NCBI RefSeq assembly: GCF_030028105.1
Contig: NC_092380.1
Location: 82,519,717-82,583,716 of the forward strand
Origin: Mobula birostris
Lineage: Eukaryota
Reading direction: 5' to 3'
Length of the DNA: 64,000 bases
The notes under the pieces were generated by a model, which worked only from the letters and a program-made list of their open reading frames with translations, was not told the origin of the DNA and did not search any database. Below, piece by piece: positions 1 through 64,000 of the stretch. Position numbers and translations under genes: made by a program. Each line of letters opens with the position of its first letter. Within the stretch, counting starts at the first letter, position 1.

Positions 1-775
1 TCCCGGGAATTAACCTTGTGAACCTACGCTGCACTCCCTCAATAGCAAGAATGTCCTTCCTCAAATTTGGAGACCAAAACTGCACACAGTACTCCAGGTG
101 TGGTCTCACCAGGGCCCTGTACAGCTGCAGAAGGACCTCTTTGCTCTTATACTCAATTCCCCTTGTTATGAAGGCCAGCATGCCATTAGCTTTCTTCACT
201 GCCTGCTGTACTTGCATGCTTGCTTTCAGTGACTGATGTACAAGAACACCTAGATCTCGTTGTGCTTCCCCTTTTCCTAACTTGACTCCATTTAGTTAAT
301 AATCTGCCTTCCCGTTCTTACCACCAAAGTGGATAACCTCACATTTATCCACATTAAACTGCATCTGCCACGTCTGCCCACTCACCCAGCCTGTCCAAGT
401 CACCCTGCATTCTGATAACATCCTCCTCACATTTCACACTGCCACCCAGCTTTGTGTCATTGGCAAATTTGCTAATGTTACTTTTAATTCCCTCATCTAA
501 ATCATTAATATATATTGTAAACAGCTGCGGTCCCAGCACTGAAACCTGTGGTACCCCACTGGTCACCGCCTGCCATTCCAAAAGGGACCCGTTAATCGCT
601 ACTCTTTGTTTTCAGTCAGCTAGCCAATTTTCAATCCATGTCAGTACTCTGCCCCCAATACCATGTGCCCTAATTTTGCCCACTAATCTCCTATGTGGAA
701 CTTTATCAAAGGCTTTCTGAAAGTCCAGGTATACTACATCCACGGGCTCTCCCTTGTCCATTTTCATAGTTACAT
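1..775 (-). mobile_element. CR1-clade (HER1-like) LINE reverse transcriptase fragment, continues past the left edge
   Basis: Minus-strand ORFs carry the CR1 RT motifs VDVVYLDFQKAFDKVPH, SGVPQ.SVLGPQLFTIYINDL and SKFA(N)DTKL; interrupted by stops. Confidence 0.9.
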
Positions 776-1774
776 AGATCACTCCAATTTTAGTCTGTGA
801 AAAAGGTCTTCCTTTGTCTGGCATTAATTGACAATAAAAAAAAAGAACTGTATTGCACTGAAATAGTGTTGACTATTTTTGGAAAGAAGAATAAATAACA
901 GGAATAATGCTGAAGGTATTTTATTAACTGATTCTGAGTAACTTTCACCCAGTTTCATTTGAATTCTTGCAGGTTGTACTTCAAATGTGCTAATGTTTTC
1001 AATCAAGCAAAGAAATCAGAAATGTTAACAAATAACAGTGAATGAAAAAAAAATATGTTTCTGATTGTTATATTGAAAGAGATGTGAGTCAGCATTATAA
1101 GATACTATTTCAAAGTACTTAAGAAAAATGTAAATGTAAATGTAAAAAATTTAAACCAGACAGTGGGATCAAGGACTGAACCTTTTAGCATTTTTGCCAT
1201 GCAAGGTTAATTCCAAGAGGTACTGAAGGAAAGTTCAGAGACAAATTTATTGAGGACCGAAGTTCCTGCATTTTATTTTTATATGCTTTCTGGAATCTGT
1301 CAGGGAAGCTAAGTAAACATGCACAACATTCTTAGGTCCAGTATAAACAGTTCACTAGGAATGCTGAGGTCTGAAAAGTTAGTTTGCAAAACAATGATGC
1401 AATATCTTACTGATCAAACAATCAAGCAGAGGAATTTGAAACAACTCATTTAATTAACTCTTATTGCCAATTTTGATTTTTGATATCTATTCTTATACAT
1501 ACAAAATGCAATTACACTTAATATTAATGTTCTTAAAAAATTGCAAATATAAAACTGAAACTAACATTTGCTTGTCAAATGTTAAAAATATATGCTCATA
1601 TTTGTGAGTTAAATTGTATTCACAAAATGCAAACAGGAACTACACATTAAACATTTTACTTCAACATACAATTTTAAAACTTTATTAACTTTGCATGAGG
1701 AGTCTGGTTGTCTTCAGTTTAGCTCACAATGAGTTCCCAGTTTCATGTCTTTAAGTGGAGATGTGCATATACTA

Positions 1775-2135
1775 AGATAAGTGCATAAGATAATGAGAGG
1801 CATTGATCGTGTGGATAGCCAGGGGCTTTCTCTCAGGGCGGAAATGGCTAGCACGAGAGGGCACAGTTTTAAGGCGCTTAGAAGTAGTTGCAGAGGAGAT
1901 GTCAGGAGTAAGTTTTTTACGCAGAGAGTGGTGAGTGCGTGGAATGGGCTGCCGGCGACGGTGGTGGAGGCGGATATGATAGGGTCTTTTAAGAGACTCC
2001 TGGACAGGTACATGGAGCTTCGAAAAATAGAGGGCTATGGGTAACCTTAGGTAATTTCTAAGGTAAGGACATGTTTGGCACAGCTTTGTGGGCCGAAGGG
2101 TCTGAATTGTGCTGTAGGTTTTCTAGGTTTCTATA
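1775..2135 (+). mobile_element. CR1-clade LINE 3' end (5'-truncated)
   Basis: ORF 1781-2044 (TRGHSFK...FFTQRVVSAWNGLP) matches the CR1 ORF2 C-terminus; followed by a 3' UTR and a TTTCTA-type tail. Confidence 0.85.
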
Positions 2136-2228
2136 ACTTCATTCGTCATCCCAGATTATTTTGCATTTCAATGGTCTGCTGTTAGAAGAGCAGGAGCTGT
2201 AGAGGCAGGTGTCAGCCTCCATCTGGAG

Positions 2229-2307
2229 CAGGAGTTCCCAACCTGGGCTCCATGGAGCCCTCGGTTAATGATAGGGGTCCATGGCATAGAAAGGTTGGGA
2301 ACCCCGT
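2229..2307. mobile_element. Small hAT-type MITE (~80 bp)
   Basis: Terminal inverted repeats CAGGAGTTCCCAACC / GGTTGGGAACCCCG; TSD degenerate. Confidence 0.55.
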
Positions 2308-2544
2308 ACTTAGAGAAGGGTACGTAGTAGGAGGGCACACTTAAGGGAATGAATGGAAGGAAAGAAAATAAGATGAACTTCTGAAATAAGAGGAATTTTG
2401 AAGGCCACTATACATTTTTAAAGTAAATGTCATCAATAGGAAAATTGCACAAATAATTGTAGTAATTGCTAAGAATGACATGAGAAACCATCTTGGTGCA
2501 CTGTTCAAAAATGTTTGTATGTTAATGACATGAAAATGGAGACA

Positions 2545-2950
2545 CCTCCTTCTCCCTTATTAGGGAGAGAACCTGTGGAATGTCGAATACTGGGTGAAAC
2601 ATGAAGTCTTTGGGGTAACTGCAAGTCTGTGTCTTTGCTATTGAACCAATTTCCCCCGGGATCAATAAAGTATGACTATGACTATGACTATTGCTCAGCT
2701 CACGCTCGAGTGCTTGGTGGCGCTGCCGATGTTTGCTTTTTTTTGCCGGCGGGGGGAGGGGGGGTTGTTGCTCGCTGCCGCTTACGCGTGGGAGGGAGGG
2801 GAGCTGGCGGGGACTTTGGGGTTCTTACATTTAACTGTTCATTCTTTGGGGCACTTTTCTGTTTTCATGGATGTTAGTGGAAAAAAAAGCATTTCAGGAT
2901 ATATACTGCATACATTTCTTTGACATTAAATTGTACTTTTGAACCTTTGA
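2545..2950 (+). mobile_element. Non-autonomous retroposon with a Rex/Babar-like tail, interrupted by a 44-bp LINE-end insertion at 2644-2687
   Basis: Ends in ATTAAA...TTTGAACCTTTGAA; the internal insert is flanked by a CTATTG duplication. Confidence 0.5.
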
Positions 2951-3902
2951 ACATGGTTTCCCAGTAGATATACTGAAAGGCAGTGATGTCTAAAGGTAAA
3001 TCCATGAAACAATAATGAAAAAGATATAGCAGTAAGAGGCTAAAGAGATGTCTGGAGGCCGCCATACCTTAACGATTAAGGTTAACTGAAGTGAAATCAG
3101 GCAGCAGTTAAACAAAAGAAAACATTATACTGCTGCAATGACATTGAACTATGGTCTTTCATTCATGTGTCTTTTTTCTGTTCTTTTGAAATTATTGAAT
3201 GATTTTTAAAAATTAAGTGATACCATTCATTTAAACTTTATTAAATTGTGAAAAATGTCAATGGTCTGTCCAGGAATTCAACAGAGTGGAACATTAGATG
3301 CTAAAATGTTATCTATTTACCATTTTAAAAACTATGTTTCAGAGACTTTAGATGTACCCTCGAGAGGGAACTATTGAACAATGTATTTTGAGAGGTTGAC
3401 TCTTTGAAGGGACTGGTAATGTATAAACAAATAAAAATTTATTTCATGTATTCAGAGCCGTTTTAGAATTTATAAAACTGAGCAAATTATTTTCTAAGTG
3501 TTATCATTTTATTATATTGTCCCTTAAATTTGTACAGCTGAAGGAAGCGTGCTTCGTATTTACGTGTGACACATAAAATACGTTTCAAAGAGATGATAAT
3601 AAAGGTTTACTAAACGAAATCTCCGAAAAACTGTAGTTTGAATGAGTTTTTGCAAATTTTTGAATTTGTAAAGCAATCTTACTGTCTGGATCATGGTTGC
3701 AGGAAACAGGCTTCTTTTTTAAGAATCAAAAAAATTCAGCTCCGGCTGAAATCGATCAATTCAACAGCAAACTTGTGAATTTTTTTCTTGTGCAGTGTTC
3801 AGCCCCCGGGACACCGGCACAGCTGGTCCGGGGGAGAGGGGGGACATTTAACATGACGGAAAGGGGGAGTGTTGGGTATCGGACCGGATACGGCAGTTGG
3901 TG

Positions 3903-4049
3903 ATGGCGGGCTTGTTTGCACGGATCGTTTTCTATCCGAGTTTAGGCTACAACATCTTCATGTCGAAGGTGTTCGGTCGCCACTGGTATGACCGGATTGA
4001 CCAGACCGTCATTATTGGGGCTCTCCCTTTCCGCTCGCTCACCGAGGAG
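3903..4049 (+). CDS. PTPMT1: PTPMT1 coding exon 1 (mitochondrial phosphatidylglycerophosphatase)
   Basis: MAGLFARIVFYPSLGYNIFMSKVFGRHWYDRIDQTVIIGALPFRSLTEE; donor GAG|GTAGGA, phase 0; CpG-rich context. Confidence 0.93.
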
Positions 4050-4156
4050 GTAGGAGCGGGACTGGGGGAAGGGAGGCCGGCAGCCCCGGCCGGACAGTGC
4101 GCATCTCGTCACTTTGAGGGAGAATGGAATTGGGAAGGGGAGGTAATCCGGTCACA

Positions 4157-4250
4157 GAGAAGAGAAAATCTGCAGATGCTGGAAATCCAAGCAACGCACA
4201 CAAAATGCTCGAGGAACTTAGCAGGCCAGGGAGCATCTATGGAAAAGAAG
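4157..4250 (-). mobile_element. Penelope-like pseudo-LTR terminal fragment
   Basis: AAGAGAAAATCTGCAGATGCTGGAAATCCAAGCAAC...GCATCTATGGAAAAG is shared with copies at 32241, 34296, 60850 and 62245. Confidence 0.7.
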
Positions 4251-4694
4251 AAGGAGAGGGGCGGGTAGGGGTTTGGATTGGGATTGGTGACTGGGAGGAT
4301 GGAGGGAATTGAGAATGTGAAGGTGATATGGGTTGCGGTTGTTGGGCAGTGGGGGTAAGAGGGAGAGATCGACAGCTAGCACTGGATTTGATAGAACTAA
4401 GAAATTGCTACGAGAACCAGCATCCCAGTCCAAATGTCGGGTCTTGACTTGAGACCTGCGCAAATGCTAACTAATAGGTTGAGTTCGACACATTTTTTTT
4501 AAGCTGCAGTCTTGTGTGTTTCCTATTTGTACCCTTGCTGCATGGTCTGCTCAGCCGGGGAAATAGACTTGGTGTTAGCTGATTCGTGGTTCAAAAGTAA
4601 AATTTATTATCAGAGTACACATATGTCACCACGTACAACCCTGAAGTTCATTTTCTGTGGGTATACTTAGCAAATCTATAGAACAATAACAATA

Positions 4695-7570
4695 TTGCAG
4701 TGAGGATGAGAGAAATGTTGAGGTAGACATTGCAGTGAGGAGTGAGAGGTGTGGAGATGGACATTATGCTGAGGAGGGAGAGAAGTGTGGAGATGAACAT
4801 TATGGTGATGGTGAGAGGTGTGGAGATGGACATTGCGGTGATGGTGAGAGAAGTGTGGAGATGGACATTGTGGCGAGGAGGGAGAGAGGTGTGGAGATGG
4901 ACATTGCGGCGAGGAGGGAGAGAGGTGTGGAGATGGACATTGTGGCGAGGAGGGAGAGAGGTGTGGAGATGGATATGCGGCGAGGAGGGAGAGAGGTGTG
5001 GAGATGGACATCGCGGCGAGGAGGGAGAGAGATATGGAGATGGACATCGCAGCGAGGAGGGAGAGAGGTGTGGAGATCGACACTGCGGCGAGGAGGGAGA
5101 GAGGTGTGGAGGTGGACATTGCGGCGAGGAGGGAGAGAGGTGTGGAGGTGGACATTGCGGCGAGGAGGGAGAGAGGTATGGAGGTGGACATTGCGGTGAT
5201 GGTGAGAGAAGTGTGGAGATGGACATTGCGGCGAGGAGGGAGAGAGGTGTGGAGATGGACATTACGGTAATGGTGAGAGAGGTGTGGAGGTGGACATTGC
5301 GGTGATGGTGAGAAGTGTGGAGATAGACATTGCGGCGAGGAGGGAGAGAGATGTGGAGATGGACATTGCGGCGAGGAGGGAGAGAGGTGTGGAGATGGAC
5401 GTTGCGGTGAGGAGGGAGAGAGGTGTGGAGATGGACACTGCGGTGAGGAGGGAGAGAGGTGTGGAGATGGACACTGCGGTGAGGAGGGAGAGAGGTGTGG
5501 AGGTGGACATTGCGGCGAGGAGGGACAGAGGTGTGGAGATGGACACTGCGGCGAGGAGGGAGAGAGGTGTGGAGATGGACACTGCGGTGAGGAGGGAGAG
5601 AGGTGTGGAGATGGACACTGCGGCGAGGAGGGAGAGAGGTGTGGAGATCGACACTGCGGCGAGGAGGGAGAGAGGTGTGGAGGTGGACATTGCGGCGAGG
5701 AGGGAGAGAGGTATGGAGGTGGACATTGCGGTGATGGTGAGAGAAGTGTGGAGATGGACATTGCGGCGAGGAGGGAGAGAGGTGTGGAGATGGACATTGC
5801 GGCGAGGAGGGAGAGAGGTGTGGAGATGGCATTGCGGTGATGGTGAGAGAAGTGTGGAGATGAACATTGCGGCGAGGAGGGAGAGAGCTGTGGAGATGAA
5901 CATCGTGGCGAGGAGGGAGAGAGGTGTGGAGATGGACACTGCGGCGAGGAGGGAGAGAAATGTGGAGATGGACACTGCGGTGAGGAGGGAGAGAGGTGTG
6001 GAGATGGACACTGCGGGGAGAAGGGAGAGTGGTGTGGAGGTGGACATTGCGGCAAGGAGGGAGAGAAATGTGGAGATGGACACTGCGGTGAGGAGGGAGA
6101 GAGGTGTGGAGGTGGACATTGTGGCGAGGAGGGAGAGAGGTGTGGAGATGGACACTGCGGCGAGGAGGGAGAGAGGTGTGGAGATGGACACTGCGGGGAG
6201 AAGGGAGAGAGGTGTGGAGGTGGACATTGCGGCAAGGAGGGAGAGATATGGAGATGGACATCGCAGCGAGGAGGGAGAGAGGTGTGGAGATCGACACTGC
6301 GGTGAGGAGGGAGAGAGGTATGGAGGTGGACATTGCGGTGATGGTGAGAGAAGTGTGGAGATGGACATTGCGGCGAGGAGGGAGAGAGGTGTGGAGATGG
6401 ACATTACGGTAATGGTGAGAGAGGTGTGGAGGTGGACATTGCGGTGATGGTGAGAAGTGTGGAGATAGACATTGCGGCGAGGAGGGAGAGAGATGTGGAG
6501 ATGGACACTGCGGCGAGGAGGGAGAGAGGTGTGGAGATGGACACTGCGGCGAGGAGGGAGAGAGGTGTGGAGATGGACAGTGCGGCGAGGAGGGAGAGAG
6601 GTGTGGAGATGGACACTGCGGCGAGGAGGGAGAGAGGTGTGGAGGTGGACATTGCGGCGAGGAGGGAGAGAGGTGTGGAGATGGCATTGCGGTGATGGTG
6701 AGAGAAGTGTGGAGATGAACATTGCGGCGAGGAGGGAGAGAGCTGTGGAGATGAACATCGTGGCGAGGAGGGAGAGAGGTGTGGAGATGGACACTGCGGC
6801 GAGGAGGGAGAGAGGTGTGGAGATGGACACTGCGGGGAGAAGGGAGAGAGGTGTGGAGGTGGACATTGCGGCAAGGAGGGAGAGAAATGTGGAGATGGAC
6901 ACTGCGGTGAGGAGGGAGAGAGGTGTGGAGGTGGACATTGCGGCAAGGAGGGAGAGAGGTGTGGAGATGGACATTACGGTAATGGTGAGAGAGGTGTGGA
7001 GGTGAACATTGCAGTGATGGTGAGGGAAGTGTGGAGATGGACATTGCGGCGAGGAGGGAGAGAGATGTGGAGATGGACGTTGCGGCGAGGAGGGAGAGAG
7101 GTGAGATGGACACTGCGGCGAGGAGGGAGAGAGGTGTGGAGATGGATATTGCGGCGAGGAGGGAGAGAGGTGTGGAGATGGACATTGTGACGGTGAGAGA
7201 AGTGTGGAGATGGACACCGGCGAGGAGGGAGAGAGGTGTGGAGATCGACATTGCGGCGAGGAGTGAGAGAGGTGTGGAGATGGACATTGCGGTGAGGAGG
7301 GAGAGAGGTGTGGAGATGGACACTGCTGTGAGGAAGGAGAGAGGTATGGAGATGGACGTTGCGGTGACGGTGAGAGAAGTGTGGAGATGGACATCGCGGC
7401 GAGGAGGGAGAGAGGTGTGGAGATGGACATTGCGGTGAGGAGGGTTAGAGGTGTGGAGATGGATATTGCGGTGAGGAGGGAGAGAGGTGTGGAGATGGAC
7501 ATTGTGAGGAGGGAGAGAGGTGTGGAGGTGGACATTGTGGTGAGGGAGAGAAGTGTGGAGATAGACATTT
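4695..7570 (+). repeat. G-rich minisatellite, ~36-bp unit GAGGAGGGAGAGAGGTGTGGAGATGGACATTGCGGC with 33-35 bp variant units, roughly 80 copies
   Basis: Tandem repetition is directly visible; it produces the spurious 12-aa periodic ORFs (RRERGVEMDIAA / MSISTPLSLLAA). Confidence 0.97.
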
Positions 7571-7860
7571 CATCTTGGCACAACAGGTGGGCATGGAGCG
7601 ATACGTTGGAGCAGGATTGGGAATTAAAATATTTGGTCATCGGGAAGTTCTGCTTTTGGTTGATGGAGCGGAGGTGCTCGACAAAGCAGTCTCCCAATTT
7701 ATGGCGATTCTCACCAGTGTAGTGGAGGCTGCATGGGGAGCAGCAGATACAATGGACGACCCCAGCAGATTCGCAGTCAGATGTTGCTTCACCTGGAATG
7801 ACTTTTTTGGGCCTGAATGGACATGAGGGAGGAGGTGAATGGGCAGTGTGGCACTTTGCA
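7571..7860 (-). mobile_element. Degenerate Penelope-like GIY-YIG endonuclease fragment
   Basis: Minus-strand GDCFVEHLRSINQKQNFPMTKYFNSQS..NVSLHAHLLCQDE aligns with GDRFAKYLRSVHQNKWDLPVATHFNS...NMSIHGLLHCRDE at 60378. Confidence 0.75.
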
Positions 7861-8284
7861 GGTAGTGGAGAAAGGGAACTGGGTTGGTTTGCCAGACACA
7901 GGAGGGTGATTCAGCAGTACGGTTTTACATCTCTTGTACCATTTAGTAAAAGCATGGTTGAAATTTTTCTGAATAATGAGGAGTTCTATGTTTCAATTAA
8001 TCTTGGAATAAGGTTCTTGCCTCCATGAGAATCTCCTTTTATATTTTTGTTGTACGATTGATTCATTAATCTTGTACTGTCAATCCAGCAGACATTTGTT
8101 TCAGTTTATAATGTTGCACCTTTAATATTTCTTTATTCATTGCCTTTTTAAATCGAATCCTTCATTATAACTACACAACTTCATTTTTATGACAAATTGT
8201 ACATTTTTCATCATCCGTAGCTTCAATGCTGTTCCCAAACATCTGTTACATTTGTAATTGTGTTCTGAGTGGTAGATTGCATAA

Positions 8285-8620
8285 TCTGGAAGTTTGGTTG
8301 ATCGCTGAGCTTGGTAAAACGTTAGCAGACGTTTTGGCTCCAATCAAGAAGCCATCGTCAGTGTGCAGTCGAGTGTTGTCTCCGTGGAATGCTGGCTTGT
8401 ATACTTCCGGGGTCCAAATGGGAATTGATCATGGCCAGGTCACGATGTCTAATCAATATCCATTCAGACCACAGAGGAGTATATAAGCTGGCATTCTGAG
8501 GAGACAATGCCCTCAACTGTGCACTGATGATGGTTTCTCAATTGGAGCGGAAACAGCAAAATATTTGCAGACATTTCGGCAATCAACCAAACTTCCAAGT
8601 AGCCAACCCGAGCTACCAGT
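8285..8620. mobile_element. Inverted-repeat element (arms ~8287-8408 and ~8477-8596) with hammerhead-like cores; probably a second Penelope-type family
   Basis: GGAAGTTTGGTTGAT...AATGCTGGCTTGTATACTTCC is mirrored by GGAGTATATAAGCTGGCATT...ATCAACCAAACTTCC; each arm has CTGANGA-stem-(G/A)AAAC. Confidence 0.6.
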
Positions 8621-9021
8621 ATTCCGCAATATTTCAAATTGCTTACTCTCATTTGCCTTATGTGTGGCTCTTTTATTTCCATTTCCGCTTTCAACAATCT
8701 GACTCTGTGCTTAAGTTTGTGTCCCTATTATAATTAATCCATCTGAGAATTTTGCTGTGGAATAGTTTTTGTTTCCCTTGCAACCATTGTGTGCATATGG
8801 TTGAATGATAGTTAAACTTGCACTTGATAAATGATTAATGTTCTAATTTGTCTTTCACCTTCTGCAAATTTTTGATAGTTTTTTTATATGGTGAGTTAAG
8901 TGGTATCAAGAAATTTTCATGAGTTCTTAAGCTTTTATGTAACCCTACCCGAGGCACAGTCACATATATAAACATTTCATTTTTTTTCTGTGAATTATTC
9001 TTAGTGTGTTTGGACTTTCAG

Positions 9022-9102
9022 CTAGTAACAAAAGAGAATGTGCGAGGAGTGATAACCATGAATGAAGATTATGAAACCAAGTTCTTTGTAAACACAGCTG
9101 AG
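9022..9102 (+). CDS. PTPMT1: PTPMT1 coding exon 2
   Basis: TTTCAG|LVTKENVRGVITMNEDYETKFFVNTAE|GTAAGT; 81 nt, phase 0/0. Confidence 0.95.
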
Positions 9103-9689
9103 GTAAGTGGAAAAAATGAACAAACAGATTTCCAGGTCATACATTTCAATTTTAGGAAAGGTTCTCCATGTGATAAGAGAGTTACAAGGGACGACAGTTA
9201 TTTTCATTATTGAGTTGGACAAATGAGAAGTGCAAAATGCAGTCAAGTTTCAAGATTATGCTGCAGACTATTATCTCAGAATTTCTGGAAAAAGTGTAGT
9301 AATACTCATCTATCATCAGTCATTTTCACATTTTGCTTCTACTGCATACTATTCCCTTATAACACCATGAAACATTACCATTTATCAAGTGAAATAAACT
9401 GAGTTGTAAGGTAGTGACTTTGGTAGGAGCTTATTTAAATGTGGCAGTTTTATTCTTTAATGATGTGTAGCAATATATATCACTCTCAGTTATAATTTAG
9501 ATTCCTTGTCTGAAAATTCTAATTCTTGTAATTCTGATAATCTTCTACAATTTTTTTCCACATGACTGAACTTTGTGAGCCCTATGTCTTGGAAAGCTCC
9601 TTTAACATCTGTCACCCAAGCTCACTGCTGTTTTTATTGGATAATACACACACAAACTTTACTTGAGCTTGTCCAATAGGTCTGAGATT

Positions 9690-11205
9690 CATTCACTTTC
9701 TGTGGCTGAGCAGAGGCGGGGGAGTGTGGAGGAAGGATGAACAACATAACCGTGGTTATAGTTTAGGGAGCTGTTCAACACATTGCAGAGAAGAGAAATG
9801 TAGTTGTAATTGGTGATAGTACAGTCAGGAGAACAGACACAATTCTCTGTTACAAGGATTGACAGTCTTGATAGCTGTGTTGCCTGCTCGGTTCCTGAGT
9901 CCAGCACAACTCATCTGACCTACAGAGGAATTTGAAGTGAGGGGGAAAGAACCAGTTGTCATGATACACATCAGTACTAATGACGTAGAAGTTAAGGGAA
10001 TATGAGCAGCTAATGACTAAAGTAAAAGGCAGAACCAAAAAATGCAGAAACCTCTATATTGCTATTTGAGCTAAGTGCCAATTGTCACAGGAGCAATACT
10101 TTTAGGGAGTTAAATGAGTGGCTCAAAGATTGGTGTGGAAGAAGAGGGTTTCAAGTCATGGCACCAGTATCGAGGAAGGAAGGAGCTGTTCCGATGGGAT
10201 GGGCTTGATCTGACCCATGCTGGAAGCAGGGTCCTGGATGAATCACATAACTGGGGTTATTGATAGGACTTTAAACTAAATAGCAGGTGGTTGACTTCAA
10301 CAAATCATATAAAATAAAAAGGGAAGGAGAGTGCAAGAGAGCTTACTGAAGTCTCCAAAGTAAGAAAAAGACAAAATTTAGATAGGAATAAGAATTTAAC
10401 TTCAGACAGTATGGAGACAAATTTGAGAGCAGTAGTGATTACAGGACTGAAGATATAATATTTGAATGCACACAGTATATAAAACAAGATAGATGGTCTT
10501 ATAGAGCAGTTACAAGTAGACAGGTGTGACATTGTAAGTATCACAGAGTCAATGTAGAAAGAAGATCTTGACTTGGAGCTAAACATCCAAGGATACACTT
10601 ATCCTAGGCAGCATAAAACTGAAAGAGAGGGTATGTATTAGAGCAAAAAATTAGGGAGCTAGAGGATTGAGAAACTTAAAAAAAAAAATTCAACAGAGGC
10701 AACCTGGGGAAGAAAAGATGAAATGTATAAGAGAATGCCAGAAGTTTTTTTTAGACAAAAGAGTAAAAGAGAGGCGAGGGAGGAGAGAATAGAGTACGAG
10801 ATGTTCTGTATTGAACTGTTGGAAGATTATGCCAGAGAAGTAGTAATGGGGGGGAGGGGGGAAGTATTTTGCATCAGTTTTCACTGTGGTATGCCAGAAA
10901 TTGAAAAAGGTCAGGGGCAGAAGTGAGCATAGTTACTATTACAAAGAAGATGCTTGGGAAGCTGGAAATCTGAAGGTGCATAACCAGATGAACTACACCC
11001 TAGGGCTCTGAAAGAGGTAGCTGAAGGCATTAGTAGTGATGTTTCATGAATCACTAGATTTAGGAATAGTTTCAGAGGACTGGAAAATCACAAATGTTGC
11101 TCCACTCTTTAAAACAGGAAGACAGGCTATAGAGGGAAAGCAGGAGAATGGAGTTGAAGGAAAATAATAAACAGTCACGATCGAATGGCAGAGCAGACTC
11201 AATGA
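9690..11205 (+). mobile_element. Highly decayed CR1 LINE 5' part (SGNH-esterase ORF1 and fragments of ORF2)
   Basis: Remnants VVIGDSTVRRTD and VVMIHISTNDV (esterase), IYLNAHSI (APE start) and EDWKITNVAPLFK; many deletions. Confidence 0.6.
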
Positions 11206-11564
11206 GCCAGTTTTTTTTTCTGGTATCATTGTTTTTTGTGAATTCATTTGATTGATTTCTATTTTGCAGTAAGCAATTCCAGACAGCAAGTTCAATTAAT
11301 GAAAGATATGCTATAGAAGTATATGTTCAATAATTTAGTTACCCAGTTTTATACAAAGCTTCAAGTTTATTTGAAACATAACCCATATTAATATTTGGAT
11401 GTTTTTGATATGATTTGAAGGAAGTTTATAAACGAATGTTGATTCTACCTTGAGATCGTTAACAATTTACAGGAAATGGAGCAACTGTTGGAAAAATAAT
11501 ACATGGTTTGAGATGGCCCTTTGCTCTGTAAGCTTTCATTTTCAGAGTGGAGTTTGTATTTCAG

Positions 11565-11756
11565 GAATGGGAGTCACTTGGAGTCGAACAGTTAAGACTC
11601 AGCACAGTTGATATACTTGGTGTACCAAAATTGGAAGATCTGAAGAAGGGTGTTGATTTCGTTACTAAATATCGTAAAAAAGGAAGCTGTGTCTATGTGC
11701 ATTGCAAGGCTGGACGCTCCCGGAGTGCCACTATGGTAGCTGCATATCTAATTCAT
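11565..11756 (+). CDS. PTPMT1: PTPMT1 coding exon 3 (catalytic P-loop)
   Basis: TTTCAG|EWESLGVEQLRLSTVD...VYVHCKAGRSRSATMVAAYLIH|GTATGT; 192 nt; CX5R motif HCKAGRSR. Confidence 0.97.
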
Positions 11757-13583
11757 GTATGTTTGCTCATGCTAATTCTTATAACAGTAAATTTTCAATA
11801 CCAGTAGCTTTATTTTGGATCTTGTACGTTAAGGCACATCCTAGGTGTATTGTTAAAGTTTGATGCTAAGCCAGGTAAGTCGTAATCAGGTAGGATGAAA
11901 GTGGTGGATATTGAGAGCACTTTAGTTGAGGAAAGGCATTAAAGTTCAGGAATGGCATTTCAAATCTGAAGATGTGACTGCCAATTAAGATCAAGGGGAA
12001 TTTATAATATCATATTTTTTTTAGTTTAGTAACTATTCAAAATTACTAAATGAATAGTTATTTGATGTTTATAACTGTTCATTTGGTAATTATTCAAAAT
12101 TTTCAAATGAATAATTATAAATACCAAATAATGATTCATTTGGTGAGCAGTTCAACTTTGTACATTTACTGTATAATTCTAATTTTTTTTACAATCAGTA
12201 AAGTTTAGTTATTACACAATAGTAAGTTTTATGATACTGCAGGGTATCTAGCTGCTGAATCTTCATTCCATTTATAGAATTGAGTACAAAAATGTAAATT
12301 TTTTTCAATGTTCTTCATGACATTTTTAACATGGTGGCAAAATAGGTTCTCAGAGTGCGTGCTAGCTTCACAGACAGAATAATAGGTGGCATCACTTTGA
12401 TTGGGAAAGCTATTTAAATTACTTTAAAATGGTTGTAATTTTAAAAAAATACCAAATTTTATTATTTCATTTGGTACATTTTGAAACTTACTTTCTTAGC
12501 ATTGGGAATGTTCAATTTCGAATTCTGATTTTGGCAAGTTAAAAACTGGAATCCATCAATCCACAGCAGAGCGTTTTTTCCTTTAGTTCTTGTGTCCTGA
12601 ATTATTTACATTAAACAATAAACAATATTTAAACAGTTTTCTCTGGAATTATTTTTGTAATGAGGTTCAAACAATCATTTTTGTACATATTACAACTAAC
12701 TTGGAGGTTTGATTCCAGTGGGCAAGAAGTAAATAATTGCCCCTGCATCTTCTACTTTACTCCCCTGCTGTATTTTTCATATATATTTTGTATGCACACT
12801 TATTTTGCTGTCTTCCTCATTGTTCTCTCCTCTAATCATCTTCAGCCTACTTATATGGTATTTGGATCATTTCACTACATGCATCACCAGCTGATATTAA
12901 GTTGCTTTAAATGCTTCCTCTTATTCTAATTAGTATCCAGTTCCATATCTCTGTATCTAATGCTTTGTATATTTGCAGAACAATGTTGTAAATATGATCC
13001 CTTCATTTTTCTATAGTATTTTTCTTTCTATTCAGTTTTATTCTTTAAACTACTACTACGATGTAGTCTCAGGCCTAGGGGGCCGGCGTCTGGCATGATA
13101 ACGGACTTTCCACTTCTCCCTCATTAAACTTATTAACCTTAATTGCATTGAAATATGTCTCTCAATTGCTGTGTTTGGATAGTTTTGTTGATCCAAGGGG
13201 ACATGGGGGTCAAATGTTTTATAACCCCCCTCGTGTTCTTCAATATAATTTTATCTGGTTGTTTAGATTGAATCTAAAATAGCACCCACCTTGTTCCTGC
13301 AGCTTCCTTTTCCCTCAAAACTCCACCAATTTGTAGCCAGTACTCGGGTACAATTTTAATAAAGCCACTTGCTGCCTAATATTGCTTTATATTTTAGTGC
13401 AACAAAAAGCAATTAGAATGAAGCATTGATCTAATAACAAGTGTTTGAACAAACATTTAAGTTTTCATTGATTTGTATAGAGGAATGATATTAAATCAGT
13501 TGAGCTACAGTATAACATTTTGAAGGCTATGCAATACTGTTTAGAAACTATTCCTTTTATAACTGTTCCTATATTACCCATAG

Positions 13584-13754
13584 CTACATCACTGGAGTCC
13601 AAAGAAGGCATGTGAATATATTGCATCCATCAGATCTCACATTGTTGTTCGCAGTGGACAGTTTAAGATTCTGAAGAACTATTATTGTGAACTTTTCTCA
13701 GAGGAGCCAGATGTCTTGTGTGAAACAAAAAGTGCTGCAGCTTTCAAGTCATAA
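13584..13754 (+). CDS. PTPMT1: PTPMT1 coding exon 4 (to stop)
   Basis: CCCATAG|LHHWSPKKACEYIASIRSHIVVRSGQFKILKNYYCELFSEEPDVLCETKSAAAFKS-TAA; not in the ORF track, translated by hand. Confidence 0.9.
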   Translation, partial: LHHWSPKKACEYIASIRSHIVVRSGQFKILKNYYCELFSEEPDVLCETKSAAAFKS

Positions 13755-14424
13755 AGGATTCCAGTCTGGACATTAATACACTACCACCTTTAAGTAATTC
13801 CTGATTAAAATTAACAAAAGGAGGTTGCAATTTAAGTTCCAACTTTGTGATCACTAGATTTCAGCCGTGAGTTGATCATTGTTCTGGTGCATGAATAGAG
13901 TATTTTTGCTGTGGATATACTGATAAAGCTACAGCCCATTTTGAAGTGTTTATTTTGTTGAAATATTTGTTATTTATTAAAAGATGGTGTTAAAATAGTT
14001 TTCAATCCCAGGGAAGTTATTTTTGGAAAAAAAAAATTTAGATGTTAGAAACTTCTTCACTCATTGTTAATTTCTGAGTAATATGTACAAGTTTTCTGAA
14101 CGTGTAGAAACTGTTATATTGTTACATGTTGAAATTGCTGTATCAGCTTGCGCCGGTGAAGGGATATTGCAACTTCTTACCACGTTGTTTGTTCATAAAG
14201 ACACATTTGATGGCTTCGGTCCCTAGTAAAAGCAAATATTGTTATTTATGAGATTTGTAAATGTTATCTGAGAGGGAGTAATTCCATAAAACCATGCTCT
14301 CAAAAGGAGCTGCTCATATTGCACCTTCTGCTGGAAATTTGGGATTGGAGAATTGCTCCTGTAAACATCTTTTTAACATAAAATATTTAACATGTTAATA
14401 TGTAAAATTAATATTACATATTAT

Positions 14425-14452
14425 TTATAAATAAATTTATAAATAAATAATT
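14425..14452 (+). terminator. Candidate PTPMT1 polyadenylation signals
   Basis: Clustered AATAAA hexamers about 680 nt after the stop; the AT-rich context weakens the call. Confidence 0.35.
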
Positions 14453-14504
14453 TTAGACGTCAATTTAGACTTGTTTGGTATAATTATATATTTTAGATGG
14501 AAGT

Positions 14505-16225
14505 TATGCTCCAAATTCAGGTCTCAACTGTGTGTAGTTCTGATCACTACATAAGATGTAATAGTGCTGGGGAAGGAGCAGAGAAGATTCAGTAGGATGT
14601 TGCCTGTGCTGGAACATTTTAGTTATAAGGAGAAACTTAAGAGGCTAGATCTGTTTTCCCTGCAGATGGGGTTTGATTGAGGTGTATAAAATCATATGGA
14701 ATAGAGAGGGTGGACTTCAGGAAACTTCTCTCCTCATTACCTTATCAAAGGTAAATAAAACTAGAGGACATAGATTTGGGGTAAGGGGAAAGAGTAGATC
14801 GTTTCACCCAGAAAATACATGAATGCACTGCTGGAGAGAATGGTAGAAGCACAGTTGCCAATTGTCCAGATGAGCACTTCAATTACCTAGGCATACAGTT
14901 GCAAGAAAAAGTTTGAACCCTTTGCAATTACCTGGTTTTTTACATTAATTACTCATAAAATGTGGTCTGATCTTCATTTAAGTCACAATAATAGACAATT
15001 TGCCTAAATTAATAACATACAAATAATTGTACTTTTCAGGTCTTTATTGAACACATTGTTTAGGCTGGAAAAACTCTGTTAACCCTTGTATTTAAAACTG
15101 GTAGAACCTCCTTTAGCAGCAATAATCTCCATCAAATGTTTCCATTTAGCTGCTGATCAGACTTGCACAAGGGCGAGGAGGAATTTTAGATCATTCCTTC
15201 ATACATATTTCAGTTCATAAATATTTCTGGGATACCCTGCATGAACAGCCCTCTTCGTGTCATGAAGATATCTCAGGCATCTTAATTGGGTTAAAGTCTG
15301 GACATGAATTTTCTTTTTAAACCATTCTGTTGTTGATTTACTCTTGTGTTTTGGATCATTGTCTTGCATCATCCAACTTCTATTAAGCTTCAGGTGACAG
15401 ACGACTACCCTGACATTCTCCAGTAAAGTGTATTGATACCATTTTGAACTTATTGCTCCCTCAACGATTGCAAGCTGTCCAGGCCCTGAGATAGCAAAAC
15501 AGTCCCAAACTATTATGCTCCTTCCACCATGCTTCACAGTTGGGATGAGATTTTTGTGTTAGTGTGCAGTGCCCTTTTACCTCCAAACACACAAAAAGTT
15601 CAACTGTTGTCTCATCTACCCACAGAACATTGTCCCAGAAGTGTTGTGGAGCATCCAGGTGACTGTTTGCAAATCTGAGACGTGTGCAATTTTTTTTTGG
15701 CGAGCAATGGTTTTTCAGTGGTGTCCTTCCTTGAACACCATTCTTGTTCAGTGTTTTTCTTATAATAGGCACATGAACAGAGACCTAAGCAAGTCCTAGA
15801 GATTTCTGACTTAATGTGTTTTTTATAGGGCAAGGCATCTCTACAACCCACACCACCAATCTCACCTCATTGATTGGAATACCTGACTTAATAGCTTTTG
15901 TGGAGGCATTGCCCCATAGGTTCACATAATTTTTTGAACCTAGACTGTGATTGTTTAGATGGTGTACTCCGTATTGAGGGGAAGTACAATTATTTGTGTG
16001 TTATTAATTTAAGCAGATTGTGTTTATCTATTATTGTGAATTAGATGAAGATCAGACCCACATCTTATGACTATTTTATGTAGAAAACCGGGTAATGGCA
16101 AAGGGTTCAGAAACCTGTTCTTGCAGCTGTAGGCATCTATAAGCCAAGAGCTGGAAGGTAGGATAAACATAGGTGGGTAGGTGTTGTGATGGGCTGAATG
16201 GCCTGTTTTTATGCTGTAAAACTCT
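14505..16225 (+). mobile_element. Old CR1 3' fragment split by a Tc1 insertion (pieces 14505-14895 and 16132-16225)
   Basis: QRRFSRMLP and TRGHRF remnants on the left; the CR1 3' UTR GATGGGCTGAATGGCCTGTT resumes after the Tc1. Confidence 0.65.
14896..16129 (-). mobile_element. Tc1/mariner DNA transposon, internally deleted, dead transposase, long IR/DR-type ends
   Basis: TA|CAGTTGCAAGAAAAAGTTTGAACCCTTTGC ... GGCAAAGGGTTCAGAAACCTGTTCTTGCAGCTG|TA; motifs VLWVDETTVELF, KHGGRSIIVW, QDNDPKH. Confidence 0.92.
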
Positions 16226-17349
16226 AACTGAGGACTGAACTGAGATTTTGTCCTCATCAATTTTCCAGTCCTTTCCACTTTATGCTGTTATGCAAACAAG
16301 GTTAAATAAAGAGATCATTATCATACAGGTGATTATTATCACTCCAAGCCAATTCCAAAGATGTTCAAGAACAATTTAAAGATTCCTCCATTAGGTATAA
16401 GGAGTATGGTGTTCAATTTCATGCTTTAGGAATTAAGTCTAAAGAAAATGGAGAAGAGATTTACTCAAGAAAATGAGAAAAGGAAAAGGCTGGGGTTGTC
16501 CTTTGAGCGGAGTCAAGAGATACTGTATATGTTCTAAATTCTGAATGGTTTGGTTATATATCTCTAATGGAAGCAAGATCAACAGCAAGAGAAGATAAAT
16601 TATTTATCTTGTATTACTTTAGTATTGAGGAAGCCTTATTTCCAATTGGTTGTGTGGATTTTAAGGCAGGTAATCAGGTCGAGTGGAAACCATAAACTCT
16701 TCTGCAGATCTGGCAGGTGGAGGATAATTTGTGAAATCATTCACCCTCTTATATGGAGCATCTGAATGTTAGCAATTAATGGACTCAAGATTCATAAGGT
16801 ATTTACTTCTGCTGGGAGAGCAATTGACACACGAGACTAGTTTGTTTTTGATGGCAAAGCTCACTCTGTGAAGTCAGGTGCGACTCAGTCTCGTTCTCTT
16901 CCCTATCATGTCTTACTGAATTCAGAATCAAATCTGACTTATTGAAGTGACATTCAAATCAGGTGTTTTTTTTTAATACGGGGTGATTATTTGCACTCCA
17001 GGTATCACATGGGCTTCACAGAGCAATGGCTCAGTCAAGTGGTAAGCAAGACCAAGACAATTCAAAATTTGCATTCTGCTCCACAGTAGTGGATATATAC
17101 TATACATAGATGTTCCTGTATCTGAGCCAGCACCTGTATACAGTAAATGTCCATTCCTTCCCACATTCTTGTCTGGGTATTAGTTGTCAGGTCTCAAGCC
17201 TGGATGCCTCCTGTACTCTGTTCCTGATCCCTAGTTTGGGTAACACACCTAACTGTGTCCATGAGTCCCAGAACTGAACCACACCTGTTAGCTCCACCCA
17301 CTTATCTAGCAGCATTCCTGGTTCCAGCCACACAGCTGGAATTGATAAA

Positions 17350-17935
17350 TATAAATTTCTGCAGAAGCTGGATATCTTGAGCATGACACAAAATGTTGGA
17401 GCAGGGAAATAACCAGTCAACATTTCAGGCTAAGACCCTTATTTAGGACTGGAAAGGAGAAGAGTAGAAGCCAGAACAAAAAAGTAAGGGGAGAGGAAGC
17501 TGACAGATGATAGGTGAGACCAGGTGAGGGGGAATGAAGAAAGAAGCTGGGAGGGGATAGGTGAAAGAAGAAAAGGGTTGTAGAAGGAATCTGATAGGAG
17601 AGGACCATGGATCATGGAAGAGAGGGAGAAGTGGAACCAGAGGGAGGGGATGGCCAGGAGAGAAGAATAAATGGAGTGAGAGGGTAACCAGAATGAGGAA
17701 TGGAAAAAGAAGAGGGAGTGAAATTACCAGAAGTTAGAGAAATCGATTTTCATGCTATCAGGTTGGAGGCTACCCAGACGGAATATGTGTTGCTCCTCCA
17801 ACTTTGAGTTTGGCCTCATCATGGCAGTAGAGGAGGCCACGGACGGACACCTAAGAATGGGAATGAGAAATCATATTGAAATTGGTAGCCACTGGGTGAC
17901 TTAAGAGTTACTCCAGCATTGTGTGTTTTGCTCTC
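17350..17935 (-). mobile_element. Penelope-like 3' fragment (GIY-YIG C-terminus plus pseudo-LTR)
   Basis: The reverse complement matches 60430-60900 (GGGTAGCCTCCAACC...ATCGATTTCTC.AACTTCTGGTAAT). Confidence 0.75.
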
Positions 17936-18689
17936 AAAATATTAAACATTATTTTATAATTATTAAGTGCTGGAATGAATGCACTGTGTGAAATCAGAAT
18001 GCTATTGTAACTTTACAAAAGTTACATAAATACCATTTCCTGAAAAGTAATCTGTATGGTAAAATTTCTTGCAATGATTTGTCACCTATTTAACATGGCA
18101 AGAGGTAAAGTACACCTTCAGGAAACTTCTGGCCATTCTTAATTAGTGCAATTTCAAAAATGTGCTTGTAATAATGTGGACTTTTTAAAAATTAAATATA
18201 TATAAGCTTATTAAAAAATTGAAATCTCAAAATTAAATTGCACATTTAATCTGGTATTTATAAACCATTATCACAACAAATAACAACAGCAATGATGGAT
18301 ACAATTGTACATAAATTCCTTGCAACAAAGTGCTATATAAGACATTTAAGCACTTAAACATTCATATGTCCTTGATGGGAATGTCATCAAATAAAATTTG
18401 ACAAGAATTTCAAGGAGACATCAGGACAGATGAATAAAACCTTGGTTAGTTTCTAAAGTACTTTAAGGGAGGAAAGAATGGCAGAGTGGCTTGGGGAAGG
18501 AATTGCTGACTATAGACTTTGGCAGTTTAAGGTATGATCCACAACATGATTAAATTTGAAGATGAGCAAATATCAAGAATTTGAGGAGCACAGATATCTC
18601 TGGTTTGCAAGGTGGTTGAGGCTACAGAAATAGGGAGGACAAGGTAATGGATTTGAAAATAGTTACATTTTACAATCAAGGCATTAGGT

Positions 18690-19192
18690 ACATCATGAGA
18701 AAAGTCCTGCCCACCATTGAGTACATCTACATGGAGTGTTGAGTAGGAAAGCAGCATCTATCATCAGAGTCCCCCACCATCCAGATCATGCACCTTTATT
18801 GCTGCTGCCATCAGGAAGAAGGTACATGAGCCTCAGGACTCACACTACCAGATTCAGGAACAGTTATTACCCCTCAACAATCAGTCATTTGAACCAGAGG
18901 GGATAATTTCACTTGCCCCATCATTGGACTGTCCCCAAAACCTATGAACTCACTTTCAAGGACTCATCATTTCATGTTCTCGATTATTTATTTATTAGTT
19001 ATTAATACTTTCTGTCCTTCATATTTGCAGAGTTTGTTATCCTTTGTACAGTGGCTGTTTGCCTGCCCTGTTGGGTGCAGTCTTTCATCGATTCTATTAT
19101 GGTTATTCGATTTACTGCATATGCCTGCAAGAAAACGAATCTCAGGGTCGTATATGCTGACATATGTGTTATTTGATAATAAATTTACTTTA
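18690..19192 (+). mobile_element. Rex1/Babar-like LINE 3' end
   Basis: Similar to 41860-42370 (CAGGAAGAAGGTAC...GGAACAGTTATTACCCCTCAAC...TTTGATAATAAATTTACTTT). Confidence 0.75.
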
Positions 19193-21660
19193 AGCTAACC
19201 TGGAGCCAATGAATGCATATGGCTGGTGGATAGGGCATGAGCAATAGTCTCGAGAATTCTGATGTTCTATTTTCAGTGAATAAGGAAGGAAGGCTGGTCA
19301 AAGGGAAGTTGAAATTGTCAAATCCCAAGGAAACAAATGCTACAGATGAGCTGAGGCTGGAGTGGAAGTAAGTGATATGATTGAAGTTAAAAGAGCTACA
19401 AGTCTGTGGTCTGAGGTTCATCCAATAGTCAAATGATATACTAGTTTTAAACAGTTTCATACAGTTTTCAGGGAGAGTGATAGAGACAGTAGCTAGGAAA
19501 TTCCTGATGGATATTGATCACAAAAGCTTTGTCTTCCCAATATTTAGCTAGGGGAAATTTTTCACACATGGAAACCAATGTCGTGTTTTCAGATGTTTCT
19601 AAGGTAAGAAGGTAAGGAAGCCCTGAACAGATCTTTGTGGGTCACCCTAAGGGTATGGTATGGGAAGAGAAATAATCACCATATGTTCCGTAGATATGAC
19701 TGAATAAATTAGAATGGGATAAGGAGATAGTAGTTTCACTTGGCTGAACAATACGATGAGAAATTGCAGGCAATGATCCTAAATGTGTGAAGAGAATTTA
19801 TATAAGGGAACCTTTCTCTGGCTGTAAAACTCATTAAGGAAGTTGATAAAGTATATCTGAAGTAAAACTAGTGTAACGAAGACTAATCCACTGTCATTAA
19901 GTTCCATCACAAGAAATGCTTGTGATTCAGAGTGATGATGTTGCTGATCCATCTTTCTAGAATTCTATTTGTTCCTGGAACTGGAATGATGTTGGCAAAG
20001 GTGTGTGTTTTGCCTATGTCGAGCTAGCTGTCTCAGAACTGATAGTTTTGAATGAATCACAGAGTAAGACAGACCAACAGTAACTGTGAAGAACATTCGT
20101 GAACAAAATGGGGTTTTATATCAATTCAGTAACCTTCATTTTATTTTTATATGCTAATACTTTTGCAATGGGGTTGATAAAAGTACCATCAATTCATCAA
20201 CAAGATGTGTCCAGAAGTCAGATCAAGAGAGGACTGAAACCGCCTTTCTGAAAAGCTGAGAACCAATTACATACTCTCATAACATACTGTACAAATTATA
20301 CAAACGGTATCGAATTTTCTTTAGTTTTCATTTTATTAAAAATTTAACATGTTACTTTAGTTTAAACAAAATGCTTTGATGCGAATAGCCTTTCTATGCA
20401 GAGAACAAGACAAAATCTAAAGGTTAAAGGTTGCATCAAAATCTTCATCTTGCTTATTTTACTGCTAGAGGGGTCAAGAGCAAGTCTTCCAACTTGTCAC
20501 GGGCAGTTCAAATACATGCTTTTGTAGTAAAATAGTATGTGTGTAATAAATCTACCTTACAGTTATAAAATTGCAAAGGCATGGTGTCTATTTACTCTTA
20601 ATATAAATGGGTAACAAATAACTGTTCAGAAGTATTCTATTGATATCAAACGTTACTAATTTGTATAATGAAAGTATTTGAATGTAAATATCCTGCCTCC
20701 TTTTAGAGATTGAACAAATTTGAATCTTCTACTGCTAGCATTTTCATCTCTTGGAACTCTAGCAAAGCTAACTTAATAACAGCAATTCAGCTCCTACCAT
20801 AATTTTGTTAACCACTTTTCTTGACCCCATCTTACTCTGTGTTATGCTCTACTCCAAGACTGAAAATGGATAGGTACTTTCTTTGAAATTTCTGTAAAAA
20901 ATCCATTAGATAAGAAGTATCCCTGGTAAAAATTAGAAACTTGCAGGGGTTGGTACATTAGATGCAAACTACCAGACAATTACTTAATGCTGAAGGGCAC
21001 TATTCCACAAGATCACCTTTGGTAATATACTTACCAGAAATCATAATGTATATAAACTCTTAGGACGTGTATTTACAATTTTTTTTTGATTTTATTGATT
21101 ATTATCCACACACAGGGCTATAAGGAAACCTCTCCTGCAACATGTTTAAACCAGTAACAAAGCATTTGTTACAACACATATTTCTTGTGGTTAATCTTTT
21201 CCATAGTTACTGACATTACATTAGTACAAAATCATGTACTTTATTGAAAATATTTTATATAAGTATTATTCATTGGTATAATGCTTATCTTGATTTATGC
21301 TCTTTTTGCTTATATAGTTCTGTCTCGGTCTGGAATAGAACGTGACAATAATTTTGACATAGTTTAGGTCAATTAATGTCTTAGAAAACAAACACAGTAC
21401 TGAAATTTTGTTGTCTGCAGAAGTTTAAAAAAATAACTTTGTTCACCCAACAAATTAAATCCTAAAAACTGCAGTTAAATTCTATATTGGCCTGATATAT
21501 ACAGAAATTGTTGAACACTGTCAGATTTTGAAAAAAAAAATACAGTTGCAGTTTGACTGAATTATTGTATTAAATTGTGACAGCCAATCTTCATAAATTT
21601 TCACAATGCAAAACTGTCCTGAATATTTTTTTTACTGCAGTGTACCGTACTTGGTTAGAA

Positions 21661-22518
21661 TCACGCCAAAACAAATTGCCAATTTGTCAGCAATATCTCA
21701 ATTCCACTTATCACTGATACTACAGATGTGGCTGGGTTCAGTTTTAATGTTTTTGCATCACCCTTTTTACACTTATCTCTGAAAACATAAATACACCCAT
21801 TGCAGCTGGCAATCTTCCACAGGGAGGGCACACGACTCCAAACCTCTGGGAAACGCAGTCTGGTGAAGCTGTCAAGCAGTGGATTGTAACATACCAAAGA
21901 ATCTCCCTCAGCTACTATAAAAATCAGGTCCTTGTGAATAGCAGCATGCATACGGCCTGCAAACGGGAGGAGATATGACTTTAACTGGCATGTCCTGGAA
22001 CGTGTGTCAAAACACTGAATGAGACGAGATGGTTTGGTAAAGAAGTCCAGGTCATTCTCTTCCCCACCCAGTAAATAGATAGTTCCATTAAGGTTAACAC
22101 CAGCAGCACAAGACACTGCAGTCTCCAACTGATTAGTTTCAACCCACACATTATCACAGACCACATAATAAATGACAGCACTGGAAAGTGTATCCTGAAG
22201 GGTTTTCCCACCCAATGAATAAATGGCATCTTCACTTGGGACGGATACAAGTGTGTGCTGAAGACGATCTCTTGGTAGTGATGCGCATTGTTCCCAGTCC
22301 ATTGTCTCCATGTTGCACTTCCACATCCGTCGTGGGATGGGGCCACCTACAACGTACAGGTCACTTCCATGCTTGCATGCAGCAGTAATCTGCTGGCGTA
22401 ATCGATTTTGCCCACTGACACTGATAGCATCATCATCACAGTGCAAAGAAACTGCCAGTGAATGTGTCCGAGTGTCCTCTTTTCCAATCAGATAAATATG
22501 AACAATTTCACCAATTTC
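21661..22518 (-). CDS. KBTBD4: KBTBD4 last coding exon (kelch repeats)
   Basis: AAACAG|EIGEIVHIYLIGKEDTRTHSLAVSLHC...DLYVVGGPIPRRMWKC...LLTNWQFVLA-TGA; 858 nt. Confidence 0.96.
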   Translation of the reverse strand, partial: EIGEIVHIYLIGKEDTRTHSLAVSLHCDDDAISVSGQNRLRQQITAACKHGSDLYVVGGPIPRRMWKCNMETMDWEQCASLPRDRLQHTLVSVPSEDAIYSLGGKTLQDTLSSAVIYYVVCDNVWVETNQLETAVSCAAGVNLNGTIYLLGGEENDLDFFTKPSRLIQCFDTRSRTCQLKSYLLPFAGRMHAAIHKDLIFIVAEGDSLVCYNPLLDSFTRLRFPEVWSRVPSLWKIASCNGCIYVFRDKCKKGDAKTLKLNPATSVVSVISGIEILLTNWQFVLA

Positions 22519-23160
22519 CTGTTTGAAAATAATAAAATAAAACTGTAGTGATGTTTTGCTATTTCTTTAACAAGCTTAAATACAATGCAGAAAGAGCTAT
22601 TATCATTGAGTTGACTTCTGCACCTTATATTTAGGCAAATGACTGGTGTATCTTGTTAAATCATTTTTCTGTTTATCAATAGAAACAATTTATTCTGAAG
22701 TTACTATGAAACCAAAACATCTCTTTATTTGAAGCCCCTTTTTCATACATGACTTGCAAATGCAGAGACCAATGAAGAATAACACTTGTACCAGTCTCAT
22801 GGCACATAACAAAGGTCTTCCAAAAAATTGGAATACAGTATCTATAATTTCCAATGTTATTGTTAGTTACACTTTATAAATGTTATATTGTATATTAAAA
22901 TTTACTGCTCAAAGGAATTAATGTTATGATCTTTTATTGGGTTGTTAAATGAATAAAATTCTGATTTTTAAAATTTAGAATAACTGGATTGGTGTATATA
23001 GTAATAATTGTGAGAGTGTGATACTCATTAGATCATTGGTGTCAAGTTACACTTAAACATGCTCAAACTTTAACTTTTAGGAGACTAGTATTTAAATTTG
23101 AGGAAGTGACAGCTAATATAACTTGTTCTACAAATAGTCCGCTGAACTGTCTATGTACTG

Positions 23161-23872
23161 CAGGGGTCCCCAACCTTTTCTGCACCGCGGACCAGTTTAA
23201 TAGTGACAATACTCTTGCGGACCGGCCGACCAGGTGGGGGAGGGGGGTGTTCAAGTAGGGTTGAACTCACCTCAACATGTCTTTTACAGTTAGGGTTGCC
23301 AACTTTCTCACTCCCAAATAAGGGACAAAAGTAGCAGTCAAATCCTGGGACACTTTACCCCAGGAAAGACTACCATGACCATGAAGCCTTGCACGGGCAC
23401 CTGTGTGCGCATGCGTGACGTGCCCATGTGCGTACGTGCCGATTTTTCCCCCACAAATTGATTTTGTCTTCATCTTCCTGACTATACATACATTATTTCT
23501 ACTTTATATAGGCTGTGTATTTATCATATCATTCCTGCTTTTACTATATGTCAGTGTTATTTTAGGTTTTATGTGTTATTTGGAATAATTTGTTAAGTTA
23601 TTTTTTGCGTCTGGGAACGCTCAAAAATTTTTCCCATAATGGTAATTGCTTCTTCGCTTCACGCCATTTCAGCACGAAAGGTTTCATAGGAACGCTCTAG
23701 CTTAGCAGGGGAAATACAGGACAAACCTATTTAGCCCAATATACGGGATGTCCCGGCAAATACGGGACAGTCGGCAACCCTATGTTCAAGTTCAACAGTG
23801 CGTGACAGGGAATGAGGAAAGGTACAGCTGACTCGTATTGTTTCCTCATGGCCCGGTGGTTGGGGACCACTG
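23161..23872. mobile_element. Non-autonomous hAT (Charlie-like ends) composite element
   Basis: TIRs CAGGGGTCCCCAACC / GGTTGGGGACCACTG; perfect 8-bp TSD ATGTACTG at 23153-23160 and 23873-23880. Confidence 0.9.
23256..23782. mobile_element. Nested second hAT-type element
   Basis: Ends TAGGGTTG / CAACCCTA; 8-bp TSD TGTTCAAG at 23248-23255 and 23783-23790; subterminal AAATACGGGAC-like repeats. Confidence 0.8.
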
Positions 23873-25344
23873 ATGTACTGCACCTTTCTCGCCTGGATTG
23901 CACTATGAAGAAGGTTCAGTCACATATAGTGTAACATTTCCATTTACTGAGATGACAACATGTAATAATCTTCCATAAAGTGAGCTTGATAAAAATAATT
24001 TTTACAGGTGGGGAAAAGGCAATAAAAATCAAAGTTTAAAGTTTGTGGCTGCAAACATTTAAGACTATGGTTTGAATGGTTTTTAGAATGCAAGTGATGT
24101 AACCAAGGTGGAATTTATTATCCATTTTTAGTTGTCCCTAGTTGAAAGCCTTAGAGATTTGTATCCCAAAATGTAGGCAAAGAATTCCATGGTGTTGATC
24201 AAATAGCAAGTACAGAACACAAAATGTTATGTAGTCAGAGTTACACAGTATGGAAACAGGCCCTTCAACCCATCTTGACAATGCTAACAGAGTTGTCCAG
24301 CAAGCTAGTCCCCTCTGCCCGTGTTTGGCCTATAGCCCTCTAAACCTCTCCTATCCAAATATTTCTGCAGATGTGCTGTTATGTAACCTGCAGAAAAATA
24401 TAATGGTAAGCTACAGTACTGTTGATCTTGTGGTCAGTGGTAGTGGTGACAGAGAGGAAAGGTGCAATCAACATAACGAGTTATTCTAATTCAAGGTTTA
24501 GATCATAACAAGATGCAGGTTAAAATCCCAGAAAAAAAATCACCAATCCGAGAAGCTCACTTTTCTCACATTTCTTGGAGACAGAAGGCTATATAGCCCA
24601 TCAAGCCTGCCTAGCTCTTGGAGTAGATCTACCAGTCTCATTTCCCCTCCTCTGCCTACAAACTACCTTTTTCCACACGCCCATCAATCTCCTGCCACCC
24701 ACCTACACCTGGGGTAATTTAACCTTCCAGCATGACTTTGGGAAGTAGGAGGAAACCCAAGCACCCAATTTATAAACTCTAACCTCCACGGTGTTCCTTT
24801 ATCGCAGTTGCTAAAAGATGGATTTCCATGACATTCCTAATTTGAATATCATGGTGGAAATGAACTTGAGCACTTCTCTGGCATCTTTTCCATGTTGATA
24901 AGATTAGATAAATTAGTCCTTACTTGCAAGCTGAAATCCCTCTCACAAATCAGGGTGATTTAGTGATTGTTGAGGTTTTGAAGGCAAGACAGGATGAGCC
25001 TGTTGGTATGCCCAAGGTACTTTTTAACACACGCACACACATTACACGCCACTTAGAGTCATACAGCATGGAAACAGCATCCATGCAGACTACGATGCCT
25101 ATTTGCCTACTTCGTCAGATATTGCTTGGTAGAATTATTAGCAAGCAGCTGTTGCCCTAATCTCCTATTAGGCTTAAATAAAGCCAGAAAATGCTGATGA
25201 AGGTCACTGGCCTGAAACTATACCTTTCTTTCCATAGATGTTGACCTAACCTTTAGACTGTGTCTGTCATTTTTGGCTATTATTTATTTCCAGCATCTAT
25301 GTCTTTTTTTTAATTTTCAAGCTTTTAAATTTGATATCCAGAAT

Positions 25345-25970
25345 CCCAAAATATTTGAAATGTGATAAAGATTATTACAATTGGGAATCCTCATGCATGA
25401 TTCCCTAAAGGTTAATTTACAAGTTGAGTCTGTGGTGAGGAAGACAAGTGCAATGTTTGCATTCATTTTAAGAGGACTAGAATATAAAAGCAAGAATGTA
25501 ATACTGTGACTGACGGATTGATTTGTCATATGAAGAGCGTTTGATGGCTCTGGGCCTGTATTCACTAGAATTCAGAAGAATGAGGGGTGACCTAATTGAA
25601 ACCTATCGAATGGTTAAAGGTGTTGATAGAGTGGGCGTGGAGAGCATGTTTCCTATGGTGGAGGAGTCTATGATGAGACGACACAGCCTCAGAGTAGAGG
25701 GGCTTCCTTTTAGAAGGGAGATGAGGAGGAATTTCTTTAGCCAGAGAGTGGTGAATCTATGGAATTCTTTGCCACAGGCAGCTGGGGAAGCCAATTCTTT
25801 ATGTATATTAAGGCAGAAGTTGATAGAGTCTTGACTGGTGAAGGCATGAAGGGATACAGGGAGAAGGCAGGAGATTGGGGCTGAGGGGAAAACTGGATCA
25901 GCCATGATGAAAAGGCAAGCAGACTTCATGGGCCAAATGGCCAAATTCTGCTCCTATACCTTATAGTCTT
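25345..25970 (+). mobile_element. CR1 LINE 3' fragment
   Basis: ORF 25523-25834 (SYEERL..LGLYSLEFRRMRGDLIE...FFSQRVVNLWNSLP) followed by a 3' UTR. Confidence 0.88.
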
Positions 25971-26039
25971 TATCACATGTATGTTGAAACATCCAGTGAA
26001 ATGCATTGTTTGTGTCAAGATCCACCACAGTCTGAGATG

Positions 26040-26280
26040 TGTTAGGGGCAGCCCACAAGTGTCACCATGTTTCCAGCACCAACATCACATGCCCACAACT
26101 TACCAATCCTAACCTGTACTTCTTTGGAATGTGCGTGAGAACTGGAGCAACCGGAAGAAATCCACGCAGTTATGTGGAGAACACATGAACTTCTTTTAGA
26201 CAGTGGTGAGAAATGAGCCCTGATCTTACAGATGGTATTGTAAAGTGTTACGCTAACTGCTACATTACCATGCCACCCAC
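26040..26280 (-). mobile_element. tRNA-derived V-SINE-like element (HE1-like)
   Basis: The minus strand starts GGTGGCATGGTAATGTAGCAGTTAGCGTAACAC and contains the V-domain-like TGCGTGGATTTCTTCCGGTTGCTCCAGTT. Confidence 0.55.
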
Positions 26281-26679
26281 TGAAAAACAAAATTATCCTT
26301 CTAGTTCCTATTTCTGCTTTTCGGGTAACATTCACAGGTATGCAAATCAGTTCATCTAAACTTCAACTCTGGAATTTAAGTCATCTCACATTAGGTAATT
26401 GCGATGGTTTGAATTGATACATTTACATTTGACACTGTATTTACACTTTGAAAATAACATCATAAGGAAACAACCATTCAGCTCATCAGGACAATGCCGA
26501 TTCCCAACATGGTAATCCTGCCAGTCTCACTTTCTTTTCCTACTACTGTGCAATTTATTATGTGTCATGTGCCCATTAATTTCGTTTTGATTTTTTCTGC
26601 TACTTACTTATACTAAGGGGTAATTGACAGTATTCCGTTAACCTACCAGGATGTCTTTCGAACATAGAAGGCAACTGAA

Positions 26680-27045
26680 AATAAGAAATAGGAGCAGGAG
26701 GAGGCCATCCGGCCCATCGAGCCTGCCCTGCTATTCCATAAGATCATGGCTGATCTGTCCGTAAACTCAGCTCCATCTACCTGCCTTTTCCCCATAACCC
26801 TTATTTCCCCTACTATGTAAAAACCTATCTAACTGTATCTTAAATATATTTAGTGAAGAAGCCTCAAATGCTTCCCTGGGCAGAGAATTCCACAGATTCA
26901 CCACTCTGAGAAAAATAGTTTCTCCTCATCTCCATCCTAAATCTTCTCCCCTGAATCTTGAGGCAATGTCCCCTAGTTCTAGTCTCACCTACCAATGGAA
27001 ACAACTTTCCTACTTCTACCTTATCTATCCCTTTCAAAATTTTGC
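26680..27045 (-). mobile_element. CR1 LINE 3' end
   Basis: The reverse complement closely resembles 57550-57905. Confidence 0.85.
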
Positions 27046-27206
27046 ATGCAAGGTTTCACACAGATCTCACCCAAGATCAGGACTGAATCCAAGTCCCCAG
27101 AGCTCTGGAGTTCATCCTGAATTTTGTACCAACAGAAAATATTAGTTACAGGAAATTTCAGTTTCGCTTTTGGAATATTTACAACGACTAGTTCAATATA
27201 CAGTAC

Positions 27207-27313
27207 CTTTAAACTGGATACCAGGTTCTCAAAGTATTGTGCTCGTTCTTCCTTGTCATGACCAATCCAGGTTTCTATTGCTTTGGCTGGTTTCTGAGAG
27301 CGGGGAACACCAT
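27207..27313 (-). CDS. KBTBD4: KBTBD4 middle coding exon (BACK region)
   Basis: ATGCAG|(D)GVPRSQKPAKAIETWIGHDKEERAQYFENLVSSLK|GTACTG; 107 nt, phase 1/0 fits both neighbouring exons; not in the ORF track. Confidence 0.92.
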
Positions 27314-28344
27314 CTGCATTGTCACAGAAAAAAGAACGTTAGTTGTTTTATTTTGTTCCTATTATGTATCTACGTATTGGAATCTAGATTGTGGTTGACT
27401 TTTAGTCACTTTTGGCCTGTTTATTTTTGTAGAGTGTTCCAATTTACATTGAAGACATGCCTCAATTTAGGCTTAACTCAGATACTGAAATTGGAGTTAC
27501 ATGACACAGTCAAGACCAGAATGCGATTATTTTATGTCAATTAGGAGTTCTCTCATGCTTTCTTAATCTGCCACATGGACGATGGTTACCTAAAGCACTG
27601 ATATTGACATTTGCTGCACTAAAGGAATGTTCTAAGGTTTGGCACGTATACCTCATATCATGCGAGTTTACCCACTATATATTGATTCCTCTCTGACCTT
27701 TTCACCCTCTCCTTTGAAGGAGGTTGCTCAATATTTTCATCACTGCCCTTCTAAAGAGGAAGCTATTCAAAAGTAGCCCAGTTACTATCAGCTTCTCATA
27801 CTAAATAGATCTGGCTATGAACATAGATGGGGTCTACTACCAATATTAGTTCCTTGTCCATGCTTGCCTGATTTTGTTGGAAAAGAAAATTATCCTACCA
27901 ATTTATATTTCTGCTTTTGAGAAAAGAAATTAAGTTAATGGAAGAAATTTATTGATCCTATTATTTGTACATCCTTTATTTGACATTAAAATTTGATGAT
28001 TTTTGTTCGTGAGAAAATAAAATAGTTTAATATAAAAACATATAAATACTAACTTTAGTATTAATTATGCAAATTATAATTCCCACTAAAACATGATTAT
28101 GTTTTCATAGATTACATGGTGGGTCTATTTCTTTGAAAAGTGGGGGCAGAACCCCCCTGTTTCTTACAAGATATTTGCTCTTTGTTTAGTAATTATATTT
28201 ATTATCGCCTTTACTGAAGAGAGAAGATGAACTCTTAGTTCAGAATTGGGTTTAACAGCACTGGCATATATCGTGAAATCTGTTGTTTTGTGGCAGCACT
28301 ATATTGTAATATATAATAATTTTTTAAAAAAACTACAAATTCTA

Positions 28345-29670
28345 ATCAGCCATGAGCAACCTCTCAAAGCACTTCATCACAGTAGATATGAGCACAACTG
28401 TGCGACGGTTAATGAGATAGCTCACCCTGCTCTTCTTGAACACTAGTATGATTGTTGCCCTTTTGAAGCATTTGGGAACCTCCAACTGCAGCAACAAGAG
28501 ATTGAAGATGTCCTTGAATACTCCTGCCAGTTAGTTGGCACAGGTTTTCAGTGCCCTACTGGGTACACCATTAGGGCCTGGCGCCTTGTGAGGATTCACC
28601 TTCTTGAAAGATGTTCTGACGTTGGGCTCCAAGACAGAGATTACAGGGTTACAGGTGCTGCAGGGATCTGCACAGGTGTAGTTTTATTCCCTCTTTCAAA
28701 GTGTGCATAAAATGTGTTGTGCTCATCTGGGAGTGAAGCATGACAGCCGCTGATGATGTTAGGTTTTGCCTTGTAGGAAGTATTGGCCTGCACACACTGC
28801 TGGAGCTGATATGCATCTGAATCCATCTCTAACTTGAATTAGAATCTTTTTTTGCCCTTAAAATAACCTTCTGTAGGTTGTACCTGGACTTTTTGTATAG
28901 TTCTAGATCACCTGTCCTGAATGCGACAGTCCTACCTCTCAACAGACTATGAATCTCCTGGTTCTTCCACAGCTTTTGGTTTGATATTATCAGGTAGTTT
29001 CTTGAATGCACACACTCATCCACAAGGTCTTGATGAAGTGGGTGATAACCGTGGCCTATTCATTCAGATTTGAAGATGAGTCTCTGAACATTGTACAGTC
29101 TACTGACTCAAAGCAGACCTGTAAGCACTCCTCTGCCTTCCTTGACCGTACCTTGGTCCTCACCGCTGGTGCTGCGGTGCCTATACGCTGGGAATAGAAG
29201 CACAGCCAGGTGACTGGACTTCCCAATAGTGTGTGTGGGATGGCACTGTAAGCATTCTTGATGGTGGTAAACAGTAGTCAAGTGTGTTGGCTCCTCTGAT
29301 TCCACAGGTGATATGTTGGCCTGGTTGAAATTTCCTGCAATAATAGGGAATGCATCTGGGTGTTCTGTTTTGTGACTACAAATTGTGGTGCTCAGCTCCT
29401 CCAGAGCCTATATGATGCTGCCCTGAGGTGAATTGTACACTGCTACCAGGATGATGGTGGAAAACTCCCTCGGCGGATAAAATGGACATGACATTAGATG
29501 TTTGAGGTCGGGTGAGCCGTGTTGAGACAAACCTTTGCATCATGATGAGTTAATCATAAAGCATACTCCAGCTTCTCTAACTTTAAAAGCTTTTGTGGAG
29601 ACTGGTGAAGCTTCTGGGCAGCTGCGCTATGTCCAAAATGAGTAGGTGGGAACCACGTTTCTGTAAAGCA
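28345..29670 (-). mobile_element. Decayed Rex1/Babar-like LINE (endonuclease to start of RT)
   Basis: Remnants ASLPDEHNTFYAHFE, NQKLWKNQEIHSLL and GKSSHLAVLLFPAY are homologous to the 42.5-45.6 kb element. Confidence 0.75.
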
Positions 29671-31448
29671 AGTGTTTTATTCAAACTCAAAGTATTTGGC
29701 ATATATTTAATCCATCACAATCTATGAGTCATTTGCAATTTGAGAAGAAAGATATATTACCCATGATGGAACAGAGGAGCAGACTTGATGGGCCAAAGGG
29801 CCTAATTCTTGTCTGATCATCTTATCTTAATCGGCTCTGTTTACTGGTGTTCAATCTGGTTAATCTTAATGCAATGGTAGTCACTGAGTTTGCCTTCTAG
29901 TACTAAATGATGTATGGTCAATTATTGTACTTTTTTAAGAACTCTTTCTTATCAACAGGCCATTAGTCATTTTTTTGGCAAACTGAAACATGCAGATTGC
30001 GAACATATTCAACTTAAATGAAGGTAATTCCTTCAATTGAAGTCTTCCCAATAAAATAAAAAAGCTTTCTCTATATGACAAGGCTGTATTATTTAGATAG
30101 TATATAGATTCCCAAGGTGGTACAGAAGGACGGCATTCAGCTTAACTAGTTTACAAAATGACCTCGAGTCCTTGGAGAGTGTACAGAGAGCTTCATCAGA
30201 ATGAGCAAGTACAATTCCTTACTTGGAGAGACAAGTTACATAAAGAATGTTCTTGGAGTGACGAGGTTACAGAATGATGTTAAAAAAGTATTCAAAATCA
30301 CCTGCAGTTTTAATACAGCAAATGCCATTTCTATTGGCATGTTGATAGCCAGTGGATATCAGCAAAAGAACAGGATGAGAGATAATAGGACTTCTTTTTG
30401 TCTGAGCTAAGTTGTTATTATCTAAAATGCATTGTCTAAAAAGTGATAAAACCAAATGTAGCAGCAACTTTCAGGTGGGAATTGTGTAGATAATTGAAAA
30501 GGAAATATTTGAACAGTGGGGGGTGGAGGAGGCAGGGTGGGACAAAAACAGGAGACTGTGCTCCAAAAATGAATGCCTCCTCCTGTGCTCGTTACTCTGG
30601 GAACAACTCATTTGGTAAATATGGTAGGTTTATTTTATAGTAATGGAAATTCCTCCCAAAGCTATCATTTTCATTTTATTTGTTTTATAAGTTTTATTTG
30701 GCCGAATTTTCCTGAAAGATGTCTGTTGTTTTAAATTTGGTACGTGCATTAAAGTGTGCACAAATTTCCTTGTAGCATATCTTTATATTATATATAAAGT
30801 TTTTTTCCAGTTAAATTCATTGAATAGTTACGAATGTCATTCACACACATTCAAACTCTGACAATTTGGGCAGCTGGTAAGCTAGGGGAATAGAAGGCAA
30901 ATCATTGTTTTGAGGTGAGGATAGGGTTTGCAATGCATGATCGGAAGTGGATCAGGCAGAAATTGTCTTTGGAAACCAAGGTGCACTAGAAAATAAGCTC
31001 TAAATAAGCATGGATTTAGCATTTAACAAGATGTCAAACATGGATGACTTATTGCTCCCAGGAATTACAGGGTCATTTTTATGTGAGTAGAATGGATCCT
31101 GTTTGTATAACCCTGGTGTTGGTAAATTCCAGATCATAATAAGGTATGTGACAAAAATATAACACAACCTAAGGTTGACTGCATTTTTAGGTTCTGGGCT
31201 TTTTCCATGACCAAAATAACTAAGTGCATATTAATGTAAATGCTGCAGAGAAAACAAATAAATATGTTTTATTTTCTGGAAAGAGTACACAATTATTTTC
31301 TACAACAAACATGTAATCTTAAAAGGTATAATCATCTTAGCTAAGATTTTGGATACCACAGATATTTCCCCCATTGGTTCCTTGAACTTTTAAAATTTAA
31401 AAATGTTATTCTCCCCACAAAATTAGATAGGAATAGATAAACACAAAC

Positions 31449-32052
31449 CTTTAATGATGTCCGTGAATAATCTTATTGGTAGTTTCACAAAGTCCTCTGT
31501 TTTGTGAAGCTGAGACAGATGTGTTTTTGCACACTGTTTTGCTGCTGTATACAGTTTCTGATCACTATGCTGATCAGCCAAACACATGACTTGTAAACAG
31601 TTCCTGATATCAACTGTCCGGGCCAAAAACCGAGAGCACTCTTCAAAAAGTGAGGTCAATTGGTACATATCCGCCACCTCGTATGTTTCCTGGAGGTCTT
31701 CCACTCTTAGTTTTACAGTTCCCCGGTAGATGTAGTCCACTAGGAGCTGGAAAACACTTGCATTCACATCTTTTAATTCTATCACGTCATTGTGAGCTTC
31801 CTTTAAGTTTGAGGTGAACATGGAGCGGAAAAAGCAGCTCTGAGCGGAAAGGACTAGCCTGTGGAGCTGGAATGTTTTACCTTCTACAGAAATGGTAACG
31901 TCTGCAAACAACCTGTCTTCAAGGCACAGATCCATTATACTCTGAGCAACTCGTACCGAGTGTAACCTGTCTGTGAAGGTATAGCTCATAAAGTAACTCT
32001 CTTCAGTTGAACCAGAAATGGTTGCACCTCCCGCATCGCTAGTTGGCTCCAT
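31449..32052 (-). CDS. KBTBD4: KBTBD4 first coding exon (BTB domain); exon acceptor at 32075
   Basis: ATG at 32052: MEPTSDAGG...YTFTDRLHSVRVAQSIM...FQLHRLVLSAQSCFFRSMFTSNLKEA...FTDIIK; donor AAAG|GTTTGT, phase 1. Confidence 0.96.
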
Positions 32053-32240
32053 AATCACACTGGTACAATCAGGTCCTATGGGAATAAAATATGTCAGACT
32101 ATTATATAAACTATGTTGTAAAATATCCCGATGTTATTTTATAGTATGTATCTTCTGATAATGTTCTCCAATAAGATGAACACTCTGTATCATACATTCA
32201 GTATCATGAGCAAGAAAATGGTATAATTTTTGTTACAAAG

Positions 32241-32473
32241 AAGAGAAAATCTGCAGATGCTGTAAGTCCAAGCAACACACACAAAATGCTGGAGAAACTC
32301 AGCAGGCCCGGCAGCATCTATGGAAAAAAGGGACAGTCGACATTTCGGGCCAGGACTTCTCATCTCTTTTTCTCCGGTTCTGCCGTACGGTCTCGGCCCG
32401 AAACATCGACTGTACTTTTTTTCCACAGATGCTGCCTGGCCTGATTTCCTCCAGCATTTTGTGTGTTTTGCTT
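32241..32473. mobile_element. Penelope pseudo-LTR-derived inverted-repeat element
   Basis: Arms ~32270-32351 and ~32395-32473 are reverse complements. Confidence 0.8.
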
Positions 32474-32940
32474 ATCTTTTTTGTGTTGGTCAAAAAGAGC
32501 TACTCTTAGTCCCACTTAACTCCAGAAGTTAGTAATTCCCCATCTTATCTTTTCCTTCTTTCTTACATCGCGAGCAAGATTGCTAACCTCCAATTTTAAA
32601 CAGTAAGCCATTTCGAGGCTTTTTTCACGTTAACACTACATTTTACACTCGACATTGCAATAAGCTTGTGAAAAACCCAAAAAAACCCGTTTCGCGCTAC
32701 TGAGGAGTATCTGCAATAGATTTTAGTACAGAACCCAGGCCTGTGAGCGGCCTCAGGGGCAACAGACGAAGAGGGAGGGAGTCCATGGGACAAGGACAGC
32801 GCAACAACAACGGACAGTCAGGGGTTTCTGATGGAGAGCACATCAACTACGTCCAAAATCCTCTCATACCCAAAGAATGGGGCCAAACCTCTCATAGCCG
32901 GTACTAACTTAGCGAATTCAAGCTAAATGACCGTCTTTAC

Positions 32941-33076
32941 CTTATTTGTCACCAGTCCGCCAGAAGCACTGTCTCCAATTCCCCGTCGAACGGAGGGGGA
33001 AAGTTCGAGTGGGTACACTGCCTGAGTGGCCGGAAGGATTTACAGACGGACGCCAGCTGCTTCCGTTTCCATTGCC
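32941..33076. promoter_or_regulatory. Bidirectional CpG-rich promoter shared by KBTBD4 and NDUFS3, including the probable non-coding KBTBD4 exon 1 (donor at 32941, minus strand)
   Basis: Minus-strand donor AAG|GTAAAG at 32941; NDUFS3 ATG at 33077; ETS-like CGGAAG sites on both strands; YY1-like CCATGGCGGCC over the start codon. Confidence 0.7.
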
Positions 33077-33137
33077 ATGGCGGCCAGGCTTGTGAATTTG
33101 GCCTGCGCTGGACTGCGGAGAAACGTCCGAAACTTAG
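33077..33137 (+). CDS. NDUFS3: NDUFS3 coding exon 1 (mitochondrial presequence)
   Basis: Kozak GCCATGG; MAARLVNLACAGLRRNVRNL is Arg-rich with no acidic residues; donor TTAG|GTGAGG, phase 1. Confidence 0.85.
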
Positions 33138-34291
33138 GTGAGGAGGGGTTGGCAGGTCTGCAGAGGGAGAGGCCAGGACAGGACAGGGAGTGTCTTGCTG
33201 GGCCCGGATGCCGGGCAGGACGGAAGTGAGCTGAGGTGTCCATGGCTGTCATTGTGCCGCCGTTTGACCTTCTCCCTGTGACACGGCTGGACGGTTGCTC
33301 CAGAGCCGGGTGAGGATCCGGGGGACGGGAAAGGCATTTCGGGCAGGGCTCGAGTTAGGCTAGGCACGGTTAATGAGGGGACCGTGCCTAGAACAGTGAT
33401 GGAGTAATGCAGGATCCTCATTATTGATGGAGGATGTAGATACAGGAGAGGACCGCAAAATCTCCCCGTAGCTCCTTACCTGTAGCAGGAATACACATTT
33501 GAACGAAGTTATGGCTTCATGCCTCCAATTGGCTTTTGACATAACGGCGGGTGTGTAGAGGGTGGGAAGATTGGAGGTTGTATGTTAGCAAGAAACTAAT
33601 GGTCTCTGGAGGAAGGGAAAGCATAATGATGTGGGAAACTAAATTTCGTGAAATTAGGCTTTGTTTTAAAATAAGTACATGAGTGAAATTGCTACAAGGA
33701 ATGAAAGTAGTGATTTGAGTTTCCTTATTGAATTACGTATGTGACACAATGGCTGTTGTGTACAACTTTGGACCCCTTATTTAAGAAAGGGTATGTTTCT
33801 ATTCTAGCCAGTCCAGAAGAGATGTGGTCTACTAATTCATGGGACGTATTGGTTATTCTATCACAGCTATAAAAAAATACATCTGTATTCTCTGTAGTTT
33901 GTAAATATGAACAATAATCTTTTTGAGATATGTAAAGAACTAGTGGATTATGACAAAGGTGATGTTGAAGGAGAGCCTTGATAAAGGGACAAGGTATACA
34001 GAGGTGTATAGGAATTTCTTCTTTCAGGGGGTGTTTAGTTTCTGGAATTCTCTTCTCCCCTCTCCCTGCAGACAACCATATCACTAGAGTTATTTAAAGA
34101 AGATGTATTTGAAAGATATTATGGATCAGGTACAAACCTAGGCTTGATTAGCCATGATGTTATCAGCTGGAGGGGGAAGGCTTGAGAGGCTATCTTACTT
34201 GTACTCCTACTTCTATCTGCTTGTGTTCTTTCCTACATAGCCACCTACTATTCCTGGCTTTTCAGCATTCAGAACACACTGCTTTTATAAT

Positions 34292-34514
34292 TCTAGCAAT
34301 GCACATAAATGCTGGTGGAACTCAGCAGGCCAGGCAGCATCTATGGAAAAGAGTAAACAGTCAATGTTTCAGCCCGAGATCCTTCATCGAGATCTGAAGG
34401 CGGCCCAAAACGTTGACTGTTTACTCTTTTCCATAGATGCTGCCTGGCCTGCTGAGTTCCTCCAGCAATTTGTGTGTGGTGCTTTGATTTCCAGCATCTG
34501 CATACTTTCTCATG
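34292..34514. mobile_element. Penelope pseudo-LTR-derived inverted-repeat element with TSD
   Basis: Arms ~34296-34370 and ~34407-34482; flanked by TTTTATAAT at 34283-34291 and 34515-34523. Confidence 0.82.
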
Positions 34515-35020
34515 TTTTATAATCTGAAGGTGTTTGGGGCTGCAGTTCTCTAAATTGAACTCCATTTACCATTGTTCTGTTTTATTCCTCCTGTTCTTAA
34601 TTATGCTCTACCATACCATGCTATGTTTCTATGTCACCTAATTGGTTGGAACTACGGTGACTACTTCATCTAAATTATTGAAAATATGGTGAAAAACTGA
34701 ACCTCTGTAGTGGATACTGTGCTCATTTACTGCATCAGTACTCATATTCTACTATGTAGAATGCATGGTATTTTATTTTCTTTCATATCTATGTTACCTT
34801 CTACCCGGTTACCCAAGCATGTCAAGAGGCTGTTGAGAATTTTCATTATTGCTAATATTCATTGTATTTCTAAAGGATACTGAGGCAAGTTTCTTGTTTC
34901 TAGCATAATGCGATGAAGTTATTTCTAACTAGCTATTCAGAAATAAAACAAGAAACCTTCCCTTCTGAAATGTTTGGTTCCTCATTACTCCAGGAGAGTG
35001 CCAGTGTAGATTATGGAAAT

Positions 35021-35460
35021 ATAGTCATAGTCATACTTCATTGATCCCGAGGGAAATTGGTTTTCGTTACAGTTGCACCATAAATAATTAAATAGTAGTA
35101 AAACCATAAATAATTAAATAGTAATATGTAAATTATGCCAGGAAATAAGTCCAGGACCAGCCTATTGGCTCAGGGTGTCTGACCCTCCAAGGGAGGAGTT
35201 GTAAAGTTTGATGGCCACAGGCAGGAATGACTTCCTATGACACTCAGTGTTGCATCTCAGTGGAATGAGTCTCTGGTTGAATGTACTCCTGTGCCCAACC
35301 AGTCCATTATGTAGTGGATGGGAGACATTGTCCAAGATGGCATGCAACTTGGACAGCGTCCTCTTTTCAGACACCACTATCAGAGAGTCCAGTTCCATCC
35401 CCACAACATCACTGGCCTTATGAATGAGTTTGTTGATTCTGTTGGTGTCTGCTACCCTAA
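35021..35460 (-). mobile_element. Rex1/Babar-like LINE 3' end with a (TATGAC)n tail
   Basis: ORF 35162-35476 (ILDNVSHPLH...RKSFLPVAIKLYN); ends GATCAATGAAGTATGACTATGACTAT. Confidence 0.8.
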
Positions 35461-35786
35461 GAATCAACAAACTCATTAATTATGCTCTACCATGTTAAAC
35501 AAACATATAGCGTGAACCTTAGCTCACCTTTTGTCTTGAATGAGCCAATGTTGATGATTCTGCTAGTGTAAGAGTTAGACATCCATAGTATTTGCTGAGT
35601 GTTACAATTTGCTTACATTTTGAGCTTATGCTTCATTTCATCAATTGTAAATGTTTAATCATGATATATCTTTATTGTGTTTTTTAATCCATATCATAAT
35701 TTCAATTTAAGTAAAATGAGTTCAGTTTTTAAAAATTACTTTGATACAACTGATATGTGAAAGTCTTGGTTGTGTTATCATTTTAG

Positions 35787-35849
35787 CCTTTGGCTGGAGC
35801 ACTTCAGTATCACAAGCCAGGTTCGAGGGATCCACTCCTGAGACTCGTC
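35787..35849 (+). CDS. NDUFS3: NDUFS3 coding exon 2
   Basis: TTTTAG|(A)FGWSTSVSQARFEGSTPETR(P)|GTAAGT; 63 nt, phase 1/1. Confidence 0.82.
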
Positions 35850-36625
35850 GTAAGTAACCGGAAATGTTTTAATTATATTTTAGTTTTAGTATGCAAATCC
35901 AGATGAAAATTCTAAGTAAGTAAACTCTTTTATAGGGAAATCATTACTAGAGAGGGACACACATACATGAAATCTGATATATGTAATGAAGGATAATCTT
36001 TTATTAGCAGGTGCTTGGGAGTGGAATTGGGTTTTTATGTTAACTAAGCAATAAAATATACAAGGTAATTGTTCTTCTCGCTTGTATTTTGAGATGAAAA
36101 CAGTTTTGCCATTAACTTGGCTTTGCAAAGCTAATGATGAGCTGTTTTGCCCACTCCGCTGAGGTCCATTTGTTGAGAATACTTGTGCAATGTATGTACC
36201 TTTGTGGGGAGTATAGAGGTAATGTTATTCCCTATGTATTTGCTACCTTTGCCCTTCTGGTGATGAAAGGTCTCTGGTTTGGCAAGAGCTGCTGGTTCAG
36301 TTTCGGCAGGTTGCTGCTTTGTGAATTGTAGATAGTGCATGGACTGAATGGTTAAGCCAATGGATGGGTTGCCTGTAATAACCTTCCATTACACTCCTGC
36401 CTTTTGACTTGGAAAGGATTTGGGGAACTAACACCAGGTGCAGACTAATCCAATTCTACCTTAATCCAATTGCAACAGCATTTATTAATCTGTAGATTTG
36501 AAAACGATCCATTAAGTCACCTTGATATTCACCGGGGGATGTACCAGGAAGTCTGAATGTTATTAATATGAAGAAACATGATAGGCATTCCATACTTATA
36601 GTTTAACAGGCATTTTACTTCGCAG

Positions 36626-36723
36626 CTACTGTCCGGCCAAGGAATGAACTACAGCACAACCAACTATCCCAATTTGGTGAATATGTCGCTGAAATTCTTC
36701 CCAAATATATCCAACAAGTGCAG
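36626..36723 (+). CDS. NDUFS3: NDUFS3 coding exon 3
   Basis: CGCAG|(P)[32 protein letters not shown]|GTAAGG; 98 nt. Confidence 0.96.
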
Positions 36724-37239
36724 GTAAGGCTCTAACTTGTCCGGTATGTTGACAAAAATTGATTCATCATGTTTTTATAAGTCTGTCACTAGATGGTCAA
36801 ATATGTATTGGTGAATATGAAATTAAACTTTCACTGGAAAATCTACAACCTTTGTCTCATTTGGTTGTATAAATCATTTTTTGATATTAGCATTATATTA
36901 TTGAAAAAATGCTCTTAACTATTGTAAGGGTAGAAGTTCCATTAACACTAGAGTAACAAGCAAGATCTTATTGAGGAAAGTTTGTACAAAGTTTGTGTCA
37001 TTGTGGCAATGGTGAAAATGTTACGCAAAAACCCCATGCAAAGCTCTAGCCTTTTTAATTCCTCAGTTTTTTTATTTTGCATTTTATTGTGGTACCAGTA
37101 ACTGATAATGAACAAAGTAATGCAAATTGGAAAATATATTTCTCCTGTAATATCTTCTGTCATATTTGTTAACATCCCAGAGCTGTTGTTTCTTTCCGCA
37201 CCTAGTAGCATATTAGGGGGCAACCTTGCTGTTTCTTTA

Positions 37240-37380
37240 GCATTTGTCTGTTTATCACGATGCTGAGTTGCTAGTTCGACGCTCGACCCAGCACGGATGG
37301 AAAGCATGCAAGGAGCCGAATAGTTTCGAATCCGGGACCATTCATCTCAAGTCCGGTGTGGATGCCACTGAACCACCAGC
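37240..37380 (-). mobile_element. Short tRNA-derived SINE
   Basis: Minus strand has an A-box-like TGGTTCAGTGG and a B-box-like GGATTCGAAAC; no complete cloverleaf seen. Confidence 0.55.
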
Positions 37381-37578
37381 TCCCAGATTTCAGCTTTTCC
37401 TAATTCAGATGAAGGATCATTGATTTGAAAGTTTAATTCTTTTTGTTTCTGCAGTTGCTACTTGAAGTGCTGATGTTTTCAGCATTGTCAGAATTTATTT
37501 CAGAGTTCTAGCAGGTGCTGTTATTTTGTTTTTTTTAATTGTTAGTAAATATTCTTTGTTCTGCCCTTTGTTCGACAG

Positions 37579-37728
37579 GTGACCTGTTACAATGAATTGG
37601 AGCTTCTTATCCATCCAGATGGCATAATACCTGTGCTGACATTCCTGCGAGATCATACCAATGCTCAATTTAAGTCACTTGCTGATGAAACAGCCGTGGA
37701 TGTCCCTACCCGTCCATTTAGATTTGAG
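37579..37728 (+). CDS. NDUFS3: NDUFS3 coding exon 4
   Basis: GACAG|[50 protein letters not shown]|GTAATG; 150 nt. Confidence 0.97.
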
Positions 37729-38189
37729 GTAATGTGATATCCAGTCATGGTTTGGGGAACTGATATGAAAATGCAATTTAGTTTTAAAGTATTACATATA
37801 TAGCAGCTTTCAAATTGTACACCTTTTGTTATAAGGATTTCAATTTACTTTGCAATTATTGCATATTATCATTGTTTGCTACAGTAATAAATATATTGAA
37901 CACGAATCATATATTATCTGTAAGTGCTGAAGTTATAATGTAATGCCATATATGTCTTTGGTCCTGAATTTAACTTAATCAATTGAGTTTAATGGAGCCA
38001 AATGTTTAAGAGAAAACTAACTTGTCTGAGTTACAATATTACTTGTGTAGGCATAGGCTGTCTGCCAGGTTAATACATTATGTTCCCTTAGAGAGGTTTA
38101 TTAGTTTCGGTTCCCAGATGCCCTGATGTGTATGCAAGTACAAACGTTTGTACTTATATATCCTGTCCCTTAGAATATCCAGATATTCT

Positions 38190-39140
38190 GAAGCACGGGA
38201 TACATAAATATTTGGGTAGACAGGGCCTCATTGTCAGCATGAGGTAGCGTATGCTTTGTCATGTATAACTAATCGTAGTGTTTTTTTGAGGAGGTTACCA
38301 AGAAGGTTAATGAAAGAAAGACAGTGGCTGTTGTCTACATGGATTTTACCACGACCTTTGACAAAGTCCCTAATAGGAGGCTGGTCCAAAAATTTTAAGT
38401 TGCTTGGCATTCAGGATGAAGTATCCAATTGGATCCAACATGGCTTAGCGGGAGAAGATAGGGAGTGGCATTAGTTGGTTCTCTCTCTGACTGAAGGTCT
38501 GTGACTTATGTTGTACCGCATGGATTGGTGCTACATCTGTTGTTATTTATCATCTATATTAATGACTTGGATGATAATGTGGTAAACTAGTTCAAGAAAT
38601 TGCAGATGATGCCAAGATTGGCGGCGCAGTGAACAGCGAGTAAGACTTTCAAAAGTTGCTGCAGGATGATCTCGACTAGCTGGGAAAATGGGCTGAAAAA
38701 TGGCAATTGGAATTTAGTGTGAGTTTGCATTGAGGGAGGACAACCCAGGGTAAGACTTGCACAGTGAATGGTAGGGCTCTGAGGTATGCTATAGAACAAA
38801 GGGATCTGGGAATAAAGAACCATAATTCCTTAAAAGAGGGCTCTAAAAAGAGCGTTTAGCACACTGGCCTTCATAAATCAGGGAACTGTATTCAGGAATT
38901 TGGATGCTATATCTGTTTGCAGTTCTGGTCACCTATCTACAGGAAATATCAATAAAGAGTGCAGAGAAAATTTACGGAGATATTACTGGGACTTGAGGAC
39001 AAGAGTCATAGGGAAAGATTGAATAGATTGGGACTTTATTCCCTGGAGTACAGAGGAATGAGCAGAAGTCTTATAATAATATACTAAATTATGAGGGGTG
39101 ATGTAAGCAAGCTTTTTCCCCTCAGGTTGACTGAGACTAG
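38190..39140 (+). mobile_element. Decayed CR1 RT fragment
   Basis: Degenerate VYMDF...FDKVP, FIIYINDLD and LNRLGLYSLE motifs. Confidence 0.75.
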
Positions 39141-40470
39141 AAGTATTGGTCACAATACTGTACTGTACCAAAATACCTGTAATGTATTTGGCTTTGATTA
39201 TTTTTCTTGATTTATGAAATTTCACTTAAAACAATTTCCAGGAAGCAATCATTTTGTAAAGCAATATGACAATCGTCCATCTGGCAAACCATTTTGAGAG
39301 TTGAGGTTTACCAGTAGGTTTTCTGTCCTCACTGTAGCAGGGAAACTGTCATTCTCTGTCATGTCAAGATAGTTCTGGCAAAAAGAGCAGAGCAGATCAG
39401 TGTGATTTAAAGGCAATGTATGTAGCTTAGCAGTGTGAAGTGAGACACAGAGGAGGTGACTATCCATTTAAGGCATTGTGATTGCCCATGCATTCTCTGG
39501 CTGTGATAATTCTTCATCCCAAAAGAATCAGGCTTCCACAGTGAAGAGAGAATGGGGCTGCAGTTGTGGAGTTCTTCCACTCAGTTCTTCCCATACCAGC
39601 TTTTTTTTTCCAAATCTAATTCCATTATTCCATTACCTGTCCACTTTTCCAACTCCTTTTACGTTGTGGTTGTTCTGAAGTGGTAGTTGGAGATGACCAT
39701 CGTAATCAAAGTCATGATCCTGTGCAAAGGCAATCTTGGGACTTGTGCTTAAGAGGGAGCAGAAAGGTTTGGCAGTGTCTAGTTGATTGAATGGTCTTTA
39801 CTAAGAAAGTTTGCTTTGTCCTTTTTAAACATCTAGCCAGAAAAATACAGACTGTATAACATTACTGTGGTTGCAAAACAATAATGGGCGGAAAAAAAAC
39901 ATCCATTCTAAAAATCTAGATGTTTGGAACTTTATGGTAAGAGATAGGAAAATTGTCTGAGTTTGATACTGTGGCACTATTGAGATTAGACTTGCCAGAA
40001 ATGGTTCTGTCAATGAGCTAGGTGGTGAAGTTTCTTCTAGTAAAATGAAGGAGAAATCATTGATAAGATGCACGCAGTGGATCTGCAATCTGAATATTTG
40101 GGTTTCCTGTTGGTCGATATAGAAGTCTTATAAAGCTTGGGCTTGTCTCCTTGGTTTGTGCTGGGAGACCTATGCTGATGAGCATGAAGCAAAATTCTAC
40201 TTTTACCTGGACTCCTATCTTCTGGGAGGCATCATTAGAAGAAAAACCTATTGATGCCTTTCTCCTGGAAGACATCAATGGCAGAATTAGTAATCTCACC
40301 AGGGCTGTAGAGTTAAAGTACGACCTCCCTACTGAACTCCCTGTCACCACACAGGTCTCATCATGTATGAAGCACTATTGGCATTATACTGTTTATTTTT
40401 TAACTTGTATATGCACCTGATTATTTGTTAATTTATTTGTGGTAATATTATTTTATGTGCTGTGTGAGTT

Positions 40471-42373
40471 CACAGGCAAAGTGACATTTCCGGCCTAAAA
40501 TTGAATCAATGAAGGATGCTACACAGTTGTGGCAGGGCTTGAACACTATCATCTCTTATAAAGTTAAATCAAGTAATGTAGGTGATGGCAGGGCTTCACT
40601 TCCAGATGAGCTCAATGTCTTCTATGTTCACTTTGACCTTGAAAACATGGAGGAACCATCACAAACTACCACAGCCCTCTATGATCCTGTGATTTCAGTC
40701 TCTGAGGCTGATGTGTGAGCACCCTTCAGGAGGGTGAACCCACAAAAAGCATCCAGCACAGACGGGGTACCTGGCCAAGTAATAAAGACCTGTGCTTAGC
40801 TAATGGCTAGAGTGTTCACTGAGATCTTTAACCTCTTGCTTTGGCAGTCTGAGGTACTCACCTGCTTCAAGCAGGCTTCAATTATACCGGTGCCTAAGAA
40901 GAATGTGGTGACCTGCCTCAATGACTATTGTCCAGTAGCACTTGAATCCACAGTGATGAAGTGTTTTTAGAGGTTGGTAATGAAACATCTCAACTCCTAC
41001 TGGAGAAGTGACATTAGATCCACTCTTAATTTGCCTACCGGAGCAACACATTCACCGTGGATGCCATCTCATTGACTCTTCCCTCAACCTTGAAACATCT
41101 GGACAGCAAAGATACAACATCAGGATGCTCTTTATTGACTACAGCTCAGCACCTAATGCCATCATCCGCTCAAAACTAATCAATGAGCTTCAAGATTTTG
41201 GCTTCAGTACCTCCTTGTGCGATTGGATCCTCGATTTCCTCACTTGCAGACCCTAGTCAATTCAGATTGGCCACGATCTCCATCAACGCAGGTGCACCAC
41301 AAGGTTGTGTGCTTAGCCCCCGCTCGACTCGCTTTACACTTATGACAGTGTGGATAAGCACAGCTCCAACAGCATATTCAAGTTTGCTGATGACACCACT
41401 GTTGTAGGCAGATTCAAAGGTGGTGATGAATCGGCAGATAGGAGGAAGATTGAAAATCTGGATGAGTGTCATAGCAACAACCTCTTACTCAATGTCGGCA
41501 AGACCAAGGAGCTGAATAATGACGTCAGGAGATGAAAACCAGAGAGATCCATGAGCCGGTTCTCATTGGAGCATCAGAGGTGGAGAAGTTCATCAACTTT
41601 CAATTCCTTGGTGTTATTATTTCGGAGGACCTGCCTTGGGCCCAGCATGTAAGTGCAATTGCAAAGAAAGCATGGCAGTGCCTCTACTTCTGTAGGAGCT
41701 TGCAGAGATTTGGGTTGACATCGAAAACTTCGACAAACGTGTATAGATGTGTGGTGTAGAGTAAACTGACTGGCTGCATCATAGCCTGGTATGGAAACAC
41801 CAATGCCTTTAAACAGAAAATCCTACAAAAAGTAGTAGAAATGACCCAGTCCTTGACAGGTAAAGTCCTCCCAACCATGTATGTAAAATGCTGTTGCAGG
41901 AAAGCAGCATCTATAATCAGGACCCCCCATCACCCAGTACATGCTCTCTTCTCATTGTTGCAATCAGGAAGAAGATACAAAAGCCTCAGGACTCTCACCA
42001 TCAGGTTCGGGAACAGTTACTACCCCTCAACCATCAGGCTCTTGAAGCAAAGGGGATAACTTCACCCAACTTCACTAGGTCCATCATTGATATGTTCCCA
42101 CCACCAATGGGGTCACTTTTAAGCACTCTTCACCTCATATTCTCAATATTTATTGCTTATTTATTTATTTTTATTAGTATTTCTTTCTTTTTGCATTTGC
42201 ACGGTTTGTTTTCTGCACTCTGGTTGAACGCCCAAGTTGGTCGGTCTTTTTATTGATTTGGTTGTGGTTATTATTCTGTAGATTAACTAAGTATACCCAC
42301 AAGAAAATGAATCTCGGGGTTGTATATCGTGACGTACATGTATTTTGATAATAAATTTACCTTGACTTTTGAC
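40471..42373 (+). mobile_element. 5'-truncated Rex1/Babar-like LINE inserted into the 3' UTR of an older retroposon (40270-40470 and 42374-42475)
   Basis: [28 protein letters not shown] and FKFADDTT motifs; tail AATAAATTTACCTTGACTTTTGAC; imperfect TSD TGAGTT/TGAATT. Confidence 0.85.
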
Positions 42374-42489
42374 TGAATTATATGTACTGTTGTTTACCTT
42401 GGTCCGGAAGAATGTTGTTTTGTTTGGTGGTATACATATGTACAGTTAAATGACAAAAAGAACAAACTTGAACTCAAATCCTTATGCAA

Positions 42490-45400
42490 TGAAGTTTAAT
42501 GAAATCGAGCCCAAGGCTCGGCTGGAGCGGAGGCGCCCACAACCATGACTTGGCTTACGGACTTGTTTCCGTGTCTGCTTCGGGGCCCGACCCAATCGAC
42601 AGCCAGGGTCCCCGGCAGCTGGAAGTGGCAGCGGACCCTCTCCTGTCACTCGGCCCGACCTGGAGCGCACGATGACACGACCCGCCGATTGATCCCCGCG
42701 GGATGCGTCCACCAACCTCAAAGAGCTGGCAACAGTACACTGCATCAATGGAAACCTGGAAAGATGCACTATTTATCGAGGAAATGTGGGAAAAGAGCTG
42801 GGCTGCTGGTAAGATTGAAGCTGAGGAGCTTCAGGGTCCCTATGCCCACCATCCTACTAGCTAATGTGCAAGCCATCGAGAACAAGGTGGATGATCTTAA
42901 AGGGAAACTCACCCACTGCAGGGAGATGCAGAACTGCTGTGTTTTCTGTTTCACTGAGACCTGGCTCTCCCTGCCACCCCTGACTGTGCCATCCGGCCGG
43001 AGGGATTTTCGATCCATCGGATGGACCGCACAGCGTCTTCGGGCAAGACAAGGGGAGGTGGTGTCTGCCTACTGATCAACACTGCGTAGTGCTCGGACAC
43101 AGTGGCACTGACAAGCTCCTGCAGCCCAGATCCGGAACACCTGTCGGTGAAGTGTTGTCTCTACTATCTGCCACGAGAATTCACCTCGGTCATACTGACA
43201 GCGGTCTACATTCCCCCCCAGGCAGACGTGGAGTGTGCTCTGAACATACTGTATGCCAACATCAGTGAACTTGAGACCAGGTATCCGGAGGCTTTGCTCA
43301 TTACAGCCGGGGACTTTAACCAGGCCAACCTTAGAAAGGCGCTGCCAAAGTTATACCAACATGTCTCCTGCCCCACTAGAGGCCCGAATATACTTGACCA
43401 CTGCTACACAGCAGTCAAGGATGCCTACCGTTCCGTCCCACGACCCCACTTCGGAAAATCGGACAATCAGGCCGTACTCCTCCTCCCGGCTTACAAACAG
43501 AAACTGAAGCGGGAGGTCACCGTGTCAAAAGTAGTGTCGCGTTGGACAGAGGAAATGGATGAGGTCCTCCGTGACTGCTTTGAATCGGTGGACTGGTATT
43601 CAAGGACTCGGCAGCTAACCTCGATGAGTATGCCTCAGCTGTCACGGACTTTATTTGGAAATGCACGGAGGACTGTGTGTCTCGCAAGATGATCCGGGTA
43701 TTCCCTAACTGGAAACCTTGGATGAATTATGAGGTCAAGTCCCTTTTAAAGGCTAGAGCTGTGGCTTTTCGGTCCCGGGATACCAGTCGCTACACAGAAT
43801 CCAGGCGTGAACTCTGGAAAGCCATGAAGGACGCCAAGAGGCAATATCGAGCCAAGTTGGAAGCCCAGGCTAACCAGAGGGATGCCAGTAGACTGTGGCA
43901 GGGTCTAAATGAGATCACTGGGCGCAAAGAAAAGGCTGGGAATATCAATAACTGTGGCGCTTCTCTTCCTGACGAACTTAATGTACTCTATGCAAGATTC
44001 GAACAGAAGAGGAGTGTCCTGCTCCCTCCGGATGAACCGGACCTGGTGGCATCGAGATTCATCGTCACCGAGGAGGACATTAGAAGGGCCTTCCTGAAGA
44101 TAAATCCAAGGAAGGTGACAGGCCCAGATGGCATCCCGGGATGGGTTCTCTGGGCCTGTGCAAGTGAGCTAGCTGGAGTGTTTGCTGACATCTTCAACTG
44201 CTTCTTGCTTCAGTCTAAGATCCCCTCGTGTTTTAAGAAGGCAACGATAATCCCAGTGCCGAGGAAGAGCAAGGTGGCATGCCTGAATGACTATCGACCT
44301 GTGGCTCTGACATCAATTGCTATGAAGTGCTTCGAGCGATTGGTTATGGCACACATCAACCACAGCCTACTGGTCAACCTCGACACTTTGCAATTCGCCT
44401 ACCGGAGCAACAGGTCAACAGCAGATGTCATCTCTCTGGCCCTACTTTCCTCCTTCGAACGCCTGGAGAATAAAGATGCATATGTAAGGCTCCTTTTCAT
44501 TGACTACAGCTCTGCCTTTAATACCATAATTCCAAATAAACTGATTCCTAAGCTCCGGAACCTGGGCCTTAGCACTCAGATCTACAGCTGGATCTTCAAC
44601 TTCCTCACAGACAGGACCCAGGCTGTAAAAATAGGGGACAAGCTCTCCTCTACAATCACTCTGAGCACTGGTGCCCCACAAGGCTGTGTACTCAGCCCCC
44701 TGCTGTACTCACTGTACACCCATGATTGTGTAGCCAAGTTTCCATTGAATTCAATATATAAGTTTGCTGATGACACAATAATTGTAGACCGTATCTCGGG
44801 TAATGATGAGTTTGAGTACAGAGAGGAAACTAAGAACCTGGTGGCATGGTGTGAAGACAATAACCTATCCCTCAACGTCAGCAAGACGAAGGAATTGGTT
44901 GTTGACTTCAGAAGGAGTAGCGGACCGCACGACCCAATTTACATCGGTGGTGCGCAAGTGGAACAGGTCAAAAGCTTAAGTTCCTCTGGGTCAATATCAC
45001 AAATGACCTGACTTGGTCCAACCAATCACTGCCAAGAAGGCCCACCAGCGCCTTTACTTCCTGAGGAAACTAAAGAAATTTGGCCTGTCCCCTAAAACCC
45101 TCACTAATTTTTATAGATGCACCGTAGAAAGCATTCTTCTAGGGTGCATCATAACCTGGTATGGAAGTTGTCCTGTCCAAGACTGGAAGAAGCTGCAGAA
45201 TATTGTGAACACGGCGCAGCACATCACACAAACCAATCTTCCGTCCTTGGACTCACTTTACACCACACGTTGTCGGAGCAGTGCTGCCAAGATAATCATG
45301 GACACGACCCACCCAGCCAACACACTTTTCGTCCCTCTTCCTTCCGGGAGAAGGCTCAGGAGCTTGAAGACTCGTATGGCCAGATTTGGGAACAGTTTCT

Positions 45401-45655
45401 TTCCAACTGTGATAGGACTGCTGAACGGATCCTGACCCAGATCTGGGCCTTACCCTCCAAATATCCGGACCTGCCTCTCGATTTTTTTGCACTACCTTAC
45501 TTTCCATTTTTCTATTTTCTATTTATGATTTATAATTTAAATTTTTAATATTTACTATCGATTTGTAATTTAGGGAGCGGGAAGCACAGAATCAAATATC
45601 GCTGTGATGATTGTACACTCTAGTATCAATTGTTTGGCGACAATAAAGTATAATG
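42490..45655 (+). mobile_element. Near full-length Rex1/Babar-clade LINE (APE endonuclease plus RT) with a few frameshifts and stops
   Basis: ORFs 42545-43075 (LLANVQAIENK..CFTETWL), 43102-43692 (AVYIPP, AGDFN, LDHCY), 43677-45011 ([28 protein letters not shown]) and 45013-45435; ends AATAAAGTATAATGTAT. Confidence 0.93.
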
Positions 45656-46487
45656 TATCATTTGCCATTGTAATTGCTTTCTATATCTGCATATTAACTT
45701 TCAGTGGCTCATGAACAATGTTATTCAGTTCTCTCTTAACATTTAGAGCTTTTAAACTTGCACTGTTTTACTTGTCAAAATGGATTACTTACAATATTTT
45801 GCCTTGTATATCATCTTCCATTCACTTATAATGTCTCTATTTACCTGAAAGCTCTCCGCATTGTTCTGTTACTACTTTCTTCAGTTTTGAAAGAACTATC
45901 CACGCAATGCTCTAAGGGCAAGCTAGAAAGCAAATGGCACAGGTCTTACGATCTTGACCAGATCAACCTCCAATGCTCCTGAATGAAATTGAGAAAGTTG
46001 TCTCCAAAATGCTTGTGAAAGGCCTCAAGGTTAAAATAGAGTTGTGCACTTAGTTACAGATTAAGTTTATGACAGCATCATCATCGATGAGATACCAAGA
46101 AGACTTGTATTGCCAAATACATTGCGGATGGACTTCTTTCTTTATTAAAAGGTGGCGTAAACGCTGTGCTTTTAATATTGCTGCTATTTGGTTAGAGAAT
46201 GATGCTCAAAGAAAATTAATGTATCTTGTTTTGAATATTTTTCTATGCATCACTTGCTTTTCATGCTCAAAAAAATCACAGGGTTAACCATTAACAAAAA
46301 CCTTGAAAGCAAAATACAAACTGTTGCTTGGCTCCATGCCGACAGTAAAAAATAAAGAATATACAATAATGTATTGCATGGTTTTAGAAGGGTAGACAAA
46401 TTATGAAAGAGTTATGCTGTTGTGTTTCAAAGTGTTCTGATTAGTGGTCAGAATTTAATTTGAATATATTTATTTCTTTTCCAACAG

Positions 46488-46613
46488 ATTGTATACAACC
46501 TGCTTTCTCTGCAGTTTAACTCTCGTATTCGTGTGAAGACTTACACTGATGAATTGACGCCCCTGGATTCCTTAGTACCTGTGTTCCAAGCTGCAAACTG
46601 GTATGAGAGAGAG
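46488..46613 (+). CDS. NDUFS3: NDUFS3 coding exon 5
   Basis: CAACAG|[42 protein letters not shown]|GTGAGC; 126 nt. Confidence 0.97.
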
Positions 46614-46799
46614 GTGAGCTGAAGGAATTCAATGGAATTGTTTTTTCCTGTTCTGAGAAAGGGTCATTGATGTGCAATGTTGATATTTTTTCTCTCTTTG
46701 TGATGCTGGCTGAACTGAGTTCTTACAGTAATATCTACTTTTGGTCCCTTTGAATAAAAGTTAATCTCTTGGGAAAACCAAGACGACTGCAATCTTTTT

Positions 46800-47810
46800 G
46801 CATCATACACTGGGGTGCTCTCTTCAGTAACCTCATGAGGTAACCATACCCTTTGGCCAGGAGCAGATATTGTCAGGTGGTGCCCAACCTTCCTAGGGTG
46901 TTTCGACCCTTAACCCCTACACTATACAAGTGGTGGTTCAGCAGTGGTGGCCAAGTCACTGCCCATCTGCTCCTGAATTCCAGCTCAACTCCTCTTGTCT
47001 GGTCCATATCCAGCAAAAGGCTCTTTCTGCTTCTTCCCTCATCCTGTGAGCTGCTTGGTTCTTGCTCTTTTCATCAAGGCCCAGCGCAGAGAGCAGTCTC
47101 CATGCCAACCTTGCCTGGAACCCTCTACATCTGATCTCCATGAGGAATAACCAAGTCTGCCATCCTTTATCCCTGCACTCCTGGACTAAGGATTGGTGCT
47201 TCAGAGCCTTCCTCTCATGAGCTTCCTTGCATCCTTCCCCCATGGTATTGTGAGCTCCACCAGGATGATTTTCTTGTCTTCAGTAGACCACAGTATGATG
47301 TCTGGTTGAAGTGTGGTTTACACCACCTCGGGGAACTGCAGCTTCCTCCCTGCATCGACCCTCATCTCCCATGATTTGGCAGTTTGCAGCAGATTGGATG
47401 TAGGCCTCTTTGATATGACTGGCGTGGCCCTCTCCTTGATGAAAGTGACTGCCCTGTTTGCCTCTCTGCCAGCTGGTCTCTTCTTATACCTCTCCCACTC
47501 CAGTGTGTTCAGCAGGGGACAGCAGGACCTTGTCATGGTGCCACCTATACTGTCCTTGTGTTAAAGCTGTTTTGCATCCTGACGATATGTGTGCCAGTGA
47601 ACCCTGCTGACCAGAAAGCTTGCAGATAGGGTCCCCCCAAGCCCCCATGTGGGCAGCTGTGATGCTGTAGGGGGAGAGTCATGCATAGACCGCAGGAGGA
47701 AAGCAATGCGGAAGGGCTTCCAGTCTCCAAAGCTCTGGACAAGTGATCTTGTGCTTGGGAAGATCGCATTTTGTCTAGGCGCTCTGTGATTACTGCCTTT
47801 GATACCGCCA
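46800..47810 (-). mobile_element. 3' part of a restriction-like-endonuclease non-LTR retrotransposon (HERO-like, R2 group)
   Basis: Minus-strand zinc-knuckle remnant CKL..QQGSLAHISSGC, then YRWHHDKVL, LQPDIILWS...LVELTIPW...AHERKALK and GWQTWLF..EIRCRGF. Confidence 0.8.
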
Positions 47811-48039
47811 TAATGTAGTTCTAAGGAGTGATGAGATAATTGAACTAAGAGTAGAACAATATTAGATATTATGATGTCCTAATCTTAGCAAAAGTGAATT
47901 AAGTTTTGTACATTTAATCAAGTATGGAAACGAGACTTCAATTATCTAGTCTGAAAACTACAATAACTAAAGGGAACCTTTTTACCAGGTGTCTCTAGAT
48001 ATGCGGCTCATTAGCCCCTTGCTAACGGCCACTGGACTC

Positions 48040-48792
48040 AATGGTGACAGAAACGCCTTTCTTAAACTCCATACATCTAGGGTCGGTAATGACTTGGGTC
48101 CCACCAAAACTGGGTAATTGAGATGATCTGTGCAGATACTGCGTAAATACTACCCCCATGGCAATTAGCTGTTGAGAATAAATAACAGATTGTACACTGC
48201 ATACAATTATAAAGAAAGTATATTCACAAATGTCAGCTTTATCAAACAGTTAGTAGGGAAAAGAAAGGGAAAAAGATAGAAAGGGCCCATTACAGTTCAT
48301 CCAGTCCAAATATGCACATAAGTTGGAGCTCACCTTGAAGTTGTCTTTAACTCGTGCGCTGGACCCACGGTCTGTGTGAAAGCACACTCCACCTTCTGAA
48401 TGTCGTTTGAAATCTATCTTGGACAAATGGGCTCCCCCATGGGAGTATTGGTCCTTCCTTCTTTGAAGCCATTCATCTGCACAAATCACATTGTGCAATA
48501 GGGACAACATCCTCAGCCGTCTTCCCTCTTATCTTCTCCCAGCTCCTGCCAAAAAGACCTCAACCCACACCAGTGTCTGACACAGAAAGCACTCTGCCCA
48601 GCATTCTCTAGAACTTTCTCCCAATTCCACCATCCTGATTGGATGACACTACATTCCTAAGGATGAACATCACAACCCCTTAACTTTAGCTTAAACCCAA
48701 ACCTGCTGAAAGCAGAACAGACTGCTCTTACAGAACAGCTAAAATGAAATACCTACAGCATAGCAGTAAAAAATCTTAACCAGGCTGTTACA
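48040..48792 (-). mobile_element. Possible solo LTR
   Basis: The minus strand begins TGTAACA and the segment differs in composition from its flanks; no TSD or primer-binding site confirmed. Confidence 0.3.
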
Positions 48793-48829
48793 AAAGTAGG
48801 CTCCATACTGTTTGGCACCACTTCTTTTC

Positions 48830-49420
48830 AATTCATACTGTATGCCAATGCTTAGGATGTTGGAATTGATGACTTTGTGGCCAATTTTGCAGATGATATA
48901 AAGATAGGTAAAGGGGCAGGTAGTTTTGAGGAAGCAGGGAGACTGCAGAACAATTTAGACAGATTAGGAGAATGAGCAAAGAAGTGGCAGATGGAATGCA
49001 GTGTAAGGATGGATGTGGATGTGTACTTTGGTAGATGAAGTAAAGGTGTAGACTATTTTCTAAATGGAGAGCAGATTCAGAAATCGAGGTAGAAAGAGAT
49101 TTGGAAATCCTCGTGGAGAATTCCCTAAAGGTTAATTTGCAGGTTGAGTCAGTGGTAAGGAAGGCAAATGCAATGTTAGTATTCATATAGAGAGGGCTAG
49201 AATATAACAGTAAGAATGTAATGCATTATAAGGCATTGGTCAGACTGCAGTTGGAGTATTGTGAGTAGCTTTGGGCTTCTTATCTAAGAAAGGATGTGCT
49301 GGTACTGGAGAGAGTCCAGATGAGGTTCACAAGAATGATTCCAGGAATGAAAGCGTTACTGTATAAGGTGAGGTTGATGGCTCTGGGCCTCTAATCACTG
49401 AAGTTTAGAAGAATGAGAAG
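48830..49420 (+). mobile_element. CR1 RT fragment
   Basis: VANFADD, RLQLEYC and ERVQMRFTRMIPGM remnants. Confidence 0.8.
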
Positions 49421-50046
49421 TGACAAAAAATGCTACCCAAAACATTTACGTTTTTTTAGATCCTAATGAAGCACTTTGTATGGCCAGTAATTTGCATGCA
49501 TTCTGAAGTTGGATGACTGGGTTATTAATTTGGTGGAAGGAGGTTGCTTGTGGATGTCAGCTGGCTATAGATGGATGAACGTTTTAAGATTTAATTTGAA
49601 GGATGGGGCCAGCTGTAGTAGTGTACAAGTTTTGTTGGCTCTTTGTTGTCTGGAAAGAGCAGGTTCAATCAACTGAGTGATTTTTTTCTCCATTAATATT
49701 TCTAATTTTAAGTGAGAAATTAGAATTAATGTTGTTGAATCACATTAACTGTTATACAATTCTTATTTTCCAAATGTAGCCATGCAATATAATAATTAGG
49801 TTTAAGGCAACCATTCTGTGCTTTTGGATACAAGCTGAAACATAGGGCACTATTGTGATAAATATCTTGATTTAATCTAAACCATAACATTTAGTCCTGT
49901 GACATTTAAGCAATGTATTTAATTTAGCTTAAAATTTTATCCCCAAAATAATTTTGTATCTTACAGGATAGATGAACAAATGAATTATGTCTTTCATTTA
50001 TGGTATATCTTGCATCTATCAAATTTATAATTTAAATTTCTGTTAA

Positions 50047-50211
<165 letters not shown>

Positions 50212-50400
50212 TAATATTTGATCTCTTCAGAAGTGTAGATTATTTCTATTTATATTTCCTTCATGCTGCCCTTGAATTATCAGAAAAAATATTGGAGTGA
50301 AAATCTGCAGCAAATGTACTTCAGAAATTTGCAACATTATATTAAGCACAAATATTTATTGTTCTAGTCCATGAATATAACCACAGATGTTCCCTTCTAG

Positions 50401-50568
50401 GTACGTTATGATGATGAGGTGAAACGTGTGGTTGCTGAGCCTGTTGAATTTGCCCAGGAATTCCGAAAATTTGACCTCAATAGCCCGTGGGAAGTTTTCC
50501 CAGCACACCGTAAACCAGTTGAGCTACCAAAACTTGATGCAGGAGAGACAAAACCTGAGACTAAGTGA
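50401..50568 (+). CDS. NDUFS3: NDUFS3 coding exon 7 (to stop)
   Basis: TTCTAG|[58 protein letters not shown]. Confidence 0.97.
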
Positions 50569-50674
50569 ACAGAGACAGCTACATCTTTGGGAAAGCTCTG
50601 AGCAATATCACTTTTCATGTGGACCTAAGTAGCTGTTTTCTGTAATGCCTGATGGTTTCTGTGATATTTATGTA

Positions 50675-50680
50675 AATAAA
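50675..50680 (+). terminator. NDUFS3 polyadenylation signal
   Basis: AATAAA about 107 nt after the stop, with upstream TGTA motifs and downstream T/GT-rich sequence. Confidence 0.75.
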
Positions 50681-50911
50681 TTGCATGTACAAGTTAGCTC
50701 TGCTGTACTTTTAATTGTATTTCAGTTCTTAATTTCTTATGTGCCACAGAAGGATATGTTTAACTTGGAAATCTAACTAACAGTGAGATAGAGAAGTTCT
50801 TTTGATTTTGTCGTGAAACTTTGCCTGATTTCTTCTTTTTTCAAAGGTTCCTTTAATGTGGGCATTGGATTTGTAGTTCTGTGATGGACTGAGCCTAGTA
50901 AATCTATTGAG

Positions 50912-52032
50912 CAGGGTTTCTCAACCAGGGTTCTGCAAGAGATCATGATTTTTAAAAAACACACATCATTTTTTGAACTTTGCACAATGTTAGCACTCAC
51001 AGTGGTGGGCAGAGACCGAGCAGCCCCATTCGAATCTCGTTAGAGGTCTTCCAGCGTAGTATGGCAGTTTATGACATGTGGTAGGGGAGTCTGTTGATAA
51101 TTGGTGAGCAATGTATTGCACAAAGGGGAGGACAGTACGCTGATGAGAAGCATAAAGTACATTTTCTGAGCATTGAACGGACTCGCCCAACTTGGGCTGT
51201 GACATCAACCTCTCCCTCCTGAATTATGTCCTCCAACTTCCGCTTGCGCACTGCCGACTGCCTCATGGGAGCGAACAAGCTCTACCAGTGTAGTAGAAAA
51301 CTGGAGGGAAGTTTCATTCTAAAGAAGGAATTTTTATGCACCATGACTCTGCTGCTGGTGGCCTGCCGCTTTGCAAAGGGTGGATTGTGTATGTTAGAAG
51401 TGAATTGTATTGTGAAGTTTTCATATTTTTTGTGTGGTTTTCTTGTTTAGTTATTTATTACGCTGTTCTTTTTTTGTATTTTATTAACCCCTATTCCATT
51501 GTGCCTAGTCTGTAGCAAACAACTACAAATGCAGCAATGGCTCCAGTAAAACTGAAAAGACACATAACTACAAATCACAGTCATATGACTCGTAAAAGTG
51601 CTGGTTATTTTAAATGGCTATTGGAATCTCAAAACAAACAGTAAAGCTTGTAATTAAAATCAACTTACACTCTTTAATTAAATTAAATCTACCAAGCCCA
51701 CCTTTAGAAAAAGTAAATCCCATGTTGGCTTAAGCCAGTAATTTAACAGAATTAAGTTTGCCTTACGAGTTTTAAAATTTATGAAAGGGAAAGAGATTAA
51801 TTTCAAGAAAGGTAATCTCATTTTAATTACCGTTTTTCAAGAAAGGTTGACTAAAAATTCATTCTCTATTCAAAAGAGCATTGACAATTACTTTTAGATT
51901 ATTATATCTACAACTTACTGACCATGCAAACATACCTTGAGCTGTAGATATAATAGTTTTTACACAGTGATTCCCTGAGACCTAAAAATCATTTCAAGGG
52001 TTCCTCCAGGGCAGAAAGGTTGAGAAAGGCTG
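50912..52032. mobile_element. Non-autonomous hAT element (~1.1 kb)
   Basis: TIRs CAGGGTTTCTCAACC / GGTTGAGAAAGGCTG; TSD CTATTGAG / CTATAGAG (7 of 8 bases match). Confidence 0.82.
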
Positions 52033-52151
52033 CTATAGAGTAATAACTATACAGAATAAAACAAAGACTGTCCAACTTGGGCCTTCAGCTAGAGTGCAGA
52101 AAGCAACAAACTGTGCAAATACAAAAAGAAGAAACAATAATAAATAAACAA

Positions 52152-52510
52152 GGCAAAGTAATATACTTGTGTAGCACTTTTGAAATTCAACATTCAAAGT
52201 GCCTTACATAAAGCAAGATATAAAAAAAAACATCAAATTTCAGACAACATAAAGAGAATAAAATCACACATAATAAGGAAATAAAAGTTACAGTGCAGGA
52301 GATTCTAATTAAAAGCTACAGCAAAAAGAAAAGTTGTAAGCCTCGATTTAAAGTTGGGAAGGACTTCAGATTCTCTAGGAGATTATTCCAGATATGTGGA
52401 GCACAGTAACTAAAAACTGCTTCACCATGTTTTGATCCTGGAAATGGTAAGCAGACCTGCCCCAGAGGACCTGTGAGCTCGGGAAGGATCATAATGCAGC
52501 AAGAGATGGG
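52152..52510 (-). mobile_element. L2-like LINE 3' end nested in a Rex-like 3' UTR
   Basis: LLLHYDPSRAHRSSGAGLLTISRIKT resembles the L2 C-terminus; 10-bp TSD AAATAAACAA at 52142-52151 and 52511-52520. Confidence 0.65.
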
Positions 52511-52579
52511 AAATAAACAATAAATAGTAAGAACTTGGAATGAAAAGTCCTTGAAGGTGAGTCCATAGGTTGGGGGAAC

Positions 52580-54050
52580 GTTGACTGGCTATCACAGCCT
52601 GGTATGGAAACACCAATGGCCTTGAATGGAATGTACTACAAAAAGTAGTGAATACAGCCCAGTCCATCATGGGTAAAGCCCTCCTAACCTCATCCTAATG
52701 ATTGAAGGGTAGAACTGTTCCTGATCCAGGTGGTTTTAATCTTGGGGCTCTTGTATCTTCTTCCTGATGGCAGCAGCAAGAAGAGAGAATGTCCTACGTG
52801 GTGGGGCTCCCTGATGATGAATGCTGCTTTCTTGTGACGGCATTTCATGTAGATGTGCTCAATGGTTGTGAGGGCATTACCTGTGATGTATCCACTAATA
52901 TTGTAGTATATCCTGTTCAAGGGCATTGGTGTTTCCATACCAGCTGTGATGCAGCCAGTCAATATACCCTCCACTATATATCTATAGACATTTGTCAAAC
53001 TTTAAGGTGTCATGCCATATTTATAAACTAAGGAAGTAAAGGCACTGCTATGCTTTCTTCATAATTGCATTTGCATGCTGGGCCCAGGACAAGTCCTCTG
53101 AAATAATAACACCTAAGAATTTAAAGTTGCTAACCCTCTGATCCTCCAATGAGGACTGGCTCATGAACCTTTGTTTTCCTTCTCTTGAAGTCAGTTATCA
53201 GCTCCTTGGTCTTGCTGACATTGTGAGAGGTTGTTGTTAGGACGCCACTAACCCAGATTTTCAACCTTCCTCCAACCTTCATCACTACCTTTGATTTGGC
53301 CTACCACAGTGGTGTCGTCAGCAAACTTGAATATGGCATTGGAGCTGTGCTCAGCCACACAGTCATAACTGTAAAGTGAGTAGATCAGGGGACTAAACAC
53401 ACTGCCTTGTGTACCTGTGCTGATGGAGATCATATACAGTGAAAAGCTTGTTTTGCATATCGTTTGTACAGAACAGATCATTACACAGTGCATGGAGGCA
53501 GAACAAGGTAAAACCTCAGAGGAAGTGCAGTGCAGACAATAAGGTGCAAGATCATAAGGTGGATTGTGAGGTCTGGACAACCTCTTACTCAAGTCAGCAA
53601 GACCAAGAAGCTGAATATTGACTTCAGGAGGAGGAAGCCAGTGGTCCATGTGCCAGTCCTCATTGAGAGTTCGGAGGTGGAGAGTGTTAGCAACTTCAAG
53701 TTCCTTGGTGTTATTTCAAAAGATCTGTCCTGGGTCCAGCATGTAAGTGCCATTATGATTAAGTGATTTCCTCACTTGCAGTCCCTGGTCAGGTTGGATT
53801 GGCAGGTTCTTTCAGGTCTTTGTATCTTTTGCCTGAAGAGGGGATAAGAGATAAAGTCAGGAGTGAGTGGGGTCTATGCTGGCTGCTTTACTGAGGCAGT
53901 GAGAAATGTTGATAGATTCCATAGAGGGGAGGCTGGCTTTTGTGATGTGCTGAGTTGTGTCCACAACTTTCTATGGTTTCTTGCAGTCATGTGCAGAGCA
54001 GCTGCCATACCAAGCCATTATGGGATGCTTAATATGGTGCATTAAATAAA
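52580..54050. mobile_element. Jumble of Rex1/Babar-like fragments in both orientations
   Basis: Minus-strand FKFADDTTVVG and LPSGRRYKS; plus-strand fragments at 52580-52690 and 53575-53760. Confidence 0.75.
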
Positions 54051-54109
54051 AGTTGGTCCAGCATCTGTCATATTTATTTTGATAAAATTAATTTACAAAT
54101 CTTAGAATT

Positions 54110-54481
54110 GTGCGAGCAAGGAGGCCTACAAACATGACTCAGTTACACCAATTAGAGCAAAATTCCAGCAATTTACTGTGAGAAGCTTGTGGAAGGCTAC
54201 CCAGAACGTTTTACCCAAGTTAAATAATTTAAAGGCAATGCCACCAAATACTAACAAGGTGTATGTAAACTTCTGACCGACGGGGAAAGTGATGAAGGAA
54301 ATAAAAGCTGAAAGAAATCATTCTCTCTGCTATTATTCTGACATTTCACATTCTTCAAATAAAGTAGTGATCCTAACTGACCTAAGACAGGGAATGTTTT
54401 CTAGGAATAAATATCAGGAATTGTGAAAAACTGAGTTTAGATGTACTTGGCTAAGGTGTAGTAAACTTCTGACTTCAACTG
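54110..54481 (+). mobile_element. Sleeping Beauty-like Tc1 right end (transposase C-terminus plus complete right IR/DR)
   Basis: VRARRPTNMTQLHQ..YCEKLVEGYPERFTQVK*FKGNATKY-TAA; inner DR GTGTATGTAAACTTCTGAC at ~54259; terminus AAACTTCTGACTTCAACTG|TA. Confidence 0.9.
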
Positions 54482-54679
54482 TAGATACACAAGCCTGGAC
54501 AGTATAATATAGAGAGCAAGCTGTTGCCTGTGTAGCAAGATGAACCCAAAGGAACAGCAGAGATGAATACCGTTTGGTACCAGCAACATTGCAGGAGTTG
54601 CCAGTCAACATTGAACTCAATGTAGGACTACCCTGGGGATTGCGGCTCTGGATTTTTCCCTCAGTGTTTACTCCTGAAG

Positions 54680-55760
54680 CTTTATGTATGGTGGAGAGCA
54701 TGCTGACTGGTTGCGTCACTGACTAGTATGGAGGCATCAATGCACAGGATAGAAAGAGTCTGCAGAGCACTGTGGGACTCGGGCAACTCCATCACTAGCA
54801 CAGCCCTCCCCATAATCAAGGACAAGTCCTGTCCTGGAACAATCACCTACTGTAAGCATTGTCACAATGAAGGCTTGACAGTGCTACTTTCTTAGAGGTT
54901 TGCGTAGATTCATCACATCACCAAGAATTTTGACAAACTTCTAGAGATGCCCTTTTTCCCAGGGCTGAAATGGCTAACACGAGGCGGCATAGTTTTAAAG
55001 TGCTTGGAAGTTAGTACAGAGGGGATGTCAGGGGTAAATTTTTCCATTCACAGTGTGGTGGGTGCATGGAATGCACTGCCAGCGACAGTGATAGAGGCAG
55101 ATACAATCGGATCTCTTAAGAGACTCTTAGATAGGTACATGGTATGCAGTAGGGAAATTCTAGGCAGTTTCTAGAGTGGGTTACATAGTCAGCACAACAT
55201 TGTGGGCTGAAGGGCCTGTAATGTGCTGTAGATTTCTATGTTCTATGTTCTATGCACAGTGGAGAGTATCCTAACTGGTTGCATAGTAGCCAGTTTGGAA
55301 ACACCAATGCCCACGAATGGAAATTGTTACAGAAAGTGGTGGACACACCTGACTCCATCACAGGTAAAGCCCTCCCCACGAATACGTTTTAATAGAGTGC
55401 TGCCACAAGAAAGCAGCATCCATCATCACAGATCCCAACCATCCAGGTCATGCCCTCTTCTCTCTACTATCAGTGGGCAGAAGATAACAGAGTCCTGGGT
55501 CCTACACGACCAGGTTCAGGAACAGTTGTTACAACCATCCGGCTCCTGAATCAGCATGGATAGCTCCAATCATCACTATTCTGAATTGATTCTACGACCA
55601 CAGATTCACTTTCAAGGACTATTTACAACTCATGTTCTCAATTTTTTTTTATTCATACAGCTTGTTTTCTTTTGTTAGTCTTTCTGTATAATTTTTATAA
55701 ATTCTATTTTATTTTTTCCTGTAAATGCCTGCAAGAAAATAAATCTCAAGATACTACATA
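54680..55760 (+). mobile_element. Rex1-like 3' fragments with a CR1 3' end inserted at ~54950-55250
   Basis: The Rex reading (TNF.RCTVESILTGCI) is split by CR1 sequence that ends in (TTCTATG)n. Confidence 0.7.
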
Positions 55761-55779
55761 GTTAACATATTCAGTATCA

Positions 55780-55950
55780 TTATCTTTCTCTTTCCTACCC
55801 ACCTGGCTTCACCTCTCACCTTCTAGCTTTCCTACCTCTCTTTCCCCTACCTTTTTATTTTGGTGCCTTCCCCATCCTTTCTAGTACTGAAGAAGGGCCT
55901 TGGCTCGAAACGTCGACTGTTTATTCATTTCCATAGATGCTGCCTGACCT
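55780..55950 (+). mobile_element. Penelope pseudo-LTR fragment with a minimal hammerhead ribozyme motif (55883-55918)
   Basis: AGTA-CTGAAGA-A-GGGC.CTTG.GCTC-GAAAC-GTC-GACT. Confidence 0.7.
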
Positions 55951-57911
55951 ACAACAAAGAACAACTAAACAAGAAATAAGGAAAGGGAAGATAGAGTATG
56001 AAAGTAAATTAGCACAAAATATAAAAACAGATAGCAAAAGTTTTTATAAATATATAAAGTGAAAGAGGGTGGCTGAAGTCAACAGGAGTCCCGTGGAAGA
56101 CAAGAAGGGGAAACTGATATTGGGTGATAAGGATATGGCTGAGGCATTGAACGACTATTTTGTGTGGGTCTTCACGATGGAGGACACATCTAATATGCCA
56201 AAGAGTGATGTTATGGAGAAAATGGAAGGTGAGGACCTCGATGAAGTCACTGTCACTAAAGAGATAGTGATGAGAAAACTAGAGGGCCTGAAGGTAGTTA
56301 AGTCCCCTGGTCCTGATGGGATGCAACCCAGGATGCTGACGGAATTGGCGGAGGTTATAGTAGACGCGTTGGTAATCATTTAGCAAAATTCTCTATAGAC
56401 TCTGGGCAGGTCCCGGCGGATTGGTAGACAGCAAATGTCATGCCACTTTTTAAAAAAGGATGCAGGCAAAAGATGGGCAACTATAGGCCAGTTAACTTAA
56501 CATCTGTAGTTGAGAAAATGCTTGAAGCTGTCATTAAGGAAGAAATAGCTAAATATTTAGAAAGGCGTGGTTCCATTAGACAGATGCAGCATGGATTCAG
56601 AAAGGGCACGTCCTGTTTGACAAACTTACTGGAGTTCTTTGAGGACGTAATGAGTGCAGTGGATAGAAGGGAACAGGTGGATGTTGTATACTTGGGTTTC
56701 CAGAAGGCATTCGATAAGGTGCCACACAAGAGACTTATAAATAAGATACAGATGCATGGAGTTGGAGGAAGTGTATTGGCATGGATAGTGGGTTGGTTCA
56801 CCAGTAGAAGGCAGAGAGTTGATATAAATGGGTGTTTCTCCGGTTGGCAGTCTGTGGTGAGCGGGGTGCCGCAGGGGTTGGGGCTGGGCCCGCAGCTGTT
56901 TACCATTTACATTGATGATTTGGAAGAGGGGATTGAGTGTAGCGTAGCAAAATTTGCTGATGACACTAAACTGAGTGGAGAAACAAATCGTACAGAGGAG
57001 GTGGAGTATCTGCAGAGGGATATAGATAGGTTAAGTGAGTGGGCCAAGGTCTGGCAGATGGAATACAACATTGGTAAATGTGAGATCATCCACTTTGGAA
57101 GGAATAATAGGAGAACCAATTATTATTTAAATGGTGAAAGGGAAGATTATTATTTAAATGGTAAAAAATTGCAGCATGCTGCTGTGCAGAGGGACTTGGG
57201 AGTGCTTGTGCATGAATCACAAAAGGTTGGTTTGCAGGTACAGCAGGCTATCAAGAAGGCAAATGGAACGTTGACCTTCATTGCTAGAGGGATTGAATTA
57301 AAGAGCAGTGAAATTATGCTGCAACTATACAGGGTATTGGTGAGGCTGCACCTGGAGTACTGCGTGCAATTCTGCTCTCCTTACTTGAGGACGGATATAC
57401 TGGCTTTGGAGGCGGTGCAGAGGAGGTTCACCAGGTTGATTCCAGAGATGAGGGGGTTAGACTATGAGGAGAGATTGAGTCGCCTGGGACTGTATTCGCT
57501 GGAATTCAGAAGAATGAGAGGAGATCGTATAGAAACATAAAACATTATGAAAGGGATAAATGAGATAGAGGAAGGAAAGTTGTTTCCACTGGTAGGTGAG
57601 ACTAGCACTAGGGGACATAGCCTCAAGATTCGGGGGAGTAGATTTAGGACAGAGATGAGGAGGAATTGCTTTTCCCAGAGAGTGGTGAATCTGTGGAATT
57701 CTCTGCCTAATGAAGTAGTGCAGGATACCTTTGTAAATATATTTAAGACAAGGTCGGATAGATTTTTACATAGGGGAACTAAGGGTTATAGGAAAAAGGC
57801 AGGTAGGTGGAGATGAGTCCATGGCCAGATCAGCCATGATCTTACTGAATGGCCCAGCAGGCTCGACGGGCCAGGTGGCCTACTCTTGCTCCTATTTCTT
57901 ATGTTCTCATG
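55951..57911 (+). mobile_element. 5'-truncated CR1 LINE with a largely open RT
   Basis: ORF 56440-57540 (366 aa: NYRPVNLTS, QHGFRKG, FQKAFDKVPH, SGVPQG, KFADDTKL), followed by a 3' UTR and a TTCTTATG tail. Confidence 0.95.
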
Positions 57912-58714
57912 TGAACACAATTCAAACCCTACTAATATCCTATAAAACAGTTTGAGAACACAGATATGTGACTTGGAACAGAGAGAGGCCCTCCTCAACT
58001 AGAGTAACAAGGTATCCAGCACTAAAGGAAAAGCAAGACTGGAACTACTGCAAAAGAGACAGAGACAGAGGCACTGGATAATGGAATGGAGCAGAATAAG
58101 AGAGTGAGTTGGTGGACCATTAGTATACATTTGTGTCAGCCTTTTACTAGATAGAGAAGTTGAAGAAGAACCAGAGATGGACATAGCAAGTTGAGAGAAA
58201 ACTTTGTTAGCAAAGCTGGTGAAACATTCCAAATCAACATGAAAGCAGAAATCTGCACACATGCAGTATCCTAAGGGAGGGAACTTCTCTAACATTCAAT
58301 CAGAAAATACCCCACATATTATTAAAAGGAATAAGCAAGATATTGGTCTCCATGAATTTGCACAGATGCAATTTAATAGAAGTAGAGTGACAGAATAATT
58401 TTCACAGATGAAAAAAAACTCTAGAGAAGCTTTCTGCTAATGCAGCCAAGAGGCATAGAAAAGTAATTAGCTGTTTTCCTTGCATTAAAATGGCACTTGC
58501 AATTTATTTAATACTCTTAAAAGTTCCATTAAAAGATCATGAGATTAAATAATAGCAACTCAAAATAGCACTGAGGTGTTGCTCATGTAATACTACTCTG
58601 TGTCAACAAGTGGGCTGTATATCTTGTGTTGTGAGCAGCTTTCTTAATAGCTCTTAACTCAGGTTTGGAAATAAATAAATGGGCCTTCCTCCATAATACG
58701 CATCAATTTTACTC

Positions 58715-59875
58715 AAGATTCAAGATTATTTAATGTTATTTTCTGTACATAAGTGTAAGGAGAAAGAAATCATTGTTCTTCCGGATCTGACACAACACAA
58801 AAAAACCCCAAAAAACCCACAATAATAATAAAAATATAAATACATTATGTAGTTTATATACATTGATTTTATGTCCATAAAATAATGCTAGACTGTACAT
58901 AATTTGACTGATGGGAAATAATAAAGTAATGGTGGAGTTAGTGGGTGGAGGTGTTGATCAGCCTTACTGCTTGAGGAAAGTAGCTGTTTTTGTGTGTGAT
59001 GGTCCTGGAGTGGATGCTACGTAGTCTCCTCCTTGATGGAATGGGACAAACAATCCATGAGCAGGGTGGGTGGGATCCTTCATGATGTTGCTGGACTTTT
59101 CCCGGCACCTTTCTGTACAGTATGTATGTCCCTGATAGTGGGTAGACAGGTGCCAGTGATGTTTTAGGCAGTTTTGATGTGATTGTCAGGATGTTTGGCT
59201 GTGAGAAGAGTGTGCAGTAACGAGCTCAGCACACAGCCCTGAGGTTACCTGTTTTGAGGATGATGGGGAGAGAAGAGAAGTTCTGCATTCTGTCTATCTG
59301 AGGTCTGCTCATTAGGAAGTCCAACACCCAGTTGCACAGTGGTGTATTTAGACTGACGCGTAGGAGCTTGTTCACCAAGATCTGTGGGACAATAATGTTG
59401 AATGCTGAACTGAAATCCAGAAACAGCATTCTGACATAACTGTCCTTGTTTTCCAGGTGTGTCAGGGTCAGGTGCGTGACAGATGCTATGGTGTCTGTTG
59501 TAGAGTGGTTCTGTCAGTGGTGAGTGTCCAGTGTGATAGGATTGGAGTTTTTGATGTGTGCCATTATCAGCTGTTCAAAGCACTTCATTATGTTTTGTGT
59601 CAGTGCCACTGGGCGGTAGTCATTTAGTTCTGAAGGCGTATTGTTCTTTGGCACAGGGATGATGGAGGCTGATTTGAAGCATGTGGGGACAGCAGTCTGG
59701 AAGAGTGAAGTGTTGTAGATGTCCATGAAGACTTTAGTGAGCTGGTGTGCACACCCCCGAGTACTGGGATGTTGCGATTGGTATGCTGGGATTAACATGG
59801 AGATCTGGTCAGAGAGGCCAAGATAAGGATGTGGCTTTAATGGATTAATGATTGAATGGAAACTTATTGCTTTCA
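58715..59875 (-). mobile_element. Decayed Rex1/Babar-like LINE
   Basis: [10 protein letters not shown] and MLFLDFSSAFN motifs; ATCTTGAATCTTGA tail on the minus strand. Confidence 0.8.
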
Positions 59876-60249
59876 TATTCAGCATCTTTAGGTATAAAAC
59901 ACCAGTGCCTCACAGTTTCTTTGAACTTTGAGAATACTACTTAACTATTAAGGCCTTACCATAACAACATGTGTAAAGACAGGTTCTTTGTACATCGAAG
60001 TTGGTGAATGTCCTCAATAAATGTTTCAGGTTTATTATTGTTGACATATGTCATGAAATTTGTTGTTTTGAGGCAGCAATACAGTGCAAGTTACTACAAG
60101 TTACAATAGATAGTGTAAGAGTGGAGTAGTGACATGGTATTCATGGGTCATTCAGATATATGCTGGCAGAGGGGAAGATGATGTTGACTGTGGGTCTTCA
60201 GGATCCTCTACCTCTTCCCCGATGGTAGTAATCAGAAGAGTGCATGTCA

Positions 60250-60975
60250 CTACCATTCAGGGCCCTAAACAGTCCTCCCAGGTGAGGCGACACTTCACCT
60301 GTGAGTCTGTTGGGTTCATTTACTGTGTTCGGTGCTCCCGGTGTGGCCTCTTGTATATTGGTGAGACCTGACGTAGATTGGGAGACCGCTTCGCCAAGTA
60401 TCTACGCTCTGTCCACCAGAACAAGTGGGATCTCCCAGTGGCCACCCATTTTAATTCCACTTCCCATTCCCATTCCAATATGTCCATCCATGGCCTCCTC
60501 CACTGTCGTGATGAGACCACACTTAGGTTGGAGGATCAACACCTTATATTTTATTTGGGTAGCCTCCAACCAGATGAAATGAACATCGATTTCTCAAACT
60601 TCTGGTAATGCCCCGCCATCATCATTTCTCACCCCCTTTTCCCTCTCTCACCTTATTTCCTCGCCCGCCCATCGCCTCCCTCTGGTGCTCTTCCGCACTT
60701 TTTGTTTCTTCCTTGGCCTTCTGTCTCTTTCATCAGTCCACTTCCCAGCTCTTTACTTCAATTCTCCCCCTCCAGGTTTCACCAATCACTTGGTCATTCT
60801 CTCTCCCCTTCCCCACCTTTTAGATCTACTCCTCAGCATTTTTTTCTCCAGTCCTGCCAAAGGGTTTCGACCCAAAATGCCGACAGTACTTCTTTCCATT
60901 GATGCTGCCTGGCCTGCTGAGTTCCTCCGGCATTTTGTGTGTGTTGGTTGGATTTCCAGCACCTGCAGATCTTCT
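60250..60975 (+). mobile_element. Penelope-like element 3' end: GIY-YIG endonuclease plus pseudo-LTR
   Basis: FTCESVGFIYCVRCSRCGLLYIGET*RRLGDRF...HFN...NIDFS (GIY-YIG with CxxC); the pseudo-LTR ends GATTTCCAGCACCTGCAGATCTTCTC. Confidence 0.9.
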
Positions 60976-61474
60976 CCGGATGGGCATTTTGTAGGATGAC
61001 TGACCTACATCCTCACTCCCCAAAACCTTTCAATCTTCACCAGGACAGAAAAATTGCGGAGTATTCCACCCATTTAAAAAATGTCCTGGAGAAATTTTCC
61101 AACACCTCCCTAGCTGTAGGATCATAGAGTCATAGAAAAGTACAGCACAGAAACAGTCCATTTGGCCCATCTAGTCCATGCTGAACTATTTAAGCTGCCT
61201 ACTCCCATTGACCTGCACCGGGACCATAACCCTCCATGTACCTATCTCAAACCCAGAGGGGCTTCAAATGCTGTGGAGTAGCAATAATTCTAAGTACCCC
61301 TCTGTACTCAGCCCCAAGTTACACACTGTCCTCTGTTGAACATTCACTGTTATTGTATTGCCGCAGACTCAACACACCGTTTGTCCTTGCATCACAGCAG
61401 TATGCCTGCATTGTCACAGCATCACTTCAGTCTTTCAGGTAGATAGTTCATTGTTACACTTTTAAGGTCACTTA

Positions 61475-61941
61475 AGGCTGAGTTATACTTGTGCGTCAAA
61501 TGTACACCGTAGGTATCGCATACTCTACGCCGTAGGGTGACGTGCACCTCCCCAAAAACGTAACTCATGCGTCGCAGCGACGCAGACCGCAGCAACTGTG
61601 ATTGGTCCGCTTGGTAGCATCGCATTTCCTCATATGCATTTCCAGTTGCTTTTCTCCACCATGTCTGTACACTGATGCAAAATAACTGGTTGAAGATGAT
61701 GAACTAATTTGTCAAATCTACCTGCTGACATCCAAGAATATTTGAAATGCATTTCCTCGCCCATGTCTCTCATGAAGAAACTCAACACAGTGGCATAGAA
61801 ACCCCACCGCCAACTAACGTTTCGGCAGTGAATTGCAGAGCGACGCAGACACAACTACGCATGCTCGCTACGGTGTAGGGCTACGCAAAAATATAAATCA
61901 GGCCTACGGCGTAGCCTGTACGCACAAGTATAAATCAGCCT
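61475..61941 (-). mobile_element. PIF/Harbinger deletion derivative (MITE)
   Basis: TIRs AGGCTGAGTTATACTTGTGCGT / ACGCACAAGTATAAATCAGCCT; TTA TSD; remnant EEMHFKYSWMSAGRFDKLVHHLQP resembles a Harbinger transposase N-terminus. Confidence 0.85.
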
Positions 61942-62242
61942 TTAGGAGCAACTCTTGAATACTGGCCCTGGCAATAATGGCCATGTCCTTTGAACAAAAA
62001 TGTTTCTTTTAAAAACACAGTTAATGTTATTGTCAAAGTATTGAGATAATAGTAAGCCATCCAATCATGTATGACATCCAACTAACCAATCATAAATCAC
62101 GTACAGCCCTCATTCACTTCCTATCAATATAGCTAAGAGTAGGTGTGATTGAAATTATCCTGGAGTTCTTCATCCACTGTGTTAGTTCAGTCTATACCAG
62201 TTGTTAAATATCTCTGCAAAGAAAGTAAATGCAGATACATAC

Positions 62243-62392
62243 ATGAGAAAATCTGCAGAAGCAGGAAATCCAAGCAACACACACAAAATGCTGGAGGGGC
62301 TCAGCAGGCCAGGCAGCATCTATGGAAAAGAGTAAACAGTTGACATTTCGGGCCGAGACCTTTCATCAGGATTGGAGAAAAGGAGGAGAAGC
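62243..62392 (-). mobile_element. Penelope pseudo-LTR fragment with a hammerhead core
   Basis: Minus strand reads CTGATGA-AAGGTCTCGGCCC-GAAATGTC (62369-62342). Confidence 0.72.
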
Positions 62393-62479
62393 ACAGATAT
62401 ACGTCCTAAAATGATGATTAGTAGTTTGAATTGAAGGCTCAGCCGGCTGTACGTCATATCGTATGCTCATGAGCCCATC

Positions 62480-62765
62480 TGATGCTGACCTCGGGTGTTG
62501 CCTGTCTGGGATCTGAGCTTGCTTCCTGTGACCATGTGGGTTTTCCCCAGCCACTCCAGTCTCCTCTCATATCCTAAAACTCCACTGGTTTATTAACAAT
62601 TATAAATCACTCCTAGTCTGGGTGGTGGTAGGAGATTGGATGAGGGGTGGGGAGAGGTAATGGCTATGTGAGAAGAAATAAATTACAGGGAAATAAGAGG
62701 GATGATTCCCAAGTGCCGACATGGCTTGATGGGGTGAATAGTCTTCTGCAGTATAAGGAAATATG
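62480..62765 (+). mobile_element. Degenerate V-SINE-like element
   Basis: CCTGTGACCATGTGGGTTTTCCCC...CTCCAGTCTCCTC followed by a CR1-like tail. Confidence 0.45.
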
Positions 62766-63277
62766 GTGTCTCTGTGTCTGACCAACATGTTATTGCATTT
62801 GTTACATTGATAGCTAGGAGGGCCATTTTGTTGAAGTCGAAGGATACAACAGCTCCCACTTTGTCACAATGGTTCTCTCAAGTGATGCTATGTCTTAGTT
62901 TGGAGAAAATTAGAAGTCGAACCTTTGAATCTATGTTTGATTTTGAGAAAAGATGGAGTTCATTTCGTTATTATCATTTGAGTTAATTGATGGATTCTCC
63001 ACGATCTAACTGTAAGTTTTTTTTGGTGCTTTCTTTTTTACTGGCGGTTTGATGTTTATCTTTAGAAGCTTTATGTATGACGCATGGTCCTGGGGTTGAA
63101 CACCTAATGGGATTTTTCTTTTTTCCCCCACTTTTCTTGCTTAGTAGGGTTTTTTTTTCCCATCACAAAATCTTTTCAATCTTTATATAATGTTTTTTTT
63201 TGCGACATTGTAAGTGTTGTTTACTTCGATGTACTCGTGTTTATTTTGGAAAAAAATAATAAAAAGATTTGAAAAGA
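62766..63277 (+). mobile_element. L1-clade LINE 3' end
   Basis: IAFVTLIARRAILLK....PTLSQW...LSLEKIR...FEKRW; A-rich tail; 11-bp TSD AAGGAAATATG at 62755-62765 and 63278-63288. Confidence 0.8.
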
Positions 63278-63517
63278 AAGGAAATATGAGACAATATGAA
63301 TGTCTATTTGTCTTCCTCGCAATGTTTATTTCTAAGTTCTATTTCAGATCAATCTTTTCTAAAATTTATTTATGTATTGTCTTCTCAAATATCACCATTC
63401 AACCAGAAACTTCCCAGTTGAAAAGCACAATTTCTTTAATTTGCTTAATCTTTTCTCATAATTTAGACTATTAGCTGAAATAACTAACTTGTAAATGTTT
63501 TCTTTTGTTTGTTCTTT

Positions 63518-63908
63518 TCAAGGATGTTGTTGGGATTGGAGGACCTGAGTTATAAGGAAAGATTAGATAGGTTATGACTTTATTCCTTGGATCATAGAAG
63601 ATTGAGGGGAGATTTGATAGAGATATACAAAATTATGAGGGGTATAGATAGGGTAAATGCAAGCAGGCTTTTTCCACTGAGGTCATGGGTTAAGGGTGAA
63701 AGGTGAAACATTTAAGGGGAACATGAGGGGAAGCTTCTTCACTCAGAGGGTCATGAGAGTGTGGAACGAGCTGCCAGTGCAAGTGGTGCACACGAGCTTA
63801 ATTTCAACATTTAAGAGAAGTTTTGATAGGATGGCAGGGGTATGGTGGTCTATAGTCCGGGTGCAGCTTGATGGGACTGGGCAGCTTAAATGGTTTGGCA
63901 TAGACTAG
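63518..63908 (+). mobile_element. CR1 3' end, followed by another partly inverted Penelope pseudo-LTR (63908-64000)
   Basis: LSYKERLDRL and FFTQRVMRVWNELP motifs; then GCAACACACACAAAA ... TTTTGTGTGTGTTGC. Confidence 0.8.
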
Positions 63909-64000
63909 CAACACACACAAAAAAATGTCGACTGTACCTCTTCCTATAGATGCTGCCTAGCCTAATGCGTTCACCAGCATTTTTTGTGTGTGTTGCTTGA

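What the first reader, a model, noticed from the sequence alone, without database searches (positions are those of the whole stretch)
54110..54483. Sleeping Beauty-like transposon end in a probable cartilaginous fish: horizontal transfer candidate
Seen: a transposase C-terminus (ARRPTN.TQLHQ...YCEKLVEGYP.R.TQVK.FKGNATKY*), then a ~225-bp end with two direct repeats terminating GACTTCAACTG|TA. Known: Sleeping Beauty was rebuilt from salmonid Tc1 elements; as I recall it ends ARRPTNLTQLHQLCQEEWAKIHPTYCGKLVEGYPKRLTQVKQFKGNATKY and its right IR/DR contains GTGATCCTAACTGACCTAAGACAGGGAAT, which occurs here verbatim. The non-coding inter-DR spacer seems to differ only by scattered substitutions. Inference: vertical descent over more than 400 My would not preserve that spacer, so horizontal transfer is likely. 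Such ends might also be cross-mobilised by SB transposase. Horizontal transfer of Tc1 elements among aquatic vertebrates is a known phenomenon, so only this instance may be new.
Basis: partly seen in the sequence, partly recalled or inferred. Interest (0 to 1): 0.7.

Follow-up and report, generated by a model that had tools for sequence, protein, structure and literature searches.

The report
Sleeping Beauty remnant in a ray
This is the dead right end of a Sleeping Beauty-type jumping gene in a ray genome, one of roughly a thousand decayed copies whose shared sequence is 97% identical to the salmon-type element, so the element very likely crossed between bony fishes and rays, a known kind of event in a host group where we found no published record of it.

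Summary
Observation confirmed. Window 54109-54481 holds the last ~53 codons (frameshifted, one internal stop) and the right IR/DR end of a Sleeping Beauty (SB/Tss1) Tc1 element, followed by TA. No left end lies in the window. The host is a myliobatiform ray: KBTBD4 exons are 99-100% identical to mobulid and dasyatid rays, 72-85% to teleosts. The genome holds about a thousand copies, ~3.5% diverged from their majority sequence. That majority is 97.2% identical to a salmon-consensus-type element (inter-DR spacer 161/165; dS 0.039) but carries ~30 near-fixed ray alleles, which argues against both vertical descent and contamination. Horizontal transfer is very likely. Direction and donor are unresolved; the salmon type is a sister lineage, not a proven source. 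Nearly all copies are non-autonomous: 614 junction matches for a form with two right ends, 135 for a form lacking UTR and ATG, and 2 full-length copies, both broken. A 2022 survey lists no SB-clade element in cartilaginous fish. This scan had already noted the same family on other DNA (15 findings). Verdict: new host instance of a well-known process; moderate interest.

The parts
54109..54254 (+). Last ~53 codons of an SB-clade transposase gene, 5'-truncated, with 14 nt deleted (frameshift), a premature stop at 54225-54227 and the native stop at 54252-54254
   Evidence: the same region of sister copy L003 matches PDB 5cr4 (SB100X) residues 176-230 at E 1e-25
54256..54481 (+). Right IR/DR terminal repeat (226 nt)
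   Evidence: 208/227 identical to L091; 205/227 to the SB right repeat printed in the PMC6362248 supplement, compared by eye
54256..54287 (+). Inner direct repeat (transposase binding site), with substitutions
   Evidence: aligned to L091; approximate bounds
54287..54450 (+). Non-coding inter-DR spacer, including the 29-nt motif at 54367-54395
   Evidence: 153/165 identical to L091; motif found in salmon Tss1 copies
54451..54481 (+). Outer direct repeat and element terminus, one base deleted
   Evidence: the missing base is present in contigs of four other runs (table 4)
54482..54483 (+). TA target dinucleotide (right half of the target-site duplication)
   Evidence: two-ended copies have TA on both sides in 21 of 25 and 25 of 31 cases
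21664..22518 (-). Host marker, not part of the element: KBTBD4 exon used to place the host among rays
   Evidence: 285/285 aa identical to three myliobatiform rays, 278-283 to other elasmobranchs, 239-243/286 to teleosts

Best explanation
This is a dead, left-truncated right end of a Sleeping Beauty/Tss1-type cut-and-paste transposon in a ray genome, and its family very likely entered the ray lineage by horizontal transfer, probably from a ray-finned fish lineage related to but distinct from the salmon element. Shown: SB-type sequence, ray host, about a thousand decayed copies with a star-like tree, and three structural forms. Inferred: an autonomous ~1.64-kb founder with an SB-like left end, UTR and 340-codon gene invaded the germ line and supplied transposase. 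Two defective derivatives were then copied in trans into TA sites: form A, whose left end is replaced by a ~434-bp mirror copy of the right end and which lacks codons 1-19; and form B, which keeps the native left end but lacks UTR and start codon. They outnumbered the founder by hundreds to one and the family died out. This copy later lost everything left of codon ~288 and now decays neutrally; it cannot move.
For: Family majority (59 of 86 de-duplicated loci long enough) versus L091: 1162/1196 nt; CDS 937/963; dS 0.039, dN 0.024; right end 220/227; spacer 161/165. Protein 302/321 identical to a named SB vector transposase, with D153/D244/E279 present. L091 is a metagenome contig of unnamed host, but it carries all 7 positions that PMC6362248 gives as diagnostic of the Salmo salar consensus ends (by eye). 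A constrained host gene, KBTBD4, differs from teleosts at 15-28% of amino acids. Ray copies form their own clade (92/91) inside the SB clade (100/99) beside salmonid and other teleost lineages. Copies are 3.4% (form A, n=32) and 3.9% (form B, n=27) K2P from the majority; pooled pN/pS 0.78 with 107 stop codons in 60 copies. Pattern counts with up to 1 mismatch, reversed controls 0: internal 24-mer 855, form A junction 614, form B junction 135, native ATG context 1. The native UTR matched 3 places, 2 of them full-length copies.
Against: No host-gene dS against a teleost was computed, because no teleost host-gene DNA was available; amino-acid distance stands in for it. Absence in sharks and skates rests on one published survey of older assemblies and on annotated-protein searches (1 chondrichthyan-named hit among 98 and among 65 rows, from a mobulid ray). 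The tree leaves ray, salmonid and other teleost SB lineages as an unresolved three-way split, so direction is not shown. The left end is only 201/219 identical to the salmon type, further than the rest of the element. Scored copies were best BLAST hits, so divergence is biased low; the window copy itself has 20 mismatches in 375 aligned bases.
Confidence: 0.93

Rival explanations
1. Vertical descent: the element was in the common ancestor of cartilaginous and bony fishes and stayed conserved in both lines.
For: Chondrichthyan genomes evolve slowly (recalled), and sharks and skates were not searched directly here.
Against: dS 0.039 and a 97.6% identical non-coding spacer, against 15-28% amino-acid divergence in a constrained host gene. 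The copies decay nearly neutrally. Other teleost SB-clade transposases are further from the ray majority (81-87%) than the salmon type is (94%).
Confidence: 0.01
2. Contamination or assembly artefact: salmonid or SB-vector DNA was built into a ray assembly.
For: SB vectors and salmonid DNA are common in laboratories (general knowledge). No raw reads of this individual were laid across the junction.
Against: Hundreds of copies on many large contigs, with different flanks and TA duplications. At 31 of the 34 sites where the ray majority differs from L091, at least 49 of 60 ray copies share the ray allele. Contigs of four other coded organisms carry ray-type alleles together with the ray flank repeats.
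Confidence: 0.01
3. Transfer happened, but not fish-to-ray: rays were the donor, or rays and salmonids each received the element from a third carrier such as an unsampled fish or a parasite.
For: The ray clade is not nested within the salmonid clade. There are ~30 near-fixed differences and a more distant left end. Parasite-borne Tc1 transfer has been proposed (PMC12441823, passages; PMC3516227, listing only).
Against: Known SB-clade diversity (107 species, 33 orders) and most of the SB-like sister clade are ray-finned fishes (PMC9777934), which makes a ray-finned source more parsimonious.
Confidence: 0.3

Closest known systems
Sleeping Beauty / salmonid Tss1 (SB clade of DD34E/Tc1; PMC9777934, PMC6362248; PDB 5cr4, 5unk, 2m8e)
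   Same: Same IR/DR right end, TA target and DD34E transposase (94% aa, 97% nt for the family majority). Two full-length ray copies (L153, L155) are colinear with the 1639-nt salmon-type element at 91-92%.
   Different: Host is a cartilaginous fish. About 30 near-fixed ray alleles; left end 8% divergent. The dominant ray form has two right ends with ~434-bp arms and no native left end, UTR or start codon. No intact autonomous copy was seen. PMC9777934 reports SB-clade TIRs up to 415 bp and a 3' TIR overlapping the ORF in ray-finned fishes, which may be a similar form; its Table S1 could not be read.
Horizontally transferred Tc1/mariner elements of vertebrates (PMC7070016; PMC3516227; ZB-like clade in one chondrichthyan, PMC9777934)
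   Same: Same signature: low element divergence across a deep host split, followed by near-neutral decay inside the host.
   Different: PMC7070016 finds 93.7% of 975 transfers involve ray-finned fishes; its main text has no hit for cartilaginous, chondrichth-, shark or skate. The one chondrichthyan record in PMC9777934 is ZB-like, not SB.
pT3-type SB vectors with a duplicated left end (PMC8151067)
   Same: [quoted passage not shown]
   Different: In the laboratory the left end, with its half-DR enhancer, is the favoured one (2-3 fold gain). The natural ray form that multiplied most duplicates the right end instead.

Membership tests
SB/Tss1 clade of IR/DR Tc1 (DD34E) | DD34E catalytic triad at SB positions 153/244/279 | tested here: met
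   Present in the family majority; the window remnant itself is too short to include it
SB/Tss1 clade of IR/DR Tc1 (DD34E) | ~227-bp ends, each with an inner and an outer direct repeat | tested here: met
   Right end at 54256-54481; both ends in L153 and L155
SB/Tss1 clade of IR/DR Tc1 (DD34E) | TA target-site duplication | tested here: met
   TA on both sides in 21 of 25 form A and 25 of 31 other two-ended copies; only the right TA survives in the window
SB/Tss1 clade of IR/DR Tc1 (DD34E) | Transposase groups with SB rather than with the more distant sister group | tested here: met
   100/99 support for the 16-row SB group that includes the 3 ray rows; 94% aa to SB versus 65% to the outgroup proteins
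SB/Tss1 clade of IR/DR Tc1 (DD34E) | Distinct left end, then 5' UTR, then ATG | tested here: met
   Met by 2 full-length copies. Not present in form A (614 junction matches), partly in form B (135), and lost from the window copy
Autonomous (active) SB element | Intact 340-codon gene with start codon between two ends | tested here: not met
   L153 stops after 130 codons; L155 has 2 stops and a frameshift. Three copies are stop-free from codon 20 on but lack codons 1-19. Only about 90 of roughly a thousand copies were examined
Substrate of SB transposase | Excised and integrated by SB100X | not testable with these tools
   Needs a cell assay; all four DRs are required (PMC7827188), so the one-ended window copy is not a substrate
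Horizontally transferred element | Element divergence far below host-gene divergence | tested here: met
   dS 0.039 versus 15-28% amino-acid divergence of KBTBD4; host dS itself not computed
Horizontally transferred element | Patchy distribution (absent from sister host lineages) | tested here: inconclusive
   No SB in Chondrichthyes in PMC9777934; no shark or skate names among protein hits; shark and skate genomes could not be searched
Horizontally transferred element | Contamination excluded | tested here: met
   Ray-specific alleles and junctions, dispersed copies with TA flanks, same alleles in contigs of four coded organisms

The most novel reading that the evidence does not exclude
After crossing into rays, the element evolved a two-right-end form that beat the native left/right form about 4.5 to 1 because long matched right arms transpose better in a natural germ line, the opposite of the left-end preference known from SB vectors. 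A second, separately built two-right-end copy with TA on both sides (L156, 349-bp arm) hints that this happened more than once. If so, the ray ends are a natural variant worth testing in SB vectors, and the burst is part of the Tc1/mariner excess reported in rays.
Probability: 0.25. Interest if true: 0.62.

Novelty: new member of a known kind. Interest (0 to 1): 0.4.

Why it matters
It extends the SB clade, source of a widely used gene-transfer tool, from ray-finned fishes into cartilaginous fishes, a group nearly missing from the transposon-transfer surveys read here. About a thousand dated insertions could serve as presence/absence markers for ray phylogeny and for timing the transfer. It names one concrete, likely foreign contributor to the Tc1/mariner excess reported in rays (PMC12361510), though ~1.7 Mb of 4 Gb is a small share of it. 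The dominance of a two-right-end form gives a cheap test of whether the end preferences measured for SB vectors hold in nature. The window copy itself has no likely function.

Tried and rejected
No match in the plasmid or phage collections. No left end or further part of the element in the window; the only other Tc1 hit, near 15.3-15.8 kb, is a distant family. The remnant is not part of a repeated composite: the 50 bases left of it matched only this locus (7 candidates scored; the search skips common words). The near-equal length of form A (about 1638 nt) and SB suggested in-register gene conversion. Rejected: the junction keeps a 15-nt piece of the native UTR, so a ~172-nt gain and a ~170-nt deletion nearly cancel. 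Aligned sequences in the PMC9777934 supplement were cut at 400 characters and its Table S1 was too large to read, so per-species TIR lengths and the genomes screened were not seen. The sequencing-run search gave coded organisms only, none above 0.23 of the words, so no run confirms this locus. One contig of coded organism E covers the left flank (53729-54106) and then goes on for 74 unlaid letters that were not shown, so an orthologous filled or empty site could not be called. No batoid substitution rate was found, so no absolute age is given. The first frame check of L155 picked a wrong ATG and was redone. Not-in-print claim: searches found no report of an SB-clade element in rays; subscription journals, Repbase and Dfam were not searchable.

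Full report
Observation. The feature is real. Window 54109-54481 aligns to the last 388 nt of a full-length salmon-type SB element at 339/388, E 6e-137. It holds about 53 C-terminal transposase codons, broken by 14 nt of deletion and a premature stop, then a 226-nt right IR/DR end and TA. No other part of this element is in the window.

Reference used. The SB right repeat printed in the supplement of PMC6362248 matches the window at 205/227 by eye. For computed comparisons I used L091, the best of 62 metagenome loci found with a named SB vector transposase. It is a 1639-nt TA-flanked element whose protein differs from the vector protein at 4 of 340 residues, and whose ends show all 7 positions that PMC6362248 gives for the Salmo salar consensus (by eye). 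I therefore call it salmon-type.

Host. Two KBTBD4 exons in the window are 201/201 and 285/285 identical to one mobulid ray, 199-200/201 and 285/285 to two other myliobatiform rays, 93-99% to other elasmobranchs and 72-85% to four teleosts. The host is a myliobatiform ray. The neighbouring genes look like PTPMT1 and NDUFS3 (names recalled, from translations); the remnant lies about 3.5 kb past the last NDUFS3-like exon seen.

The family. The 4.0-Gb genome gave 1661, 2006 and 195 first-look candidates for the right end, the middle and the native left end (40 scored each). Exact counts with up to 1 mismatch: 855 for an internal 24-mer, 614 for the form A junction, 135 for the form B junction and 1 for the native ATG context, all with reversed controls of 0. 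At 3.5% divergence about 80% of copies pass such a pattern (my calculation), which gives roughly 1,100 copies.

Form A is about 1638 nt, with ~434-bp inverted arms copied from the right end, and lacks codons 1-19 (27 of 30 loci carry its junction). Form B is about 1466 nt, keeps the native left end and lacks UTR and ATG (30 of 30 loci). Two copies, L153 and L155, are full length and colinear with L091 at 91-92%; both are broken. L156 is a separately built two-right-end copy with a 349-bp arm and TA on both sides.

Divergence. I built a majority sequence from 59 of 86 de-duplicated loci (those aligning over at least 1100 of 1196 nt). Copies are 3.4% (A) and 3.9% (B) K2P from it. Their tree is star-like, and pooled pN/pS is 0.78 with 107 stops in 60 copies, which fits one burst followed by near-neutral decay. 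These are best-scoring hits, so the values are biased low. Against L091 the majority is 1162/1196 identical: CDS 937/963, dS 0.039, dN 0.024, right end 220/227, spacer 161/165. The left end is further off, 201/219 (25 copies). At 31 of the 34 differing sites at least 49 of 60 ray copies share the ray allele, so this is a separate lineage and not salmon DNA.

Tree and distribution. In a 19-row protein tree the three ray rows group together (92/91) inside the SB clade (100/99), in an unresolved split with a salmonid group and a Sparus/Coilia/Prochilodus group (midpoint root). PMC9777934 (parts 1-4 of 6 and both tables read) found the SB clade in 107 ray-finned species and one mollusc, and in no chondrichthyan. 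The only chondrichthyan-named hit in two protein searches was a mobulid gene model containing this transposase (P0067; 1 of 98 and 1 of 65 rows). Of 24 listed sequencing runs I laid 7. Three (coded organisms B, C, G) carry salmon-type alleles at very high depth and almost no cover of the ray flanks. Four (A, D, E, F) carry ray-type alleles and cover the flank repeats (for E and F partly inferred from missing rows at diagnostic sites, with 18 rows not shown). Names are coded, so this shows spread among several ray-like organisms, not which ones.

How it worked. Established for SB (PMC7827188 and PMC5224488, passages): transposase binds four DRs, pairs the ends, excises the element and inserts it at TA; the left end has a half-DR enhancer that is helpful but not essential. 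Inferred here: an autonomous founder arrived horizontally; defective forms A and B arose by microhomology-linked deletion and end replacement (the form A junction keeps 15 nt of native UTR); they were amplified in trans until the family died. The window copy has lost its left part, so its form cannot be told, and it is inert.

Rivals. Vertical descent over a split older than 400 My (age recalled) cannot give dS 0.04 when a constrained host protein differs by 15-28%. Contamination is excluded by ray-specific alleles, junctions and dispersed TA-flanked sites. Direction and donor stay open. A ray-finned source is favoured only by where the clade's diversity lies.

Novelty. Tc1 transfer among aquatic vertebrates is well documented (PMC7070016, passages; PMC3516227, listing). 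My seven searches found no report of an SB-clade element in rays. PMC12361510 and its preprint (passages) report a Tc1/mariner excess in skates and rays and mention SB only as a category. A mobulid genome preprint and a Squalomix preprint had no hit for Tc1 or TcMar; preprint supplements were closed. Long TIRs overlapping the ORF are already noted for the SB clade (PMC9777934), so the two-right-end form may have teleost precedents in a table I could not read. The 4.5:1 excess of form A contrasts with the left-end preference of SB vectors (PMC8151067, passage; PMC4505599, passage) but may be a founder effect. This scan had already recorded the same family and the two-right-end form on other DNA: 15 findings, 8 shown, read after my analysis was done. 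They are not independent support.

Verdict. Observation confirmed, horizontal transfer very likely (0.93), new member of a known kind, interest 0.4.

Noticed in passing
window 15199-15784 (- strand): Fragment of a second, distant Tc1 family (38-49% aa to SB transposase), unrelated to the 54.1-kb remnant.
   Followed up: no
L153 256-1900 and L155 256-1899: The only two full-length copies found with native left end and UTR; both genes are broken. They show what the founder looked like.
   Followed up: partly
L156 350-1939: A two-right-end copy with a different arm length (349 bp) that keeps native positions ~216-275; suggests the UTR deletion came first and left-end replacement happened more than once.
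   Followed up: partly
L002 1734-2696, L042 1508-2470, L050 1296-2258: Three copies are stop-free over codons 20-340 but lack the start codon and first 19 codons.
   Followed up: partly
protein P0067: A mobulid gene model named LACTB2 isoform X2 consists mostly of this transposase; probably an annotation artefact or an exonised copy.
   Followed up: no
window 4650-7570: About 3 kb of GC-rich, strongly skewed tandem repeat with long spurious ORFs inside the PTPMT1-like gene.
   Followed up: no
window 3852-50571: Gene order PTPMT1-like (+), KBTBD4 (-), NDUFS3-like (+), as recalled for other vertebrates; only KBTBD4 was confirmed by a search.
   Followed up: partly
window 52600-55530 and 56063-57816: The remnant sits among decayed LINE-like pieces in both orientations (inverted arms 72-88% alike) and next to a reverse-transcriptase-like ORF at 56428-57540 (family names recalled, not searched).
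   Followed up: no
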